From contig JAYZEG010000063.1 of assembly GCA_036337435.1 (NCBI GenBank), positions 37,991-101,990 on the forward strand: a stretch of 64,000 nt of DNA, written 5' to 3'. Below the pieces are notes generated by a model. It made no database searches and was not told the origin of the DNA. It worked only from the letters and a program-made list of their open reading frames with translations. The position numbers and the translations under genes are program-made. Numbering within the stretch: the stretch's first letter is position 1; each line of letters starts with the position of its first letter. Positions 1 to 64,000 of the stretch are shown piece after piece. This DNA is from Myxococcota bacterium (GTDB taxonomy: Bacteria > Myxococcota_A > Bradymonadia > UBA7976 > UBA1532).

Positions 1-25
1 TCATCTCACGACCTGATTGCTGTCC

Positions 26-340
26 TTACTTCGAGCAGGCTTCGACGTAGCATTTGGACATGGCCTGATTAAGCAGTTCACAGCGGTCTTCATGATGGTT
101 CCAGTCAGCCTTGCATTGGGTGCAGCAATCTCTCGCAACCCTCAACTCACCGGACGCGCCATATCCAGGATCTTCACGGATTTTTCTATTTTCCACGCGT
201 TTTTCATCGTCGTGGCCTAAAACGAGCTGAACACTGGCGTTTCCAGCATCGCCTAGAAGGGGTCCCCCGACCGCGATAAAAAAGAATGCGAACAAACCGC
301 AAACAACGAATACTGCTTTTACGCCACCGCTCATAATCAC
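26..340 (-). CDS. Small exported/membrane hypothetical protein with Cys-rich C-terminus
   Basis: N-terminal hydrophobic stretch, C-terminal CCxxC...C...C...C; co-oriented and about 57 bp downstream of the TonB-dependent receptor. Confidence 0.55.
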   Translation of the reverse strand: MIMSGGVKAVFVVCGLFAFFFIAVGGPLLGDAGNASVQLVLGHDDEKRVENRKIREDPGYGASGELRVARDCCTQCKADWNHHEDRCELLNQAMSKCYVEACSK

Positions 341-397
341 TCGGCTCCATTGGTTGATGGTCCATATCTACACCGAAATGCCGCTCTACGCTACAGA

Positions 398-2278
398 TCA
401 TCGATGATTTGTGTTCTCCAAGGCCGTCCAACGGAGGTTAACAAAGCCCGCTCGGCCCGGTAGAGGACGATGAATCACATCGAAAAGTTGCGTTTCATCG
501 AAGATATTTTGAACCTCCATGCTCATCGAAAACCCCGAACCGAGCCACCAACGAATACCCGTTGAGACCGTCACGTAGCCGGGCAGCTCCCGATGCCCAA
601 ACCGGTCTGATTTGACGATACCTTGGTACAAGCCGCTGAGATAAATGTTGAACCTCCGGAATGGGGAATCTACAAGCCAGTTCAGGCGATGGTTGGGCCG
701 ATACGGTAAGGGTCTCTTGGATTGGTCTCGATGCCATTGATAATGGTAGTTGGCTTCCAGGCGTATCCTCGAAAACTGGAGTCGCACTCGCGCTTCTAGA
801 CCAGCAATGTCCGCGGATAAATCGTCGCTTGCTTGGAGCCTGAATGCATCGATCGGCAAGAATAAGATCAAGCGCTCATAGCGTTGAAAATAACCGCCCG
901 TCTCGATGAGCCAAAGTTTACGATCGAGGGCTTGCACGCGGAGGGAGAGAGACCCACTCCAGCCATCTTCTGGCCGGAGCGACGTGTTTCCAGAAATCCC
1001 TGGTCCGCGAAAATATAATTCGTCAAAGCTCGGATCGCGGAAGTTTCGTCCAACTTGGGCACTCAATCTGATGGCTCGGTTTGCAGTCCAGATGCCGTTA
1101 AATTGAGGTGCAACGATGACGTCTCGGCCAGTGCGCATGTCCAGTCTGGTTGAGAACATCAGTTCCAGTTTATCAGAGGGCAACCAGCCTAGGCCACCAA
1201 CGACGGACCCTGACATCCGTTCCTCGGTTCGGAGTTGCGTTGATCCAGCGGTCTCCGCACGAGCGTAGGTTGCGTCGCCACTCGTCTGAATTAGAAATTC
1301 ATCCCGTGGATAAAACATAATTTGGGTGCGCGTATCGACGCTATAATCGGTCAGCTTGAATTCATCTTGCATCAATCCAAAGGCAGACCGCTCATCGGAA
1401 AATTCATAGGATCTGACGATGGTTCCGGCGGACGTTCGAATGGCCATTCTGCCTCCGAATACGGATGCATCATCGAGGGTTAATCGTGCACTCTTTCGGT
1501 CTTGTTGGCTGCCGGCGGTTAGACTTGGTGCTTCCCCAGACCCTGGTTCACCACGCTCGTCCAGGTAAACGTCAGTGAGCAGTGACCACTGTGTTGACGT
1601 CCCGGTGATCCATTGGGCTTGGATTGCACCGCCTCCGTTCATGTGATGATTGTTGGCCCGCGTCTGTTGACGACCGTTGGTGTCCTGGTACGTGAAGTCG
1701 CCGTCTGCAGCCGAAAAACGTCCGCTCAAAAGGATTCGCGTTGAATCCGTGGTCAAATCGACGCAGCCATGAGCATAGCGATAGCCGAAGGAACCGAGTC
1801 CAGATTCCAGTTTGTTCGCAGAGCGTTCCTTGGGTAAGCGAAGTCTGAGCACACCGCCTTGGGCACCGCTGCCGTAGCTTGCACCGGCGGATCCGCGCAA
1901 GACCTCAATCTGGTCCAAGCAGCCGATGGGCATACTGGTCAAATCAATGGCGTCACCACGCGCTCCACTCAATTGAATGTCTTCGAGCAAAACCAAAACT
2001 TGGTTTGAGCCCGCACCGCGCAGTTGCAGAACTTGACCGCGGCCCAAACTTCCACTGCGTTGAACGCGCGCGCCCAAAACACGATCGACATGTTGACCAA
2101 TATCTAGCCTCATGCGCGGGTCTTCATCGAGCTTTATGGCATCGACGGTTGCCGATGCGTTGCGTTGGTCTCGCTGCGGCCTTTCTCCGCTGACAGTAAT
2201 CTCGTCGTCTTGGCCATAGGCCGTGGTCGCACTGCTCAGGACTAAGCAGGCGAGACAAATCCTGAATTGAGTTGTCAT
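398..2278 (-). CDS. TonB-dependent outer membrane receptor (BtuB-like plug + barrel)
   Basis: Signal peptide, TonB-box-like EITVSG, plug motifs LRGAGSNQVLVLLED and IEVLRGSAGASYGSGAQGGV, barrel motifs FRDPSFDELY and NIFD...PLPGR. Confidence 0.9.
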   Translation of the reverse strand: MTTQFRICLACLVLSSATTAYGQDDEITVSGERPQRDQRNASATVDAIKLDEDPRMRLDIGQHVDRVLGARVQRSGSLGRGQVLQLRGAGSNQVLVLLEDIQLSGARGDAIDLTSMPIGCLDQIEVLRGSAGASYGSGAQGGVLRLRLPKERSANKLESGLGSFGYRYAHGCVDLTTDSTRILLSGRFSAADGDFTYQDTNGRQQTRANNHHMNGGGAIQAQWITGTSTQWSLLTDVYLDERGEPGSGEAPSLTAGSQQDRKSARLTLDDASVFGGRMAIRTSAGTIVRSYEFSDERSAFGLMQDEFKLTDYSVDTRTQIMFYPRDEFLIQTSGDATYARAETAGSTQLRTEERMSGSVVGGLGWLPSDKLELMFSTRLDMRTGRDVIVAPQFNGIWTANRAIRLSAQVGRNFRDPSFDELYFRGPGISGNTSLRPEDGWSGSLSLRVQALDRKLWLIETGGYFQRYERLILFLPIDAFRLQASDDLSADIAGLEARVRLQFSRIRLEANYHYQWHRDQSKRPLPYRPNHRLNWLVDSPFRRFNIYLSGLYQGIVKSDRFGHRELPGYVTVSTGIRWWLGSGFSMSMEVQNIFDETQLFDVIHRPLPGRAGFVNLRWTALENTNHR

Positions 2279-2853
2279 GGTGTCTTAGGCTTTGGCTGCT
2301 GTACGCCTTTTAGGGGAAAACTCGGATCAACGAAAACGGTCTTTACTTGGCGCAGATAAACACATGCATCCGGTCCCTTTTGTTTGATTGGTTTGGTCTG
2401 CGCGAGCAGTTCGACGCGGCCCACTTGCGTGAATGGTATGTCGATGTTTTCTACGTTAACTTGGCCCTTGGCTCGTTCAACCAAATAGCCGCCACGTTTT
2501 ATGACCTGTTGCAGATACCGCCTCTGGGACTTGGCTTTGCAAGACGGTGTCGTGACCACGCGTTTTTCGGTGTTGCTGCACAAGTCCTCTGTTTCGGTGG
2601 CATCGACGACCAACTTGAGACCTGGAAGGCAAACGACATCTGCCGTTTCCAAGCGGCACTGTACGTGCGGGCTCAGATTCCGCAGCACCGGTTGAGAGAT
2701 TCCCTGAATACCTCGGCAGTCTACAAGGTTTTCCTGAGTCTTTGTTTGAGCCGATGCCGAAACGGAAAACAGCAAGATAAGTAGGGACAACTGAGTCCAT
2801 TTATCAGTGGTTTTGCAGACGGAACGAGATGTGCCTTTTGGTCGACTGCTCAC
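2275..2853 (-). CDS. Secreted hypothetical protein with spaced cysteines
   Basis: Signal peptide LSLLILLFSVSASA; stop overlaps the receptor start (ATGA); GTG start at 2853 chosen because it lies just after the upstream stop. Confidence 0.6.
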   Translation of the reverse strand: MSSRPKGTSRSVCKTTDKWTQLSLLILLFSVSASAQTKTQENLVDCRGIQGISQPVLRNLSPHVQCRLETADVVCLPGLKLVVDATETEDLCSNTEKRVVTTPSCKAKSQRRYLQQVIKRGGYLVERAKGQVNVENIDIPFTQVGRVELLAQTKPIKQKGPDACVYLRQVKTVFVDPSFPLKGVQQPKPKTP

Positions 2854-2857
2854 TGGA

Positions 2858-3769
2858 CTAGGGCCACCTATACGCTCTGAGAGTTTGAATCTCGTCAAAG
2901 GATGCTTCGAATCCCGTGGCGTCAACAAAACGCTGGTTGTCGATAACGACGGGATATTTGATATGATTCAATGAGCCTTTCGGCAATCTTGAGAAGCCGA
3001 AGCGCCCGAGTATCGCTGGAAACAACGGCTCGGGGACCGGGATCGAACGGCACCCCGCAATTCGGCACAGCAGGGCGAGCGGGACTGGCGGTGGACCCGA
3101 TACATTAAACACCCCCCTCAGTTTATTCTTCAAACTGGTGAAGATGGCCATCGCCGCATCTGCTTCATGCATGAAATGGAATAAAGGGTCAAAGCCCATG
3201 ACAGTCGGTACTTTCGGTCCGCGCAAGTAATTGGCTAAGGTGCCGCGCTTTGAAGGGCCGAGTGAATAGGCGAGTCGAAGCACGGCAGTCTCGACGCTTG
3301 GTCGTCGCCAAATTGAATTTCCTGCGTAGAGGTCAGCTGCGACTAAGTCTGCAAGGTTAGGGAAGGTGCTTCCAGCCATCAGCGGTTCGTCCTCATTGCG
3401 ATACAAGGGGGCGTCGGCCGCGGCACCATACACGGTATGTCGGCCGACAAAGATGGCGTGCTTGACCCCATAATTCTCGCAATAGTCCCAAACGGCCCTG
3501 GTTCCGCCCAAATTGATTCGGTAGCGTTCCTCGCTGCCTGCGCTGACATAGGTCACCGTAGCCATATGAATCAGGGCGTCAGGTTTGTAGGTCCGAAAAA
3601 CGTCTTCGGCCGGCCTTTTACGCATATCGACTCGGAACATTTGAACTCGAGCTGGGCAGTCTGGCCATGGGCGTCGGTCAAGCCCCAGAACGTCATGACC
3701 GTCGTTGACGAGCAGGTGGACAACTTGACGTGCCAATGCCCCACTCGCGCCAGTAACAACCACCTTCAT
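2858..3769 (-). CDS. NAD-dependent epimerase/dehydratase family (extended SDR), atypical active site
   Basis: [11 protein letters not shown]ossmann motif, IHMA, INLGGT; no YxxxK at the expected position; ATGA overlap with the upstream acyltransferase. Confidence 0.85.
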
Positions 3770-4575
3770 GTTTTTTCCCCAAGGGCCTGCCGCCCGTCCA
3801 CGATCAGTTCTGCTATGCGGCTCCTAACCTCTTTGACATAGCCTTCAATAACGAGATCTGATTCGGTGCCATCTCCCTCGAAAAGGATCGGTTCGCCGTA
3901 GTGTATTCGACAGCGAATCGGCAGCGGAACTGGAAGAAGGTAGGGTGGAACCGGCCAGTAGGGGACTCCGACCAGCTTGGCGAGTGACTTGGCATGGAAC
4001 ATCGCGGGAAATGCTTCTTCACCCCCGACGTAGGCGAACGGGACGATGGGGGTTTGCGTTTTCAGGGCGATTCTCATGAAACCCGTTCCGAATCGAACGA
4101 GCTTGTATTTGTCTTTGTAGAGTTTTCCGATGCCGCGCACACCTTCAGGAAACGCCATCAAGAGCCGTTCGTCCTTGAGCATACGGATCGCGTGCTCAGG
4201 AAGCCCCGTAAACTGACCAATGCGGGAGAACCAAGAGGACAGAAAAGGAATCGTTTGCGCGAACTTCTCTACCATCCCGTGAATGTATCTCGGTGGATTT
4301 AAATCAAAGAACAACGATGCCATAACCATTCCACCGTCTGCGGGAAGCGAGCCCGAGTGATTACCAATCAACATGGCTCGACCTGTCGGCGGGATATTCT
4401 CGAGACCAACAGGGGTCACCTTAAAATACTGTTTGTAGAAGAAACCCAGCATCGAATAGAAAACGCCCAGGTGTTCCCGCGATATGCCAACAGGATCGTG
4501 GCCGTATGCATTAAAGTCCAAGTCGAGGCTGTCGAGACGCGTTTGGACCTCTTCATGAATTAAATGAGTGAGCAT
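3766..4575 (-). CDS. Lysophospholipid/glycerol acyltransferase (PlsC-like)
   Basis: NHSGSLPAD (HxxxxD), FPEG, PIVP motifs. Confidence 0.9.
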
Positions 4576-4708
4576 GGGTTTTACCCTGATCCGATCGACA
4601 ACAGAGTGAGTTTACGTTGGCCTTGTTATTATCGACCAGCTTCATAGAGTTGTCCATTGAACTCTTACGGAGTAAACAAGACCCGTTCGACAGAGGAGAG
4701 CAGACCCC

Positions 4709-5485
4709 ATGAATCACGTTACAGTTGTGACCGGAGCATCATCAGGGATCGGTGCCGAACTCGCCAAGCAGTTGGCGTCGGCTGGGCATTCGGTTGCGTT
4801 ATTGGCGAGACGTAAAGATGAGTTAATGGCCCTTGCAGATGACATCATTCGAGCCGGTGGCCGCGCCGAGGTCTTTCCTGTCGATGTTGCAGACCGAGGT
4901 GCTGTGGTGGAGGCGATGAAAGAAATCGAATCACGGCTGGGACCGATCACAACTCTGGTCGCCAATGCTGGAATTGGTGACTCAACTCCAGCGAACGGAT
5001 TTAGGTCGGACAAAGTCGAGCGAATTATTAGAGTCAACTTGCTGGGCGTGGTCTATTGCATTGAATATGTCCTGCCCGGCATGCTTGAACGCGATCAGGG
5101 TCATATTGTTGGCATTGGCAGTTTAGCTGGCTATCGAGGCCTACCGGGCTCGGCTGGTTATTGTGCATCGAAAGCCGGATTGGCGGCGCTGCTCGAATCC
5201 CTTCGTATTGAACTTCAGAGTACAGAGGTTTCGGTCACCACCATTTGTCCGGGCTTTGTGAAGACGCCCCTAACCGCTCGAAATCATCATCCCATGCCCT
5301 TCATTCTGGAGCTGGACGATGCGACGCGCCGCATTGTCCGGGCCATGGCAAAGAAGCGCACAGAGTATGCCTTCCCGTGGCCACTTGCCTTCACGGTGAA
5401 ACTCGCCCGATTCATTCCGAACAGGCTCTATGACCGTATCCTCAAGAATCAGTCGGCTCAGAAGGAACCGTCGAGCACAAACTAA
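4709..5485 (+). CDS. Short-chain dehydrogenase/reductase
   Basis: TGASSGIG, ANAG, YCASK, PGFVKT; GAGGAG RBS. Confidence 0.92.
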   Translation: MNHVTVVTGASSGIGAELAKQLASAGHSVALLARRKDELMALADDIIRAGGRAEVFPVDVADRGAVVEAMKEIESRLGPITTLVANAGIGDSTPANGFRSDKVERIIRVNLLGVVYCIEYVLPGMLERDQGHIVGIGSLAGYRGLPGSAGYCASKAGLAALLESLRIELQSTEVSVTTICPGFVKTPLTARNHHPMPFILELDDATRRIVRAMAKKRTEYAFPWPLAFTVKLARFIPNRLYDRILKNQSAQKEPSSTN

Positions 5486-5490
5486 TGTGT

Positions 5491-6141
5491 CTAGTCGAGT
5501 AGCCAATCATGTTTTAGACTGCCGTTCCGTCTAAATCGCGCCGGTCCGGTGCGTGTCACGGCCTGTCTGCGCCTGAGCCACGCTTTGAAGGGCCGGGGCG
5601 CCACGGGTTGCCCCAAGATTTGGCTGTAGAGTTGCCGAGCTTGTTTTGTTCGGAACGTCGCTGGAAGCAGTGCGAGAGGATAGGTGTCGACGTTGATTCG
5701 CTGTCTGAGGTGGACTATGGCGGCATCTAACATATCAGCCAAATTGCGTTTCAATTGCGGCCTTGTTGAGAGCGGATACCAGTCCGATCGACCACGCTGA
5801 TCATTGAGTTTGACGGCGTGATTTGGCTTTAGGAGACCCAGAAAGGTGAGGCTGACAGACCAGTCTTCGTCGTCTTGAACAGACGGCCATAAAGAACTCA
5901 ATTCGGCGAGTTCAATGATGTCCTCGTCAAGGTCGAATCCCAGGAGGTGTTTCAGAGTCTGACGTGGTGTCTCACCATTGAGTATTACGGCGGACGGTAG
6001 GGTCAAAAGACCATTTTCATCATCCTTGGGGGACTCGATGAAAAGACCTTCGAGTTGGCCTTTCGTATACCGTAGGATGACGACGTGTACGGTCAGTGTT
6101 GGCTTTGAGTCGGATGTTTTCATATGTGCCAGAGTACTCAT
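5491..6141 (-). CDS. NrtR-like Nudix + winged-helix regulator with degenerate Nudix box
   Basis: PTLTVHVVIL...LTLPSAVILNGETPRQ Nudix-like N-terminus; C-terminal LLPATF...LYSQILG...FKAWL...TGPARFRR resembling the NrtR wHTH. Confidence 0.65.
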   Translation of the reverse strand: MSTLAHMKTSDSKPTLTVHVVILRYTKGQLEGLFIESPKDDENGLLTLPSAVILNGETPRQTLKHLLGFDLDEDIIELAELSSLWPSVQDDEDWSVSLTFLGLLKPNHAVKLNDQRGRSDWYPLSTRPQLKRNLADMLDAAIVHLRQRINVDTYPLALLPATFRTKQARQLYSQILGQPVAPRPFKAWLRRRQAVTRTGPARFRRNGSLKHDWLLD

Positions 6142-6213
6142 CCTCGGTCCGTCAGGAAAGGGGGCTCGCTTTTCGAGTGTACGCCAACGTCAAAATTTCC
6201 GATAATCAACGGT

Positions 6214-7560
6214 ATGCCCGCTGGTTTTTTTTACTCATTTTTGCTGTTCCTCTGTTTTGCCTGTGCATCTGGCGAACCCCGCCCATACATGGAGATTATA
6301 ACGACGCCAACCGATCGTGATGTCACTGCCCAATCAGAGGTTGGGGTTGGTGATGGGGGGGGACTCAACGATTTTGGTGGTTTTATTGAGCTAGAGCCAA
6401 ATCGAACCGTCTTTTTGATTGTTGACCAACAACCGTACGAGACGGGTTTTAGAGGGACTTTGATTCCGCCACATCGGCCGGCTTATGAGCATCTGGATGA
6501 GCTTGATAAGATCGAGCCAACGGTCCTTGTTGCTGTTTGGGATGGGCCGGGGTCCATACGTGATGACCAGCTAAAGAGCTTGTCAGCTAGGCGTTGGCCC
6601 ATTGTTCCTTTTTACCGGCCTAGCGCAAATGGACTGCCCTTGAATCGGGATGAGGTTCTGGCGAATCTGCAGGTCCTTCTGGAGTGGCTCATCAATAGCC
6701 CTTCTCCGTACCGCGTCGATGGTAAGATCCTGGTCGCCCTGGACTTAAGCGACGCTCTCCAGCCTTATTCAGACGACCTTTTAAGCTTTGTCGAGACGGC
6801 GGCTGAATTCAATCTACTGGTTAAAGTGTCTAACCCCGATGCAGCTCCGTTCCAGGCTCTCGGTTATTGGACGACCTGTCATGACGCCATTGATGTGCTT
6901 GATGACCGACAAATACCGTGTGTCGGGCCCAAGCAAGGTCGCGGTTCATTGGATCCTGAATCGGACTTTGCAAATCGCCTCGTTGAAGCCAGATTGCTCA
7001 GTGACGCTGGCCATCGACAACTCCTGGTTGATGGGCTTGGCCGCTGGGATAACGATGGACAGCTCGATTCGGTCGTTGGTTCGGACACGGTAAGGCCGGA
7101 AGGACTGACTGGCGGTCAGCTTATCAAAGCGTATGGAGAAGGCCGAGTTCAGCAAGTGAGACGTATGTTAGCCCGCTCTCAAGACGGCAACTTTATTTCG
7201 TTTTTTGACCAAGACGTTGACTTAGTTGGACGTGGTGACTTGAGAGTGGACACTCGAGCTGGCGCGCTCCAATTTAAGCTCAGTCCAAGTTCTGAATACG
7301 TAAAAGTGCTGTTGAATTCCACTCCCTTTGTTTTATTTCCCACGACTCAATGTGTAATTCAACGAATCAGTGAGGGCATGAGTTTGCAATTTCGTTTTGC
7401 GACCGGCGAGATCCAGACATGGCACCATCGCTCGGATCAGGCTTACACGGCCTTTTTGGTTGGACGGGTCATGCGACGAGTCGAAGACGTTATCATCGAG
7501 TATCGGGGTGCCACCATCGAGGCAGTGCCCTCGATTGATGGGTTGATTTGTGGGCAGTGA
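6214..7560 (+). CDS. Lipoprotein with a degenerate GH99-like domain
   Basis: Lipobox-like LCFAC; segments FRGTLIPP, VAVWDGPGS, YRVDGKILV, GRWDNDGQLD...YGEGRV recall GH99-like proteins (recalled resemblance, not searched); ATG 6214 preferred over 6124. Confidence 0.5.
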   Translation: MPAGFFYSFLLFLCFACASGEPRPYMEIITTPTDRDVTAQSEVGVGDGGGLNDFGGFIELEPNRTVFLIVDQQPYETGFRGTLIPPHRPAYEHLDELDKIEPTVLVAVWDGPGSIRDDQLKSLSARRWPIVPFYRPSANGLPLNRDEVLANLQVLLEWLINSPSPYRVDGKILVALDLSDALQPYSDDLLSFVETAAEFNLLVKVSNPDAAPFQALGYWTTCHDAIDVLDDRQIPCVGPKQGRGSLDPESDFANRLVEARLLSDAGHRQLLVDGLGRWDNDGQLDSVVGSDTVRPEGLTGGQLIKAYGEGRVQQVRRMLARSQDGNFISFFDQDVDLVGRGDLRVDTRAGALQFKLSPSSEYVKVLLNSTPFVLFPTTQCVIQRISEGMSLQFRFATGEIQTWHHRSDQAYTAFLVGRVMRRVEDVIIEYRGATIEAVPSIDGLICGQ

Positions 7561-7662
7561 TGTTTTCTTTCCCAGCGCGAGTTGAATCGAGACAGGTTTC
7601 ACTCTCGCGCTGTTGGCATTCTCGGTATAGTCTAAGGAGTCCGAACGAGCTGGCATGATCGA

Positions 7663-10600
7663 TTGAGCGACAAAAAAGAACCATACGATACGAGCGAGCG
7701 CATCGAGCAGCTGCGCGGTGAGCTGAAGAGGGATCCTGGCTCCCACGCGTACGTCGAACTGGCGCAACTGTATTTAGAACAGGGTGACTTGGTCTCAGCC
7801 CGCGGGGTGGTTCTTGACGGACTGTCTCTCGACTCCAGACATGTTGCCGGCCAAGTGATGCTTGCTAAACTGGACCTCACTCTTGGTTTTTATGACCGGG
7901 CAGAGCCAACGCTCAGACGAATTCTTCAGGCCCGGCCTCAGAACGTGGAGGCGACCTTATTGCTGGTCGACCTCTTGAGCATCACTGAACGTCAAGAAGA
8001 AGCCGTCGCTTTGTTGCGGACTAAAATCAGGCTGTTTTCAGATTCAGCTTTTGTCTCGAAATTACAGGAAATGACAGGGTCCGGTCAGGTGAGCATGTCC
8101 TACCCAGTCACGGGTGGTGCCACTCAGATGTCGCGCTACGTAAAGTCTTTGACGAAACGCTCTGAGTTGAATTCTCGGACGGGTGAAGAACCCCCAACCG
8201 AAGAGGTCGCAGCACCCGTTACGTTGGTCAGTCAGCTGAAAAAAACGGATACCGATGACGCCCAAACCGAGAAAACCGAGCCACCGCGTCAGGGGGCAGC
8301 GGTTGTTGGACGCGAGACGGCGCCCAACCCGCAGCCACTTGGACCCGATGTAGCGTACCCAACTTTGGGCAACAACTCAGGCAGACCAACGCTCAGTGTT
8401 CCCGATACAACCAATCAAATTGGCCCAGGCCCGGATGAGATTGTTCTGCGTCCGATGGTGGGTGCACCAACCACGCCCATAGATCCCACCCAAGCTGCGG
8501 GGCATGATGGGCGGTCACAGGAGGCCCAGGAGCAGACCAATCAGGGGTCTCATGGGATTCCGGAGCCACCGACGCTGTCAGATTTTGGCGATTTGAATGC
8601 CATCTCTGATGATCGGGTCGTATCCAAGAGGGCTGATCGGTCTACAGGGCGTGGCGATTATCCCCAAGAAACTGATCGTCTCGAAATTGACGAATCTATC
8701 GGCGGTGAAGAAACCACCAATAATGTTCTTTCGTCCGGCGGAAAACCGAGGCGAGTCGGAGAGGGCGAACGGTCCGATTTTATTGATACCGAACCGCGTC
8801 ATCCCCTTGACCAAAAAACCAAAAATTATGTCCGAGAACCAGGTCATATGCCGCTTAGCCCCGCCCTGACAGTCGAGGCTGCCCGCGCCAATGATAAACA
8901 CCTGCCGGCGCGTGTTCTTGAAGAGCCGAAGACCGTAGAGCGGACATCAGCAGCCGAAGCTCCAGAACCAACCCAGCGTCGGGCAGGCCAAGATGCTTTT
9001 TTTGCGATCCGAATCATTTTACTCTGTTTCATTGGTTTGGCAGCACTCACATCGATCTTTTCTGTGAGCCAATATCGGACGAGCCTGAGCAATGAATTGG
9101 ATGCATATGACCAAATCAAGGCGAGTATTCAGGATGGAAACTATGCCAGTCGTAAACGGGCTTTTGATTATTTCGTAAATCAACATCAATTGCCCTTTCT
9201 GGCGGCGTCGGCTCGGAAGGTGGTTAATTGGTTTGGTCCCAGTGCCTTTGACCGACTCAAGGCTGACCAAGACGCGTTTCGTGACCGTCTGACCCAGGAG
9301 CTGATCTACATCTACGGGGAAGCTGGGCCTGTGGCAGACACGTCGAAAAAGACCTCGTTTCCATCTATGGCAGGTCGCAATGACCATGTCATCGCGCGCA
9401 TTTTGGCTGCGTTGAAGGCGGGTCGCATAGATGAAGCTGAAAATCGACTCAACGAGCTGAAAGACATCCCCGAGCTTGCTGATGATAATGCGTGGATCGC
9501 AGCGCTCGTATTCGTCGAGAAGGGGCAAATTCAAAGCGCAATTGATCGACTGCGGGTGTCAATTCGAGCAAATCCGAATCATCCCCATGCCCTGCCGACT
9601 TTGGTCAAACTCACCAGCTCTCTACGGGATCCAATCCCAACGCTGGAGACGTATCGAAGATTGCTCAATGATCAAAAACCAAACCACATTTCGTCTCAGA
9701 TTGATTTTCAGGCGTTTCGAATTAGGTTGGGTAAAAATACAAGTTTAGCAACGCAGCGCCTGCGCGAACTCCTGACCCGTGATGGTGAACTTTCAAGTTT
9801 GCAAGAAGCGACTATACATCAGGCGTTGGGCGAACACTTTGTGACCAGCAATCAGCCAGACGCGGCTAAACGAGCCTTTGAAAAGGCCATTGAACTCCAG
9901 AAACAGCGCTTTGAATTCGCGAGCCCTTTGGTCGCCTTACTGCTCGCGGAGTATGCGCTGGATGAAGCGGGACGTTTGCTTGAACACTATAAGGATGACG
10001 TCACACCCGACGTTTCTGCTCAGCTTGCCGAGCTACAATATTTACGCGGTTTTCCGGAAAACGCGATCACGATTTTGGGGGCTGGCCCCTTCGCTGATGT
10101 CTCAACTCGTCTGCTCAAAGCGAAAGCGCACTTGGCCATTGCCCGTCGACAACCGAGGGCAGCGAAAAGTCATCTAAATGCCGCAGAACAACTCTACCTG
10201 GACCTGATGAACACAGAGCGGCAGACGGCAAATCGCGCTCGCATCGGATTGGCATTGGTCCGGGTATTAAGTCGGCAAGAGGACAGCAAGGCACTGCGTC
10301 AGTTGGGGCAGCTGCGCGATGGTGTTGGGAACGCGTGGGACCGAGAAGCAAGGGCCTTCGTACTTTTAGCCTATGGCGAAGGGTTAATGACCCGTCAATT
10401 GTATCAGCGAGCGAAGACACAAATCCAAAGTGCCCAGCAATTGATTCCTGAACGGTACGAAGCGCACTGGGTTCTGTGCCGGCTCTATGACCTCATGTTG
10501 AGGTCCAAAGATGCGATTTCGCACTGTCGTTCAGCGCTGAAGAACCCGCATTTCGAGCCAGCCCGAGTAAAAATGTCTCAGATCGCGATGAAATATGGTG

Positions 10601-11460
10601 CTCACGGAGATGTCATCGATGCGCTCATGCCCTTGGCGCGAAATCGGCGTGCCACCGATGCCAGTGTTCGCCGGCTTGCAGCCAGCCTAATCGCCGGCGG
10701 GCGAATGGTCGATTTAGAAGCCCTTAAAAAACGCGTTGGTGATTCATGGAACGGTCGTGACCATGCTTTCGTGAACGGATTACTTGCATCGAAAAAAGGC
10801 GACGACGAACGCGCCAAGAGCGAGCTTTCTCGAGCATTAGAGGCGTATCCAAAAGACGAATCCGTCGTGATGTCATATGCTCAATTCTTCGCATCCCGGG
10901 GTCGTCGTGACCTGGCCTTGGCTGCTCTTAATGGTCTTTCGCAGCAATCAAAATATCACCAGCTTGATGTTTTATCGGCTCGGATCGCCGCGGAGATTGG
11001 AGATTCGAAAGCGGTCTTTAAGTACGTCAAGCGTGGACTTGAAAAAGCCAAACAGGGCCATGCATCCCCTTCATCGATCGCCAGTGCCTATGCGTTGAAG
11101 TCGCAGGCCCTGCTGATGAGGCGTGGAAAAGAGAGGGTTCGGCGTGCGCATATCGCCTCTCGGCGTGCCCTGGCCCTTGATAAAAATCATCCGGACACGA
11201 TTCTTGCGGCTGCATTAGTATCCGAGGCGCGTGGTAAATTCTCCAAAGCCATCAGTTGGCTACAGCGTTTGGTCGCAGTGGCACCTCAGAATGCGAAAGG
11301 GCATTATCATCTCGGCCGTGTCCTGAGCATGGTTGTGGACGCTGAAGTCCGCGCGCGACGCCCGCTTGAAACGGCCATCAGACTTGAGCCGGATGGAATT
11401 TGGGGCCACAAGGCCAAACGTGTAATGAGACGCTTAAAACGTCGTAATCGTCGACGGTAA
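7663..11460 (+). CDS. Large bitopic TPR protein (N-terminal TPRs, disordered linker, one TM helix, C-terminal TPR array)
   Basis: TPR-like helices (AYVELAQLYLEQGD..., AKGHYHLGRVL), Pro/Thr/Glu-rich linker, TM IILLCFIGLAALTSIFSV. Confidence 0.8.
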   Translation: MSDKKEPYDTSERIEQLRGELKRDPGSHAYVELAQLYLEQGDLVSARGVVLDGLSLDSRHVAGQVMLAKLDLTLGFYDRAEPTLRRILQARPQNVEATLLLVDLLSITERQEEAVALLRTKIRLFSDSAFVSKLQEMTGSGQVSMSYPVTGGATQMSRYVKSLTKRSELNSRTGEEPPTEEVAAPVTLVSQLKKTDTDDAQTEKTEPPRQGAAVVGRETAPNPQPLGPDVAYPTLGNNSGRPTLSVPDTTNQIGPGPDEIVLRPMVGAPTTPIDPTQAAGHDGRSQEAQEQTNQGSHGIPEPPTLSDFGDLNAISDDRVVSKRADRSTGRGDYPQETDRLEIDESIGGEETTNNVLSSGGKPRRVGEGERSDFIDTEPRHPLDQKTKNYVREPGHMPLSPALTVEAARANDKHLPARVLEEPKTVERTSAAEAPEPTQRRAGQDAFFAIRIILLCFIGLAALTSIFSVSQYRTSLSNELDAYDQIKASIQDGNYASRKRAFDYFVNQHQLPFLAASARKVVNWFGPSAFDRLKADQDAFRDRLTQELIYIYGEAGPVADTSKKTSFPSMAGRNDHVIARILAALKAGRIDEAENRLNELKDIPELADDNAWIAALVFVEKGQIQSAIDRLRVSIRANPNHPHALPTLVKLTSSLRDPIPTLETYRRLLNDQKPNHISSQIDFQAFRIRLGKNTSLATQRLRELLTRDGELSSLQEATIHQALGEHFVTSNQPDAAKRAFEKAIELQKQRFEFASPLVALLLAEYALDEAGRLLEHYKDDVTPDVSAQLAELQYLRGFPENAITILGAGPFADVSTRLLKAKAHLAIARRQPRAAKSHLNAAEQLYLDLMNTERQTANRARIGLALVRVLSRQEDSKALRQLGQLRDGVGNAWDREARAFVLLAYGEGLMTRQLYQRAKTQIQSAQQLIPERYEAHWVLCRLYDLMLRSKDAISHCRSALKNPHFEPARVKMSQIAMKYGAHGDVIDALMPLARNRRATDASVRRLAASLIAGGRMVDLEALKKRVGDSWNGRDHAFVNGLLASKKGDDERAKSELSRALEAYPKDESVVMSYAQFFASRGRRDLALAALNGLSQQSKYHQLDVLSARIAAEIGDSKAVFKYVKRGLEKAKQGHASPSSIASAYALKSQALLMRRGKERVRRAHIASRRALALDKNHPDTILAAALVSEARGKFSKAISWLQRLVAVAPQNAKGHYHLGRVLSMVVDAEVRARRPLETAIRLEPDGIWGHKAKRVMRRLKRRNRRR

Positions 11461-11532
11461 CCAGTGTCTCATTGCACCCGGGGCCGGTCCTTGGTTATAA
11501 ACGCTCGCAGCGATGTTTACTGGAGAGCTTTG

Positions 11533-12774
11533 ATGTCGATACTCAATGGGGAAATGGGTGGCTTCTCAGACGAAGATTTTGATGTTTACCGGCCAGAATG
11601 TTGGTCGAGCAACCGCTTCAACTTGCCTCGAATGCGAACCAAAGAGCGCGTTGTCGAACTGACAAAGTCCATCGCCGACCTCTTCCATGACATCGACTTT
11701 CGGTCCGATGCATCATCGGAAATACCCAGTGTCTGGAATGGTCGTACGGTCAAAGACCAGTGGGGCTATTGGTTGAGGGATGAGAATGCACAGCGAACAC
11801 TTCAGCCGATTTTGACTCAGCGCCTTGATTTGGCGACGCGCGTAAAGGCGCCTGCTGATCACTTTAAGCATCTGTTATTTTGCATTCGTCTATCACATGA
11901 GTCCTTGGCCTTAGGGTTGAGGTTGAGTCGATATGCAACCGTTGACCTAGAGAATTTCTTGAGTCGGTCTCAAATTGACGTAGATGGGTTGGATACCGCG
12001 ATTGAATCTATCTCCGATGAGGTCAAACTTGATGGAGAGGCTGTTGACCGAGTCGCGTTACTGGCCGCGGCTGGTGATCTAAAGCTCGGTGACCGCGAAT
12101 GGCTAGATCTGGTTCAAATACTCGACCGAGATGTTGTCATTGATGGTGACCTAGACATCCCCGCCCTGCTTTCGAAAACGGCCAGCTCGCTACTGCCACT
12201 ATTGCGTTACATTTTGTGGGCACCCGAAAACGACCATATCGACATCAGCGCAGAGATTAGTTCCTTCACCAAGCAAACGGAGGCACGAACTGAGGCTGCG
12301 CGCAATGCCGCGGAAAACAAGCAGCAGGCTCACGCGGAGCGTGCTCAGAAAGCCCGAGACCGAACGTCGGCTAAAATGGATGCTGAAGCGGCTTGGCGAC
12401 AAATGCAGGCGAAACGTCGCTCAGCGCAAGCAGCGACGACGACGGAAGACGGCACCGAATCCACTCCGCCCCAGAAAGCGCGGAGTCAGAACTCGACCGA
12501 GACGCCGAAACAGCCTCGTCGCAAATCGACGAGAACCGCTTCGTCGACGGCCAAGAAGAAACCGGCTCGAAATCCATCTAAGTCGGTCAAAAGTATGAAG
12601 CGATCTGGACCTGCGCCAGAGTTCAAACCTGGCCAGGCGTGCATTTTGAGTCGAGGGCTGTTTGCCGGTAAACGAGGCGAGATCGTCTCATCTGACAAAC
12701 CTGGCTACTACAAGGTAAAAGTGGGCCTACTCGAAGTCAGTGTCAGCGGATATGACTTACAAGCAGATGTTTAA
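11533..12774 (+). CDS. Hypothetical protein with coiled coil, basic linker and C-terminal KOW motif
   Basis: C-terminal FKPGQACILSRGLFAGKRGEIV...KVKVGLLEVSV is KOW-like; N-terminal GFSDEDFDVY recalls DUF1054-like starts; GGAG RBS before ATG 11533. Confidence 0.65.
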   Translation: MSILNGEMGGFSDEDFDVYRPECWSSNRFNLPRMRTKERVVELTKSIADLFHDIDFRSDASSEIPSVWNGRTVKDQWGYWLRDENAQRTLQPILTQRLDLATRVKAPADHFKHLLFCIRLSHESLALGLRLSRYATVDLENFLSRSQIDVDGLDTAIESISDEVKLDGEAVDRVALLAAAGDLKLGDREWLDLVQILDRDVVIDGDLDIPALLSKTASSLLPLLRYILWAPENDHIDISAEISSFTKQTEARTEAARNAAENKQQAHAERAQKARDRTSAKMDAEAAWRQMQAKRRSAQAATTTEDGTESTPPQKARSQNSTETPKQPRRKSTRTASSTAKKKPARNPSKSVKSMKRSGPAPEFKPGQACILSRGLFAGKRGEIVSSDKPGYYKVKVGLLEVSVSGYDLQADV

Positions 12775-12816
12775 GCCCTAGACGACCTCGAGTCCGGAAG
12801 ACGCGGTTCGCTTGCG

Positions 12817-13278
12817 ATGACGTACCTCATTATCACTGCACTCGCTGTTATTTCGCCCGTTTTGGCGATTGCCGAGCCCATTGCGGTCATCGCAGGCTTA
12901 TCGACGAAAGTTGAGTGGTGGTTGGTCGCTCTATGCCTTGCGACAGGCCAGACAATTGGATTTACTCTCATGTATTTCTTCGGCGAGTTTTTTCTCGCTA
13001 AGTGGACTTGGCTTTCACAGAAATTAAGGCGAGTTAATGTGGCAGAATACGCCCATAAGCGGCAGTTTTTTACCAGCTTGGCGAGCCTCTTTGGTGTGCC
13101 GCCCTTGACGGCCCTTGCGTTGGCTGGTCCACTGTATGAACCCAGGTTTGGTGGGTTTATCAGCCTTGTTTTCGGATGTCGATTGACACGGTTCCTCGTC
13201 TTTGCTGGCTCGGCGACGGCACTCATGGGTTATGTCGACCGGTCTATCATCCCCGAATGGTTGACACCCTACCTCTAG
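12817..13278 (+). CDS. Small membrane protein, DedA/VTT-like
   Basis: Several hydrophobic segments; GQTIGFTLMYFFG, GVPP, GCRLTRF patterns. Confidence 0.6.
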   Translation: MTYLIITALAVISPVLAIAEPIAVIAGLSTKVEWWLVALCLATGQTIGFTLMYFFGEFFLAKWTWLSQKLRRVNVAEYAHKRQFFTSLASLFGVPPLTALALAGPLYEPRFGGFISLVFGCRLTRFLVFAGSATALMGYVDRSIIPEWLTPYL

Positions 13279-13323
13279 GCGCAATGCTGGCTTGGACAGA
13301 TGGGTGGCACCGAGTTTGAGACT

Positions 13324-14787
13324 CTATTGGGCGTTGATGAACGCCCACAGTGTCAGAACCGCGTAGCCCGTACCACCCGTTCGGATGTGGCCATCATCTT
13401 TGGAGGCAAGCACGGGACCGGCAATATCCATGTGCGCCCAGGTCGCGTCGCCTTTGAAATGTTGGAGGAATTGAGCCGCTGTAATCGCCCCGCCGTATCG
13501 GCCACCCAGATTCGTAATGTCGGCCCGTTTACTCTTCAAATCCTCGGCGAGTTTTGGATCCAGCGGTAGGCGCCAGAGGTTTTCACCGGCTGTGTCGGCA
13601 GCGTTCAGAAGTTTGCTTGCCAATGCGTCATCGTCGCTGAATAAACCAGCATAATTTGGACCCAGTGCAACCATACAGGCACCGGTTAAAGTGGCCAAAT
13701 CGATGATACAATCAGGTTTGAGTTGGACTGCATGGTGAATGCAATCGGCCAGGACAAGTCGACCCTCCGCGTCCGTGTTCAATATTTCGACGGTTTTTCC
13801 GCTGTACATTGTAAGCACGTCGCTGGGGCGGTAGGCGTCAGCACCGGTCATGTTTTCACAAGCGCCCACGATCCCGTGGACTTTGCAATTGGGTTGAAGC
13901 TTGGCCACTAAGTTCATTGTACCCAAGACAGCCGCTGCACCGGCCATGTCGATGTACATCATCTCCATGCCAGATGCTGGCTTGATATTCAGTCCACCGC
14001 TATCGAAGGTTAGACCTTTACCGACGAGAGCGATCTCTGATTTGGCCTCGCCCGTCGGTGTGTACGTGAGATGAATGAACCTGGGTTCGCGACTGGCACC
14101 TTGACTCACACCCACAATCCCGCCCATGCCGCGGGCTTTAATCTCGTCCCGATCGAGGACCAAGAGCTCAAATCCAGGTGCCTTGGCGATCTCTCGTGCC
14201 AAAGCTTCAAACCGTTCTGGAGTGCAAATATTGGCTGGTTCGTTCGTGAGCGTCCGCGCGAGGTTAACGGAGTTGCCAATCTGGATGCCGGCATCGAGGT
14301 TTTCCTGTGAACTATCGCTTCCAAGCACATCAACGTGCTCGATGACAGGTCTCGGTGCGTCCTCGGGTGTCGCCTGTAGGTCATTGAAGCGATAAGCACC
14401 CAGTTGCGAACCGATCACAACTTGGAGTGCATGCTCGGCACGTGCGGTCGGCGAGAAGATCCCGAGTTTGGGATGCCGCCCTTTGAGTGCTTCATCAATG
14501 CCGAGTGCAGCATAATCTCGAATGATGGCTGGCGTCAGTTTGTCTTGTTGGCCCAGGCCGAGTAGAAGGACTTTTCCTGCTTTGATACCGCCGAGGGTAT
14601 CGAGGGCGACGGCTTGTCGGGCCTTGCCTTTGAAATAGAGTCTCTCTGCTGCAGCTGACAAGGCGCCGCTGAGCGCCGCATCGATCGCTTGCTCTTCTGC
14701 CGTCGGTCCTTGTTCCTCAAATCGCCCAAGAACCAATAAATCACCCTCGAAGCTGAGTGCGTCTAAACCTGATTGACTAACCTTCAT
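13324..14787 (-). CDS. pepA: Leucyl aminopeptidase (M17)
   Basis: VGKGLTFDSGGLNIK, DMAGAA, NTDAEGRLVLAD, ATLTGA, WAHMDIAG. Confidence 0.95.
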   Translation of the reverse strand: MKVSQSGLDALSFEGDLLVLGRFEEQGPTAEEQAIDAALSGALSAAAERLYFKGKARQAVALDTLGGIKAGKVLLLGLGQQDKLTPAIIRDYAALGIDEALKGRHPKLGIFSPTARAEHALQVVIGSQLGAYRFNDLQATPEDAPRPVIEHVDVLGSDSSQENLDAGIQIGNSVNLARTLTNEPANICTPERFEALAREIAKAPGFELLVLDRDEIKARGMGGIVGVSQGASREPRFIHLTYTPTGEAKSEIALVGKGLTFDSGGLNIKPASGMEMMYIDMAGAAAVLGTMNLVAKLQPNCKVHGIVGACENMTGADAYRPSDVLTMYSGKTVEILNTDAEGRLVLADCIHHAVQLKPDCIIDLATLTGACMVALGPNYAGLFSDDDALASKLLNAADTAGENLWRLPLDPKLAEDLKSKRADITNLGGRYGGAITAAQFLQHFKGDATWAHMDIAGPVLASKDDGHIRTGGTGYAVLTLWAFINAQ

Positions 14788-14895
14788 AATGACTCCAATT
14801 GCATCTATTGACGGGTGGTTGTATCACCGTCATCGACCCGCCGCAATTCAGTGTATACGGTATTTGTTCTAGAGACGGAGATTTCGGTTCTTCTC

Positions 14896-16290
14896 ATGAC
14901 CCAGACTTGGCTACAACTCGACGCTGTTATCGACGAACTCCATGACCATGTCGTCGGTGGTCGGATTCAAAAGATTCGCCAGCCGGATGATACAACGGTG
15001 AGCCTGACCATACACAAGCATCGCCAAACTAAGTTTGTTCTGATTTCATGTCGTGCTGGTTTTGCGAGGGTCTCGGAGACCTTGACGCAAACGCCCACTC
15101 GGAGTCAGCCCTCAGCTCTCGTTATGTGGCTTCGCAAATACGCGAAAAATCGTCCTTTATTGGAATGCCAGTTGGACTCAGCTGATCGACTGGTGCGCTT
15201 TCACTTTCCAGACGGGGTTTTGGTTGCTGAATTGTCCAGTCGCGCCCCCAACTTAATGGCACTCGACGCCGATGGCACTCTACGCGTCTCCTTAATTCCA
15301 CCGCGAACACCGCTCCAACACGGAGTGGTCTATCAGCCCCCGGTGCCGCCTCCGTCAGAGATTCTGTCGGATATTCGAGGGTCGATTCGTTCAGCTGTGG
15401 ACACAGAGATTCACTACAAGGCGATCATCTCCGACCATGAAAATAAGCTCGACCAGGCCGAGAAAAAGCGCTTGCTAACCGGCGCGATCCGGCGCCTGGA
15501 GCGACGCCGTAAGCACATAAATGACGATCTTGGGCGGGCCGACAAGTTAGATGAGTTGAGGCGTGCAGGAGAACTTTTGAAAGGGCAACTACACCTGGTT
15601 CAGCCCGGCATGACAGCGGTGATGGTCGATGATTGGTTTACCGATGGGGTACCCAAAGTGACTCTTTCTCTCGACCCAAGACTCGATGGACCGGGCAATG
15701 TTCAGCAGTATTTCAAAAAGTATCGTAAGGCTCGCGACGGTGAGTCGAAGGCGCGGCATCGGCTTCAAGAAACAGACGCCACTCTCTTGGTCGTAAAGAA
15801 ACTGAATGAAGCGAATCTGACACTGGATGAACTCCGACGTAGATTGCTCTCAATGGGATTGGTTCAAAAGAAGCAGAAAAAAGCCAAGACACCCCTCGAA
15901 GCAAGAAAGCCGTACCGATTATTCGTGAGTCTGCGAGGAGAGTCTATTTGGGTTGGTCGTGGCGGTACTGACAATCATCAGACAACGTTTCACCACGCAC
16001 GGGGCAATGATCATTGGCTGCACACGAGTGATGTGCCCGGTGCCCATGTGATTGTACCCTGTCCAACTCGCGGCCAGTCGCCCCATCCCGAAACCCTCAA
16101 AGATGCAGCAGCCCTGGCTGTTCATTATAGCCGTCTCAGAGGGGAGAATGGAGTTGCTGTTCTGCACACGCAGCGAAAGTACCTACGGCCGGTCAAAGGG
16201 GGACCCGCTGGTCGAGTCACGGTTTCGAGTTCAAAGACCATGATCGACGACGGAGACCAGGCTCGAATCGAACGTTTGTTCGCAAAATAG
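14896..16290 (+). CDS. rqcH: NFACT/Rqc2 family ribosome quality control protein (FbpA-like)
   Basis: GGRIQKIRQP, DRLV...AEL (NFACT-N), LDPRL...QYFKKYRK, IWVGR...N...WLH..DVPGAHVIV...AAALAVHYS (NFACT-R). Confidence 0.88.
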   Translation: MTQTWLQLDAVIDELHDHVVGGRIQKIRQPDDTTVSLTIHKHRQTKFVLISCRAGFARVSETLTQTPTRSQPSALVMWLRKYAKNRPLLECQLDSADRLVRFHFPDGVLVAELSSRAPNLMALDADGTLRVSLIPPRTPLQHGVVYQPPVPPPSEILSDIRGSIRSAVDTEIHYKAIISDHENKLDQAEKKRLLTGAIRRLERRRKHINDDLGRADKLDELRRAGELLKGQLHLVQPGMTAVMVDDWFTDGVPKVTLSLDPRLDGPGNVQQYFKKYRKARDGESKARHRLQETDATLLVVKKLNEANLTLDELRRRLLSMGLVQKKQKKAKTPLEARKPYRLFVSLRGESIWVGRGGTDNHQTTFHHARGNDHWLHTSDVPGAHVIVPCPTRGQSPHPETLKDAAALAVHYSRLRGENGVAVLHTQRKYLRPVKGGPAGRVTVSSSKTMIDDGDQARIERLFAK

Positions 16291-16405
16291 AGCTCATGTT
16301 GTTGCCCTTGAGAGTGGGCTTTTTACGTTTGCTGAGCACGAAGCGTTAATTTTCCCCCTAAAAAATGTACAACTACATGTCGTATAGTGTAGTCTGTTAC
16401 CCGTC

Positions 16406-17902
16406 ATGCATGGGTTTCATTATTCTAAGGGGCGGCCCCAGTCCGGTCCACTCAATCAGTCTTGTCGCGCCGAAGAAAAAAAGGGTGTTGGTCGGCGATT
16501 TGTACTCTTGATCGACGAAGATGGTTCCCGTCAGAGACTCTTGCAAGACCTGCTCTCAATGGCTGGGTTTTCTGTGCTGAGTGCTTCGACTCGGCTGGAC
16601 GCCCAGTCGCAACTACAGCGTCATCCGATCGGTGTCGTTGTTGCTGACTATGAGACTGTTGACGGCGTCGGCTTTTTGCATTGGCTCTGTTCAACCCAAC
16701 CTAAAATCCGGTGTGTCATCACCCATAAGACGGCTGGCATCGAGGATGCTGTTGAGGTGATGCGGCACGGTGGATTTGATTACTTTGGCGAGCCGTGCAA
16801 AATCGGGGATTTGGTCTCGGCCGTTGAGCGGGCAAGCGATCAATATTGTCAGGACAGTCAGATCTTACCCGCCTCGGCTGTTGATTCGCTGTATGACTTG
16901 GCAGACGCTTTGCCTCGTGCGTTAAACGTGGATGCGTGTCTCGACTTAATGCTCTCAACTGGGCTCAAGCGTACCGCGTGCGATGGACTGACTCTGATCT
17001 TGCGTTCCACGTCCAGTGGCGTGACCGATTTGCACCGTGGCAATGCACTTCGATTGTACGTGGACGATTTGACCCGTCTCGCCACTGACCATCATTTGCC
17101 CACTGCGGTGCATGGCCACCGCGTCTTTGACTTTGTCCACTTGACATCGAGGACAGAAATCATCAACTCGCTGATCTTCATTCCAATTCTGTCTCGGAAT
17201 GAAAATTTGGGCTGGCTGATCGGGACATGTCTCTTCAACAATCAAGCGGATGCGTCCGATGAAACTCTGTTGACGATCATTGGTGATCGAATTGGGTCTG
17301 CGATCTTGGCAGGTCAGCAGGAAACAGCCCTTCAAGTGACCTTCCAGCAAACCGTTGACGTCTTACTGGCGACGCTAAACGAAAAAGACCAATACACGGC
17401 CGGGCACAGTGAGCGTGTCGCTGACCTTGCGAAATTGATCGCAAAGGGGATGGACTGTGATGAGCACGTTCAAGAACTCGTCTTTCAAGGAGCGCGCTTG
17501 CACGACATCGGCAAGCTCGCCATCGATAATGCCGAACTCAACAAAGCAGGGCCCTTGACTGATGCTGAGTACGAACGGATGAAAACCCACACTCTTACGG
17601 GTGCGGAGTTACTCAAATCCATCCCTTGTTTTCAGGCTTTGATTCCGGCGGTGATTGGTCATCACGAGCGCCTCGATGGCACCGGATATCCTTTTGGCTT
17701 GAAAGGTGATGAGATCCCCTTACTCGCCAGAATCGTCGCTGTCGCTGATGCCTACGACGCCATGACGAGTGACCGAACCTATCGCAGAGCGATGGCGCCT
17801 ATGGATGCGATTTTGGAGTTAGATCGCTGCCGAAATCGGCACTATGATGGCCGCTGCATCGATGCCCTGAAACAGGCTTTTTCAACGGGCGGGATTTTAT
17901 AA
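16406..17902 (+). CDS. REC-GAF-HD-GYP cyclic dinucleotide phosphodiesterase
   Basis: N-terminal receiver-like domain, GAF-like middle, YTAGHSERV, LHDIGK, HHERLDGTGYP, VADAYDAMTSDRTYR; exact start uncertain. Confidence 0.9.
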   Translation: MHGFHYSKGRPQSGPLNQSCRAEEKKGVGRRFVLLIDEDGSRQRLLQDLLSMAGFSVLSASTRLDAQSQLQRHPIGVVVADYETVDGVGFLHWLCSTQPKIRCVITHKTAGIEDAVEVMRHGGFDYFGEPCKIGDLVSAVERASDQYCQDSQILPASAVDSLYDLADALPRALNVDACLDLMLSTGLKRTACDGLTLILRSTSSGVTDLHRGNALRLYVDDLTRLATDHHLPTAVHGHRVFDFVHLTSRTEIINSLIFIPILSRNENLGWLIGTCLFNNQADASDETLLTIIGDRIGSAILAGQQETALQVTFQQTVDVLLATLNEKDQYTAGHSERVADLAKLIAKGMDCDEHVQELVFQGARLHDIGKLAIDNAELNKAGPLTDAEYERMKTHTLTGAELLKSIPCFQALIPAVIGHHERLDGTGYPFGLKGDEIPLLARIVAVADAYDAMTSDRTYRRAMAPMDAILELDRCRNRHYDGRCIDALKQAFSTGGIL

Positions 17903-17924
17903 TCCGTATGCGCTCAATGGCGCG

Positions 17925-17953
17925 TTGATTTCTCTATCATTTCAGGGTAAAAC
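17925..17953 (+). promoter_or_regulatory. Putative sigma70 promoter of gyrA
   Basis: TTGATT-17 bp-TAAAAC, 72 bp upstream of gyrA. Confidence 0.5.
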
Positions 17954-18025
17954 CACGCTTTCCGTCTGGGGCTAATCTGGGCCTCCACGACGGTCAGTAC
18001 TCTTGAAATTGAGGACCCTGTCGTC

Positions 18026-20596
18026 ATGACTGAAACGACCAAGTCGTACTTACCCGTCAACATCGAAGATGAGATGCGCGTCTCGTATCTTGATTACGCA
18101 ATGTCCGTGATTATCGGACGTGCTCTGCCAGATGTCCGAGATGGTTTGAAGCCGGTTCATCGGCGTGTTCTCTACACGATGAATGACCTGAAGAATAACT
18201 GGAACAGCTCCTACAAGAAATCCGCCAGAATTGTTGGTGATTGTATTGGTAAGTACCATCCCCACGGCGACCAAGCGGTCTACGATACTTTGGTCCGCTT
18301 GGCCCAGGATTTTTCCATGCGCTATCCATTGGTTGATGGGCAAGGTAATTTTGGCAGTGTGGATGGCGATCCAGCGGCTGCGATGCGTTACACGGAAGTC
18401 CGTATGCAGCGCATCGCACATGAGATGCTACAAGACTTTGACAAAGACACAGTGGAATTCGGTGCTAACTACGATGAGACCACGAAGGAACCGCTGGTCT
18501 TACCCGCCCGGATTCCAAACTTACTGGTCAACGGCAGTTCGGGTATCGCGGTCGGTATGGCGACCAATATTCCCCCACATAACCTGACAGAAGTCGTGAA
18601 CGCCGCCATCGCAGTCATGCGCAATCCGGACATTACTCTATCGGAATTGATGGACATTGTCCCGGCACCCGACTTTCCGACGGGTGGTACCATCTATGGC
18701 ACGGCGGGCATTCTTGACGCATACCGAACCGGGCGTGGCGTGATCCGGATTCGCGCGGTTTGTGACATCGAGGAGATGACCACAGACCGTGAGCGAATCG
18801 TCGTCAACGAATTGCCGTATCAAGTCAACAAAGCCAAGTTGCTCGAAAAAATCGCCGAGTTGGTACGTGACAAACGCATCGAAGGGATCAGTGATCTGCG
18901 CGATGAAAGTGACCGGCGCGGGATGCGTGTCGTCATCGAACTAAAGCGAGATGCACAGGCCCAAATCGTACTTAACCAATTGTACAAACTGACCAATTTG
19001 CAAGTCAGCTTTGGCATCAATTTATTGGCGATTGTACACGGTGAACCTCGGCTCCTGAGTCTGCATGAAATCTTGAGCCACTTCGTTGAACATCGCCGCG
19101 ACGTTACGCTGCGACGTTGTCGCTACGAACTTCGAAAAGCTGAGGCGCGGGCGCACATCCTCGAAGGGTTCAAAATCGCGCTGGACTACATCGATGAGGT
19201 GATCAAGATCATCCGTGGAAGCCAGACGACCGAGGAAGCCCGTCAAGGGTTGATGTCGCGGTTCTCACTGAGTGAACGCCAAGCATCTGCCATTCTTGAA
19301 ATGCGGCTCAGACGTCTTACAGGGATGGAGCGCGATGAAATTATTGCGGAATTAGAAGCAGTTCGGGCTGAGATCGCGCGGTTGCGTGCCATTCTCGATG
19401 ACGAAGGTCTCCTGTTGGAAGTCATTGAGGGCGAGTTGGTCGAGGTTCGAGATCAATATGGTGACGAGCGACGCACGACTTATGTCGCCGCCAGCAGTGA
19501 CTTCGATCTGGAAGATCTCATTCCAGTTGAAGACATGGTGGTCACTGTATCCCACGCAGGGTACGTCAAGCGTGTTGCGCTCACCGAGTACCGCACACAG
19601 CACCGAGGCGGCCGCGGCAAGAGCGGGATGACCACGAAAGACAAAGATTTCGTCGAGCATTTGTTTGTTGCTTCCACACACAGCACGATGCTGTTCTTCA
19701 CCGACCGAGGCCGGGTCTTTAGCCGAAAGGTGTTCCACTTGCCTCAGGGCAGTCGATTGGCACGGGGCAAGCCCATCATTAACGTCTTGCCCTTCGATGC
19801 GGATGAAAAACTCGCCATGGTTTTGGCGGTCGATGAGTTTACAGAAGGTCACTTCCTTTTCTTCGCAACGGCCATGGGTCGGGTTAAGAAGACCAACTTA
19901 ATGGCTTATTCAAATATTCGTTCAACGGGGATCATCGCCATCAAACTCAATGACGGAGATCAGTTGATCGCAGTCAGACCGACTACGGGGGAGAGTGATA
20001 TCTTGCTTTCCACATCCAATGGCATGGCGATTCGATTTCGCGAGGATAATGTGCGGTCCATGGGTCGTGACACGGCTGGCGTTCGGGGCATCGACCTCCA
20101 GGGCGATGACAATGTGGTCGGGTGTGTCACGTTCGATCGCGAAGAGACCGATGGAACTCAAGTCACATTACTGACCGTCACTGAGAACGGCTATGGCAAG
20201 CAAACGACTTTGGACGGATACCTCCGTGGGGGCAACACGCAGAGTCGGGGTGGCAAGGGCTTAATCGATATTCAGACCGATGCACGTAACGGTAAAGTCG
20301 TTGGCGTCATCAAAGTCGAGGAAGAAACTGATCAATATCTCTTGGTCACCAACTCAGGTGTCATCATTCGTGCGAACGCGGGAACGGTTTCTCTCGTCAA
20401 TCGCAATACGAAGGGTGTACGTCTCATCAACTTGGACAAGAATACCCAGGTTGTGAGCCTGGCGCGTTATGCGGCTGGTGAAGAAGAGGAGGATGAGGGT
20501 AGCGATGCCGACGGTGTCGTTGATGCAGATGGCGAGACTGGCCCAGGTGCTATCGCGGCTGATGTGGATGGCAGTGACGGCCAAGGCGAAGACTAA
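18026..20596 (+). CDS. gyrA: DNA gyrase subunit A
   Basis: [33 protein letters not shown], GyrA-box QHRGGRG, acidic tail. Confidence 0.98.
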
Positions 20597-20647
20597 ACAA
20601 GCAGGTCTGAAGCAGCCCGACGCTCGAACCCAAACGAAGGAGTTCCC

Positions 20648-21934
20648 ATGACCCGTACGACCGAGCGAAGCGATGCACTCTTGGCGGCAGCCGAGACCTT
20701 GATGCCTGGCGGCGTGAATAGCCCGGTGCGGGCATTTCGATCCGTCGGTGGAAACCCCCCGTTCATTGCGTCTGCTGAAGGGGCTTACATCACCGATGCC
20801 GATGGCAATCGATACGTTGATTACTGCGGCACGTGGGGGCCCGCAATACTCGGGCATGCTCACCATGAAGTGGTCGACGCCGTTTGTGATGCAGCGCAGC
20901 GCGGCATGAGCTTCGGCGCCCCGTCTGAAGCCGAAGTCGACATGGCGCGCGCCGTGCAAAAACTTTATCCGAGTATTGAGATGATGCGCATGGTTTCCAG
21001 TGGCACCGAAGCCTGCATGTCGGCCATCCGGCTCGCCCGTGGTTTTACCGGTCGTGACGGTATCGTCAAGTTCGAGGGATGTTACCACGGTCATGCGGAC
21101 AGTTTACTTGTGAAGGCTGGCAGCGGTGGGGCAACCTTCGGGGTGCCGGACAGTGCCGGTGTGCCGGCTGACCTGGCTCGGCACACGCACACTGTCGTCT
21201 TTAACGACGTGGATGCATTACGTACACTGCTCGATGATAAAGGCACAGACATTGCCTGCGTCATTCTAGAGGCTGTGACGGGGAATATGGGCGTGATTCG
21301 GCCTTCTAATGACTTCCTCCAATTCTTAGCCACGGTTTCAGAGAAATACGGCACCCTCGTCATCTTTGACGAGGTCATGACCGGTTTTCGTGTTGCCGTA
21401 GGCGGTGCACAGCAGCTGCTTGATTTTAAGCCGGACCTCACGTGTTTAGGCAAAGTGGTCGGTGGGGGCCTACCCGTTGGCGTTTATGGCGGACGGGCCG
21501 ATGTCATGGCCTCTATCTCCCCTCTTGGGCCCGTCTATCAGGCTGGGACTCTGAGTGGAAACCCATTGGCAACGGCCGCCGGGCTGAAGACCCTCGACAT
21601 TCTCAGTAGACCGGGGGTGTTCAACCGGGCTGAGCGGGCAGCCACTCAGCTTGCTGATGGCCTGCGGGTTCTGATCGATGAGCTGGGTATAGACGCTGTG
21701 GTCGAGCAAGTAGGCACCATGATGACCTTGTTTTTCGCCGCCGAAATGCCACAAAATTTCAACGATGTGGCCCGCTGTGATCATGAAAAGTTCGGGCGTT
21801 TTCATCGGGCCATGCTCGACGGTGGAATTTACTTGCCACCCAGTGGCTATGAAGCGTGGTTCATCTCTGCCGCCCATACGGACGCGGAAGTTCAGGCAAC
21901 CCTAAATATCGCTCGCTCAGCGCTTCTGTCGTGA
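20648..21934 (+). CDS. hemL: Glutamate-1-semialdehyde 2,1-aminomutase
   Basis: PGGVNSPVRAF, SGTEACM, GCYHGHAD, FDEVMTGFR, GKVVGGGLP, QAGTLSGNP. Confidence 0.97.
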   Translation: MTRTTERSDALLAAAETLMPGGVNSPVRAFRSVGGNPPFIASAEGAYITDADGNRYVDYCGTWGPAILGHAHHEVVDAVCDAAQRGMSFGAPSEAEVDMARAVQKLYPSIEMMRMVSSGTEACMSAIRLARGFTGRDGIVKFEGCYHGHADSLLVKAGSGGATFGVPDSAGVPADLARHTHTVVFNDVDALRTLLDDKGTDIACVILEAVTGNMGVIRPSNDFLQFLATVSEKYGTLVIFDEVMTGFRVAVGGAQQLLDFKPDLTCLGKVVGGGLPVGVYGGRADVMASISPLGPVYQAGTLSGNPLATAAGLKTLDILSRPGVFNRAERAATQLADGLRVLIDELGIDAVVEQVGTMMTLFFAAEMPQNFNDVARCDHEKFGRFHRAMLDGGIYLPPSGYEAWFISAAHTDAEVQATLNIARSALLS

Positions 21935-22209
21935 GCGAAAACCCACTGGAGCGAAAGGCGCGTGACGTCTATCGGTCCAGCCGCTACGCCAGTATCGGGC
22001 TTGAATTAGGCGTATCTGTGGTCATCGGATTGCTCCTTGGTCGGTGGGTTGAACAACAGTGGGATGTAGCCCCCTGGGGTGTTCTACTTGGAATCAGTTT
22101 GGGCTTCGCGGCGGCAATCCGGTCGATATCGCGCACATTGGCATCACTCGCCAAAGAAAATGACGTGAAAAATAAGCCCGGCGTCAAGAACCAAAACGGC
22201 GACGGATAG
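21931..22209 (+). CDS. atpZ: AtpZ/AtpI-family ATP synthase 'gene 1' protein
   Basis: IGLELGVSVVIGLLLGRWVE...PWGVLLGISLGFAA; GTGA overlap with the hemL stop; position before atpI-atpB. Confidence 0.8.
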   Translation: MSENPLERKARDVYRSSRYASIGLELGVSVVIGLLLGRWVEQQWDVAPWGVLLGISLGFAAAIRSISRTLASLAKENDVKNKPGVKNQNGDG

Positions 22210-22213
22210 ATGG

Positions 22214-22594
22214 ATGCGAGAAATATATAAGCGTTCGTTTTTATTGGGCTTTGCATTGATTCTGGGCAGCCTCTATTTTAGGTCTTGGTCCATTAGTTTA
22301 GGCGTCTCTGCCGGGATTATTTTAGCCATCGTCAATTTGTGGTTGATCCAACGCGCCGTCGGTGGCTTACTCGCCGGCGAACGCGCGTCGATTGGGTGGT
22401 TGTACGTCTTTAAGTTGACCGTCCTGCTCGCGCTTTTGTTTGTGCTGATTGGCGTCCTCGGATTGAACGCAATTGCACTGGTGACCGGCTTTAGCGTTTT
22501 GTTCCTTGTCATCTCGACGGGAGGCGCCAAGGCCATCGGACAAGACGAGCAAGACACCGCCGAAGGTGTCGAGGTGGAGTCAGAACATGGCTGA
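22214..22594 (+). CDS. atpI: ATP synthase subunit I
   Basis: Four TM helices, GxxxGxxxxxxN pattern, directly upstream of atpB. Confidence 0.8.
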   Translation: MREIYKRSFLLGFALILGSLYFRSWSISLGVSAGIILAIVNLWLIQRAVGGLLAGERASIGWLYVFKLTVLLALLFVLIGVLGLNAIALVTGFSVLFLVISTGGAKAIGQDEQDTAEGVEVESEHG

Positions 22595-23381
22595 TGGACA
22601 GCAGATCATACCCGGAGAACACGGGCAGACATGGATGAGTTTTCCCTTCGGCGATTTAGAGAAAAAACTCGCTGACGGCGTCGGAGATTCGTTTCTCTTT
22701 GGCCAGAGGGTGACCGACGTACATCACGTCTCAGTCGGTTTCGTCGTCTTCGTACTCCTCATCCTCGCTGCCTTCAGATTTAGCAGCGCACTCAAAAAGG
22801 ATAGTACAGGCGGTGTCATTCCCGAAGCGCGGTTCAATCTTCGCTCGGTTTTTGAGACCATCCTTGACTATGTGCTAAGCGTGATGACAGGGATTATGGG
22901 CGAGAAAGCCGCTCGGCATTTCCTTCCCTTCATCGGGACGTTCGCATTCTTTATTCTCACGTGTAATCTAATCGGTTTGGTCCCGGGTTTTCTCCCACCG
23001 ACGGACTCATTCAATACCACGGTGCCCTGTGCGGTCCTCGTCTTTTTGGCGACACACATCTATGGCCTCAAAGAAAATGGAATGGAGCACATTAAGCATC
23101 TCATGGGCCCGGTCTGGTGGCTCGCTCCACTGATTTTTGTCATCGAATTTATTGGTCATCTGGCACGCCCAGTGAGCCTGTCGTTACGCTTGGCTGGAAA
23201 TATGATCGGTGATCATAAGGCGGTCAGTATTTTTCTCATGTTGGTCCCCCTCGGCGTGCCGATTGCTTTACTCGGGCTCGGTTTCATTGTCTGCGTGGTG
23301 CAGACCTTGGTTTTCTGCCTTTTGAGTGTGGTCTACATCGGGATGGCCATTGAGCACCACGATCACGCGGAGGCGCACTGA
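22587..23381 (+). CDS. atpB: F0F1 ATP synthase subunit a
   Basis: NLIGLVPGFLPPT, RPVSLSLRLAGNM, VQTLVFCLLSVVYI; ATG 22587 after GGAG. Confidence 0.96.
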   Translation: MADGQQIIPGEHGQTWMSFPFGDLEKKLADGVGDSFLFGQRVTDVHHVSVGFVVFVLLILAAFRFSSALKKDSTGGVIPEARFNLRSVFETILDYVLSVMTGIMGEKAARHFLPFIGTFAFFILTCNLIGLVPGFLPPTDSFNTTVPCAVLVFLATHIYGLKENGMEHIKHLMGPVWWLAPLIFVIEFIGHLARPVSLSLRLAGNMIGDHKAVSIFLMLVPLGVPIALLGLGFIVCVVQTLVFCLLSVVYIGMAIEHHDHAEAH

Positions 23382-23625
23382 GGCGCCGGTAAAAGATTTT
23401 CCCGGCATGGGCGCAGCTCATGCCAGCTCAGCGATTCATCGTCTGATATATCCATCATAGTCTACCTGGGTACGGTGTTGGTAGAGAGAGAGAGGCAAGG
23501 GTCGGCTCGTGAATGGATATCGATGATAATGGAGTGCTGTGGCATTAAAAACGCCGTTTGACGGCACAAACCGGGTGGCTGGCTGTAAACGCTGTACCCG
23601 CCCAATCGATTAGGAGACATGACAC

Positions 23626-23985
23626 ATGAAGGTCGTATCTGCTCTTACATTCTTGTTCGTAACATTCATCGCATTGCCTGCTTTCGCAGGTGACGCATCA
23701 ACTGCAAGTGCCGCCGGTGACTACTTAGGCTACCTTTGCATCGGTGCCGGCCTTGCAATCGGTATTGCCGCTGCTGGTGGCGGTATGGGTCAGGGTCGCG
23801 CTGCTGCTGCTGCACTCGAAGGCATTGCACGTAATCCTGGTGCTGCAGGGAAACTCAACGGTCCAATGATTCTCGGCCTTGCTCTGATCGAATCTTTGGT
23901 CATCTATGCCTTCGTTATCGCAATCCTTCTCGTTTTGAAGGTGCCAGAGGTTGGTGACTTTGTTGCTGCGGTTGCAGGCAAGTAA
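23626..23985 (+). CDS. atpE: F0F1 ATP synthase subunit c with N-terminal extension
   Basis: GxGxG-rich helix, ARNP loop, [18 protein letters not shown]. Confidence 0.96.
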
Positions 23986-24006
23986 GCTACGCGTCCTCGG
24001 ACGATG

Positions 24007-24040
24007 AAAAGGGCCGCGTTTGCGGCCCTTTTTGCTTTTT
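24007..24040 (+). terminator. Rho-independent terminator after atpE
   Basis: AAAAGGGCCGC-GTTT-GCGGCCCTTTT perfect stem followed by T-rich tail. Confidence 0.88.
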
Positions 24041-24067
24041 GGGCCAACTCAGGCCAACTTGGTATTC

Positions 24068-25546
24068 ATGGAAACCAAGGCTCAATCAAATCAATACGCA
24101 CAGACGTCATCTCGGCTGGGTGTGCGTTCTCGCCTGTTAATCGGCCTTGCCATCATCCTGGTGGGGGCGGGCGGTCTTTCCAGCATAATTCTGATCGGGG
24201 CTGCAAGTCAGGAAGCAGAAGAGCAGCTCTTACGCCAGCATCGGCTGAGATTTGACGCCTTAGTTGAGACCATCAGGCACACTCAACCAGCGGGCTTTAA
24301 GCCAAAACTCGAACGGCGGTCTCGCGCTCATGACATGCATGGCCTTGTCGTGGTCGACCATCGATTTAGACCCATCCACGGTTTTGGCGTAGCGAAGCCG
24401 CTCATGCGTGACGTTGTTGCGGCTTCTGCGCAGCAATCAAGCGGTGTGAAGTGGAGACGACACCATTCGGCCAGCGGTGCTGGCCAATATCGCTTTGCAC
24501 AACGGGTCAGAAACGGCGATGGAGTGAATTTGACCATCATTGCCTCATACAGTTTGGATGCGCTTCAAAGCGGCTTTGATCAGCGTCAGCAGATGACTTT
24601 ACTCTACCTATTCTTTGGTTTGGTGACCGTGCTGATGTTTGGTGCATACCTCAGTGGACGTCTCATCGTAGCCCCGATCAAAAAGCTGACGGATCATGTG
24701 TCTAAACCCCATCGCGATGCTGAGTGGCCTTATGAGCTCGACACCATCGGAGGGCCAGATGAGATTCAGCAGTTGGCCAGTGCGTTTGGACATTTGATCC
24801 GCGAGTTAGACCAAAAAAATGAAATCTTGGCCGACAATATGCGGGTGCTCGAACAAACACAGCGCGAACTCCTTCGAGCCGAGAAACTGGCGACACTTGG
24901 CCGCCTATCTGCGGGGGTGGCTCATGAAATCGGCAACCCCCTGGCGTCCATTGTTGGGTTTCTCGACTATTTAAAGTCAGAACCCCAAATCGATGATAAC
25001 TTGCGCGCCGATCTATTGAGGCGCATGGACCGCGAAGTCGAGCGGATTCGATACACTCTGAGGCAACTGCTCGATTTTGGTCGACCAGCACCTGATGAAC
25101 CCATAAATGTGGGGATTCGGGATGTCATCGAGCGTACTCTGGCTTTGCTCAATTACCATAGTCAAATGAAGCATGTGGATGTTTCAATCTCTGGCACCGA
25201 GCAAAGCGTCTACATCGATCCTCATCGATTGTCGCAAGTCTTGACTAATCTGTTCTTGAACGCAGCGTCCGCTATCGACGGGCGCGGGTCCATCGATGTC
25301 GATATCGATCGTGAAGCAGATTTCGTAAAAATAACCGTCCGAGATGATGGTCCCGGTGTTGCACTGGAACTCCGTGATTCGCTTTTCGACCCTTTTGTCT
25401 CAGACAAGCCATCGGGGGTGGGGACTGGCTTAGGTCTGTATGTAGCTCAGCAAATTATCGAGGGGGCTGGAGGTCAGATTTCACTGACAGAGTTGGAGTC
25501 GCCTGGAGCCAGTTTTACAGTGATGTTGCCTTTGGTGACTGGCTGA
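24068..25546 (+). CDS. Membrane sensor histidine kinase (HAMP-HisKA-HATPase)
   Basis: Two TMs, HAMP (PIKKL...DEIQQLA), AGVAHEIGNPL H-box, NLFLNA, DDGPG, GTGLGL. Confidence 0.93.
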   Translation: METKAQSNQYAQTSSRLGVRSRLLIGLAIILVGAGGLSSIILIGAASQEAEEQLLRQHRLRFDALVETIRHTQPAGFKPKLERRSRAHDMHGLVVVDHRFRPIHGFGVAKPLMRDVVAASAQQSSGVKWRRHHSASGAGQYRFAQRVRNGDGVNLTIIASYSLDALQSGFDQRQQMTLLYLFFGLVTVLMFGAYLSGRLIVAPIKKLTDHVSKPHRDAEWPYELDTIGGPDEIQQLASAFGHLIRELDQKNEILADNMRVLEQTQRELLRAEKLATLGRLSAGVAHEIGNPLASIVGFLDYLKSEPQIDDNLRADLLRRMDREVERIRYTLRQLLDFGRPAPDEPINVGIRDVIERTLALLNYHSQMKHVDVSISGTEQSVYIDPHRLSQVLTNLFLNAASAIDGRGSIDVDIDREADFVKITVRDDGPGVALELRDSLFDPFVSDKPSGVGTGLGLYVAQQIIEGAGGQISLTELESPGASFTVMLPLVTG

Positions 25547-25551
25547 TGAGC

Positions 25552-26469
25552 CTATCCGTAGAGGAGTTGAGCGCATTGATTGGCAAACGACCAAAAAAAG
25601 TCATCTCCGAAAAAAAGAGCCTCCAATGCCGCCAAGGATAGGAAGGGACCGTAGGGAATGACCGTTCTGGACGGGTGTCCTTGGTCTGCGTATTTCTCAT
25701 CCTCTCCGAAGTATGCATCTAATTGGTCTGTTGTCGTCGTGAGCGTGTCTTCTGCACCCGTCAGCTTGCTGTACAAGCGAACCAGGAAAACGGCAAGCAA
25801 CGCTTGTACGGAGCTTGCAAAAATCACAAATGCGAGGGGTTTCCAGCCCAGGAAAGCACCGATTAAGGCCATCAATTTGGCATCACCCAGCCCGAGTGCC
25901 TCTCGCTTGAAGATCAACCAGCCGAGGCCAAAGATAGCCAGCATGAATCCTGACCCCACCGCGGCCCCTATCAGGGCTGTCTGACCGCTATACATGGGCA
26001 GCAAAAAGGCACCTCCAATCCCAATCGCTGTACCGGGGATACTCAGTTCATCGGGGATGAAAAAATACTCTAGGTCGATGAAAATGATCACGACCAGTGC
26101 GTAGATAAAGGTCTGTAACCAAATCCAATGAGCGAAGTTGAGCCAAAGGGTCTCGGGGTCGAATGTTTTAAAGACGGCGCGAAATAGCACAAGGCTCATG
26201 ATGCCGCAGGCGCATTCGATAAGCGCATAGCGTGGACTAAACACTGCACCACAGGCTCTGCATCGCCCCCGCAAAATTAGATAACTCAAGCAGGGAATAT
26301 TATCGTACCAGCGGATGGGCACTTCGCATGTGCTACAGCGAGAGCCAGGATTGACCAGAGATATCCCCTCGGGGAGACGATAAATCACGACATTGAGGAA
26401 GCTACCCCAAGCCGTTCCCCAGAAAAACGCGATCAAGAACAAGAGCGTTATGGCTGGGGAGTCTAGCAT
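25552..26469 (-). CDS. pilD: Type IV prepilin peptidase/N-methyltransferase
   Basis: GSFLNVVIYRLP, CxxC...CxxC, FIDLE, LGLGDAKL, PYGPFL. Confidence 0.95.
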   Translation of the reverse strand: MLDSPAITLLFLIAFFWGTAWGSFLNVVIYRLPEGISLVNPGSRCSTCEVPIRWYDNIPCLSYLILRGRCRACGAVFSPRYALIECACGIMSLVLFRAVFKTFDPETLWLNFAHWIWLQTFIYALVVIIFIDLEYFFIPDELSIPGTAIGIGGAFLLPMYSGQTALIGAAVGSGFMLAIFGLGWLIFKREALGLGDAKLMALIGAFLGWKPLAFVIFASSVQALLAVFLVRLYSKLTGAEDTLTTTTDQLDAYFGEDEKYADQGHPSRTVIPYGPFLSLAALEALFFGDDFFWSFANQCAQLLYG

Positions 26470-28940
26470 CACCGGACCTGTATCGAACCAAGCCGAGCGC
26501 GATTTTGTTTATCGCTTGGACCAGATTTGATCTTCATCCGCGTGCTGGACCGATATAGACCTGCATAGAACGTAAACCGAGCGGGTGTGATGGTTCGTTT
26601 GATATTAATCTTATGGATGTCTCGAATCAGATCGCCTTTCTTCCAGTTTCGGGTTGGGAACAGGCCTGCGACCGGATCATGGTCACCGTGTATCCGTTGA
26701 CCGGGCGCATCGATGTGGACAAATACCTTCCAGGTCGACTGGGTCTTTGCTTTCGACTTCCAGAACATATGCAACTCAGCGGGAGACCCACTTTTTGGCT
26801 GTTTGGGCTCAACTTTCCAACCGACCAACTCGATCTTATCCTCGAAGTTAATGTTCACTTTGGTGACACCGTCGGGCAGTTCGTCGATCAAGGCATTGGT
26901 GATGGGATTTTTATCGATCACACCGTCATCTATTTTGTTTGAAACGAGGAAATAACGTGAACCTCGGTCATCGAGAACGGGAAGCGTTCGACCTGTCGCC
27001 CGTCTAAACTCCACGTTTACAGTGGCCAAATCCTTTCTGGGGATCAGCGCAAAGAAACGGTCAGAGCCCTTCGCCAACCTCGCAAATTCGGTGGACGTTT
27101 TTAACTTGGGCAAATCTCGAGAATAAAATGAATTAGTCTGATTCGACAGTCTATAGGTGTACAGTTTCTCATCACCATCAGCGACGTTCTTGTACACGTT
27201 GAGCACCTCTTTTTGGGAGAAGTTGGTACTCAGTTCGCTGGCGATGGGTACATTGAAGAAAACGAGCCAGGACATCAGTACGGTCAACAGTATGAGAGTC
27301 GATATGGGAGCACCTGTCAAACGTCTCATCGTACCGGACACAGTCGACTGGCCATCGATGGTGTCTCGTACCCAAGTTGACGTTCTCGATAAAACACCTT
27401 CTGTTCTGCCTTTCAGCATTTTGGTTCGGATGTAGCAAACCAACCAAATACCAATATAGGCGAGTAGGCCAAACGCCAGGGCGATGACCAACCGTCGAAA
27501 CCAGAATTGTAGATTGCCCCATCCGTCACCGCGCACCAGCGGGTCTAAGGTGGTCCTGCGCTGGAGCAAGAGAATCGGAACAAGAGCCGCCATACCGAAA
27601 ATGGCCAAGTCAAAATAGGGACGCCGACGTAGCGGATAAGCGAAGTACTGAATAAATCCAGCGAGCCAATGGTGAAGCCGTGCTTGGTAAAGCAAAATAT
27701 AGGCGATCAACGCGAAGTTTAAAAAGCGTGCGATTCTCCAATAGGGGAGGTACGCAGGAAATGAGTCGATGGATGTCCCGACAATCGTATCGGCGAGTAA
27801 GCGTGTTTCGTGCTTCAAGTTACTATCGAGTAGGGCCAGAATGATCACGGCGATGACAGCCAGGACGGGATTTGGGTCTTGTTTAGGCATTCGACCTAGA
27901 TAGAGCCCGATGGCAAATGCGGCGGCAGGTGCAGCGAGAAAAATACCAAAATGGCTGTAGCCAGCTCCAAGAGCAGGGGCAATAAAGCCCGCTAATATCC
28001 AAACGAAGAGAACAGCCCCCAGACCGGATTGGTCATTGGATTCTTGCTTGCTCCACAGCAGCGTGAGCAATGCCAATGGCAAGAGGGCTCCAAAGGGGAA
28101 AAGACCGAACCCAATCTGATGGACAAATTCGTTAAAGGATGGGCGGGTTGTCCCTGTTGTTGCATGAATATTATCAGCCCACAGAAAGAGAGACTCCAAG
28201 GCTGCATTGCCGGGCATGTAGATGGAGGCTCGCCACCAGCCCAGCCCGACGACGGTCAGGGCAACAGCCGCTGAGCCCCATCGCAGCGTGGTCGAGCGAG
28301 ACTCTGTACCAAGTCCGTAGCCGGACAAGGTGATGCAGACGGCGATGGGAATGGCCAAAGCCGGGACGCCTCCAGACAGTCCAGACAGTGCAGTCAGCCC
28401 CCAAGCCCCTATCCAAATGAGCCGTCCATGACAAAATCGACTTTGGATGAAGGCGAGACAGGCACATGTGGTTGCGACCAATGTTGTGGACTGGCCCAAG
28501 GCCAACCAATGGTGAAAAGAGAAGAGCGGCAGGCTCAAGAGAATGATGGCACTCCACCAAGTTACGGTCCGGCTTGCAAAGCGACGAACAACCACCATCA
28601 TGAAAAATAAAGTCAGTGCTCCAAAGATGATCCCGGGCAGTCGAAGAGATAATGTGGATACGCCCAGTAACGAGACGCTGCCAGCAACAGGCCAATAAGC
28701 GAATGGCAAGTCAGACACAGCATGGGCCTTGGCATGATTGCCCTGGCCAACATTAACTTCCAACCAACGTCCATTCTCGACCATATGATTGGCGACAGCG
28801 GAGATATTGGCTTCCCAGGGTTCCCATACACCAAATTGTGTCGCCGCAGTTGCGAGGACGCCCAATGCCAAAAGGCCGCCGATTAAAGGGTCCAAGCGCG
28901 CGGGCCATAAGCCACTGTGTGTCTGCTGTTCATCTGTCAT
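26469..28940 (-). CDS. GT-C (ArnT/PMT, GT39-like) membrane glycosyltransferase with C-terminal soluble domain
   Basis: WEPWEA...MVENGRW, PFAYW...SLLGVSTLSLRLP N-terminal pattern, many TMs, C-terminal NFEDKIELVG...WKVFVH...DHDP domain; TGATG overlap with pilD. Confidence 0.75.
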   Translation of the reverse strand: MTDEQQTHSGLWPARLDPLIGGLLALGVLATAATQFGVWEPWEANISAVANHMVENGRWLEVNVGQGNHAKAHAVSDLPFAYWPVAGSVSLLGVSTLSLRLPGIIFGALTLFFMMVVVRRFASRTVTWWSAIILLSLPLFSFHHWLALGQSTTLVATTCACLAFIQSRFCHGRLIWIGAWGLTALSGLSGGVPALAIPIAVCITLSGYGLGTESRSTTLRWGSAAVALTVVGLGWWRASIYMPGNAALESLFLWADNIHATTGTTRPSFNEFVHQIGFGLFPFGALLPLALLTLLWSKQESNDQSGLGAVLFVWILAGFIAPALGAGYSHFGIFLAAPAAAFAIGLYLGRMPKQDPNPVLAVIAVIILALLDSNLKHETRLLADTIVGTSIDSFPAYLPYWRIARFLNFALIAYILLYQARLHHWLAGFIQYFAYPLRRRPYFDLAIFGMAALVPILLLQRRTTLDPLVRGDGWGNLQFWFRRLVIALAFGLLAYIGIWLVCYIRTKMLKGRTEGVLSRTSTWVRDTIDGQSTVSGTMRRLTGAPISTLILLTVLMSWLVFFNVPIASELSTNFSQKEVLNVYKNVADGDEKLYTYRLSNQTNSFYSRDLPKLKTSTEFARLAKGSDRFFALIPRKDLATVNVEFRRATGRTLPVLDDRGSRYFLVSNKIDDGVIDKNPITNALIDELPDGVTKVNINFEDKIELVGWKVEPKQPKSGSPAELHMFWKSKAKTQSTWKVFVHIDAPGQRIHGDHDPVAGLFPTRNWKKGDLIRDIHKINIKRTITPARFTFYAGLYRSSTRMKIKSGPSDKQNRARLGSIQVR

Positions 28941-29100
28941 GTCGCGTAGGGGCTCCAGGGGCGAAAATCCGGCACAACATAGTCCCTTTGGCGCCGTTCG
29001 GCCAGCAAAACAAGCTGTGGGCCGTGCCGGCGCAGCACAGGGTCATAACCCGGCTCAATTTATCGTGAACCGACGGAGAAAATCGGTGTTAGATCTAAAC

Positions 29101-30597
29101 CTAGAATCCCAGTTCAATACAGAGGCCCTCAGGCGTATTTGGAATCTGAAAGCAGGTGAATCCAGGGTGACAGCCGACGAGAAGGTCGGGCGAGAAAATG
29201 TCATCGGGATTGACCTTCCGGCATGAACATGCGGCACTCATCGAGAGCGGGTTTAATGTACAAGTACCACCCGGCGCGCAGACGCCTTCGCCGCCAGGAC
29301 CCGGATCGCAGGTCCCGTCGCGATAAAAACACTGCCCAGTTTGAACGTTACAGTCCATGGTCTCAGCATCTGTACAATCTGCAGCGTTATTACAACCTGG
29401 CTCGCATCGCCCTGTTTGAACGCTACATTGAGAGCCCATCTGGCATGTGAGCCCAGCACAGGGCGCACTCTCGCAGGCAAAGGTATCTAAATTACAGGCT
29501 GAGCGGGCGGGGCAATCTGTGTCATCAAGACATTCGACGCAGCTCCCTTGCAGACAAATGGGTCTGCCACCACATGTTTCACACTGGGAATCATTCCCGC
29601 ATTCGCATGGCTCACTGCCTGTACATGTGTTTGTCGCCTGGTCGCAAAACTCGCCGATGGGGCAAGGCGTGTCATTGCTGCATTCGCCGCACTCACCTGT
29701 CTCGGCGATACACGCAGGCGTGGGATCTTGGCAGCGTCCTCCGCAACTATCGCACCGTCCACCGTTGGGCGCACACACACCGTCTGTGCAGGTATAATCG
29801 GCTGGGCAGACATTGCCGTTGGCGCAGGTCTTTAAGCAGAAATTCCCATTTTGAGTGGGTCGGCAAACATGGTCGTCTGTACAGCTTGAATCGGTCGTGC
29901 ATGCCTCGCAGCTCCCCCGGGGCATCACGCACTGTCCATTGCTCGAATCGCAGGCCAAACCAGCTTCGCAGCGTCGACCAGGACAGACGGTGCAATCATA
30001 ATTTACGGGAACACATTGGCCCAGTTGTTCTAGGCATGTAAAACCCTCTGGACAGGCTTCGAGTCCCTCGCCACAGGCTGTTGTGCAAAAGCTACCCGTG
30101 TTACCGATTGGCGTGCACTCAGCACCGTCGCCCAATGCATCACAATCACGGTCTGTATTACAGGTTTGGCAGAGCCCTTGGTAGCTGGCCCCACCCGCAT
30201 CGGTTTGCCCTACGCCGGCATCCCGCGCACTCATACCCATATCTGTATTGATGACGAGAACATCGGCGGTCACCGTGGGTTCTGGTGCACATGACCATAG
30301 ATACGGACCGTCATCGACGCAGACTTGTCCATCGGGACACGTGAGGATACCGTCCCCGCATTCTCGACGAGAACAACTGTTGGTCGCTTGTACACAGACA
30401 CGGCCCGATCCTGGACATTCTCCCAGGCTTTGGCATGGTTCCGAGACGCATTCTTTTGATTCATCGTCGCAAATTAAGCCTCGGCTGCAATCAGCGTCTG
30501 CATTACAACTCTGAGGCTCATCGTCAGAACAGCCTGTCGCAACAGAGAGCAGAGCACCCAGTAGAATGATGGTCTTTACTGAAAATAAACTACGCAT
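29101..30597 (-). CDS. Cysteine-rich repeat lipoprotein
   Basis: Lipobox VATGC; about 70 further Cys in CxxDxDC/CxxGxxC repeats; DAG/DMG linker. Confidence 0.85.
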   Translation of the reverse strand: MRSLFSVKTIILLGALLSVATGCSDDEPQSCNADADCSRGLICDDESKECVSEPCQSLGECPGSGRVCVQATNSCSRRECGDGILTCPDGQVCVDDGPYLWSCAPEPTVTADVLVINTDMGMSARDAGVGQTDAGGASYQGLCQTCNTDRDCDALGDGAECTPIGNTGSFCTTACGEGLEACPEGFTCLEQLGQCVPVNYDCTVCPGRRCEAGLACDSSNGQCVMPRGSCEACTTDSSCTDDHVCRPTQNGNFCLKTCANGNVCPADYTCTDGVCAPNGGRCDSCGGRCQDPTPACIAETGECGECSNDTPCPIGEFCDQATNTCTGSEPCECGNDSQCETCGGRPICLQGSCVECLDDTDCPARSACNLDTFACESAPCAGLTCQMGSQCSVQTGRCEPGCNNAADCTDAETMDCNVQTGQCFYRDGTCDPGPGGEGVCAPGGTCTLNPLSMSAACSCRKVNPDDIFSPDLLVGCHPGFTCFQIPNTPEGLCIELGF

Positions 30598-30842
30598 GGT
30601 TCTATTGTCCTCGGGCTTTATGACTCAACTGTAGCCAAAATGGGGCCTCAGTGAGCATCACCATGGTTTCTGAAGGTGTCGGAATATATGTGACTCGGAG
30701 GGGCTGAGGCAAGCATTCTGTTTAAACTTCCCGTCATTCAAAGGTTATTCAGTTCGATTTTTGTTGAAATTCCCGCAGTTTTAGTCGAACCAAGGGCGTG
30801 TTATGTCTGTAACGTTCAACAAAATTACGGTTTGAGTAGTCG

Positions 30843-31433
30843 ATGAGTAATCTCAAGATTCCAGATGTTTTTTCGACGCATTCCGCGGCTAAATATTGTC
30901 GTGTCACGCCCATGACCATCATTCGCTGGATCGAAGAGGGCAGAATTAAAGCTTATAAGACCCCCGGGGGGCATCGTCGGATTATGCGTGGCGACTTGGA
31001 CGAGTTTTGTCGAGCGACGGGCATTCCTATCGAATGGGACACCCGTGGTAATCAAGGTCCGAAACGCGTCTTGGTCATCGATGATGATGAGCATTCGGTT
31101 AACTCAATTTTGGATGCCCTTTTGGATGCTGAGGGCGACGACTCCATGGTGACCTTCAAGATCGCGCACACAGACAATGCGTTTGATGCCGGCATGATGA
31201 TGCGAGATCTAAAACCAGAAATCATTTTTCTCGATCTTGACCTCGCAGGCACCGACCCTGTTCGGCTCATCGCATCCATACGTCATGATGCCGATCTACG
31301 AGATTGTCGGGTCGTTGGTATTGCCTCGGAACAGACGCCAGCAAACATGCCGGTCGACCGCGTACTGCATCGACCATTGGCCCGCGGAGCCGTCCGGCAA
31401 GCAACGGGTCCAATGCCCATCGTCAAAATTTAG
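30843..31433 (+). CDS. Excisionase/MerR-type HTH + receiver response regulator
   Basis: FSTHSAAKYCRVTPMTIIRWIEEGRIKAYKTPGGHRRI, then VLVIDDD...IIFLDL. Confidence 0.88.
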   Translation: MSNLKIPDVFSTHSAAKYCRVTPMTIIRWIEEGRIKAYKTPGGHRRIMRGDLDEFCRATGIPIEWDTRGNQGPKRVLVIDDDEHSVNSILDALLDAEGDDSMVTFKIAHTDNAFDAGMMMRDLKPEIIFLDLDLAGTDPVRLIASIRHDADLRDCRVVGIASEQTPANMPVDRVLHRPLARGAVRQATGPMPIVKI

Positions 31434-31600
31434 GTGAACTCCCCAATCTGTGTTCCCCCTCGATTTGGATATCGGCGACGTCCATGACGCCGCAAATCCT
31501 TAGAAGGATTGAAGTAATTTGCCGTAGACGGTTTCATAATCGTGTGGTTTAGTGTACCCAGAGGTATACAAAGGCAGTATAGGTTCTTCGGAGGTCTTTT

Positions 31601-32503
31601 ATGAATCGCTCAATCGGCGTACGAAGTCTCATTTCCGCGGGTATTAACAAGTTAAAAGCACCGACAGATGAGATCCCGATTACAGGGAATCGGCGTGCCT
31701 TGGTCATGGCTATAGCAGCGCAGAAAGGCGGCGTCGGTAAGACGACGACGACAGTCAACCTCGCGTGTGCTTGGGCAAAGCAATCAAAGTATCGAATTCT
31801 TGTCATCGATATCGACCCACAGGGTCATGTCTCGTCGTCGCTGAGAGAAAACATCAAGCCGGCGTCATCGACGTTGACCGAAATTCTTTTGGCCGACAGA
31901 CCGCGGGACATCTTGGATGCAGTGTTTCAAACCAATCTGCCAAATTTGAGTTTAACGGCGGCTGATAAAGGACTCGCCGAAACCGATGCTCAACTGGCGA
32001 GTCGAGTTGGGCGGGAATACATTCTCAAGAGCGCCATCGCCAACGCGAGGAGCCATTACGACATTATTTTGATCGATTGTCCGCCAAATTTAGGAAATCT
32101 GACCCTCAATGCACTCGTCGCTGCCGATTGTGTCTTGGTCCCGTGTGACATGAGCATTCTCGCCTTCGAAGGTGTCGCCGATCTTCTTGGGACTGTTCGA
32201 ACCGTAAACTTAAGGCTTGGTCAGAACTTGGATATTGCAGGGATTATTCGAACGCGGGTTGACGGACGCACTCGGCAAATTAACGACGCCATCGGTGGTG
32301 CTCTTCGAGACAACTATGGCGAGCTGCTGCTGGACACTGTGATTCCAATTAACTCAGCTTTAGCGAAAGCTCAGGCGGCCGGTCTCAGCATCTTTGAGTT
32401 CCAGGCTCGTTCTCGGGGGGCAGAAGCCTATCTTTCTCTGTCCAATGAACTGGAAGCCCGTCTATCGCTGGGCGCAGATCAGGTTCATGCCTCGACCTTT
32501 TAA
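31601..32503 (+). CDS. ParA/Soj family ATPase (no adjacent parB)
   Basis: QKGGVGKTTT, IDIDPQG, IDCPPNLG, ALVAAD. Confidence 0.93.
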   Translation: MNRSIGVRSLISAGINKLKAPTDEIPITGNRRALVMAIAAQKGGVGKTTTTVNLACAWAKQSKYRILVIDIDPQGHVSSSLRENIKPASSTLTEILLADRPRDILDAVFQTNLPNLSLTAADKGLAETDAQLASRVGREYILKSAIANARSHYDIILIDCPPNLGNLTLNALVAADCVLVPCDMSILAFEGVADLLGTVRTVNLRLGQNLDIAGIIRTRVDGRTRQINDAIGGALRDNYGELLLDTVIPINSALAKAQAAGLSIFEFQARSRGAEAYLSLSNELEARLSLGADQVHASTF

Positions 32504-32629
32504 TTCTGCTTAGGCTGGCTTGCTCACACGAGTGGAACTGCTGTGATTATCCATGGAATATAATCGTCCGTCCGGCGGATCGTGTATACTAGAAGTGCAT
32601 GTTGTATTTGTTGTAGGCCTTAAGCGAAA

Positions 32630-34642
32630 TTGAACCCCAGTTCATCAACGTCAAAGCGCATCAAACGGGTTCCGAAAGCAGCACCTAAGGCGGGGCGTAA
32701 GCGCAGGCAGCGTGAGCCGGTACCCGTCACCGTGGATTTACTGCGATCGACGCCGTTTTTTGCTCACCTGCCGCAACCTTACCTCGATGCGTTGGTGTCC
32801 CGTGCAGAGCATGTTGAATTGGCGCGTGGAGAACATGCCTTTAATGGCCGACCGCTTGGTGGGCAGGACATGACTCTCTTTCTCGTTCTCTTTGGAGACC
32901 TCAGTGTTCACAGAACCCAGAATAAAGGGCCGGAGGAAACGGCGAATTATCTGACCGTCGGCGACTTCTTTGTTGAAAGGTTGATCGTCGATGACGACAC
33001 AAAATCAATTAGGCTGACGGCCATGTGTCCAGTGCGCGTTTTGAAGTTCAGCTATGCTGATTTCAATGTGCTGCTTCGCGATCACGACGAGTTGAGAAAC
33101 AGTTTTTCTGAGCGAATCCGCACGGTTGTCGACCGCCAAAAGTCTCGGTTCGATGATAAGTTCCAAAAAGAGATAGCCCGATTTCTGGTACAGGAAAGAC
33201 TGACTTTTGCTGGGCGGGTCAAGCTCAAACGGATGGATTTATGCATCGAGTGCGACGGCTGCTATTCAGCCTGTAAAGACCGCCATGGGACCGATCGTCT
33301 TGGTCCTAGTGAAGTTAAATACGGTCTCACTGAGATTCCCCAGAACTGTCACAATTGCGTAGTGCCTGAATGCATGGACAAATGTAAATTCGGGCACATC
33401 GGGCGGCATGCCATCACAGGTGAGATCGTCATCGATGACAACTGCATTGGCTGCACAATGTGCAGTAAAGGGTGCAGCTTTGGGTCCATTCGGATGCACC
33501 CGATCGATGAATTGGACATGGAAAAATATTTTCCGAACCGCTCCCCTGACGCAAAGGGCAAGGCGATTGCTCAGAAATGCGATAATTGTACTGGCTATGA
33601 AGATAAAGCCTGTATTTCGGCATGTCCTACGGGTGCATTATTTCAGCTAGATGGCGTGGAGCTGTTTGAGAATTGGCGACAATTTAGCCCGCAATCGCAA
33701 AACGATGGTGCGACGATTGAGAGTCCCAATGAGTTCCCCTATCGATGGCGCCAATTTTGGGTCGCGCTGACCGTTTCTGTAACCCTATTTCTGGCTTGGG
33801 AATGCTTCGGCCGTTTGTATTGGCCAAAGGTCACATTTGCAGAGTTATTCTTTCAACTCGGCTGGTCTGCATCGGGTGTTGATCCAGTGGTCCCTTTTCG
33901 TGCCGGAGATTTCTTCAGTCACGCGCTCGGTTACATCGGTGGCGGATTGATGCTGGGGACTCAAGTATACCGATTAAGGGGTCGATTCAGCACGACACCT
34001 GTCTTGATGGAGGCCCATATTTGGATGGGTGTGATCGGTTTCATCATGGCGTTTTTTCACACCGCTTTTGTGTTTAGTGATCCTATCGCTGTCGCCACTT
34101 TCCTGACCATGTTTTTGGCTGTCGTCACTGGGACAATTGGCCGCTACGTTGTCTACATCGTCCCGAGAAATAAGCATGGCCATGAGCTTCTCTTGTATGA
34201 AGTTAACGATCGAATCAGTGAGGTCAGTAGACAAATAGAGGGCGTTTTCTCGGATCCAAGCGTTGGCCACACTGCAATCGTCAGGTTAAAAGACATCCTT
34301 GGACAAGAGAAAAATGAAACGGCGTTGGCGTCTTCAGAGTCCCGCGGCTGGCGGTCCTTCATCTCGCTCCTTGTCGACCTGATTCGACGCGATGCGTTGA
34401 CGAAAAAACGTGTTTCAGACCTTGCAAGTGAGTTAAGCCAAGGGTTTGAAGATGCAAACCAGACTACGCTCCTCGAGACGCTCATGACGGAAAAGAGTCG
34501 GTTGGAGCGTGCGATTGTTCAGCATGCATTTTTGTCCAAGGTCTTAAAACGGTATCGAATTGTCCATGTCACCAGCAGCAATATTATGTTTGGAGCACTG
34601 ATTCTCCATATTGTTTTCGCGTTGATGTATCAGGTCAATTGA
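32630..34642 (+). CDS. Fusion: cNMP-binding-like domain + four-cluster NrfC/DmsB-type ferredoxin + putative di-heme cytochrome b membrane domain
   Basis: LRSTPFFAHL...LFLVLFGDLSV...GDFF (CNB fold); CIECDGCYSAC, CHNCVVPECMDKC, CIGCTMCSKGC, CDNC...CISACP; TM helices with HIWMGVIGFIMAFFH and HVTSSNIMFGALILH. Confidence 0.85.
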   Translation: MNPSSSTSKRIKRVPKAAPKAGRKRRQREPVPVTVDLLRSTPFFAHLPQPYLDALVSRAEHVELARGEHAFNGRPLGGQDMTLFLVLFGDLSVHRTQNKGPEETANYLTVGDFFVERLIVDDDTKSIRLTAMCPVRVLKFSYADFNVLLRDHDELRNSFSERIRTVVDRQKSRFDDKFQKEIARFLVQERLTFAGRVKLKRMDLCIECDGCYSACKDRHGTDRLGPSEVKYGLTEIPQNCHNCVVPECMDKCKFGHIGRHAITGEIVIDDNCIGCTMCSKGCSFGSIRMHPIDELDMEKYFPNRSPDAKGKAIAQKCDNCTGYEDKACISACPTGALFQLDGVELFENWRQFSPQSQNDGATIESPNEFPYRWRQFWVALTVSVTLFLAWECFGRLYWPKVTFAELFFQLGWSASGVDPVVPFRAGDFFSHALGYIGGGLMLGTQVYRLRGRFSTTPVLMEAHIWMGVIGFIMAFFHTAFVFSDPIAVATFLTMFLAVVTGTIGRYVVYIVPRNKHGHELLLYEVNDRISEVSRQIEGVFSDPSVGHTAIVRLKDILGQEKNETALASSESRGWRSFISLLVDLIRRDALTKKRVSDLASELSQGFEDANQTTLLETLMTEKSRLERAIVQHAFLSKVLKRYRIVHVTSSNIMFGALILHIVFALMYQVN

Positions 34643-34792
34643 GGCTAAAATAACCGGAAAGCGGGACGGCTAACAGCTTCGCCAATGCGGCACCAACGGG
34701 GAATGTTTGAGTTAATTAGCGTCCGATGATGACCATAATCGAAAAAATAGCTACGATCGCCGTTAAAGTTACCACAGGATACGCACGGTTAT

Positions 34793-37117
34793 ATGGGGCG
34801 CCCCTCGGCACAGACTAGGTCAGTCACTCGTCGGTTTGTTCTGCCAACCATCGTTTTTTGGCCGCTGTTGATTCTTTGTTTCAACTCTCAGGTTTTCGCT
34901 GTCGGGCCCTTATCGACCCCACATGCTCGCTATGACAACAATAACGATTGTACTAAGTGCCACGACATTTTTGGGGGCATGCCCAATCGAAACTGCCTTA
35001 ATTGTCACAAACGCATTGGCCAGCGGATCAGTGCTCGTAAAGGGTACCATGGGCGCAATGCAGTTGGCGCCAAGTGTCATGATTGTCATCGTGAACATCG
35101 CGGGCGTGGCTATGGGATAACCCAACTCAATAGGCGAACTTTTGACCACAATCTCACGGGTTGGTCGCTCACGGGTGGTCATACACGTGTTCCATGCCGG
35201 GAATGTCACAGCGCAAAGCGACCAGGGACGAACCGGGACAGTTATCTTGGGGCACCAACGAACTGTAATGGCTGTCATGGGAGCTATCATGGCCAAGGCC
35301 AAAAAGCGGAGTTGAATCGCTGCCAGGATTGCCACAACACCACAAGCTGGGCGTCTCTCAACGATAAATTGAGATTCAATCATAACACACAAACAAATTT
35401 TCCTTTGACTGGCCTTCATCGACAAGCATCCTGTGATAAATGTCATCTCGGCAAGCGTAACTTCGGACCAATTGAGGTTTCAGGCTGTGTAAGTTGTCAC
35501 AAAAACCCCCATCCGGTCGGTGTATTTGGATCACCGCGCAAGTGTGAAGAATGTCATGTGACCAGCGGGTTTAAGAAGACCAATGTCTTCGACCATTCTA
35601 CGGCTGGTTGGACTCTTCGTGGTAAACATGCAGTGAATGCATGTACCGATTGCCACTCCTGGGAGAAATGGCGACCACCAACCAACGATTGCCGCGGGTG
35701 TCATGTCGACGTCCACAAGGGGCAATTTGGTCGACAGCGATGCGACAGCTGTCACAAACAGACCGGGTTTACGGGACGGCATTTGAAGTTCAATCATAAC
35801 ACCATGAGTCGGTTCCCACTGAAGGGGCGGCATACGCGCGTCGATTGTGTCAGTTGCCACCCCGGTGGCACCTACAAGCCATTGCCCATGGAATGCGCGG
35901 ATTGTCATCAAGATGACAATCCGCATGGAGATACTTTCGGTGAGACACCATGCAGTAATTGTCACTCGCCCGTCGATTGGATGAAGACCCGTTTTGATCA
36001 CAGTGTGACTGGATTCGCACTTGAAGAGCGTCATGCCGAGCAGCCCTGTTATCGTTGCCACCCGAACGGAACTGAAATTGAAGATGACACGGAAAGGCGC
36101 TGTTCGTTTTGCCACACGGACGTCCATCAAGGCCAATTCGAAGCCCCGCTGGACCAATTAAATCGGTCCCTGGCGTCCCAGTCCCAGCAGGCATCTGATG
36201 GCTGTGAAAAATGTCATTCGGGTTTTCGGTCCTGGAAAATTCCATTCTTTGACCACAATATCAGTCAATTTGCGCTCACTGGGCAGCACCAGACGGTGCC
36301 TTGTTCAGGGTGTCACACGGAGGGACATTTCAAGCCCATTGATACAGCCTGTGCGAATTGTCATTACAATTTCCACGAGGGGCAGTTCAGTCAACCGTGT
36401 GACCAATGTCACACAACAAAAGCCTGGGCACCGTTGGAGGGATTCGACCACAACACCAGAACGGACTATCGCTTGGATGGCCGTCATGAAGAGGTCGATT
36501 GCGGCAAATGTCATATCGACAACATCTATACAGACACGCCGCAGGCATGTGGAGATTGTCACGTCGATGTCCATAAGGGAAAGCTTGGTCCGGGTTGTGA
36601 CCGCTGCCATGGCGTTGAGGATTGGTCAATCAACACGATGCAAGACCATGATTTCGGCGCATTCCGACTGGGTGGCGTTCACGACCTATTGCCCTGCGAG
36701 GAGTGTCACGGTCCAGATCGAAAGGAGACGCAAGCTGGACGAGGTCCCGAATGCGTAAACTGTCATCGAGATCCCCATTTCGGGAGCTTTGGACCTCAAT
36801 GTTTCGAATGTCACAATCAACAAGCTTTCTTGCCAAGTACCTTTCTTCACGCTGAAACGGGCTTCCGACTGTCTGGAGCACATCGTTTTGTTGAATGCCG
36901 GGATTGTCATCCTGGGCGTGTTTTCGGCGGGTTGCCCAATGATTGTTTCTTCTGTCATACACAAGATTTCAACGCGACCGCCGGCAGTAAGCTCTGCGAT
37001 CACACAGCGTGCATTCCAGGCGGGTTAGACACCTGTCACAATTGTCATCGGTCAACAAGTTTCATCCCAGCGCGGCCCGGCTCCGGGTGCGGGGTTTGCG
37101 AGGTCAATGGCCGATGA
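34793..37117 (+). CDS. Exported multiheme cytochrome c with 30 CxxCH motifs
   Basis: Signal peptide; 30 CxxCH counted by hand, arranged as triheme repeats FDHxxTxFxLxGxH-CxxCH-CxxCH-xxH-CxxCH. Confidence 0.95.
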   Translation: MGRPSAQTRSVTRRFVLPTIVFWPLLILCFNSQVFAVGPLSTPHARYDNNNDCTKCHDIFGGMPNRNCLNCHKRIGQRISARKGYHGRNAVGAKCHDCHREHRGRGYGITQLNRRTFDHNLTGWSLTGGHTRVPCRECHSAKRPGTNRDSYLGAPTNCNGCHGSYHGQGQKAELNRCQDCHNTTSWASLNDKLRFNHNTQTNFPLTGLHRQASCDKCHLGKRNFGPIEVSGCVSCHKNPHPVGVFGSPRKCEECHVTSGFKKTNVFDHSTAGWTLRGKHAVNACTDCHSWEKWRPPTNDCRGCHVDVHKGQFGRQRCDSCHKQTGFTGRHLKFNHNTMSRFPLKGRHTRVDCVSCHPGGTYKPLPMECADCHQDDNPHGDTFGETPCSNCHSPVDWMKTRFDHSVTGFALEERHAEQPCYRCHPNGTEIEDDTERRCSFCHTDVHQGQFEAPLDQLNRSLASQSQQASDGCEKCHSGFRSWKIPFFDHNISQFALTGQHQTVPCSGCHTEGHFKPIDTACANCHYNFHEGQFSQPCDQCHTTKAWAPLEGFDHNTRTDYRLDGRHEEVDCGKCHIDNIYTDTPQACGDCHVDVHKGKLGPGCDRCHGVEDWSINTMQDHDFGAFRLGGVHDLLPCEECHGPDRKETQAGRGPECVNCHRDPHFGSFGPQCFECHNQQAFLPSTFLHAETGFRLSGAHRFVECRDCHPGRVFGGLPNDCFFCHTQDFNATAGSKLCDHTACIPGGLDTCHNCHRSTSFIPARPGSGCGVCEVNGR

Positions 37118-38436
37118 ATGCGACTCTGCATAGGCGTGTTTGGTGCTGTGTTCTAATGCTTTCCGTCGCCCAAGCTCAGAACGAAGACTGGTCCGTTGAT
37201 GGTAGAATTGCCTCCCGTAGTCTCTATTCTACGGCTGACGGCCCCGTTTCCAAAGATGTGGTGTTCCAGTTCGTCGACTTGGATCTAGAGGCTGAGCATA
37301 TGGGGGTTTTTGATACCTCACTTACGCTGGACGCCACCATCCTCTGGGATATTAGTGAAGCTCAGGAACGGAGGTTTGGCGAGACACAGTCATTCCAACA
37401 ACTCAGACAGCTGTATCTCCAACAGGCAGTGGGCCAAAAATGGTCTGTGTCGGCCGGTCGCCGCATTATCTTTCAAGCCGGAAACGCTTGGGTCGATGGC
37501 CTTGATATTCAGCTTAAATTGAACAACGCCATCATGGTGGGTGCCTACGGCGGATTACGACCTGATCCAAATAGCTACAAGCCAACAACGACCTATCAGA
37601 CCTTGGGCACCTATTCGAGTTATAAACGGGACGGACTGAATATTGAATTCGGTTACAACCTGATTTTGAGAGACGGCTTAGATCGTCAATTTCTCTATGG
37701 ACGCACCCACTATCGGTTGTCACCTGGACTCTATGTAAATGTCTACTCGGTGGTGGATACACTGGATGAAATCGAGCCTGTGACATTCTTGTCGACTCTT
37801 GATTATACGCCAACAAAGGCCGTGAATCTCTCGCTTAATTATACGCGGTACAGCATTGAAGCCTACCGAAACCAAGCCATCTATCGCAATGTAGTCCGGC
37901 TCAATCAAGCCTTGTTGCTTGGTGATGAAATTATTGATCTGGTCTATAATCGGGTGCGCCTATCAGGGTCTTATCGATTTTGGCGACGCTACTATCATTA
38001 TCAAACTATCGAATACAAAAGGCGGAGCCAAGACAGGAGGCAATCTTGGGCCTATATCATTGGTATCCGGAACAACAATCTCTGGTCTACTGGAACCCGT
38101 CTCGACCTCCGAACGACTCTGAGAAATAATTTTCAGAGCGATTCCTGGTTGATTGCAGGCGATCTGGAGAAAGACGTTTTATTGGAGTTGACCCTCAACT
38201 TGCACGGGACAGTTTTTGACGGCCGAACCATAGACCGCTTCACCGAACGAGGCCGTACCTTTGATGAGGCGCAGCGGATTTACTTGATGGGCGGATCTTT
38301 GTTTTGGAGGCCATCGCGAGCGCATCATCTGAGCTTGACCTACGATGGTGTCTACGAAACAGACCTGATCGATCAACGAAACGACGCTGCGCTGTTCATT
38401 CACACTGGCCTATTCAGGTACGCGTACCACTTTTGA
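37114..38436 (+). CDS. Outer-membrane beta-barrel (putative cytochrome-associated porin)
   Basis: ATGA overlap with the cytochrome stop, signal peptide ending AQA, alternating amphipathic Tyr-rich strands, C-terminal beta-signal FRYAYHF. Confidence 0.8.
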   Translation: MNATLHRRVWCCVLMLSVAQAQNEDWSVDGRIASRSLYSTADGPVSKDVVFQFVDLDLEAEHMGVFDTSLTLDATILWDISEAQERRFGETQSFQQLRQLYLQQAVGQKWSVSAGRRIIFQAGNAWVDGLDIQLKLNNAIMVGAYGGLRPDPNSYKPTTTYQTLGTYSSYKRDGLNIEFGYNLILRDGLDRQFLYGRTHYRLSPGLYVNVYSVVDTLDEIEPVTFLSTLDYTPTKAVNLSLNYTRYSIEAYRNQAIYRNVVRLNQALLLGDEIIDLVYNRVRLSGSYRFWRRYYHYQTIEYKRRSQDRRQSWAYIIGIRNNNLWSTGTRLDLRTTLRNNFQSDSWLIAGDLEKDVLLELTLNLHGTVFDGRTIDRFTERGRTFDEAQRIYLMGGSLFWRPSRAHHLSLTYDGVYETDLIDQRNDAALFIHTGLFRYAYHF

Positions 38437-38464
38437 GATCACAGTCGGCTGGGCGTACGCGATT

Positions 38465-39022
38465 TCAGACTTCCATAAGTTCGTCTTGTTTCCGACCAAC
38501 GATGCCATCGATGGTCTCCGTAGCACCATCCGTGAGCCCTTGAACTTTTTCCAGTGACTTCTTGAGTTCGTCTTCTGTTAGGTCGCCGTCTTTTTGTAAG
38601 GCCTTAAGCATCGCATTGGCGTCTCGCCGGCTATTCCTTGCGGAGACCTTAGCCGTCTCTCCCAATCGTTGAACGGTCTTCACCAGCTCTTTGCGTCGTT
38701 CTTCAGTTAACGGGGGGATTGATAGACGAATGACCGTGCCATCGTTAGCTGGGTTGAGACCGAGATTCGATTGTTGAATCGCACGTTCAACATCACCCAA
38801 AAGGTCTTTCTCCCAGGGCTTGATTGAAATTGTTCGAGGTTCCGGAACTTGGATTGATGCGACTTGATTAAGTGGTGTTGGTTGTCCGTAGTAGGAAACC
38901 CTGATGTTATCGAGTAAATTGACGTTGGCTCGACCAGAACGAACCCTGGCCAGATCACGGCGCAGGGCACTGTAGGTCTTTTCAAAAGTCGCTTTTAGGT
39001 CTTCGTAGATCTCGTCTTCCAT
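38465..39022 (-). CDS. frr: Ribosome recycling factor
   Basis: VRSGRAN, YYGQPTPLNQVA, IPPLTEERRKELVK; downstream of pyrH. Confidence 0.97.
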   Translation of the reverse strand: MEDEIYEDLKATFEKTYSALRRDLARVRSGRANVNLLDNIRVSYYGQPTPLNQVASIQVPEPRTISIKPWEKDLLGDVERAIQQSNLGLNPANDGTVIRLSIPPLTEERRKELVKTVQRLGETAKVSARNSRRDANAMLKALQKDGDLTEDELKKSLEKVQGLTDGATETIDGIVGRKQDELMEV

Positions 39023-39139
39023 AACGCATTCGCTCCTCTTGTATTGCTTGAACGCGAAGACGATAGCATACGAAATCGTGCCTTGGGAGTCATTTGCAGG
39101 ATTCTATTTGAAGATGAGCACGCTGTGCTCTTCGACGGA

Positions 39140-39862
39140 CTAAACGGTAATGGTTGTGCCCACACTGTGGCGCTGCGCGACGCGGACAATGTTGCCAGGT
39201 GTCCCCAATTCGAAAACAACGATGGGCATTTTATTTTCGCGACATAGACTAATGGCTGTCGCATCCATGACCCTCAAGTCCTCGGCTAAGCATTCGCTGT
39301 ACGTCACGTGGTCATATTTAACAGCATCTGCATGGACCATGGGGTCCTTGTCATAAATGCCGTCCACCTTCGTCGCCTTGAGGACAGCATCTGCTCCAAT
39401 TTCGACGGCTCTGAGGGCTGCTGCTGTATCGGTTGTGAAATAGGGATTCCCGGTTCCAGCAGCAAAAACCACGACCCGCCCTTTTTCAAGGTGACGCATG
39501 GCGCGCCGCCGAATGAACGGCTCGGCGACACGGGGCATTTCGATACCGCTCATCACCCTCGTTTTCAGACCGACCTTCTCGAAGCCCTCTTGGATTGCAA
39601 TGGCATTGATCGCCGTCGCCAGCATGCCCATATAGTCCGCACTCGTGCGGTCCATTCCTTGGGCGGCACCGGCCACACCCCTAAAGATGTTGCCGCCACC
39701 GATAACGACCGCCAATTCGATACCAAGAGCCCGCACTTCGCTGACCTCTGATGCGATCTGAGAAATCACGTTGGGCGATATACCATAGGTCCCCTCACCG
39801 ATCAGTGCTTCGCCCGACAGCTTCAAAAGGAGACGCTTATATGGTGGTTTACCGCCCGTCAT
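39140..39862 (-). CDS. pyrH: UMP kinase
   Basis: [33 protein letters not shown]. Confidence 0.98.
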
Positions 39863-39871
39863 GTTCAGTCC

Positions 39872-40519
39872 CTACCCGGCTGTTGCAGCGGCAACTTCCG
39901 CGGCGAAATCTGTCTCTTCTTTCTCGATTCCTTCACCGAGCTCGAATCGAACAAATCGACGAATCTTGATGTTTTCCTTCACGACAGCCGCGACCTCGAT
40001 GACGAGTTCGTTGATGGTTTTGTCGGTGTCGCGAACAAAAGCCTGATCGAGAAGGCAAATCTCTGACTTCCACTTCTTCAGCTTGCCTTCGACGATTCGT
40101 TCCAGAATGTTGGCTGGCTTGCCTGCGTCTTCCATTTGGGCAAGAAAAATTTCTTTCTGCTTAGCCACGTAGTCGGCCGGAATTTCCGACGAATCGACAT
40201 ACTCAGGGTTTGTGGCAGCGATGTGCATTGCAACATCTTTTGCGAGGCGCTGAAAATCTTCATTCCGAGCAACGAAATCAGTCTCACTATTGAGCTCGAC
40301 AAGAACGCCGATTCGCCCATTGTGAATATAGCTTCCAACCACGCCTTCTGCTGCCGTGCGGCCAGCGCGCTTTCCGATGGCTGCGAGGCTCTTCTTTTGA
40401 AGATATTCTTTTGCTTTGCCGATGTCGCCCTCAGATTCGACCAAGGCTTTCTTACAATCCATCATTCCCGCTCCTGTCTCACGACGCAGAGCAGCTACAT
40501 CTTTTGCTGAAATCGACAT
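39872..40519 (-). CDS. tsf: Elongation factor Ts (short form)
   Basis: LRRETGAGMMDCKKAL, ELNSETDFVA, RRFVRFELGEG. Confidence 0.98.
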   Translation of the reverse strand: MSISAKDVAALRRETGAGMMDCKKALVESEGDIGKAKEYLQKKSLAAIGKRAGRTAAEGVVGSYIHNGRIGVLVELNSETDFVARNEDFQRLAKDVAMHIAATNPEYVDSSEIPADYVAKQKEIFLAQMEDAGKPANILERIVEGKLKKWKSEICLLDQAFVRDTDKTINELVIEVAAVVKENIKIRRFVRFELGEGIEKEETDFAAEVAAATAG

Positions 40520-40583
40520 TTCGATCTCCGGTTTGGTTGAGCGATCCCGATTGGGATCGCAGTGGGTTTACAGGGTATAGAGT

Positions 40584-41438
40584 TTATTCTTCAGTAGCGG
40601 CCGGTGCATCCGGTGTCGCACTTGCCTCCGGAGTCGGCATCTCCATGCCAGCAGGCTTCAATGCGACCTCGGGCCCGTCACCCTCGATCGGTGCGACTGC
40701 GACACCAGCTGACTCAAAGTCACCCTCGGCTTGGGATCCGCTGTAGCGCTCATTGTGTTGGCGCTTACCGGCCAAGACAGCATCAGCGACTCGGCTCGCA
40801 AACAATTCGATGGCACGAATGGCGTCATCATTGCCTGGAACTGGGTAATCGATACCTGTTGGATCTGAGTTTGTATCAAGGATGCCGACGATCTTGATGC
40901 CGAGCTTTTTGGCTTCAGCCACAGCAAGATGTTCTTTGTTGGTGTCGACGATGAAAATCACGCCAGGCAGTGATTCCATGTTTTTGATACCACCAAGGTT
41001 TGCCTCGAGTTTTTCGCGTTCGCGAAACAGCTTCAGCGTTTCCTTCTTCGTCAGCGCATCAGCTGTTCCATCTGTCAGCATGCGATCAATTTTCTTGAGC
41101 CGCTCGATGGATTGCTTAATGGTGCGGAAGTTGGTGAGTGTACCACCCAACCAACGATGCGTAATGTTGTACATGCCGCAGCGAAGGGCTTGGGTTTTGA
41201 CAACCTCTTGCGCTTGCTTCTTCGTTCCGACGAACAACACTGATTCACCGCGCGAAACAGCAGCTGATACGAAGTTAAAAGCATCGTCGAACAGTGGCAC
41301 TGTTTTTTGTAAGTCGATGATATGAATTCCGTTACGAACGCCGTAGATGTATTCCTTCATCCGTGGGTTCCAACGAGCGGTTTGATGACCGAAATGAACA
41401 CCTGCTTCCAACAGGTCGCGAATCGAGACCGCAGCCAT
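40584..41438 (-). CDS. rpsB: 30S ribosomal protein S2
   Basis: [30 protein letters not shown]. Confidence 0.98.
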
Positions 41439-41557
41439 GGCGATTCTCCTTTCAAATTTTTAGCGTTAAACCACCGTGTCCATCACCGCTGAACCCCCGA
41501 TCTCAAATGAGAACACGCAGGGGACAGCTCCGTTCACGTGAGAAATAAGAGCGATGC

Positions 41558-41586
41558 CGTTTACCAAGCTGAGCAAATGATCGCAA
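41558..41586 (-). promoter_or_regulatory. Putative sigma70 promoter of rpsB-tsf-pyrH-frr, giving a leader of about 110 nt
   Basis: Minus strand TTGCGA-17 bp-TAAACG. Confidence 0.45.
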
Positions 41587-41610
41587 GAATAACCTGAAGC
41601 AACATGCAAA

Positions 41611-41639
41611 TTGACGTAAGAAATAAGCCAAAGTAGGCT
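41611..41639 (+). promoter_or_regulatory. Putative sigma70 promoter of gshA, divergent from rpsB
   Basis: TTGACG-17 bp-TAGGCT. Confidence 0.55.
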
Positions 41640-41667
41640 GCGTCAGCACCTTGGGTGGGAGTTCGCC

Positions 41668-42996
41668 TTGAGTTCACATGTTGCTACGGATAGTCGGCAG
41701 GTTCGCAGTCGGTCGGATCTCAAGTCTTACATTCTGGCCGGTTGCAAGCCTTCATCTCAATGGGTTATCGGGACCGAACATGAAAAGATCGGCTGGTGGC
41801 CAGATCGCAGAGCCTCCCCTGACTATTTTGATGACCGTGGGATCAGAACGGTGCTCGAGGCCTTTAAGCAATTTGGGTGGGTTGCAAACTCGGCCGACGA
41901 GACACTTCTCGCGTTGTCTCGAGGGCGGGCGACGATTACTTTGGAGCCTGGTGGACAGCTGGAATTGAGCGGCGCGCCCCTGGCGTCTCTGTTGGAAACA
42001 GCGTCTGAGTTTGATCAACATTTGGATGAACTTAAACAAATCAGTGAGGGACTTAACCTCCAGTGGAGTGGCATCGGTTTACACCCCTATGGCAAACCTC
42101 TAGACGCACCGAGAATGCCGAAACCGCGCTACGACATTTTAGAATCCCGATTATTGAATTCAGGTCAATTAGGCATTCACATGATGCGCCAGACGGCGAC
42201 GGTTCAGGCAAATTTTGATTTTGATTCCGAACAAGATGCGATGCGTAAATGGTATACATCGCTGATGCTACAACCGACCGTGATGGCCTTGTTTGCTAAC
42301 TCGCCAATCGTCGATGGTGTCGATGGGGACTATCTGTCTTATCGTTCAAGGATTTGGCTGGATACAGACGATTCACGCTGTCGGTTGCCCGACATTCTCC
42401 TTCGGCCAACGGCAACCCTCGCTGATTACGTGTCTTGGACAGTCCAAGTCCCGATGCTTTTTATCCATCGAGATGGACAGTATTTAGATTGTCGTGGGCG
42501 CACATTTCTTGAGTTTATGCAGCAGGGTTGGTCCGGTCATACTGCAAACATCGGCGATTACGCACTTCATCTATCAACCCTATTTCCTGATGTTCGCCTC
42601 AAACAGTTTCTTGAGGTGAGGGGGGCTGACATGGGTGACCGAGACTCAGTTTTGGCCTTACCCGCGTTTCATGCAGGTCTTCTCTATGATTCAAGCTCGC
42701 TTGACTACGTGATGGACTATTTTTCGGGAATGGACGAGGCGACTTGGAATGCCATTCGCGTCGCTGTGTGTCGCGATGGCCTCCGAACTCGAGTTGGGGA
42801 TTACGATGTTGGTGAGTTGGCTGAGCGACTCGTTGAGCAATCAATGGATGGTCTGAGCCGCTGGGAGCCTGCTGCCTGTGTCTTTCTCGAACCATTGCTG
42901 GACAGAGCAAAGCGGCGAATTTCCCCTGCCGATGACCTGCGTGACTCATTCAAACAGAGACCGGATGGCTTACTCGATGCGACGCGTTTAGTGTAG
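41668..42996 (+). CDS. gshA: Glutamate-cysteine ligase (GCS2, plant/alphaproteobacterial type)
   Basis: IGTEHEK, ITLEPGGQLELSGAP, MPKPRY, MMRQTATVQANFD, HLSTLFPDVRLKQFLEVRGAD. Confidence 0.92.
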   Translation: MSSHVATDSRQVRSRSDLKSYILAGCKPSSQWVIGTEHEKIGWWPDRRASPDYFDDRGIRTVLEAFKQFGWVANSADETLLALSRGRATITLEPGGQLELSGAPLASLLETASEFDQHLDELKQISEGLNLQWSGIGLHPYGKPLDAPRMPKPRYDILESRLLNSGQLGIHMMRQTATVQANFDFDSEQDAMRKWYTSLMLQPTVMALFANSPIVDGVDGDYLSYRSRIWLDTDDSRCRLPDILLRPTATLADYVSWTVQVPMLFIHRDGQYLDCRGRTFLEFMQQGWSGHTANIGDYALHLSTLFPDVRLKQFLEVRGADMGDRDSVLALPAFHAGLLYDSSSLDYVMDYFSGMDEATWNAIRVAVCRDGLRTRVGDYDVGELAERLVEQSMDGLSRWEPAACVFLEPLLDRAKRRISPADDLRDSFKQRPDGLLDATRLV

Positions 42997-43027
42997 GTGA
43001 CGACCGTGTGATGTGAGCATGGCTCAT

Positions 43028-43456
43028 CTACTCTGTCTCTTCACGGTCCAGTGTTTCCAATTCGTCCCAAAAATCGATGCCGTCCTCAAGTTGTCGAATC
43101 GGCCGTACTGCTTTATGAGCGGTTTGTGCTCCGGCGAGACGCGGCCCTTCGGGTGTCTCGTCTGACTCTAGACTGTCGACCGTCGTCGACTCGATGATGC
43201 CCGTTGGTGCCTCACCAGGATTTTCGAACAAGGCGTCCATAGCTGACCGGGTTGACCGATTGTTACGGCGCCGCTTGCGTGCTTCGGTATCCAGTTCGCT
43301 CCTTGATTCTTTAATCAACTCGTCCAGTGTCTCGATGGCTTTATCGACTGAGAGTTTCCGATGCTTGGCGCGCTGCACCTCTGCGACACCGGCTGCTTCG
43401 ACGAGGGCTTCTAACTGTGATTCAGGTGTATCTGGTTTGTCACCGTTCGCACTCAT
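43028..43456 (-). CDS. Acidic hypothetical protein
   Basis: 142-aa ORF; TAATG overlap with the upstream barrel gene. Confidence 0.6.
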   Translation of the reverse strand: MSANGDKPDTPESQLEALVEAAGVAEVQRAKHRKLSVDKAIETLDELIKESRSELDTEARKRRRNNRSTRSAMDALFENPGEAPTGIIESTTVDSLESDETPEGPRLAGAQTAHKAVRPIRQLEDGIDFWDELETLDREETE

Positions 43457-44904
43457 TAGAATCGATACCCTCCTTGGAAGCGTAGAACCATGAAATGGTC
43501 ATCAGCCGATTCACCGATTCGACCATCACGACCTGTGCCAGTAACTGTGCTACCAAAGGCAGTGTACTCGAAGCCGCCAGAAAGAATGAGACCAAAATCA
43601 AATCGACTTTCGAGACCCAAGTAAACTCGGTAGCCAAAGACCGTTGCAGCCCCCCCCAATTCTTGGACAGTGTCGCCCAAAGATCCATACGGAATGAGAC
43701 CAGCCCGGCCACTGAAGCCTAACAATTGAGTCCCGAAGGGCACAAAGCCGCTGATCCCAGTATCGAGATACGTATAGCTTGTTCCGGTATATTCCTGATT
43801 CTCAGAAAGTTCGAAGATCAAGTGCCCGAACCCCAAATAGCCGCCCAATTCACCTTTCGCACCGAAGCTGTGGGTGTAGGTCAGATAGCCGCCAAAATGG
43901 TCGTGGCGACTGTCGAGCAGAGTTGTCGTTTGACTCTGGTCTTGCTGGGTGACCGTTTGTTGCGTCCGAAAAAAAGCTTTCTCATAGAAGAGGCGAAGGC
44001 CGAGGCCTTTGGCTGCACCGCGCTGCCGACTGAATGGCTTGAAATGGGTTTCGATGGCAAAGCCTGGGACAAGGCCCAGCTGATAGTCGATACCGCCTCG
44101 GTTAAAGACCTGGGACTCAGGGCTCGCTGTGTACACGAAGTTGCGCCCCAGGCTCATCAAGCCGAGCCTAAATTCCCCAATCGGTTGACTGGATGCCGTT
44201 CTTGGCTGCTTTGCCATCACAGCATCATCGACCGGCAATTCATCGATTCGTCGACCCAACTCGCGCCCACGTCGAGTCCGCTGGCGTGCATCGCCTCGCC
44301 GCTGATTGCGACTCTCGAAACCGACGCGGGGGCGTCGATTGATTGGCGCGGGACGCCTTATGACCGATGGCTGCTGTTGGCCTAAGACGCGCTTGAGGTC
44401 GGGCAAAATCGCATCAGATGCCACCTGCCATACTTCTGTGTTCATTCGTCCATTGGGAACACGAATGACCTGTTCACCAACGTATCGACCTTCCAGGGCA
44501 GCGTAAACGGTCACAGTAACACGACTATCGGCGCCAGCCGGTTCAACCTGAACATAGATGGCCGCATCGATGTCGACGCGTTCGCAAACGCGCTCGAGGC
44601 TGGTTGCATCCTCCGGCAACATATCGATCACGCCGAGCGTCTGAGCTTCATCATTAAACTTACGGGAATTAATGACTCGGATTTCTGAGTGCGCTGATAA
44701 GGCCCGCTCGAATCTTTGCTGATTCCTTCGAACCCGGCTGATGCCGTCGATTCGACCGACAACAACATAGATTGGGTCGTTCATACTCGGTGCCATTGAA
44801 CGACTTTGAGCAGAGACCGCGCTGGGATCATTCAATAGACAGAATACAAGCAAGGCCTGCCCGATGAATCGATACGGACGCGGGCTGGAACAAAATGCAA
44901 TCAC
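43456..44904 (-). CDS. Outer-membrane protein: N-terminal alpha/beta domain, Arg-rich linker, C-terminal beta-barrel
   Basis: GGGAG RBS + GTG at 44904, signal-like stretch, amphipathic strands ending LRFQGGYRF. Confidence 0.7.
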   Translation of the reverse strand: MIAFCSSPRPYRFIGQALLVFCLLNDPSAVSAQSRSMAPSMNDPIYVVVGRIDGISRVRRNQQRFERALSAHSEIRVINSRKFNDEAQTLGVIDMLPEDATSLERVCERVDIDAAIYVQVEPAGADSRVTVTVYAALEGRYVGEQVIRVPNGRMNTEVWQVASDAILPDLKRVLGQQQPSVIRRPAPINRRPRVGFESRNQRRGDARQRTRRGRELGRRIDELPVDDAVMAKQPRTASSQPIGEFRLGLMSLGRNFVYTASPESQVFNRGGIDYQLGLVPGFAIETHFKPFSRQRGAAKGLGLRLFYEKAFFRTQQTVTQQDQSQTTTLLDSRHDHFGGYLTYTHSFGAKGELGGYLGFGHLIFELSENQEYTGTSYTYLDTGISGFVPFGTQLLGFSGRAGLIPYGSLGDTVQELGGAATVFGYRVYLGLESRFDFGLILSGGFEYTAFGSTVTGTGRDGRIGESADDHFMVLRFQGGYRF

Positions 44905-45091
44905 TCGGATCTCCCTGTACGATAGACCATAACTCGGCCGTTGCACACATCGCAAGTATCCAGGTGAAGCGTCCAGAAAGCCAATTAAAATCCTGAAAAA
45001 AAAGCGGAATTTATGCGGTCGAACGATTTAGGGAAACCGTTCGACTCAAGCTTGATAGACGGAGGGAATTTGGTGTCAGACAGGCGTTTGG

Positions 45092-46147
45092 TTAGGATTC
45101 TTCTGCGTCTTGAGCGGCGGTTGTGTTCCGCTGCGCAATGCCATGGTGGATTAAGACGCGGCGTTCAATTTCCTTCATCAGTTCAGGGTGCTCCCTCAGG
45201 AAGGTCTTCACATTTTCTCGACCTTGGCCAATGCGCTCTCCATCGAAGCTATACCAAGCACCCGACTTTTGTACGATGTCTGCCGCTGACCCAAGATCGA
45301 TCAATTCGCCAGCTTTACTGATGCCCTCACCGTACATAATGTCAAACTCAGCTTCTCGAAATGGCGGTGCCAGCTTGTTCTTCACGACCTTACATCGTGT
45401 TCTGTTGCCGAGAACACCATCCGAGCCCTTGATGGCTCCGATGCGCCTAATATCGATTCGCTGTGACGCATAGAACTTGAGCGCATTACCACCCGTCGTC
45501 GTTTCAGGACTTCCGAACATCACACCGATCTTCATTCGGATCTGGTTGATGAAAAAGACAACTGTACGGCTCCGGTTGATACTACCAGTCAGTTTTCTCA
45601 ATGCCTGTGACATGAGTCTCGCCTGAAGTCCAACATGCGTGTCGCCCATGTCACCTTCAAGCTCTGCCTTCGGGACTAAGGCTGCGACAGAATCGATCAC
45701 CAAGACATCGATGGCACCGGATCGAACCAGCATGTCTGCAATCTCAAGTGCTTGCTCGCCTGTGTCAGGTTGGCTGATCAACAATTCATCGGTCTTCGCA
45801 CCAAGCTTTCGTGCATACGACACGTCCAAAGCGTGCTCGGCATCGATAAAAGCGGCGACACCGCCCATCGCCTGGGCCTGTGCGACAGCGTGTAGTGTCA
45901 ATGTCGTCTTACCGCTCGATTCCGGACCGTATACTTCGATGATACGGCCTCTTGGATATCCACCAATCCCGAGTGCGATGTCCAGTGTCGTACTGCCTGT
46001 TGGAACGACAGGCACATCGCCAACGAGTGTCTCACCCTCACCAAGACGCATGATGGCGCCTTTGCCAAATTGCTTTTCGATTGCACCCAAAGCGAGTGAG
46101 ATTGCTCGTTCGCGGTCTTGTTGGTTATTTTCACGTCGTTTGGCCAT
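45092..46147 (-). CDS. recA: Recombinase A
   Basis: [47 protein letters not shown]. Confidence 0.99.
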
Positions 46148-46180
46148 TTGCTGGATTACCCCTGGTTGAAAATCTAAGAA

Positions 46181-46196
46181 GAGAACGTCTGTTCAG
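46181..46196. promoter_or_regulatory. Putative LexA (SOS) box 1 upstream of recA
   Basis: GAGAAC-GTCT-GTTCAG with a perfect GAAC-N4-GTTC core. Confidence 0.7.
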
Positions 46197-46200
46197 TGGC

Positions 46201-46229
46201 ACTATAATCGCACACTGAACGTAGGTCCA
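46201..46229 (-). promoter_or_regulatory. Putative recA sigma70 promoter
   Basis: Minus strand TGGACC-17 bp-TATAGT; SOS box 2 overlaps the -35 and box 1 lies just downstream of the -10. Confidence 0.6.
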
Positions 46230-46230
46230 G
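46215..46230. promoter_or_regulatory. Putative LexA (SOS) box 2 upstream of recA
   Basis: CTGAAC-GTAG-GTCCAG, one mismatch from the palindrome CTGAAC-N4-GTTCAG. Confidence 0.7.
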
Positions 46231-46331
46231 TATTATTATGTGTTGGGCTCGGATTTCCTCAGTTCTTGCTATTTGTCGTCCATTCCGCCCAAAACCATAG
46301 GGGGTCATAGACGACAGATCGGCCTGCGAGA

Positions 46332-47105
46332 TCAAGGACTTTCGCGATTTTCGTTTGCTGTAACGGGGTCGTCGCCATCGTCTGCATCGACATCCGTAGT
46401 CAGGTCATCGACGCGGGTCCGAACACGTCGCGATCGAAAGTTAGTCGTTCTTTGACTCAACTTTTCCTCGAGTTGCTTCCGCAACACGTCGATGTCGCTG
46501 ACGGGGGACTGTCGCTCAGGATTCGAACCGGAGCCTCCGATGGGTCGATACCACAAATTTCGAATTGAAAATTTATCAAAACGCTCTTGTTCCACGAACA
46601 GTCCGATGGTCTTCACCTCGAATGTGCTGGTCGGTGGGGTGGTTGGAAGTGTGATTTCGGGCCCAGTTCCTTGTACACGGACAAGGGGTATGGTTGGCAC
46701 GAAGTGTCCGTCACGGACTGGAAAGCCGAAATCGCTCAGAGGTCGGCACAGTGCAGCTCGAAGCTGACTGATTTGATCTGCGCCTTCTTTGATTTTCGCG
46801 CTTAAGAGTGTCGGTGCACTGAGGTCAGGCCAAGCCTCAAGACCATCGATTTCTAGTGAAAAAGGGGCCATTTTGCTGATCACCCGGTCGATGGCCAGTT
46901 GAGCCGCTTCCAGGGCTTCTATGTAGGGATAGCCAAGGTCAAAGAGTGGAATTGTAAATAGACGCCTCGGAATCGACTGGACGGTTCTCTCTTCGCTTCG
47001 TGCTGCACTAAAGAGAGCACGTTGGGTGCGCGACAGCACTTCGGATACACGCCCACCGACGGCGATGGCGACAAACGCACGGCGCTGAAGATGTTCGTCA
47101 AGCAT
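46332..47105 (-). CDS. 2H phosphoesterase (ThpR/LigT)-like protein lacking both HxT motifs, with C-terminal extension
   Basis: RAFVAI start, PFSLEIDGLEAWP, position between cinA and recA; motif sites read LFTIPL and VPTIPL. Confidence 0.7.
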   Translation of the reverse strand: MLDEHLQRRAFVAIAVGGRVSEVLSRTQRALFSAARSEERTVQSIPRRLFTIPLFDLGYPYIEALEAAQLAIDRVISKMAPFSLEIDGLEAWPDLSAPTLLSAKIKEGADQISQLRAALCRPLSDFGFPVRDGHFVPTIPLVRVQGTGPEITLPTTPPTSTFEVKTIGLFVEQERFDKFSIRNLWYRPIGGSGSNPERQSPVSDIDVLRKQLEEKLSQRTTNFRSRRVRTRVDDLTTDVDADDGDDPVTANENRESP

Positions 47106-48315
47106 ACTCTCTCCTTAATCGATCAAGAGCAAAACCGACAGCACGTCGTCTGACTTGCTCCCGGTCGCCTCGAAATCGGACACGTGTCGTCTCCGCTAGA
47201 TCCGGACCATACCAGCCAAAGCAGACAGTGCCTACGGGCTTTTCAATCGAGCCACCACCCGGACCAGCAATGCCCGTAACTGAAAGCGCAACATCGGTGC
47301 CCAGAGCCTCGCTGGCACCTTTTGCCATTTGTGCAGCGACGACCTCACTCACCGCACCATGCTCAATGAGATCCATCTCCGTTACACCGAGCTGTCCAGA
47401 TTTAACGCTGTTACTATAGCTGACGATGGACCCCATATAAACCGCTGATGCGCCGGGAACTGAGGTTAATTCAGCACCGATTAGACCTCCCGTACAGCTT
47501 TCAGCTGTCCCGATTGTCAAGCCTCTCGATTCGAGGCGGGCTACGAGGGCATGTGCCAAGCTCATTTCGTCAAACCCAATGAACGTATGAGTGAGGGCGC
47601 TCTGAATCTTGGCGATGGCTTCGCTGAGATCATCAACGTTGAGAGAACGCAGGCGCAAATGATTTTCTGGTGAGGCCGTGCGATATGAGATGATCAGAGA
47701 CGACGGCAACTTGAGTTCAGTAATTTTTGCGGCCAACCTGGATTCACCAATACCTGTAAATCGGAGCGTTCGTTTATGCCAATTGGGTATACCCAACTCG
47801 TCGAGATATTGAGTCAGATAGGTCTTGCAATGCCATTTCATTTCCATCGGGACGCCCGGGAGTACATACAGCGTGCAGCCCGACACATCGGTTCGAGTGG
47901 CTGGGGCTGTACCCACCTCGGATACGAGTGTCGATCCGCGCTTCAGTACGTATGCTTGCTTTCGATTATTCTCCGGTACAGGCCTTCCTGCATATCGAGT
48001 TAGGATCTGGTCCCAGACTCGTTTATCAAAAATTAACTCGTCCTGTGTCACAGTCGCAACGGCGTCAAGGGTCAAGTCATCATCGGTTGGTCCGAGCCCG
48101 CCTGTGCATATGCATAGGTCGGCACGACCGATAATTTGTTTAAGTGCAGCGGTAATGGCCCCTTTATCGTCGGGGACCGTTGTTCGTCTTTGCACGCGCA
48201 AACCTTTGCCGTTGAGAAACGCGCCAAGCCATGCTGAGTTTTCATCGATGACCGTCCCATCTAGGATTTCATCCCCGATGATCAGTAGTTCGACATGCAT
48301 CGTGTTGTCCTCCAT
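47098..48315 (-). CDS. cinA: CinA family protein (MocF-like domain + PncC NMN deamidase)
   Basis: IGDEILDG, TGGLGPTDDD, LPGVPME, AESCTGG, GAVSE, TGIAGPGGG. Confidence 0.95.
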   Translation of the reverse strand: MEDNTMHVELLIIGDEILDGTVIDENSAWLGAFLNGKGLRVQRRTTVPDDKGAITAALKQIIGRADLCICTGGLGPTDDDLTLDAVATVTQDELIFDKRVWDQILTRYAGRPVPENNRKQAYVLKRGSTLVSEVGTAPATRTDVSGCTLYVLPGVPMEMKWHCKTYLTQYLDELGIPNWHKRTLRFTGIGESRLAAKITELKLPSSLIISYRTASPENHLRLRSLNVDDLSEAIAKIQSALTHTFIGFDEMSLAHALVARLESRGLTIGTAESCTGGLIGAELTSVPGASAVYMGSIVSYSNSVKSGQLGVTEMDLIEHGAVSEVVAAQMAKGASEALGTDVALSVTGIAGPGGGSIEKPVGTVCFGWYGPDLAETTRVRFRGDREQVRRRAVGFALDRLRREYA

Positions 48316-48472
48316 AGTTGGTATAAATACGGTTTTGGTGATAATGGCTCTGCGATAGTCGGTCTCGAGTACGCGTCGGAAGCATAGTCGGATGTGCGTT
48401 CATCGTCGAGGGGGATGCGCCGGCTTTACATTCGGGTTAATCTATACCGACGAGCGGCTAGGAGAAAATGCA

Positions 48473-49747
48473 ATGAGTCAATCTGATGATGACCTAAACA
48501 ATGGCTCACCTGACATGGGCGATTGGGCTGCGATCAATACCGTGCAATCAGCGGACAAAAAGCAAGCCGACGCAGCGTTATCGGCTCCGACTCCGCCCAC
48601 CTATTCGATTCCGCAAGAGGTACAGTCCATCGACTTTACGCCAAAAGGGTATCGCAGCTATACAGGGTTAGGTGTTCTCGGTTTGGTGGTTTTAATCGGT
48701 GGAGGTCTCTATTACGGCTATGAGATGTACCCGACGCAGGCATTGGAAAACCAAAAGCCGGTCTTCTTAACGTCGAGTCAAAAACCAGACCGTGCCTTGG
48801 ACGCAAAGCCGCGTAATGTGGTTGAACGCACCATTGAGTTTTCAACGCAGCCACCGGGGGCTCGAGTGATATTGAATGGAAACCCACTCTCAGAGTTGAC
48901 GCCTACCCAGGCCAATGTGGCATCGGACATCGGGGGACAAGTCAGGTTCTCCCTTCCTGGATATGCCGATTCATTCAAGTCGTTCCGTGACACCGATACA
49001 AAAATCAATATGTCGCTCAAGCAGGCTGAACATAAAGCACTTCAACTTAATGTGGAGAGTCGCCCATTGGGCGCACGTGTCTCAGTAGACGGCGTTCCCC
49101 TTGGCGAGAGCCCGCTCAAGACCAAGATTGAACGCCACGCACAAATTGCCCTCAAATTGCATTCCAAAGGTCACTATCCACATGTCATCATCATGCCGGT
49201 CGGGGATCGTGAATCGGTCAATATTGGGGAGACCTTGTTAGCGGGTGTTACGCCACGGACTCAGGGGACAATTCGTGTTGTAACACAACCCGAAAATGCG
49301 ATGATCGAGCGGAAGAACCGAGAGGGTTTATGGCTTAAAGCGGGGCGCAGCGGATTTGACGGGATCAAACTCGCCCAAAATATCGGTATGCCGATTTCAT
49401 TCAGGGCGAGTGCAGAGGGCTATCAAACCAAGGTCTTTACTCTCGATGTCGTGCACCCTTTCTATACGGTCAATTTAGCCCTGACCGAAACTCAAGTTGA
49501 GCGAGGAGATCTACAACTCAACGGGGGGAAGAAACTGCTGGTGTTCTTGGATAGTGAAGAGCTGGATTCGTTGCCACAATTGGCAAAGCAAAGGAAGGCG
49601 GGCCTGCACAACTTAGTCGTGGTGGATCCGAAGACCCGTAAGCGCCTTAGAACGAAGGTGGCTGTGATTGCGAATCAGACGACGACGTATCAATTGAACA
49701 GCGATGCTGCGGGTATCACAATCCAGAAACAACCAACCCAAAAATGA
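48473..49747 (+). CDS. Membrane-anchored PEGA-domain protein
   Basis: TM helix followed by repeats STQPPGARVILNG, ESRPLGARVSVDG, TQPENA; AGGAG upstream. Confidence 0.85.
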   Translation: MSQSDDDLNNGSPDMGDWAAINTVQSADKKQADAALSAPTPPTYSIPQEVQSIDFTPKGYRSYTGLGVLGLVVLIGGGLYYGYEMYPTQALENQKPVFLTSSQKPDRALDAKPRNVVERTIEFSTQPPGARVILNGNPLSELTPTQANVASDIGGQVRFSLPGYADSFKSFRDTDTKINMSLKQAEHKALQLNVESRPLGARVSVDGVPLGESPLKTKIERHAQIALKLHSKGHYPHVIIMPVGDRESVNIGETLLAGVTPRTQGTIRVVTQPENAMIERKNREGLWLKAGRSGFDGIKLAQNIGMPISFRASAEGYQTKVFTLDVVHPFYTVNLALTETQVERGDLQLNGGKKLLVFLDSEELDSLPQLAKQRKAGLHNLVVVDPKTRKRLRTKVAVIANQTTTYQLNSDAAGITIQKQPTQK

Positions 49748-49765
49748 CAACGGACAGTGTCGGGT

Positions 49766-51496
49766 CTACATTCCGCCTTTAACGCGAGTAAAGACGGCCA
49801 TGCCATCTTTGAGCAACGTCGTTGGTATATCGATGAGAAAGTCCAAGCTGTTCCCATCGGTACCTAAGACAAATCCAAGTCCACCTTGAGCTTGGAGCCC
49901 GTTGAGCGTCGCAGCAAAAGGATTCATCCCGCCGAGGCTCACCCTCTGCATCAACTTGACGGGTGAAACGAACGCATACAAGAAGGCATTTGCCACGCCT
50001 TTTTGAGTCAATCGTTTTACATCGACCGTCTTGCTAAACCCTTCGTCAGCACCTTTCATTGCTCGCTCAAGCTCTGGTTTTGCTGTCGCGCCGTAGGCCA
50101 AAATACTCATGCCATTGGTGATCATTGTGTGGGTCTCGTTAAAGGCCGACAGCATCGCCATCATAGGATTTACATTCGAATGCACGGTCTTCTGTACGGT
50201 CACGGGCACGTCACCGATCTTGTATTCACTGAAATTAGACGTGAAACCCAGTTCGGTATTAGCGGTCAATGCGGCCATGGCCTTGACACTCTTTGCATAG
50301 GCGGTCCGTGCCACGTTTGCGTCCTTAATCCCCGTGATGACGCTTGGCAGCATGCTGTTGGAGCCTGGGTATGGATGAACAATGGCCAAAAAATGCCCGG
50401 TCATCTGACCGAGCATGGCTCGACCACTCTCTTCGACCTCTTTGGCTATAGCAGGGTCGATTTTGGCGACCATTTTCAATGCCGACATGGCAAAGTTGAG
50501 TAGCATTTCTTGTAACTTGTTCGGCTCAGCATTGGCGGCAAAAGCGACGGACCCGAAAGCCACAGTGTCCATCGGTGCCGTTTTCAAAAGTGTGTGCTCA
50601 GCTCCTTTTAGTTTCGCCCAAGATGCACCAACACTGGAGCCTTCTTTCGCGGAAAAAAGAAAATTTAGCCCGAGTCCTGTTGGATCCGCGCTTAAGATGA
50701 ATTCTGCACTGGCGAGTTGTTTCATCAGCTTTGGAACCGACTCCAACATGTCGGTAAAGAAAGCGGCGGAGTCCGCTGCTGGTGAGTTTGCCAAATCAGT
50801 CTTCGATTTTGCTTTCGCCTGAGCGATGGCACTATCGATCTCTCTTTGTTCCGCTCGATAGACGTTGTCGAGGCTAACAAAGATGCTACCGGCTTTTTTG
50901 AATTGATGGTCCGCGAGCTTACTCAGGAATGCTTTGTGGGCCGGAAAGAGTTCAGGGTGCCGCGTCAAAACCGCGTGCTGGCCAACGAAATTAACGAATA
51001 CCGGCGTCTTTGCGCCAGTCCACTTCAGATACGAGTAGGCGTTGCCCGCATCGTTTTGCTTTTGGTTATTTTTAGGTAGGGATTGAATGAATTGGTCTTT
51101 GCTGGTCATTCCAACCAGGGTGGCAGACGGGTCCCGTCCGTAGGTGCTTCGCTCAAATAATGCGAACCCGATAGATTTCGACAAGTCGATCCCTGCCGGA
51201 CTCATCAAGCGAAACTCGTTTTGGAGCAGTGGCGGAGCCATCATTGTTGCGTCCGGCATGCCAGGCTGGACTGTATTGGCGATCGCCGAAAGAGATTTGA
51301 GTGTGTCGTTTGGCTTGGTGATCCCAGCATAGACCAAAAGTGACTTTGGTATGGTCAACTTGACAGCGCTGAGCTCTTTGCCGGTCGCTGTTGAGCTATT
51401 CGACTTTTGAGACGTGGTTTTTTCACAACCGACGAACATTGTCAGCATGGATAGGAGAACTGAGACAGCCAGTTGGCGAACATGAGTGGTCTTCAT
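49766..51496 (-). CDS. Lipoprotein of unknown function
   Basis: GGGAG RBS, MKTTH...MFVGC lipobox, long mixed alpha/beta ORF. Confidence 0.75.
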   Translation of the reverse strand: MKTTHVRQLAVSVLLSMLTMFVGCEKTTSQKSNSSTATGKELSAVKLTIPKSLLVYAGITKPNDTLKSLSAIANTVQPGMPDATMMAPPLLQNEFRLMSPAGIDLSKSIGFALFERSTYGRDPSATLVGMTSKDQFIQSLPKNNQKQNDAGNAYSYLKWTGAKTPVFVNFVGQHAVLTRHPELFPAHKAFLSKLADHQFKKAGSIFVSLDNVYRAEQREIDSAIAQAKAKSKTDLANSPAADSAAFFTDMLESVPKLMKQLASAEFILSADPTGLGLNFLFSAKEGSSVGASWAKLKGAEHTLLKTAPMDTVAFGSVAFAANAEPNKLQEMLLNFAMSALKMVAKIDPAIAKEVEESGRAMLGQMTGHFLAIVHPYPGSNSMLPSVITGIKDANVARTAYAKSVKAMAALTANTELGFTSNFSEYKIGDVPVTVQKTVHSNVNPMMAMLSAFNETHTMITNGMSILAYGATAKPELERAMKGADEGFSKTVDVKRLTQKGVANAFLYAFVSPVKLMQRVSLGGMNPFAATLNGLQAQGGLGFVLGTDGNSLDFLIDIPTTLLKDGMAVFTRVKGGM

Positions 51497-51670
51497 AGGA
51501 CACTCCCTTTTTGACACGATTCAATCACGCTCCAGGGTACTAAGAGCTTTCAGTGGCAGACAATACGGCTGTCGGAAAATTCATGTCAATGGCCTACTCA
51601 ATAAATTACCGACTGGAGATATGAGCTCAAACACCATCAACGGAACGGCTTACGCAGACGCCCACGATCG

Positions 51671-51699
51671 TTGACAGGACGACACCAGACTGCTATCGA
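51671..51699 (+). promoter_or_regulatory. Putative promoter of the OmpA-family gene
   Basis: TTGACA-17 bp-TATCGA. Confidence 0.45.
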
Positions 51700-51748
51700 G
51701 CCGCGTTGTCGCCAAGACACTTTCGATATCCTTTAGGGGAGCTTTTGC

Positions 51749-53116
51749 ATGCGTTCATTATCCGTCTATGTTCTGATTATTGCTTTTTTCAGCACCGCTC
51801 ACAGTCAAGTGAGACCGCTCGGGTTTGAAGTGGGCGTGAATGCCGGTGTGTGGGAAGGGGACGCGGTCTATGAGTCCGGTCCAATGTTTGGTGGCCAACT
51901 TCGGTATAACTTAACCCATCTTTTCGGTATCGAAGCCAGCTATCATACGGTTCTATCTCGTGCGCTGGAGAGAGAACAGGCCGCAATCAGTGAACCCCGT
52001 GATGCGAATTTGGGTTTAGTCGGGTTGGATGCTGTGATTCATCTCAGGGACGGCCGCTTCGTTCCCTTCATTGTGGCTGGTCTCGCGAGCATCATCGACG
52101 ATGAAAGCTATCTCGGGAGCAACGCCGGTGCTGGTGCTGTGTACTACATCAATGAACGGGTGGGTGCACGAGTCGATATTCGAGGTTGGTTTTCGGGCGA
52201 TGCGCCATCGACGGACCGATTCCACCATATTGGTGCCTCTGCGGGTGTCTTCGTTCGCTTCATGGGCAATGATGACCGGGATGGAGACGGCATTAAAGAT
52301 GCCGATGATCAATGTCTTTACAAGCCGGAAGATCGTGATGAGTTCGAAGACACTGACGGGTGTCCAGATCCTGATAATGACGAAGACAAAATCCTTGATG
52401 TCGACGACAAATGCCCACTGAAACCGGAGGATATGGACGGCGACGCTGATGAAGATGGCTGTCCTGAGGAGACTGTTGCGATCGATACGGATAAAGACGG
52501 CATCCCCGATGAAAAGGATCGCTGCCCTAAGCAACCGGAACTCAAGAACGGAATCGAAGACGAAGACGGTTGCCCAGAGAAGAAGGTCATCATTACCAAG
52601 GATAAGATCGTCATCAAAGAGCGGGTTTTCTTCGAGCTGGACAAGGCTGTCATCAAGGAAGAAAGTTACGAGGTTCTCAATGCGGTTGCTTCAGTCATGA
52701 CGAAGAACGCATTTGTCGAACTTGTCGAAATCCAAGGCCATACCGACAATCGCGGCACGGACGAGTACAACGACACGCTATCGCAGAAGCGTGCAGACGC
52801 GGTTCGGACATTTTTGATCAAGACGGGGGGTGTATCAGCAGACCGGCTGACCTCAAAGGGGTATGGTAAGTCGAAGCCGGTTGCCGAGGGCGATAATGAG
52901 GACGCCTATGCGAAGAACAGACGGGTTGAGTTTGTCATTATCAAACAGGCCGAACAAGCACCCGAAATCAAGTATGTCCCGCTGGGACCCGACGCGGCTA
53001 AAAAAGCAAAAGAAGCCCCCGCAACAGCACCTGGGCAAGCCGTGCCAGCGGCCGATCCCAAACCTGACGACACAGCCGAATCCAGTAAATCAGGCGCTGA
53101 CGCTGAAGATAAGTAG
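51749..53116 (+). CDS. OmpA family protein (beta-barrel + thrombospondin type 3-like Ca-binding repeats + peptidoglycan-binding domain)
   Basis: Signal peptide, 8-strand-like barrel, DxDGDG..DxCP repeats, IQGHTD...LSQKRA...GYG...NRRVEF. Confidence 0.93.
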   Translation: MRSLSVYVLIIAFFSTAHSQVRPLGFEVGVNAGVWEGDAVYESGPMFGGQLRYNLTHLFGIEASYHTVLSRALEREQAAISEPRDANLGLVGLDAVIHLRDGRFVPFIVAGLASIIDDESYLGSNAGAGAVYYINERVGARVDIRGWFSGDAPSTDRFHHIGASAGVFVRFMGNDDRDGDGIKDADDQCLYKPEDRDEFEDTDGCPDPDNDEDKILDVDDKCPLKPEDMDGDADEDGCPEETVAIDTDKDGIPDEKDRCPKQPELKNGIEDEDGCPEKKVIITKDKIVIKERVFFELDKAVIKEESYEVLNAVASVMTKNAFVELVEIQGHTDNRGTDEYNDTLSQKRADAVRTFLIKTGGVSADRLTSKGYGKSKPVAEGDNEDAYAKNRRVEFVIIKQAEQAPEIKYVPLGPDAAKKAKEAPATAPGQAVPAADPKPDDTAESSKSGADAEDK

Positions 53117-53124
53117 ACGAGCAT

Positions 53125-53168
53125 ACAGCTGGGGATCGTCCCCAGCTGTGACAATTTTGTTTGTTTTT
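53125..53168 (+). terminator. Stem-loop terminator after the OmpA-family gene
   Basis: ACAGCTGGGGA-TCG-TCCCCAGCTGT 11-bp stem with a T-rich run shortly downstream. Confidence 0.7.
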
Positions 53169-53238
53169 CTGACTCAGACGCACATCGGTTATATAATTAA
53201 CCGTGCCTTGAACAACCGGAATTGATTGGGTCTGTAGC

Positions 53239-55503
53239 TTGAAGAAAGCCTTTGTCGGGATTGTTGCTCTCCTTGGTGTTTGTGTAGCGACCGGGTTTAT
53301 TCTTCTCGACAAAATTGCCGATCATCTCATTCGTGAGAAACTGCCATCCGTCGAGATGCGAATTGGGCAATCTATCGACTATGAGACAGTCAACATTGTC
53401 GATTTTAAGACAGTGATTTTAAACTCGGTCATCCTTGGGGATGTTCATTCGACAGTGTTACGCATCGAGCGTATTGAAGTCGATCTTGATGATGGGTTCT
53501 ACAGTCAGTTTAAAGCGGTTCCAAAAGAAGTCCGCATCTACAAACCTGATGTCCAACTCAAGACCGATGGCTCCTTTCGCGGTATCGCCAAGGCTTTAAG
53601 AGACCTGATCCCAAAGAGAGGATCAAAGGCCGCGAGTGACACCTCAACCGGAACAGAGTCGCGTAAGCTGCCTTCGCTCATCGTCGTCGATGGGTCGTTC
53701 GAGGATTCATCAAAGCGAATTCAAATTCAATCGGCGACCGGGACTTTCGAAGGGCTGAAGTTTACAGGCTCATTTGTATTTGCTCGTCCCGACCAGGGAC
53801 AGTGCATTCTCATGGGGGATTTAAGTGAGGTTCATCTCAAGTGTGACCGTCCATATCGACATCCTATCAGTATGGGGTTCCAAGTACAGGTTCCAGAGGT
53901 CAAAGTGCGGCTTAAGCCAGTCATTGAACTGCAACTGCGGGGCTTAGAATTGTCTCGGGATGAGTCCTTAAGTGATGTCTTTAGCCTACTTGCTGGACTC
54001 AAAGCCGATTTCGATTTGGAGTGGTCGGAGAGTGCGAATCAACTGCCCATTGCCGTCGCCTTACAATTTCCCTGGGGCGGGCGGGTGTCGGGAACAGGTC
54101 ATTTGGGTCTCGGGCGGGACCGATTTCAACCGCGTACGCTCAACTTTGCGGCCAACGTCAGCGAGCTCCCATTAGCAAGATTCAGCTCGCATATCCAAAG
54201 TGGCCGTCTCTCTGGGCAGTATCAGGTCAATGTTGATCTTCTCGAACGCATACTGAACATTAAGGCGGATGGACGTCTCGATGAGTTCTGGCTTTTCCAC
54301 AAGGCGCTCAGCGAAAAACCGGTGGGTGGGGTACCCCTCAGCTTTTCAGGTCAGCTTGATGCAGAGATTGGTCAGCTCAAAAAACCGGGGTTTGGTCTTC
54401 GGCTCTCAAATGCCTTTTTCAAAATCGGCCAGTTGATGACCAACGTCAAAGCAGAAATCGGCAGCGTCGATGGGAGTTTAGAAACCACCAAACTTCAGCT
54501 TGCTCTCGAGAGTCCAATGGTACAAGCGGCGGTTCTCAATGATGCTTTACCGAAGGGGCTTTTACCCAGATTAGAACCCATCAAAGCAACGGGCATGCTG
54601 GGCTTAAAAGCGGGTCTGTTTATCGACTTTTCGAATTTTGACGCGACCCGCCTCAAAATCGAAATGCCTCGCAAACGTTTTCGAATCAAAACGATTAATC
54701 CCGAAATTAGGCGAAAACTGCGGTCTTTGCGAAGCTCATTCAAGCTTGAACACACCTTGACAACCAAGACGGGCACCGAGGTCAAGCAAACCAGGCGGGT
54801 CGGTCCCAATACGGCGAACTGGGTCAACATTGAAAATGTTCCGAGTGTGTTGCCCGAAGCAATTCGCATCCAGGAAGATGGTGGTTTCTTCGGTCACAAG
54901 GGGATCAGCGAATATCACATTCGAGGGTCTTTGATCTCGAATCTCAAAGCAGGTCGTTTCAGGCGAGGCGGGTCGACCATAACCATGCAGCTTGCACGGA
55001 ACTTATTTTTGACTAAGAGCAAGACCTTGTCTCGCAAGATCCAGGAGATCATCATGGCGTACATGCTCGATGGTGACGGCGTTTATTGCACTAAATTTCA
55101 GATTCTGGAGTTGTACATCAACATTGTTGAGCTGGGTCCTGATATCTACGGAATCAAAGAAGCGGCTAAGCATTACTTCGATAAAGACCCGGCCGCCCTC
55201 AGTCCCGTGGAGATCGCTTGGATCGTCCGACTGCTGCCCGGGCCGCGACTCTACTATCGGTCATTCCGTCGTGGGCAACTCAGTCATAGTCGGGTAAAAA
55301 AGATCAACTCACTTTTGGCTCGTCTCGTAAAGAAAGACCTGATCGCACCCGAACAGGGTATGCCCATTGGCGTAAAGACTCTTTGGCCCAACGGCAATCA
55401 GGGACGGGCTAAATCAACCATTGATGGCATTCCGAGTTGGTCTGTAAGAAAAGCGGAGAAAGCGCAAAGAGAACAGGCCAAGGAAGATGATCTTACTCCT
55501 TAG
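53239..55503 (+). CDS. Peptidoglycan transglycosylase (GT51) with long N-terminal beta-rich region, no transpeptidase domain
   Basis: QEDGGFFGHKG, GGSTITMQLARN, RKIQE, ELYIN motifs in the C-terminal third; N-terminal TM anchor. Confidence 0.88.
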   Translation: MKKAFVGIVALLGVCVATGFILLDKIADHLIREKLPSVEMRIGQSIDYETVNIVDFKTVILNSVILGDVHSTVLRIERIEVDLDDGFYSQFKAVPKEVRIYKPDVQLKTDGSFRGIAKALRDLIPKRGSKAASDTSTGTESRKLPSLIVVDGSFEDSSKRIQIQSATGTFEGLKFTGSFVFARPDQGQCILMGDLSEVHLKCDRPYRHPISMGFQVQVPEVKVRLKPVIELQLRGLELSRDESLSDVFSLLAGLKADFDLEWSESANQLPIAVALQFPWGGRVSGTGHLGLGRDRFQPRTLNFAANVSELPLARFSSHIQSGRLSGQYQVNVDLLERILNIKADGRLDEFWLFHKALSEKPVGGVPLSFSGQLDAEIGQLKKPGFGLRLSNAFFKIGQLMTNVKAEIGSVDGSLETTKLQLALESPMVQAAVLNDALPKGLLPRLEPIKATGMLGLKAGLFIDFSNFDATRLKIEMPRKRFRIKTINPEIRRKLRSLRSSFKLEHTLTTKTGTEVKQTRRVGPNTANWVNIENVPSVLPEAIRIQEDGGFFGHKGISEYHIRGSLISNLKAGRFRRGGSTITMQLARNLFLTKSKTLSRKIQEIIMAYMLDGDGVYCTKFQILELYINIVELGPDIYGIKEAAKHYFDKDPAALSPVEIAWIVRLLPGPRLYYRSFRRGQLSHSRVKKINSLLARLVKKDLIAPEQGMPIGVKTLWPNGNQGRAKSTIDGIPSWSVRKAEKAQREQAKEDDLTP

Positions 55504-56879
55504 CTTGTCTTGGTGTTGGTCGAGTCTTTTTGGGGCTCGTTTAGGCTCAAACTGTATTTCATCGCTAATGCTGTCGCAGCGTAAAGGCTAAACATTAACC
55601 AGTCCATCCACCGTTGACCGCCACGAACAACCAGATGCATACCGTGAAACACCAGCATGGCTTGAAACACATCGAGGATCCATAGCCTTCGTTCATTGAT
55701 GTGCCGGGTGTCTTTGTCGATGAGTGCCTGCATAAATCCCACACGATTCGTTCCAAATTGTCGAACCTGGCTAAAGGCAAACAAAAGAAAGGCCACGAGC
55801 GCAGGAATCCCAGCCGATGCCGCGGTTGATAGATAGAAACTATGACTACCGCGGCCCGCCTCGGCCGTAATTTCGACGGCATCATCAAGCTTTTTAAATT
55901 GGCCAAAGCCGATCCCAAAAACGGGATACTGGCCGACTGCCAAAAGAGCGTTTTTCGCGACTTGACCTCGATTGACGACGCTTGACCCACCAAACTCAAG
56001 ACGTTTTTCGATACGCTCGACTCTGTTTTCCGTAATGCGGTCCAGGCTAAATAAGATCAATGTGCTGACCGCGGCCATAAGAAACATTGAGCGCGGTGAT
56101 CGGCGCAGCCAAAACATGATGCCTGCAAGTACGCTGATATAGGTTCCGCGAGAGATTGTTAGGACAATAGCCGTCACCATGGTTAAAACGGCTGCGGAGA
56201 TAAAAAGACGCTTGAGGGCGCCGCGCTGACGCAAGTACAGGGCGGCCATTGGAAACAAGCCAAACGCAACCTTTGCACCGAGGAGATTAGGCTGGTTTTC
56301 TAGTCCACCGATCCGTCCAGTTGGTGCGACAGGCATGATCAAACCGAAGACGGCATGCATAAAGGCACAGCCTGCGATCAGCAGTAAAATTTTTTCAAGT
56401 TGATCAGATTCTCTGACCAAATCGACGATAGCGAAAAGAGCGATGATGCAGATGGCGGAACGTACAAAGGTTGTATATCCGCGAGCGGGTTCAATCCCCA
56501 AGAGTAGGCTTGCCGCGCAGAGGACGAAATATGCGAGTAGAAACGGGGTGCCGATGGGCCATTGCAAATCTTTAAGCCGCAGTAAACGATGGGCAAGCCA
56601 AACCGGTATGAGCGCGAAACCAGCAAGATCTCCCATCCCGAGTAGGGCGAATCCCACGGAGACATTGATGCTATCAAATGCGGTTCCAATGACCAGCAAG
56701 TAGACGGCTATTATCGGCTTTAAAAGCATGAATGTACCGGCGAATATCGCGGTGCCCAAGGCTAATATCGATAGAGGAGATAGCGTGACGAGATAACCGA
56801 TAATCGGAGCGCAGCACATTAAGAGAAATGTAATTAACCACCGTTTACGTTTGATGGGTGATGGGAGACTATTGGCCAT
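55500..56879 (-). CDS. O-antigen ligase/Wzy_C family membrane protein
   Basis: Many TMs, RIGGLENQPN, LTISRG, PVFGIGFGQF, HSFYL...GI. Confidence 0.88.
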   Translation of the reverse strand: MANSLPSPIKRKRWLITFLLMCCAPIIGYLVTLSPLSILALGTAIFAGTFMLLKPIIAVYLLVIGTAFDSINVSVGFALLGMGDLAGFALIPVWLAHRLLRLKDLQWPIGTPFLLAYFVLCAASLLLGIEPARGYTTFVRSAICIIALFAIVDLVRESDQLEKILLLIAGCAFMHAVFGLIMPVAPTGRIGGLENQPNLLGAKVAFGLFPMAALYLRQRGALKRLFISAAVLTMVTAIVLTISRGTYISVLAGIMFWLRRSPRSMFLMAAVSTLILFSLDRITENRVERIEKRLEFGGSSVVNRGQVAKNALLAVGQYPVFGIGFGQFKKLDDAVEITAEAGRGSHSFYLSTAASAGIPALVAFLLFAFSQVRQFGTNRVGFMQALIDKDTRHINERRLWILDVFQAMLVFHGMHLVVRGGQRWMDWLMFSLYAATALAMKYSLSLNEPQKDSTNTKTS

Positions 56880-57042
56880 TTTCAGAATACGTTTTCCCAC
56901 GGGCTTTGCTAACGAGGGCACCTAAGTCCTTCTAGCCTATTCCGGTTTCAGTATGCAATCTTTGGACGCCGGTAGCGGCCAATTACCAACAGCTTGGCTA
57001 ATGCTGTTCGCGCTCATCGATGTTCGTGTTATTGATTTATGT

Positions 57043-58119
57043 ATGGATCCCAAACACACACTATTGCGAATCATGACTGCTCTGATGCTGTTGTGCTTTC
57101 TGAGCGCATGCGGCGGTCAGCCCACGGTCAGGGAAAATATGGGTCAGTTCAATTGGAATACTGGCTTTGGCGGCGGTTTTGTTGGGTATTGCCAGTGTGG
57201 ACAGACCCTCTGGCTTTTCTCCGTTGACCGGGCGGAACGCTTCGACTTGTCTTCGAAGAACGGCCGATTGTTAAAAGAGCAGGTAAGTCATTGGTTTCTT
57301 GGAGCCAATCATGCCAATTTTGAACGCTTAGAGTGCCAGTCGAATGCCATTCGATTACGACCAGCTCAAGCCCCATCCAAGCCTATTTACGGTCAAGAAT
57401 CGCCGCAGACCGGTTGGGTCGGTATCAAAAGATTCAAAGAGCACTCCATTCGTTTTCCCCTAGGTTCGGGTGGCACTCTCGATGTGTCGCGACAAGGTTG
57501 GGTCATCAAAACGAATCAAGTTGTGCGTGATTGGCGACTCAAAGCCAGCGGTCTCATCGCTGCAACTGTCGATGGTGGTCGCGTGTGGGCCATCAGCGAT
57601 AGAGCCCTTTGGCGAGTTGACGTAAATCGACGTAGAATGGTGTCCATCGCGCTGCCCAGTCAGCTGATTCAAGACGGTCTGTCGGGCTTGTTTATGGACG
57701 GTCGTGTCGTATGGCTACGAGATCGGAGTAACTTGGCTCAGCCCCTGGACATACGAGGACATTACGCGTATCCACTGGCTGCCCCTGGTAAAGTTCATCT
57801 TGCGTCAGACTCTGTCAAAATGCCCTTTGGCTTCGGAGAATTAAAATGGCTGGGGCCGTCGAGCCAACTTGCCTTTCATGTGGGTCAGACGGTGACAACA
57901 CTGAATGAGTCCGTGGACAGTCTACTCGTCTTGTCAGCTGCCCACGTCATGGTGTCTAGCGGAGACCATCTTGAATTGTGGCACCTGGGCGGAGTTCAGC
58001 CGATGCGTCAAGGGCGCTTCAAAATGCCAGGTAAGACCGTGGCCTTATTTCAGTTGGAGAAGCAGATTCTCGCTCTTGGAGAGGGATATGGCATGATGAT
58101 CGGGGCTTTTAAAAATTAG
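57043..58119 (+). CDS. Beta-rich lipoprotein of unknown function
   Basis: Lipobox FLSAC; short beta-strand repeats (propeller-like); start uncertain. Confidence 0.6.
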   Translation: MDPKHTLLRIMTALMLLCFLSACGGQPTVRENMGQFNWNTGFGGGFVGYCQCGQTLWLFSVDRAERFDLSSKNGRLLKEQVSHWFLGANHANFERLECQSNAIRLRPAQAPSKPIYGQESPQTGWVGIKRFKEHSIRFPLGSGGTLDVSRQGWVIKTNQVVRDWRLKASGLIAATVDGGRVWAISDRALWRVDVNRRRMVSIALPSQLIQDGLSGLFMDGRVVWLRDRSNLAQPLDIRGHYAYPLAAPGKVHLASDSVKMPFGFGELKWLGPSSQLAFHVGQTVTTLNESVDSLLVLSAAHVMVSSGDHLELWHLGGVQPMRQGRFKMPGKTVALFQLEKQILALGEGYGMMIGAFKN

Positions 58120-59615
58120 CCAGTTAGAGAGTAGGTCAGCCCAATAATGATAGCGGCCCCGACTAAACCACCGAGAACGCCTATCAAGATCGTTGGGTCG
58201 AAGCGAGTCGGCTCCGATGGTGTGACGGTGGTCATATTCGGCGCGGAAAACTCCATCAAGCTCGTTCGCGTTTGAACGCTGGCCCCGGCTTCATCTACGG
58301 ATTCATCGATTCGTTGAACCATAGGGGCCGGTATGGACAGGTGATTAACTGAGTCATTCATTTTCAACTCAGTATGCCCGGATGTTGTACTCACCGAATT
58401 TTTAGTGGGCGGAGGCCCGAGAATTGTTTTATCGGTCCCGCCAGTCATCGGTGCTTTGGGTGCGGGTACATCGGTCGGCAATTCGAATTCGTCTGCCCAA
58501 CTCCGTGGATCAACTGCGCCCAGGCTTGGATTCGCATCAACATGCTCAGTGCGCTCGTCGATTTGAGAATAGGATGCGGACACTGACACAAACGGTTGAC
58601 GTTCCAGCTCGTCAAGGGAGACAAATCCACCAAGCTCGCCTTGGAGCTGTTGAGCATCTGCAGCGAATTCGGGGGTGACAGCCAACATGGGCCTTGTCTG
58701 GTCTCGGGATGCCAGCGATCGTTTGACCAACACGGCAATATCATAGCTGGTCACCATAAGCCGGTTCGAAAACAAATAGTAGGTCAACGCATGACCCAAT
58801 TCTTCTGCGGTCTGGTAGCGCTCGTCAGGGTTCTTAGCCAATGCTTTTGCAATGATTATTTCGAGTTCTTTATCTATGTCAGGATTGAGCGTGTTCAATG
58901 GCGGAATATGGGCGGCCCGTACCAGTTTGACCGTCTCTAAATTAGTCTCTCCCTCAAACAGTCGGCGTCCAGCCAGTGTCTCCCAGAGAATAATGCCCGT
59001 GGAAAAAACATCTGCGCGAAGATCCACCGGGTCACCGCTGGCAGCTTCTGGGCTTAAATACCCAAATTTACCTTTAACAATGCCTGGGTCGGTTGCGGTG
59101 ATCTGACTTTGAGCTTTTGCGAGTCCAAAGTCTGCCAGCTTGACCTCGCCTTCTCTGCTTAACAAAACATTTGGCGGGGAGACGTCTCGGTGAATGATCC
59201 CGAGTTCGACGCCGTTTTCGTCACGTCTCTGATGGGCATGTGTGAGTGCTTTACAGATTTCAGCTGCGATAAACACGGCTTGCTGTTTGGGAATTAAATA
59301 CCCGTCCAGACGAGCCACCTCATTGACCATTTTGAGTTGAGTACCATCGATCCACTCCATGACAATGAAATAGCTGTTGTCCGATACGCCGATGTCAAAA
59401 GTTTGAACTACATTGGCGTGATTCAACGTTAAGGCAAGGCGCGCTTCGTCCAAGAACATCGACATGAATTTTTGGTTCTCGGAGAGATTGGGCAGAACTC
59501 GCTTGATGGCGACAAGTTTGTCGAAGCCTTCCATGCTCGTCGCTCGAGCTTTCCAAACCTCCGCCATGCCGCCAGCGTCAATTTTTTCTAAGATACTGTA
59601 TCTTGGCCCAGCCAT
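58116..59615 (-). CDS. Hanks-type Ser/Thr protein kinase with C-terminal TM anchor
   Basis: GGMAEVW, VAIKR, HRDVSPPN, DFGLAK, GKFGYLSPE, DVFSTG; ATG 59615 preferred. Confidence 0.95.
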   Translation of the reverse strand: MAGPRYSILEKIDAGGMAEVWKARATSMEGFDKLVAIKRVLPNLSENQKFMSMFLDEARLALTLNHANVVQTFDIGVSDNSYFIVMEWIDGTQLKMVNEVARLDGYLIPKQQAVFIAAEICKALTHAHQRRDENGVELGIIHRDVSPPNVLLSREGEVKLADFGLAKAQSQITATDPGIVKGKFGYLSPEAASGDPVDLRADVFSTGIILWETLAGRRLFEGETNLETVKLVRAAHIPPLNTLNPDIDKELEIIIAKALAKNPDERYQTAEELGHALTYYLFSNRLMVTSYDIAVLVKRSLASRDQTRPMLAVTPEFAADAQQLQGELGGFVSLDELERQPFVSVSASYSQIDERTEHVDANPSLGAVDPRSWADEFELPTDVPAPKAPMTGGTDKTILGPPPTKNSVSTTSGHTELKMNDSVNHLSIPAPMVQRIDESVDEAGASVQTRTSLMEFSAPNMTTVTPSEPTRFDPTILIGVLGGLVGAAIIIGLTYSLTG

Positions 59616-59777
59616 GTGTGCATTCTTCGAATCGCGATATCGTCGCTGATTTAACCTGTTTTTCGGCCGTCTGGCAATGTGTGACAGCCCAACTCTTTGC
59701 AAAAGTGATCTGGGCCGGTTTCGGGACGGGGATTGTAGACCCTGGTAAAGATACAGCGTCAGTGGACGCACTGAATT

Positions 59778-60602
59778 TTATTCGCTGGTTGTCTTCTTTC
59801 GCAGGCTGAAGAGTTCCGCAGCTGTCTCTTCAATGGCGCGGTCCGTTACATCAATTTGTGGCCAATGGGGGTTTGCTTCAAAGATTTGCTTCGCGTACTC
59901 AATCTCTTTGATGATGTGGTCTTGTACGCCATAAGCAGTATCGGCCGGCATCCCCAAGCTTTGTAGACGTGATTGTCGAATACGAAATAACGCGGGCGCA
60001 TCGATGCTCAGAGCAAAGATCTTTTCCTGGTTAATCGTAAACAATTCTTTTGGTGGCTCGATACCCATGACCAGCGGCACATTCGCTACTTTGTAGCCTC
60101 GCTGGGCTAAGTATGTACTCAACGGTGTTTTACTTGTTCGTGAAATGCCCACCAATACAATATCTGCTTTTCGGAGATTCCGAGGGTGTTGTCCATCATC
60201 ATTTTTCACGGCGAATTCAACAGCTTCGATGCGCCGGAAATATTCGGCATTCACAGCGTATAGGCCACCTGGTTCAGCCTTTGCTTCGGCCCCCAAATGA
60301 CTGGCCAGTTTTCCCATCAGGGGTCCGATGAGATCGAGTTCATCCAAGTCAACTTCTGAACATCTGTGCTGCAAGAGTCCACGCTTCTGTGCGTCGACCA
60401 TCGTATGGACAACCAGGGCGTTTGCATCGACCGCCCGGTCGACGATGCTCTCGATGTCATCATCGGTTCTCACTCGTGAGAAGATCTCGGTAATGATGCC
60501 TTGCTCCTCGAAGTGACGCAGTGCGGCCGTGACAACCTTGTCGGCCGTATCTCCTGTGCTATCGGAGACAATAAAAACTTTAATGCTCATCGGGTTGTTC
60601 AA
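59778..60602 (-). CDS. ppsR: PEP synthase/PPDK regulatory kinase-pyrophosphorylase (DUF299)
   Basis: VSDSTGDTA, YFRRIEAVEFAVKNDDG, GISRTSKTPLS, ANVPLV, AIEETA; start may be ATG 60590. Confidence 0.93.
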   Translation of the reverse strand: MNNPMSIKVFIVSDSTGDTADKVVTAALRHFEEQGIITEIFSRVRTDDDIESIVDRAVDANALVVHTMVDAQKRGLLQHRCSEVDLDELDLIGPLMGKLASHLGAEAKAEPGGLYAVNAEYFRRIEAVEFAVKNDDGQHPRNLRKADIVLVGISRTSKTPLSTYLAQRGYKVANVPLVMGIEPPKELFTINQEKIFALSIDAPALFRIRQSRLQSLGMPADTAYGVQDHIIKEIEYAKQIFEANPHWPQIDVTDRAIEETAAELFSLRKKTTSE

Positions 60603-60734
60603 CCTTTAAGTCAATGTCCAAGCGAGAACACCGTATCCATCACATGCGTGACTACGTCAAGGGTTACGCTTTTCTTTTCTCTCTATTTCTAGGAGATTAA
60701 GCAGCCCGAGAAGGGGAGTCGCCAATTCAGTTGA

Positions 60735-62603
60735 TCATCCACATGGTGGAATAAAGCAAACCTTAGGCTCGAAAGAACTGGGTGGAGGGCCGTCATCACA
60801 ACTTTCGGCAATGGCGAGGTCTGGAGCCCACTGCCATTCGTTCAACTGAATTTCTCCAATGTGCTCGGCGAGTCCACATTGATTGTATGCACGGACTTCG
60901 GCGCGTTTCACTGTTCGGGTTGTTTGGCGATAGAACATACCGACACGATTTCGTGGAATGGTGCCACCAAAATCGCGTACGGTGCGGAAACTTTCAGACG
61001 TAGACCAAGTGGACTCTTCTGACTCGCTGATCCCCTCGCTCACCAAATTCGAATCGCTTGCGCTGCCGGAGAAATTCCATGTTCGGCCATTTTCGCGCGC
61101 GGTCCTGTCCTCCAATTCTCGAGTCCGGGCTCTCGATAAGGCGAACGAGCCATCTATAGTCTGAGACTGACCATCGGTGACCGTCGAGCCAAATCCAGTG
61201 CTCTCATCGGTGGACCCATTCATACTGTGGCCACGGCTTGTTTCGTTGGTTCGACTCACGCCATTATCCCAAGCGGTCGCCCCGCCCGCTCGAACGCCAA
61301 CCGAGGTCGATGCCCGACCGGTCGCCTTGGCAAAACCTGGAACGCTGCCTTCGGCAGACATACCCACCGTGTTGCGCACACTGCCATCGCCGTATAGCCG
61401 GTTTACTCGGTTCTGATATTCCGTGTTACTCTCGCCTTCTCTACGCGACCAGCCCCAGGTTTCGCCGTCGCTGGTGTTCACGCTGACTCGGTTTGCCTCA
61501 CTGGCGTTGTAGGAAATACCGTACGAGTCTTGGGTTTTTTCAGTCTCTGACTCCGAGCCTCCCAGACTTTGCGAAAAACTTTCACCGGTGGTGATGCCTT
61601 CTTGGAATGATTGCGTGTTGGTCATGCCGTTGCTCACCGACCAATTGCCGCTGATGGATACGCTTACGCTTCGCTGGCGACTTTCTGTTTTGCTTTCTCG
61701 ATATCGAACTCGCGTACCAATACTGCCTGGAATGCAACCAGACACCGGTACGGGCGCATAACGCTCAGCAATTTCAGCTCGTTTAGACAGCATCAGCACT
61801 TCGATGGGTCGATGCACGGTCATCGGAAGAGCTGTTTCGATGCGTCTTCCCTCAGCGTCTTCGGCGATGACGCGAATCCCCGTTGCATAAAATTGTTCCT
61901 GGTCGTCGATTTGATTGAAAATGATCGGCTCGTTGTCGCCGATAGCATCCCGGTCAACCGGGGCATCGAATTCGTTGATATACTCGACCGTGCCAGGCGC
62001 CCCGTTGATTCGATCCAACTTGTAGATGAAACGAACCGGCTTGTGTCCAACGGCCCGCACTTGCAGTCGATAGGCAAGGCCTGGCAGCGCACGGAGAGCA
62101 GGGTTTCCACATGCCGCGTCGATGGGCTGAAATTCTTCGATGATCACCGATGGTGCAATGGTCAGGGCGACGTTGCGCGTCGTATGTGTCTCCTCACTCT
62201 GGCCCGGTTGGGTTTCCACAGCCAAGGTGACTTGTCCCTCGAAGCGTCCTGGTCTGTCATTCGCGCTAAACGGATTGCCGAATGGTCCAAATCGGTTCAG
62301 TCTCAAAACCTGGTAATCATTGCCGTCGATTTCAACATCACCGTCTAGAATGACCGCTTGATTGACCAACACGTTTTCAACTTCGCCCAGGTCATTGTAG
62401 AAGAGCCCTTCGAAGGTGAGCCGATAGCCGAAACCGTCCGTATTTACGTTGCGTGTATAGACTTCGACCGTTTGACCGATGACCAGTTCATGGCTCGAAA
62501 AGCCGATTTCAGTTGATGCAGGGTCGGAGATTCCATCATCTGAGCAGCCGACTATGAGCCCTGTCGCCAAAGCCAGTGTCACTATACGTCGTATCGTTCG
62601 CAT
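60735..62603 (-). CDS. Lipoprotein with giant Ser/Thr-rich hairpin in an aerolysin-like frame (paralogue B)
   Basis: GGAG RBS, lipobox LIVGC; 252-aa S/T/G-rich tract (60954-61709) centred on EGSVPGFAK; Cys-containing flanks. Confidence 0.8.
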   Translation of the reverse strand: MRTIRRIVTLALATGLIVGCSDDGISDPASTEIGFSSHELVIGQTVEVYTRNVNTDGFGYRLTFEGLFYNDLGEVENVLVNQAVILDGDVEIDGNDYQVLRLNRFGPFGNPFSANDRPGRFEGQVTLAVETQPGQSEETHTTRNVALTIAPSVIIEEFQPIDAACGNPALRALPGLAYRLQVRAVGHKPVRFIYKLDRINGAPGTVEYINEFDAPVDRDAIGDNEPIIFNQIDDQEQFYATGIRVIAEDAEGRRIETALPMTVHRPIEVLMLSKRAEIAERYAPVPVSGCIPGSIGTRVRYRESKTESRQRSVSVSISGNWSVSNGMTNTQSFQEGITTGESFSQSLGGSESETEKTQDSYGISYNASEANRVSVNTSDGETWGWSRREGESNTEYQNRVNRLYGDGSVRNTVGMSAEGSVPGFAKATGRASTSVGVRAGGATAWDNGVSRTNETSRGHSMNGSTDESTGFGSTVTDGQSQTIDGSFALSRARTRELEDRTARENGRTWNFSGSASDSNLVSEGISESEESTWSTSESFRTVRDFGGTIPRNRVGMFYRQTTRTVKRAEVRAYNQCGLAEHIGEIQLNEWQWAPDLAIAESCDDGPPPSSFEPKVCFIPPCG

Positions 62604-62612
62604 TAGACTCTC

Positions 62613-64000
62613 CTAGCCATCACAGGGGGGAATGTAGCAGCGTGCTGCCGGCAGCTTAGACTCGGGTGGCTCGATGCTACAGTCGTCTCCGATAGCCAAG
62701 TCTGGTGCCCACTCCCACTCGTTGAATTGAAGCTCGCCCGCATGAGTGGCTAGCCCGCAAAGGTCGTACGTTCGGACTTCTGCACGCCGGACGAATCGAC
62801 TCGTTTGCCGATAGAACATGCCGACCTTGGTCCGAGGAATCCGACCGCTGTAACTCTGGCTGGTCGTCAAACTTTCCGATGTCTGCCAAGTACTTGATTC
62901 CGCTTCGCTCATCCCTTCACTCACAGTCTCACTTTGCGAGAGGCCCTCGCCAAAGCTCCAAGTCCTCGATTCGCTTCTCGCCGTGGTGTCATTGAAGCGT
63001 CGTTGTCTTGAATTGCTGAGTGCATATGACCCACTCATGCTCTGACTTTCACGCTCGGAGGTCGTTGTACCGTAACTGCGTGTCTCATCGCGGCTACCGC
63101 CCATGCTGTAGCCGGATTCCCGCGACACGCGGGCCCGTGTCCCATTGGTTCCAGCGGTGCTGGTGCCTGCCGTCACCCCGACGGTTGTTTCTGTGCTGCC
63201 TGTCACCTTCGCAAAACCTGGAACTGACCCTTCTGCAGATGCACCGACCGTCCCTGACCAACTGCCCTCACCGAAGACCATGTTCATTCGGCTTTCATAG
63301 TCTTCGTTGCTCTCACCTTCATTGACATTCCAGCCCCAGGTTTCACCATCACGTGTGCTGAAATTGACGTCGTTTGCCGTATTTCGGGAAAAACTGACGC
63401 CCATAGTCTCTTGACTGGTCGACCCTTCCCATTCTGAGCCACCTAAGCTCTGGCTTACGCTTTCGCCCACGCTCACACCGTCTCGGAGCATTTCAGAGAC
63501 GCTGCGTCCAGAGCTGCGTTTCCAGTCGGAACTGACGGTCATCCGCACACTCCGTTGCTTTGTTTCCGTGCGGCTCTCTTCGTAGCTCACCTCCGCGCCG
63601 ATCGTTCCGGGAATGCAACCGGACACAGGCTCAGGCTCGTAGATTTGTGCCAATTCTTGCTCGCCGTTAAAACGCACCTCGATCGGGCGATGGACCGTCA
63701 GTGGAATGGCCGTCTCGACAGACCGTCCATTGTCATCCATGGCGATGATGCGGACATCGGTCACGTAGAACTGAACATCCTCTTTGACCGGGTTGAAGAT
63801 GATGGCTTCTTCGCGACCCAGCACATCCGTTGCGACGGGGTTGCCCGTTCCGAATTCGTGAACGATCCGAGTCAGGCCTTCGTTTGCGCCAATTTGACTC
63901 AATTCGTAAATAAACTTCGTGGGCTGAATACCTGTCGCTCTGACCTGAAGTTGATAAGCCAGGCCCGCCAAAGCTCTCGGGGCTGGAGAGGCACATTCGG
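62613..64000 (-). CDS. Tandem paralogue A of the giant-hairpin protein (5' part outside the window)
   Basis: Frame stays open to the window edge (ECASPAPRALAG matches ACGNPALRALPG of B); shares VHRPIEV, PVSGCIPG, DGETWGW, AEGSVPGFAK, VGMFYRQT, QxNEWxWAPDLAI, CxIPPC. Confidence 0.88.
   Translation of the reverse strand, partial: ECASPAPRALAGLAYQLQVRATGIQPTKFIYELSQIGANEGLTRIVHEFGTGNPVATDVLGREEAIIFNPVKEDVQFYVTDVRIIAMDDNGRSVETAIPLTVHRPIEVRFNGEQELAQIYEPEPVSGCIPGTIGAEVSYEESRTETKQRSVRMTVSSDWKRSSGRSVSEMLRDGVSVGESVSQSLGGSEWEGSTSQETMGVSFSRNTANDVNFSTRDGETWGWNVNEGESNEDYESRMNMVFGEGSWSGTVGASAEGSVPGFAKVTGSTETTVGVTAGTSTAGTNGTRARVSRESGYSMGGSRDETRSYGTTTSERESQSMSGSYALSNSRQRRFNDTTARSESRTWSFGEGLSQSETVSEGMSEAESSTWQTSESLTTSQSYSGRIPRTKVGMFYRQTSRFVRRAEVRTYDLCGLATHAGELQFNEWEWAPDLAIGDDCSIEPPESKLPAARCYIPPCDG

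Follow-up and report, generated by a model that had tools for sequence, protein, structure and literature searches.

The conserved gene set described here appears to encode one continuous chain of Fe-S clusters and 32 haems that would lead from the cytoplasm, across both membranes, to the cell surface. It seems to move electrons without the usual quinone step, a little-studied route, and on balance we favour its reading as a porin-cytochrome type of electron conduit through the cell envelope, whose inner-membrane module is a transmembrane wire and not a quinol oxidase. The set lies in a stretch of 64,000 nt, hereafter the window, from a Myxococcota bacterium (assembly GCA_036337435.1, contig JAYZEG010000063.1, positions 37,991-101,990, forward strand). 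The original prediction described a three-gene unit at 32630-38436, and the sequence features it assigned to these genes were all found in place by Pfam searches, motif counts and a barrel model; the functional unit, in contrast, probably comprises four genes, extending to a lipoprotein gene at 29101-30597 on the minus strand. The features of the region are the following:

29101..30597, minus strand: Cys-rich probable lipoprotein, 498 aa with 71 Cys (lipobox ...VATGC, by eye)
30843..31433, plus strand: regulator with HTH_17/MerR-type DNA-binding and receiver domains (Pfam HTH_17 E 7.7e-10, Response_reg E 6.1e-5)
31601..32503, plus strand: ParA/MinD-like P-loop ATPase (Pfam AAA_31 E 1.1e-47, CbiA E 4.8e-24)
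32630..34642, plus strand: gene 1, 670 aa, TTG start; cNMP-binding-like domain, four-[4Fe-4S] ferredoxin and 5-TM dihaem-b domain
32720..33211, plus strand: cNMP-binding-like domain with a CRP/PKG-type beta-roll, gene 1 residues 31-194 (Pfam PF00027 and fold matches)
33212..33712, plus strand: putative four-cluster [4Fe-4S] ferredoxin wire, residues 195-361, 16 invariant Cys
33722..34639, plus strand: membrane domain, residues 365-670, five TM helices including two H-x13-H helices
34793..37117, plus strand: gene 2, 774 aa, exported cytochrome c of ten c7-type trihaem units
36650..37060, plus strand: cytochrome segment put inside the barrel lumen by the complex model, gene 2 residues 620-756 (interface residues)
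37114..38436, plus strand: gene 3, 440 aa, 22-strand plugless outer-membrane beta-barrel, ATGA-coupled to gene 2

Gene 1 occurs as a single copy in the genome and its AlphaFold2 model reached a mean pLDDT of 84.3 with 78 homologues in the alignment. Pfam cNMP_binding (PF00027) was detected on residues 82-151 (E 4.6e-7, 30.2 bits vs a cut-off of 27.5), and residues 31-194 match CRP/FNR/PKG domain folds (VIA Z 14.6-10.3). Across the 78 homologues G89 is invariant and G111 nearly so; Arg128, in what resembles a phosphate-binding cassette, is kept by only 52, which leaves unproven the ligand control by this domain that had been proposed; its probable role is to tune or gate the Fe-S module through some ligand. 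This module carries 16 Cys in four groups (C205/208/211/215, C240/243/248/252, C272/275/278/282 and C317/320/328/332), invariant both in a set of 19 and in the 78 homologues, and therefore corresponding to four [4Fe-4S] sets. Fer4_7 was detected on residues 271-336 (E 1.7e-7), and the domain profile matches HycB3 of hydrogen-dependent CO2 reductase (7qv7_A, E 4.3e-16, query residues 201-345), HycB4 and formate hydrogenlyase subunit 2, with a further structural match to 9mqx_E (VIA Z 10.6).

The membrane domain was modelled with helices at 371-397, 428-449, 456-478, 485-510 and 609-668, a (T/S)GxxGR motif on TM4 and a helical insert (515-603), placed on the cytoplasmic side, between TM4 and TM5. 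H463-x13-H477 and H646-x13-H660 are invariant throughout a 27-row alignment, as are E391, G501, G504 and R505. Pfam scores were sub-threshold (DUF4405 E 0.031, Ferric_reduct E 0.7), and we call the domain DUF4405-related because of the former value together with the relative P0148, which exceeds the DUF4405 cut-off (33.5 vs 26.7 bits). In a structure search with gene 1 the membrane-domain fold had no solved-structure match, both hit lists being filled by cNMP-domain matches. By eye, the N-terminus shows neither a signal peptide nor a Tat h-region ahead of the cNMP/Fe-S half, and Arg/Lys residues cluster in the loop leading into TM1, the TM2-TM3 loop and the loop that follows TM4 in the model; one His pair would therefore lie near each membrane face. 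From these ligand residues we infer the binding of both the haems b and the Fe-S clusters.

Gene 2 contains exactly 30 CxxCH motifs with a repeat spacing of ~16/17-19/33 residues, is matched by Pfam Cytochrome_C7 (PF14522) in 8 stretches (E 1e-35) and opens with an N-terminus that resembles a signal peptide by eye; a PDB sequence search returned no match. All 20 myxobacterial-type orthologues aligned also have 30 CxxCH, three Bdellovibrionota-type ones have 26-27, and many distal His are invariant. Such a fixed count is what a distance-spanning wire would need, and together with the gene order kept across loci it rules out a chance origin.

The longest ORF of gene 3 spans 37009-38436, and the ATG at 37114, which overlaps the TGA of gene 2 (37115-37117) in an ATGA junction, opens a signal-peptide-like N-terminus; the protein ends in ...YAYHF, and the 4-nt overlap recurs at loci L004, L008, L033, L034 and L036. 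Gene 3 had no Pfam or NCBIfam match, the MtrB/PioB Pfam family giving none at E<=0.1. AlphaFold2 (24 homologues) produced a 22-strand barrel without a plug (mean pLDDT 82.8, pTM 0.74), for which VIA ranked TonB-dependent transporter barrels highest, namely FyuA (Z 18.2, rmsd 5.5, 358 aligned), Cir (Z 17.8) and BtuB (Z 17.7), with MtrB (6r2q_B) at rank 19 (Z 15.7, rmsd 6.7, 339 aligned).

When cytochrome residues 300-774 were modelled with the barrel, without haems, the complex scored an ipSAE of 0.78 (runs 0.76, 0.80 and 0.78) against 0.00 for the best of 3 controls; the runs share at least 66% of contacts, with partner pLDDT of at least 80. This level was attained by 116/157 solved complexes and by 2/215 mismatched pairs, counts that are only approximate here, where our own alignments were used, and resemblance to the existing MtrAB structure may account for some of the score. 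Residues 620-756 touch alternating, lumen-facing residues on strands around the whole barrel. In support of the original prediction, the third gene encodes a wide barrel, and the controlled model puts the C-terminal part of the cytochrome in its lumen.

Co-conservation of the inner-membrane Fe-S/dihaem-b protein, the 30-haem cytochrome and the outer-membrane barrel was recovered across genomes: all three stand in this order in 17 of 26 myxobacterial-type loci, and contig ends cut through 4 more. The same order, with weaker matches, occurs in six Bdellovibrionota-type loci (gene 1 identity 26-28%). Gene 1 is unlinked from cytochrome and barrel in 5 of the 26 and still linked there to the Cys-rich lipoprotein gene; in all of these genomes the barrel is encoded at another site (E<=1e-140), with a multihaem ORF ahead of it in 3/5. 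Given these loci, gene 1 may serve another periplasmic client.

The lipoprotein is probably the fourth component, as a periplasmic or surface partner or client, and its gene is likely the ancestral first gene of the cluster. Homologues (34-91% identity) were found at 25 of the 26 loci, and in 23 the gene shares the strand of gene 1 and precedes it by 24-302 bp; the window, L002 and L003 are the only loci with the gene inverted and about 2 kb away. The protein had no Pfam match, and its nearest named Atlas clusters, Dickkopf_N/DUF7107-like Cys-rich repeats of Myxococcota (score 0.91), serve as a lead only.

A profile of the membrane domain collected 4391 representative clusters at E<=1e-3. Fusions to Fe-S domains are common among these relatives: 23 of the best 150 representative matches are at least 550 aa long, and Fer4 was present in 14/14 scanned. 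Proteins of ~800 aa with Pyr_redox, two cNMP and four-cluster Fe-S domains share homology with the N-terminal half of gene 1 (E 1e-17 to 1e-26), and in 51 of 80 metagenome loci the very next gene after such a protein encodes a membrane-domain homologue of ~290 aa (HMM E 1.8e-30 to 8.5e-13). At those split loci with a long enough downstream flank, a 10-haem cytochrome comes after the membrane-protein gene, and ORFs with at least three CxxCH were found at 51 of the 80. In one representative, P0263, Fer4, Pyr_redox and the membrane domain all lie on one polypeptide; in the window, neither gene 1 nor its neighbours contain a flavin or NAD(P)H domain. The cytoplasmic Fe-S wire, predicted in place of a CymA/ImcH/CbcL-type link, is real, and its homologues would tie it to an NAD(P)H/FAD-type domain and not to a quinol oxidase of that type.

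In the path that we propose, a cytoplasmic reductant would load the four [4Fe-4S] clusters of gene 1, the place of the donor being taken in the split relatives by the fused FAD/NAD(P)H-type domain. The next carriers would be a haem b on the cytoplasmic side (His463/His646), a second on the periplasmic side (His477/His660) and then the 30-haem c7-polymer cytochrome spanning the periplasm; the last ~130 residues of this cytochrome would lie within the 22-strand barrel, leaving its terminal haems exposed on the outside of the cell. Net flow is most likely outward, exporting cytoplasmic electrons as in NOX and ferric reductases, and candidate acceptors outside the cell are Fe(III), Mn, organic matter and O2. 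On bioenergetic grounds we favour this direction because transfer from Fe-S clusters at the NAD(P)H or ferredoxin level to c-type haem would be downhill and helped by the membrane potential, and the reverse uphill twice. Against a conduit counts that a physiological need for extracellular respiration is not evident in an aerobic lineage, COX1 being present in 17/21 genomes of the host family and in 11/11 high-quality ones.

Judged by its sequences, the cluster is a fused, single-cytochrome variant of a class so far predicted bioinformatically as the porin-cytochrome clusters PCC3 and PCC4, first found in genomes of Fe(II) oxidisers (He, Barco, Emerson and Roden 2017, Front Microbiol 8:1584, PMC5566968). 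The original prediction did not recognise a characterised system; a precedent with the same 5-helix signature, itself a prediction only, does exist in that work. As described there, the PCC4 inner-membrane protein shares with the gene 1 domain its 5 TM helices, the WX3HX13H motif of TM3 and TM5 and the SGXXG motif of TM4; in subgroup II an Fe-S (pfam13247) gene lies directly upstream, and one genome annotates both as a single gene. In that account PCC4 also has, as here, a porin and no extracellular cytochrome. It differs in having three cytochromes (4, 5 and 10 haems) instead of one with 30, whereas the present cluster has no flavin domain and carries its Fe-S and cNMP domains on the same chain as the membrane protein. 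We equate the 80 metagenome loci with PCC4 by gene content, as far as the published description allows; the barrel family differs from theirs, with 0/80 split loci matched by the gene 3 HMM. The present cluster has as hosts aerobic Myxococcota and Bdellovibrionota of marine and freshwater habitats, and not Fe(II) oxidisers as described for PCC4.

PCC3, compared by description only for cytochrome and porin, likewise pairs a porin with a periplasmic cytochrome of great length, which has 21, 24 or 27 haems, in each case a multiple of three as in gene 2, and is judged sufficient to span the periplasm (Hoover et al. 2023, PMC10734462). Its conserved ~300-aa 5-TM inner-membrane protein has the same motifs as the gene 1 domain; unlike the present cluster, PCC3 as described lacks an Fe-S partner and adds to the periplasmic cytochrome another multihaem one that is extracellular.

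An outer-membrane barrel sheathing a cytochrome is shared with the MtrAB(C)/MtoAB/PioAB type, which has 10 haems where the present cytochrome has 30. The MtrB barrel has 26 strands, compared with 22 in gene 3, and inner-membrane entry in that type is through a NapC/CymA-type quinol dehydrogenase, unlike the Fe-S/haem b entry here. Tmc/Hmc complexes of sulfate reducers join a periplasmic multihaem cytochrome c, a membrane cytochrome b and cytoplasmic Fe-S proteins, with the quinone pool not obligate; they are multi-subunit, with CCG-type Fe-S proteins and no outer-membrane barrel. The sole sequence trace of them is a weak NCBIfam match of gene 2 to HmcA (E 0.0018, 17 bits vs a cut-off of 400). 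In DUF4405/MsrQ/PepSY-like (FoxB) and NOX/ferric-reductase domains, as predicted here, electrons cross the membrane through two stacked haems, which are held by four His located on two helices. Those domains have six helices, compared with five and a long cytoplasmic insert in gene 1, and their partners are flavinylated proteins or a same-chain FAD/NADPH domain instead of an Fe-S wire and a multihaem cytochrome. Haem b binding has been demonstrated for a DUF4405 protein (Huang et al. 2024, PMC11334425), and the H-x13-H spacing is given as that of the FRD domain (He et al. 2017, PMC5566968).

We consider it unlikely, though the strongest competitor of the wire reading, that the cluster is a quinone-coupled porin-cytochrome complex, in which the dihaem-b domain would trade electrons with the quinone pool and the Fe-S/cNMP half would be regulatory or a side-branch. 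To our knowledge, experimentally characterised conduits (Mtr with CymA; Geobacter with ImcH and CbcL) all start at that pool. He et al. (2017, PMC5566968) modelled the PCC3/PCC4 inner-membrane proteins as quinone-linked and counted the quinone-reactive bc1 cytochrome b among H-x13-H dihaem cytochromes b. A four-cluster wire fused directly to the membrane domain, and the flavin/NAD(P)H-type domain that the split relatives carry, are however hard to explain in this way, and the weakly similar DUF4405/MsrQ/PepSY-type cytochromes are described as transmembrane electron carriers.

Somewhat less probable still is that gene 1 mainly supplies periplasmic reductases with electrons, in a role like that of DsbD or MsrQ, with the 71-Cys lipoprotein or other envelope proteins as its main client and with cytochrome and barrel as a separable add-on. 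The lipoprotein is indeed the tightest neighbour of gene 1, including at the 5 loci with cytochrome and barrel elsewhere, but the barrel is retained in those 5/5 genomes, Bdellovibrionota-type loci combine gene 1, cytochrome and barrel with the lipoprotein detected in 0/11, and the split relatives put the membrane protein directly before a 10-haem cytochrome. We give least credence to inward uptake, in which the conduit would draw electrons from a donor outside the cell, be it Fe(II), Mn(II), reduced organic matter or a prey-derived reductant, and feed them to the cytoplasm. The Fe(II)-oxidiser origin of PCC3 and PCC4 (PMC5566968) and the ability of porin-cytochrome conduits, as stated by Hoover et al. 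(2023, PMC10734462), to run either way speak for it; reaching low-potential [4Fe-4S] clusters and NAD(P)+, on the other hand, would be redox-uphill and against an inside-negative membrane potential.

Additionally, the window DNA was also detected in seawater metagenomes, and two further genes accompany gene 1: the HTH_17/receiver regulator, often on the opposite strand (tblastn), and the ParA/MinD-like ATPase were each found near it in 20 of the 26 myxobacterial-type loci.

The three genes lie in tandem on the forward strand at the positions originally read, and each of them carries the features that the original prediction had attributed to it:

32630-34642, plus strand: gene 1, 670 aa, TTG start, in three parts (cNMP-like domain, four-[4Fe-4S] ferredoxin domain, dihaem-b membrane domain)
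34793-37117, plus strand: gene 2, cytochrome of 774 aa with exactly 30 CxxCH motifs
ATG at 37114, plus strand: gene 3, barrel, ATGA overlap with the gene 2 stop, C-terminus ...YAYHF

Sequence, conservation and structural models together give good support to the reading of these genes as a putative electron conduit. The N-terminal part of gene 1 exceeds the Pfam cut-off for the cNMP-binding family PF00027 (30.2 bits against 27.5), and structure searches matched residues 31-194 to the fold of CRP/FNR/PKG domains. The phosphate-binding cassette of cNMP domains has a conserved Gly-Glu and an Arg. In gene 1, G111 and E/D112 are conserved, and the spacer before the candidate cassette Arg128 is longer than in CRP. 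No more than 52 of 78 homologues have an Arg at this position, which makes cyclic-nucleotide binding doubtful; the ligand control of the conduit that had been proposed is hypothetical. All 16 Cys of the ferredoxin domain are conserved without exception in two alignments, one of 19 and one of 78 homologues, and form the four sets for [4Fe-4S] clusters found in HycB/HydN-type proteins. Profile comparison groups this domain with four-cluster HycB-type electron-transfer subunits (7qv7_A, E 4.3e-16), a second solved match being 7z0s_B (E 8.8e-11); the NCBIfam HydN model gave E 2.3e-9, far under its equivalog cut-off, and the relation therefore holds at the domain level only. Among Pfam families, Fer4_7 exceeds its cut-off, whereas Fer4_11 (PF13247), at 22.3 bits (E 1.6e-4), falls short of the 26.2 required, PF13247 being annotated in several gene 1 homologues in the precomputed Pfam column.

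In the AlphaFold2 model of gene 1 (78 sequences, pLDDT 84.3), the C-terminal membrane domain has five TM helices, the last two of which are separated by a long helical insert. Two H-x13-H pairs are located on helix 3 (His463/His477) and helix 5 (His646/His660), and these four His are invariant in a 27-row alignment of the domain, which shows W-x3-H...x13...H in TM3, (T/S)GxxGR in TM4 and (W/Y)-x3-H...x13...H in TM5; in the window's gene 1, L and Y replace the two W and T replaces S. As read by eye, no signal peptide precedes the cNMP/FeS half, and basic residues are concentrated ahead of TM1, in the TM2-TM3 loop and behind TM4 of the model helices, which predicts a cytoplasmic location for the FeS domain and a periplasmic one for the C-terminus. 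This orientation would place His463 and His646 near the inner face and His477 and His660 near the outer face, as in a transmembrane wire with two haems. When the whole gene 1 model served as the query, the Foldseek and VIA-align matches were almost exclusively to cNMP domains.

The CxxCH motifs of gene 2 are spaced with a period of three, eight stretches of the protein match PF14522 (Cytochrome_C7; E 1e-35, 121.8 bits against a cut-off of 24.8), and the alignment of homologues contains invariant His residues outside CxxCH. At the sequence level, gene 2 fits the description of a c7-type polymer with repeated trihaem, putatively bis-His units. All 20 myxobacterial-type orthologues aligned have 30 CxxCH, and three Bdellovibrionota-type orthologues have 26-27, that is, one trihaem unit fewer. 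No PDB sequence matched gene 2 at E<=0.01. Within 30600-38600 no other CxxCH-carrying ORF of at least 80 aa was seen, and the window's own genome contains 17 ORFs with at least three CxxCH, the next largest after gene 2 having 11 and lying on another contig (C66). The recorded gene 2 protein for the contig begins at an internal GTG (residue 256; 519 aa), dropping window positions 34793-35557 (255 codons), so that 9 haem motifs out of 30 are lost together with the putative signal peptide; the gene call in the closest Bradymonadia relative is likewise short (534 aa), and the Atlas record of the gene 3 barrel begins at residue 15, leaving out 37114-37155. Homologue alignments favour the longer forms of both proteins.

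As anticipated from its sequence, gene 3 was modelled by AlphaFold2 as a 22-strand barrel lacking a plug (24 sequences, pLDDT 82.8, pTM 0.74). It matched no Pfam family at E<=0.1 and no NCBIfam family, and the comparison with MtrB suggested alongside the original prediction gave no match to the MtrB/PioB porin model, PF11854. VIA-align returned FyuA (Z 18.2, rmsd 5.5, 358 aligned), Cir (Z 17.8) and BtuB (Z 17.7), with MtrB of the solved Mtr complex at rank 19 (Z 15.7, rmsd 6.7, 339 aligned). The closest barrels are those of the 22-strand TonB-dependent transporters, which enclose a plug domain whereas gene 3 is plugless; the likeness to MtrB is structural alone, with a Z under that of the transporter barrels. 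Foldseek returned generic outer-membrane barrels. Complex prediction with cytochrome residues 300-774 and barrel residues 24-440 gave an ipSAE of 0.78 (0.76, 0.80 and 0.78 in the three runs) versus 0.00 for the best of 3 controls, a score to be read knowing that a like complex (MtrAB) is already solved and that the model contains no haems. The runs share at least 66% of contacts, with partner pLDDT of at least 80. Of 157 solved complexes, 116 came up to this mark, as did 2 of 215 mismatched pairs, counts that are only approximate because our own alignments were supplied to the prediction. In the modelled interface, cytochrome residues 620-756 face alternating residues on strands all round the barrel, which corresponds to the lumen, and the model supports binding of the cytochrome inside the barrel.

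The co-occurrence expected for such a unit was recovered in a locus scan which, with one genome per species, produced 39 loci, two of them Treponema ferredoxins that were discarded as irrelevant. Among the 26 myxobacterial-type loci (gene 1 identity 42-91%; records titled Myxococcales, Bradymonadia or Myxococcota), 17 have the full order of gene 1, cytochrome and barrel, four are cut by a contig end, and in five the cytochrome and the barrel are missing beside gene 1. All five of these genomes encode the barrel elsewhere (E<=1e-140), and a multihaem ORF precedes that barrel in all three loci readable by a simple ORF caller. Six Bdellovibrionota-type loci (gene 1 identity 26-28%) have a cytochrome of the 27-haem class with weak matches to the barrel after it (E 2e-6 to 2e-14). 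Across 301 sampled genomes of the phylum, gene 1 is present at full length in 12 of the 14 that belong to the window's family and in the one genome of a sister family, and it was found in none of the 27 and 8 genomes of two other families of the class. A promoter/terminator scan gave counts at or below the shuffled expectation and is therefore uninformative on operon structure.

Several loci depart from this arrangement. The gene 1 homologue of L036, a Bdellovibrionota-type locus, is in three pieces (L036:7815-9795; ORFs of 166, 267 and 237 aa), which may reflect a frameshift, an assembly error or decay, and the downstream 24-haem cytochrome gene and barrel-like ORF (467 aa, terminal Phe) are intact. 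Two additional genes (254 and 417 aa, no CxxCH) separate gene 1 from the cytochrome at L004:5560-7592, and one or two small secreted-looking ORFs (160-235 aa) do so in several Bdellovibrionota-type loci. At L035:764-4574, from a Haliangiales MAG, a gene 1 relative with 28% identity and without the N-terminal part is divergent from a 28-haem cytochrome and a 494-aa ORF, and this may be a different arrangement of the same parts.

A profile of the membrane domain, searched against 1.84 billion representative proteins, returned 4391 matches at E<=1e-3, of which 2641 also pass E<=1e-10 and 319 pass E<=1e-30, the 4391 family members being representative clusters at 50% identity. Most are stand-alone proteins of 270-330 aa, and 23 of the best 150 have at least 550 aa. 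Fer4 was present in all 14 long proteins scanned and a recognisable cNMP domain in two of them, and one (P0263) unites Fer4, Pyr_redox_3/2 and the membrane domain in a single protein. A word-indexed search for shorter stand-alone relatives gave 22 matches, all fragments of the same family. DUF4405 (PF14358) matched the window's membrane domain at E 0.031 (15.2 bits, cut-off 26.7), and another relative, P0148, passes this cut-off with 33.5 bits. DUF4405 dihaem cytochromes b have six helices, whereas the gene 1 domain has five, with four invariant His; passages of Huang et al. (2024, PMC11334425) report a DUF4405 protein shown to bind haem b and group DUF4405 with MsrQ and PepSY-like transmembrane cytochromes.

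The passages of He et al. (2017, PMC5566968) on two predicted porin-cytochrome clusters, PCC3 and PCC4, describe a conserved five-helix inner-membrane protein of about 300 aa in which both helix 3 and helix 5 carry WX3HX13H, and helix 4 carries SGXXG. Directly upstream of it, PCC4 subgroup II has an Fe-S (pfam13247) gene, and in one genome both are annotated as a single gene. By the five-helix model and the 27-row alignment, the gene 1 family has the same helix number and the same WX3HX13H and SGXXG motifs as this protein, and the upstream Fe-S partner of subgroup II is matched in the window, but as a fusion within gene 1. According to the same passages, PCC4 has three periplasmic cytochromes with 4, 5 and 10 haems and PCC3 an extra extracellular multihaem cytochrome, whereas the window's cluster has a single multihaem gene, the 30-haem cytochrome. 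Linking gene 2 itself to PCC3 by homologue search was abandoned as too unspecific, the search having returned 5377 c7-polymer cytochromes from many phyla. Judged by these features, the window's cluster is a putative fused, single-cytochrome variant of the predicted PCC3/PCC4 class, itself biochemically uncharacterised.

The original prediction had regarded the system as unrecognised. This holds for the exact cluster, no description of which was found in the literature retrieved (Supplementary Figures 3-4 and Tables 5-6 of He et al. may bear on its listing), and not for the inner-membrane protein, whose motifs had been predicted in PCC3/PCC4. No passage on such a cluster was retrieved from Skennerton et al. 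(2017), and a 2026 FEMS review does not mention PCC3/PCC4. A 2022 boreal-lake and a 2026 peat preprint report novel Myxococcota and Acidobacteriota porin-cytochrome clusters, in passages that do not mention an FeS-cytochrome b partner; their supplements, too, may bear on the listing of the window's cluster.

The N-terminal half of gene 1 is also homologous to proteins of ~800 aa (E 1e-17 to 1e-26) that combine the same four-cluster ferredoxin with two cNMP domains and a pyridine-nucleotide-disulfide oxidoreductase domain. In 51 of 80 metagenome loci encoding such a protein, a membrane-domain homologue (~290 aa; HMM E 1.8e-30 to 8.5e-13) lies immediately downstream, followed by a 10-haem cytochrome wherever the flank suffices, and many of the 80 have a 4-haem cytochrome upstream. 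This gene content corresponds to that given for PCC4 in the passages of He et al., from which we infer that these loci are probably PCC4. Searched against the ORFs of the 80 PCC4-like loci, many of which are short, the gene 3 barrel HMM found no relative. Three of these loci (L113:11997-16041, L057:11797-15706 and L073:12486-16399) carry, after the 10-haem cytochrome, two large secreted-looking ORFs of about 620-750 and 575-620 aa, the second ending in ...LILTY or ...LILAY in L113 and L057; these are a candidate porin and partner, unrelated to the gene 3 barrel by HMM.

Given four clusters on one side of the membrane and, opposite them, a cytochrome of periplasm length, a continuous chain from the cytoplasm to the surface would be the simplest interpretation. 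The flavin/NAD(P)H-type domain of the triple-fused relatives and of the split ones, in which the flavin/cNMP/FeS protein and the membrane protein are encoded by separate adjacent genes, points to a donor at the pyridine-nucleotide level; this domain is missing from the window's gene 1, and no donor is encoded nearby. By standard bioenergetics, outward flow would be downhill and helped by the membrane potential, and inward flow to the low-potential clusters would be uphill on both counts. To our knowledge, all characterised extracellular-electron-transfer conduits start at the quinone pool. The present inner-membrane family appears instead to be wired to cytoplasmic Fe-S/flavin modules, possibly the more interesting general point, and such wiring would revise the published PCC3/PCC4 model, which in the passages of He et al. 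assumed a quinone link. Together with its split relatives, the cluster suggests a second, widespread conduit design, in which a cytoplasmic Fe-S or flavin/Fe-S module would feed a small dihaem-b membrane protein and, through it, periplasmic multihaem cytochromes directly; with 4391 representative clusters in the membrane-protein family, this design would not be rare. The fused version of the window would be the most compact form among those compared, with two polypeptides plus a barrel and about 36 redox centres, and would therefore be well suited to biochemical and cryo-EM work as well as to synthetic electron export.

The window's own genome, an 87%-complete assembly, yielded no haem-copper oxidase (PF00115) and no cytochrome bd (PF01654). 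COX1 is present in the complete genome of the same genus, in 17 of 21 family genomes and in all 11 high-quality ones, and the lineage is aerobic; on these counts the conduit as a replacement for aerobic respiration was rejected, and its role as the main respiratory outlet is unlikely. Cytochrome c maturation genes are present, and the marine and seawater metagenomes of 13 studies contain near-identical DNA. The conduit may serve iron acquisition, redox venting or the production of oxidants at the surface. A bolder proposal, to which we give only a small chance of being correct, is that the cluster is a two-membrane bacterial analogue of NADPH oxidase/ferric reductase, a quinone-independent, cNMP-gated route for cytoplasmic reducing power to the cell surface. 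Electrons would pass from the FeS clusters to two haems b, 30 haems c and the barrel, the cNMP-like domain would gate the chain, and its possible uses would be extracellular superoxide against prey or Fe(III) reduction for uptake in iron-poor seawater. The host lineages (records titled Bradymonadia, Myxococcales and Bdellovibrionota) we take to be largely predatory. If true, this proposal would account in molecular terms for some of the Fe(III) reduction and extracellular superoxide formation by oxic-water heterotrophs that lack an enzymatic explanation. The cluster also raises the question of what use aerobic water-column predators make of such a wire.

Three further ORFs precede gene 1 in the window:

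29101-30597, minus strand: Cys-rich probable lipoprotein ORF, 498 aa, 71 Cys, lipoprotein-like N-terminus
30843-31433: HTH_17 plus receiver-domain regulator
31601-32503: ParA/MinD-like ATPase

Homologues of the lipoprotein are present in 25 of the 26 myxobacterial-type loci, and 23 of these, among them all five loci without the cytochrome and barrel beside gene 1, have the lipoprotein gene upstream of gene 1 in the same orientation, at a distance of 24-302 bp. Only in the window and its two closest relatives, L002 and L003, is it 2 kb off and on the other strand, through a rearrangement, with the response regulator and the ParA-like ATPase lying between. We present this ORF as the probable fourth gene of the cluster. 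It was found in none of 11 Bdellovibrionota-type loci, has no Pfam family and matches PDB sequences only at E about 0.9 (unrelated designed proteins), its nearest named look-alikes being myxobacterial Dickkopf_N/DUF7107-type Cys-rich repeats, which are a lead only. Of the 26 myxobacterial-type loci, 20 have the regulator and the ParA/MinD-like ATPase with the cluster, mostly in divergent orientation; the Bdellovibrionota-type loci have neither. Further upstream, an 823-aa ORF on the minus strand (26469-28940), adjoining a prepilin peptidase gene, shows only a weak PMT_2 (glycosyltransferase-39-like) match (E 0.0012).

Follow-up and report, generated by a model that had tools for sequence, protein, structure and literature searches.

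Tandem predicted lipoproteins with a giant symmetric beta-hairpin in a Myxococcota bacterium: candidate beta-barrel pore-formers

Analysing the window (the whole stretch of 64,000 nucleotides from contig JAYZEG010000063.1 of an uncultured Myxococcota bacterium), we found at its end two adjacent genes, here called A and B. We are inclined to regard their products as exported proteins with a lipid anchor that form a hitherto undescribed family of beta-barrel pore-formers. At the level of sequence, the pair combines a predicted hairpin of defined register, with two distinct faces and a membrane-like tip, with a lipobox, homology to relatives carrying a short hairpin, and a paired arrangement that is conserved among relatives.

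Gene pair and predicted protein architecture

Both genes and all features described below lie on the minus strand. Gene A (P0001, 60735..62603) is a complete open reading frame of 622 aa with a lipobox, and gene B (P0002, 62613..64000) is an open reading frame running to at least 63998, of which 461 aa are visible and whose N-terminus lies beyond the window end. The two products are paralogues with 52% identity (238 of 459 residues, E 1e-170). The ribosome-binding site of A, AGGAG (62610..62614, read from the sequence), overlaps the stop codon TAG of B (62613-62615) at a spacing of 6 nt to the ATG of A, and A and B are therefore assigned to one operon. A full-length orthologue of B, sharing 95% identity with what is visible of B in the window, was found at a syntenic locus (L003:8092-9987); it comprises 631 aa and has the lipobox FIGC.

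According to translation and alignment, A starts with a signal peptide and the lipobox LIVGC (residues 1-20, 62544..62603), whose Cys, C20, is retained throughout the alignment of relatives (53 of 53). By a strict pattern, a lipobox-like motif is found in 154 of 195 full-length-looking family proteins, and those shown among the proteins missing the strict pattern still have a Cys after the signal peptide. A, B and the family are thus predicted lipoproteins, with a signal peptide ending in the lipobox Cys. Residues 21-265 of A (61809..62543) were assigned to all-beta, Ig-like N-terminal domains using hhalign and the AF2 model of a short-form relative (pLDDT 89.4), in which Ig-like N-terminal domains are found as well as two strands (419-438 and 444-464) matching the C-terminal strands of A. 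The first of these domains is IPT/TIG-like by weak matches (E 0.027 and E 0.041) and is the most diverged region between A and B (35% identity).

The lead-in strands of the hairpin follow (residues 266-298, 61710..61808; alignment and AF2), containing C290, the invariant Cys of the motif SGCIPG. The tract itself, with its two predicted hairpin arms, covers residues 299-550 of A (252 aa, 60954..61709). Within it lies the amphipathic tip (residues 400-445, 61269..61406), a candidate transmembrane segment of about 20 residues per arm defined by apolar/polar alternation and centred on P422 (codon 61338-61340). The C-terminal part (residues 551-622, 60738..60953; alignment and AF2) consists of GMFYRQT, two strands of about 20 residues and a Cys-rich tail, and its Cys residues C576, C602, C616 and C621 are invariant in the alignment of relatives. 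In B, the tract occupies visible residues 137-388 (62835..63590), with length and register as in A; the tip (about 63150-63287) carries P260 (codon 63219-63221), nearly invariant in the alignment of B-type proteins. Both tracts are bounded by CIPG and IP..VGMFYRQT. The initial annotation, made from the letters and open reading frames only, had described tandem paralogues, each with a 252-aa S/T/G/E-rich tract around a single central Pro, and a lipobox in the complete one; open reading frames, translations and alignments bear this out, and the pair proved to be conserved and anciently duplicated.

The tract as one antiparallel hairpin

The tract of A has a single Pro, P422, which belongs to the motif GSVPGFAK and is residue 124 of the 252, and the composition is strongly biased (residues 306-541, 236 aa: S45 G29 T27 E22 R19 N16, and one Pro). 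Counted from this Pro, Ser and Thr fall on even positions in 28/49 and 25/49 cases in the arms of A and in 22/49 and 30/49 cases in those of B, whereas odd positions hold them in 3, 8, 6 and 8 of 49 cases (Fisher p 5e-8 to 6e-4), so the alternating arm patterns noted in the initial annotation are far stronger than it had suggested. Over stems of about 100 residues, even positions are Ser/Thr in 53-57% and odd positions are charged or amide residues in 45-51%. The two-residue phase never slips along the tract (mean +0.11 for even and -0.12 for odd lags, lags 1-119), and at the tip the peak at period 2.0 reaches 11.4 times the mean power. An origin of the tract as a DNA tandem-repeat artefact was ruled out, the tract DNA being without a tandem repeat.

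The length of the region is tightly conserved: the CIPG Cys and the aromatic residue preceding YRQ are 267 residues apart in 100 of the 197 family proteins with both motifs, despite an identity of only about 40-50% among family proteins. The other length classes are 71-91 (46 proteins), 160-188 (12), 212-260 (16), 266 (1), 270-271 (15) and more than 273 residues (7). The indels separating such classes are mirrored between the arms: +2 at -76 is accompanied by +2 at +72, a deletion of 16 residues by one of 16 residues, and one of 22 by another of 22. By our count, indels are even-numbered in 32 of 34 distinct events (binomial p 3.5e-8), and the two arms match in length in each class, with values between 132/134 and 79/80 (r = 0.999).

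Covariation was assessed in 103 distinct tracts (Neff 58) by mutual information (MI), a measure sensitive to phylogeny. After APC correction, the antidiagonal that scores best in the MI matrix is i+j=264, which is exactly double the Pro index; within the range 200-339, antidiagonals 266 and 268 come next. In 20000 random pairings the value at 264 was never reached. The excess of opposite- over like-charge pairs also peaks at register 264, then at 266, among 130 registers. Amphipathicity by itself favours register 268 in most long forms, the faces being unchanged, and does not fix the register; we therefore assign register 264 from covariation and charges. Altogether, six sequence tests support the tract being one giant symmetric antiparallel beta-hairpin centred on the Pro, as initially proposed, with near-constant length, indels, equal arms, covariation, charges and alternation in agreement. 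The Pro/Asp-rich, low-complexity centre of one relative (P0186) is a misfit to the hairpin tip.

At the tip, pairs in register 264 alternate between apolar and polar for d=1..19-22, that is about 20 residues per arm, which supports an amphipathic tip resembling a transmembrane hairpin. Small residues (V, A, M and G) make up most of its apolar face, with a mean KD of about 2.0; insertion into a membrane is therefore plausible, though not assured. Further light is shed by short-form relatives, which have DIGFNFNAGLALNWGLPSNPFALGLNFNVGFGVDV in place of the long tract: their hairpin is a classic amphipathic alternating sequence of about 45 aa between S/T/E/R runs, and short and long forms can be aligned from end to end (hhalign probability 100%, E 6e-83). 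The long tract thus represents an insertion hairpin that has been expanded. Short and long forms alike accordingly possess an amphipathic insertion hairpin with Ser/Thr-rich strands on either side, the arrangement of aerolysin-type toxins to which the initial annotation had pointed.

Two other readings of the tract have to be weighed against these data. It could be a compact beta domain in its working state, built as a solenoid or from local hairpins arranged in a meander or sandwich, and three observations point that way: the individual pairs with the highest MI are local (tract index 213 with 239 and 243; antidiagonals 442-462), apolar positions show a periodicity of about 12.3 residues in both arms, and AF2 commits to no fold. 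In the AF2 model of the pore module (A residues 261-622) pLDDT is 51 overall and below 50 in the tract, the flanks being confident (83-96; model residues 11-40 at 88-94), and strands of low confidence appear at mirrored tract indices (7-33 with 231-259, and 85-99 with 167-181). However, no repeat lag dominates (14, 22 and 12 all give about 0.21), the turns of such a domain would break the two-residue phase, which is unbroken, and mirrored equal indels and equal arms would be unexpected of a solenoid, while antidiagonal 264 beats all others; we consider a compact domain very improbable. Even harder to credit is a disordered, possibly glycosylated Ser/Thr-rich linker. It would fit the S/T/G/E-rich composition, the low AF2 confidence and the weak match to NCBIfam NF033849 ('ser_rich_anae_1'), the only library family matching, over the tract; yet the scores of 23.6 and 26.4 bits are far under the cut-off of 650 and the match is probably compositional, and a linker would leave unexplained the exact length in half of the proteins, the even, mirrored indels and the position-specific alternation, covariation and charge pairing. 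A search with the tract alone found no match among proteins of 1090-3110 aa. It should also be noted that the local contacts in the tract could instead describe a soluble pre-pore state.

Family, pairing and neighbourhood

Relatives of A number 135 in the homologue search and 306 representative clusters at E <= 1e-3. They come from Myxococcota/Bradymonadia metagenome-assembled genomes (MAGs), and several family members may occur in one genome. Cultured members of this group are predators (PMC7460792), in line with the link to a predatory host suggested initially. No family name, domain model or paper was found for these proteins. Pfam gave no family for A and B at E <= 1 and nothing relevant for 17 length variants at E <= 0.1; for the family, neither Pfam nor NCBIfam nor PADLOC returned anything useful when A, B, their length variants and neighbouring genes were searched. 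Sequence and profile searches of the PDB were empty save for the weak IPT/TIG match of the first domain. In the ESM Atlas, A matches only its own unnamed Myxococcota cluster (score 0.89), and the short form has no usable named match.

The B-A pair is present in 21 of 34 loci in addition to the window. In a quick IQ-TREE analysis of 55 rows, a B-type clade unites 15 upstream copies and 3 singles (support 100), and an A-type clade 16 downstream copies and 1 single (support 99), with the pairs of L012, L013, L016, L018 and L021 outside both. The pair is, as judged from alignment and tree, an old duplication whose order has been kept in many Myxococcota/Bradymonadia MAGs. Only 4 positions distinguish the A from the B clade, and charge complementarity across chains does not differ among A-B, A-A and B-B pairing.

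The pair usually adjoins a gene for a Cys-rich lipoprotein, and the partners in the conserved module, present for instance at L003, are all exported: this lipoprotein, a 228-aa protein that has a signal peptide, and a BNR/Sortilin-like protein. The locus is chromosomal, amid housekeeping and envelope genes (Wzy_C, transglycosylase, OmpA); no immunity gene was identified at it, and tblastn gave no match on plasmids.

A possible long barrel and its alternatives

Returning to the pore-forming family, we infer an oligomeric barrel, its insertion into a membrane, co-assembly of A with B, exposure at the surface and a target in another cell. Each protein would consist of Ig-like domains, a small beta-sheet module and a hairpin of about 260 residues with two uninterrupted strands of about 125 residues. 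Once the proteins oligomerise, with A and B probably doing so jointly, their hairpins would zip side by side into a long tube, with a lumen lined by Ser/Thr, a charged exterior and an amphipathic end of about 5 nm that enters a membrane. Some 30 nm from the tip, in or on the outer membrane of the producer, would remain the Ig-like head and the lipid anchor. Most likely the tube would be used to attack another cell, or to deliver into it, over a gap or a thick layer at the surface. In lysenin, a hairpin of 74 residues gives a barrel of 10 nm (PMC4823867, PMC4865846); a hairpin of about 260 residues would therefore give a tube of about 32-34 nm. The figure of about 40 nm given initially thus stands as an upper bound for a fully extended strand and has to be replaced as an estimate, and crossing a whole cell envelope, as then envisaged, is one among several possibilities.

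Tentatively, a more specific picture may be drawn: a hetero-oligomeric A/B nanotube of about 30 nm bridging the outer membrane of a predator, where the head would reside, and a prey membrane, where the tip would be placed. The latter could be the outer membrane, reached across capsule or O-antigen, or the inner membrane, reached across the periplasm; the length would be tuned to targets in discrete classes (arms of about 40, 80, 110 and 132 residues), and the Cys-rich repeat lipoprotein might serve as sheath, chaperone or immunity factor. Such a nanotube would be a new device for contact-dependent killing or delivery and by far the longest known protein beta-barrel. Should a barrel of any use form, it would be a natural one with about three times the length of the stems of lysenin and anthrax protective antigen (10 and 10.5 nm), raising the questions how the tube folds, how it is kept soluble before and what it reaches across, and bearing on how bacteria of predatory lineages breach or bridge cell envelopes. 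The graded natural hairpin lengths among homologues are a ready experimental ruler for stem length versus function, and the family could supply long nanopores.

The same long barrel might, on the other hand, operate inside the producer's own envelope, spanning the periplasm and serving secretion or the architecture of the envelope as a conduit or tether. The lipid anchor and the tip would then occupy different membranes, or the tip would enter the outer membrane from within the periplasm. The thickness of a Gram-negative envelope is of the same order as the estimated 32-34 nm, and the exported module partners, the chromosomal position among housekeeping and envelope genes and the lack of an identified immunity gene at the locus all agree with such a role. 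We nevertheless deem it unlikely, as a roughly threefold or greater variation of hairpin length and several members per genome are awkward for one fixed periplasmic width, and the short forms resemble ordinary secreted or anchored pore-formers. Less probable again would be a protein that is no pore at all, a rigid beta-ribbon or oligomeric stalk spacing an Ig-like head from the membrane as an adhesin or spacer, whose apolar tip would serve oligomer contacts or anchoring only. Ig-like N-terminal domains would suit this, as would the lack of a match to any pore-toxin family; moreover, Foldseek with the whole short-form model retrieved solely tandem Ig-like proteins, the best being adhesins (AgI/II C123, E 1.9e-7; RbmA). 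But lipid anchor and Ig-like domains share one end, which leaves the tip and not the head distal, the persistence of a Ser/Thr and a charged face over 100 residues is better explained by a tube enclosing a lumen than by a free ribbon, and the short homologues have a classic amphipathic insertion hairpin.

Compared with known systems, we read the family of A and B as a new, extreme variant among beta-barrel pore-formers. With aerolysin, ETX-MTX2 and lysenin it shares the amphipathic insertion hairpin with flanking Ser/Thr-rich strands, which in the toxins join the barrel (PMC4823867, PMC4865846), receptor-type domains with a small elongated beta module, and a Ser/Thr-lined lumen, which extends along the whole barrel in lysenin (PMC4865846) and is predicted for A and B. 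Unlike those toxins, A and B are predicted lipoproteins, form a conserved paralogue pair and have neither a profile match nor a significant structural match. Foldseek with the pore-module model of A (pLDDT 51) gave no match at E <= 0.001; non-significant matches comprised alpha-hemolysin, the lysenin and aerolysin pores, Dln1, lamprey immune protein and a Bombina aerolysin-like protein (E 0.37-2, probability <= 0.21, TM <= 0.13), and membership in the aerolysin fold is therefore unproven. The long-strand geometry of a poor model could by itself yield matches of this kind. Full-text searches of the openly accessible literature found no paper linking aerolysin with Bradymonadales or Myxococcota, and the titles and abstracts listed in them described no comparable long-stem pore-former of predatory bacteria.

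The stem of anthrax protective antigen (PA) measures 105 A by 27 A (PMC6194281), and PA and the B components of binary toxins resemble A and B in having a long, mostly extramembrane beta-barrel stem with only the tip in the membrane, a feature predicted for A and B. The latter differ in being about three times longer and in having no enzymatic partner encoded nearby, no PA14 or Binary_toxB domain by Pfam and no ring like the phi-clamp, the presumed lumen face being Ser/Thr/Gly with no conserved aromatic ring. Adjacent genes for two related pore-forming components are also known from the antibacterial CDC-like (CDCL) toxins of Bacteroidota, where a gene for an immunity lipoprotein lies directly upstream (PMC11169675); A and B, with a putative pore role, likewise are adjacent related genes with a neighbouring lipoprotein gene. 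The CDCL toxins, however, belong to the CDC/MACPF superfamily, with two short hairpins per subunit, to which A and B do not belong, and, unlike A and B with their shared architecture, they have components of unequal size.

Genes A and B and their relatives

At its end, the window carries two tandem paralogous genes on the minus strand: gene A (60735-62603), a complete ORF of 622 aa, and gene B (62613 to beyond 63998), of which 461 aa are visible, the N-terminus lying outside the window. The two proteins are 52% identical over 459 residues, and because the AGGAG located 6 nt before the ATG of A overlaps the TAG stop of B, we regard both genes as one operon. At its N-terminus, A has a signal peptide with the lipobox LIVGC, whose Cys is shared by all 53 aligned relatives; full-length B, known from a syntenic Myxococcales MAG locus (L003, where the copy of A is 93% identical to that of the window), has 631 aa and a lipobox too. 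Identity between A and B is lowest in the first Ig-like domain (35%) and highest in the strands on either side of the hairpin (64-66%), and only four positions cleanly separate the A and B clades.

Neither A and B nor 17 relatives of differing length matched any Pfam family, the sole NCBIfam match was a 'serine-rich protein' model (23.6 and 26.4 bits, far under the cut-off of 650), and PDB sequence and profile searches were empty except that the first domain weakly matched IPT/TIG. Homologues are plentiful (135 in a word-indexed search; 306, 219 and 102 representative clusters at E <= 1e-3, 1e-10 and 1e-30, respectively), all without an assigned name and, where named by the source, called 'hypothetical protein'. 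Their named sources are MAGs of Myxococcales, Myxococcota, Bradymonadia, Proteobacteria/Pseudomonadota or unclassified bacteria, and all 34 genome loci are from MAGs as well (Myxococcota, Myxococcales, Nannocystaceae, Bradymonadia, 'Deltaproteobacteria' or unclassified). The plasmids searched gave zero matches to the family; the window is part of a chromosome and carries, among others, recA, gyrA, OmpA and a class A PBP-like transglycosylase. Full-text searches of freely accessible articles found no description of a comparable protein. By sequence inference only, we rate A and B as a new family, which would stand at the extreme of an already known type of machine.

Two tandem copies are present in 21 of the 34 loci and in the window; several of the loci with a single copy are on short contigs or at a contig end. 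A quick IQ-TREE tree (55 rows) places the window's B in a clade of 15 upstream copies and three singles (support 100), and the window's A in one of 16 downstream copies and one single (support 99); these separate clades therefore point to an old duplication, with the B-then-A order kept. Neither clade includes the distant single-copy loci (L025, L027-L034), and the pairs of L012, L013, L016, L018 and L021 are not resolved into either. A Cys-rich lipoprotein of ~720 aa (MopE-type metal-binding motifs, weak PPC domain) adjoins the family gene in 21-22 of the 34 loci. A BNR/Sortilin-like exported protein of ~690 aa and an exported protein of ~228 aa, the latter with no Pfam match, accompany it in 10 loci and have a C-terminal domain in common (E 8e-9). 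In L028 and L025 the four genes lie close together on a single strand. The conserved neighbour module of L003 (L003:2563-7767) is syntenic with DNA just past window base 64000, where the module genes of this genome would be placed.

The tract as one long symmetric hairpin

In each paralogue, 252 residues rich in Ser, Thr, Gly and Glu (60954-61709 in A, 62835-63590 in B) lie between CIPG and IP..VGMFYRQT. The initial annotation had proposed a giant symmetric beta-hairpin centred on a single Pro; the translations of A and B bear out its coordinates, its composition and the central residue (P422 of A, in GSVPGFAK), and six independent lines of evidence, namely length, mirrored indels, arms, covariation, charges and alternation, all indicate a single hairpin, long and symmetric.

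In the 197 family proteins with both motifs, we determined the distance between the Cys of CIPG and the aromatic residue preceding YRQ; it is exactly 267 residues in 100 of them, despite a mutual identity of only 40-50%; the other classes are 71-91 (n=46), 160-188 (n=12), 212-260 (n=16), 266 (n=1), 270-271 (n=15) and >273 residues (n=7). When class representatives are aligned with MAFFT, the indels form mirrored pairs about the Pro: the 271 class gains two residues at -76 and two at +72, two relatives lack 16 residues at -28..-13 and 16 at +19..+34 (P0128) or 22 at -29..-8 and 22 at +10..+31 (P0131), and the 160 class lacks 54-56 residues from one arm and 52-54 from the other. Of 34 distinct indel events, by our count from the alignment output, 32 involve an even number of residues (binomial p 3.5e-8), as strands with two different faces require. 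Arm lengths correlate across classes with r = 0.999 (132/134, 134/136, 129/130, 118/120, 113/114, 112/114, 109/110, 83/84, 79/80), and in the short forms, members with an ordinary short hairpin, we counted the tip likewise mid-tract.

Among 103 distinct tracts of the 267 class (Neff 58), mean APC-corrected mutual information is highest on the antidiagonal i+j=264, exactly 2x the Pro index, followed within 200-339 by 266 and 268; the observed mean was matched by 0 of 20000 random pairings (z about 6.6), and the signal is positive in seven of eight blocks along the hairpin. Opposite-charge minus like-charge pairs also peak at 264, then 266, in 130 registers tested; by amphipathicity alone, 264, 266 and 268 are indistinguishable. 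In each arm of A and of B, 22-30 of the 49 even positions are Ser/Thr, versus only 3-8 of the 49 odd ones (p from 5e-8 to 6e-4).

Position-profile autocorrelation over lags 1-119 is +0.11 at even and -0.12 at odd lags; because these signs persist without a dominant repeat length, the two-residue phase is unbroken and a solenoid unit absent, and a solenoid was rejected. At the DNA level the tract is not a tandem repeat, and a repeat artefact was likewise rejected.

The strongest single covariation pairs are local in arm 2, index 213 with 239 and 243 (A residues 503, 529 and 533, window ~61000-61100; antidiagonals 442-462); they are not hairpin pairs and may be subfamily markers or contacts of a soluble-state fold. 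The relative P0186 (776 aa, from the representative search) has a tract of 435 residues with a Pro/Asp/Thr-rich low-complexity centre and without an amphipathic tip, and this centre does not fit the hairpin-tip model. Long ORFs antisense to the Ser/Gly/Thr-rich tract, including window 61611-62348 (+), occur in 29 of 35 sources and cluster across loci; most likely they are a by-product of codon composition, not genes.

Two faces and likeness to pore-formers

At register 264, family-averaged paired hydropathy alternates strictly for ~20 pairs from the Pro, odd positions of the tip being apolar (V, A, M, G, L) and even ones polar or charged (E/K, G/R, D/R), with a period-2.0 peak of 11.4x mean power. 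Beyond the tip, each arm is polar on both sides over ~100 residues: the face continuing the polar side of the tip is 53-57% Ser/Thr plus 15% Gly, and that continuing its apolar side 45-51% charged or amide. Such an arrangement corresponds to a water-filled barrel that would be lined with Ser/Thr, charged on the outside and transmembrane at its end. Hydrophobicity of the apolar face of the tip is similar in long and short forms (mean KD 2.0 and 2.3). The family average over the tract regions of A and B further has a periodicity of ~12.3 residues in mean hydrophobicity in both stem arms, with apolar pairs on the presumed outer face at about 37/39, 49, 61, 75, 85-89, 105-109 and 123-127 residues from the tip; these could be tube rings, compact pre-pore contacts or docking sites.

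A and B are alike to aerolysin-family toxins in working principle (insertion hairpin, Ser/Thr strands, lumen). The 74-residue hairpin of lysenin forms a 10 nm barrel, ~4 nm of it in the membrane, with a lumen lined by Ser/Thr along the whole tube (PMC4823867, PMC4865846). Anthrax PA is similar in its stem, which is long (105 A), lies outside the membrane and spans it with its tip (PMC6194281). The genetic likeness is to the antibacterial CDCLs of Bacteroidota, two-component pore-formers from adjacent genes, with a lipoprotein gene just upstream as well (PMC11169675). A and B resemble these systems in working principle or genetics and would at most be putative members of their families. BinAB and leukocidins are further two-component examples.

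The short forms (~470-515 aa) have in common with the long ones the lipobox, the Ig-like N-terminal part, CIPGG, FYRQT and the C-terminal Cys pattern, and carry at the tract site a classic amphipathic hairpin between Ser/Thr/Glu/Arg-rich runs, e.g. DIGFNFNAGLALNWGLPSNPFALGLNFNVGFGVDV. Alignments of long and short forms by hhalign run over the full length (probability 100%, E 6e-83), the tract being an insertion at the hairpin. An AF2 short-form model (pLDDT 89.4, pTM 0.80) is all-beta, the hairpin segment consisting of short helices and loops, then two ~20-residue strands; Foldseek with the whole model against the PDB returned mostly tandem Ig/FN3-like adhesins (TM about 0.2), with zero pore toxins among the 50 matches listed. 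In the AF2 model of A residues 261-622, the flanks reach pLDDT 83-96 and the tract stays <50, its predicted strands being mirrored (indices 7-33 with 231-259, 85-99 with 167-181). Foldseek with this model gave no match at E <= 0.001; beta-pore-former chains (alpha-hemolysin, lysenin and aerolysin pores, Dln1, lamprey immune protein, Bombina aerolysin-like protein) abound among the best-ranked non-significant matches (E 0.37-2, probability <= 0.21, TM <= 0.13), an enrichment to be taken as a lead only.

Proposed mechanism and possible targets

A and B would be exported and lipidated, the Ig-like head would remain close to the lipid anchor, and upon oligomerisation the hairpins would be zipped into a barrel. 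With 120-125 residues per arm at 0.27 nm per residue, as in lysenin, the tube would measure 32-34 nm, ~5 nm of it amphipathic tip, which would enter a membrane ~30 nm from the anchor; the ~40 nm put forward initially stands only as the fully extended limit. The graded natural hairpin lengths would correspond to roughly 11, 21, 30 and 33 nm. Co-assembly of A and B is suggested by the conserved pair only, and a cross-chain charge-complementarity test did not tell A-B pairing from A-A or B-B.

Such a tube might serve inside the producer's own envelope, which is the main rival to action on other cells. The graded lengths, together with several members per genome, argue for adaptation to different targets and not to a fixed periplasm, and on this basis we consider other cells the likelier site of action, which would suit the predatory way of life of cultured Bradymonadales (PMC7460792).

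Elsewhere, window 1-64000 contains zero tRNA genes and zero Rfam families at gathering threshold. A 388-aa ORF (56953-58119, +), with a lipobox-like LSACGG and no Pfam match, is 68% identical to its L003 counterpart versus 80-96% for the flanking genes, and therefore looks like a fast-evolving exported protein. A 774-aa multihaem cytochrome of c7/c3 type (34793-37117, +) is adjoined by a protein (32630-34642, +) that combines a cNMP-binding domain with 4Fe-4S dicluster domains.
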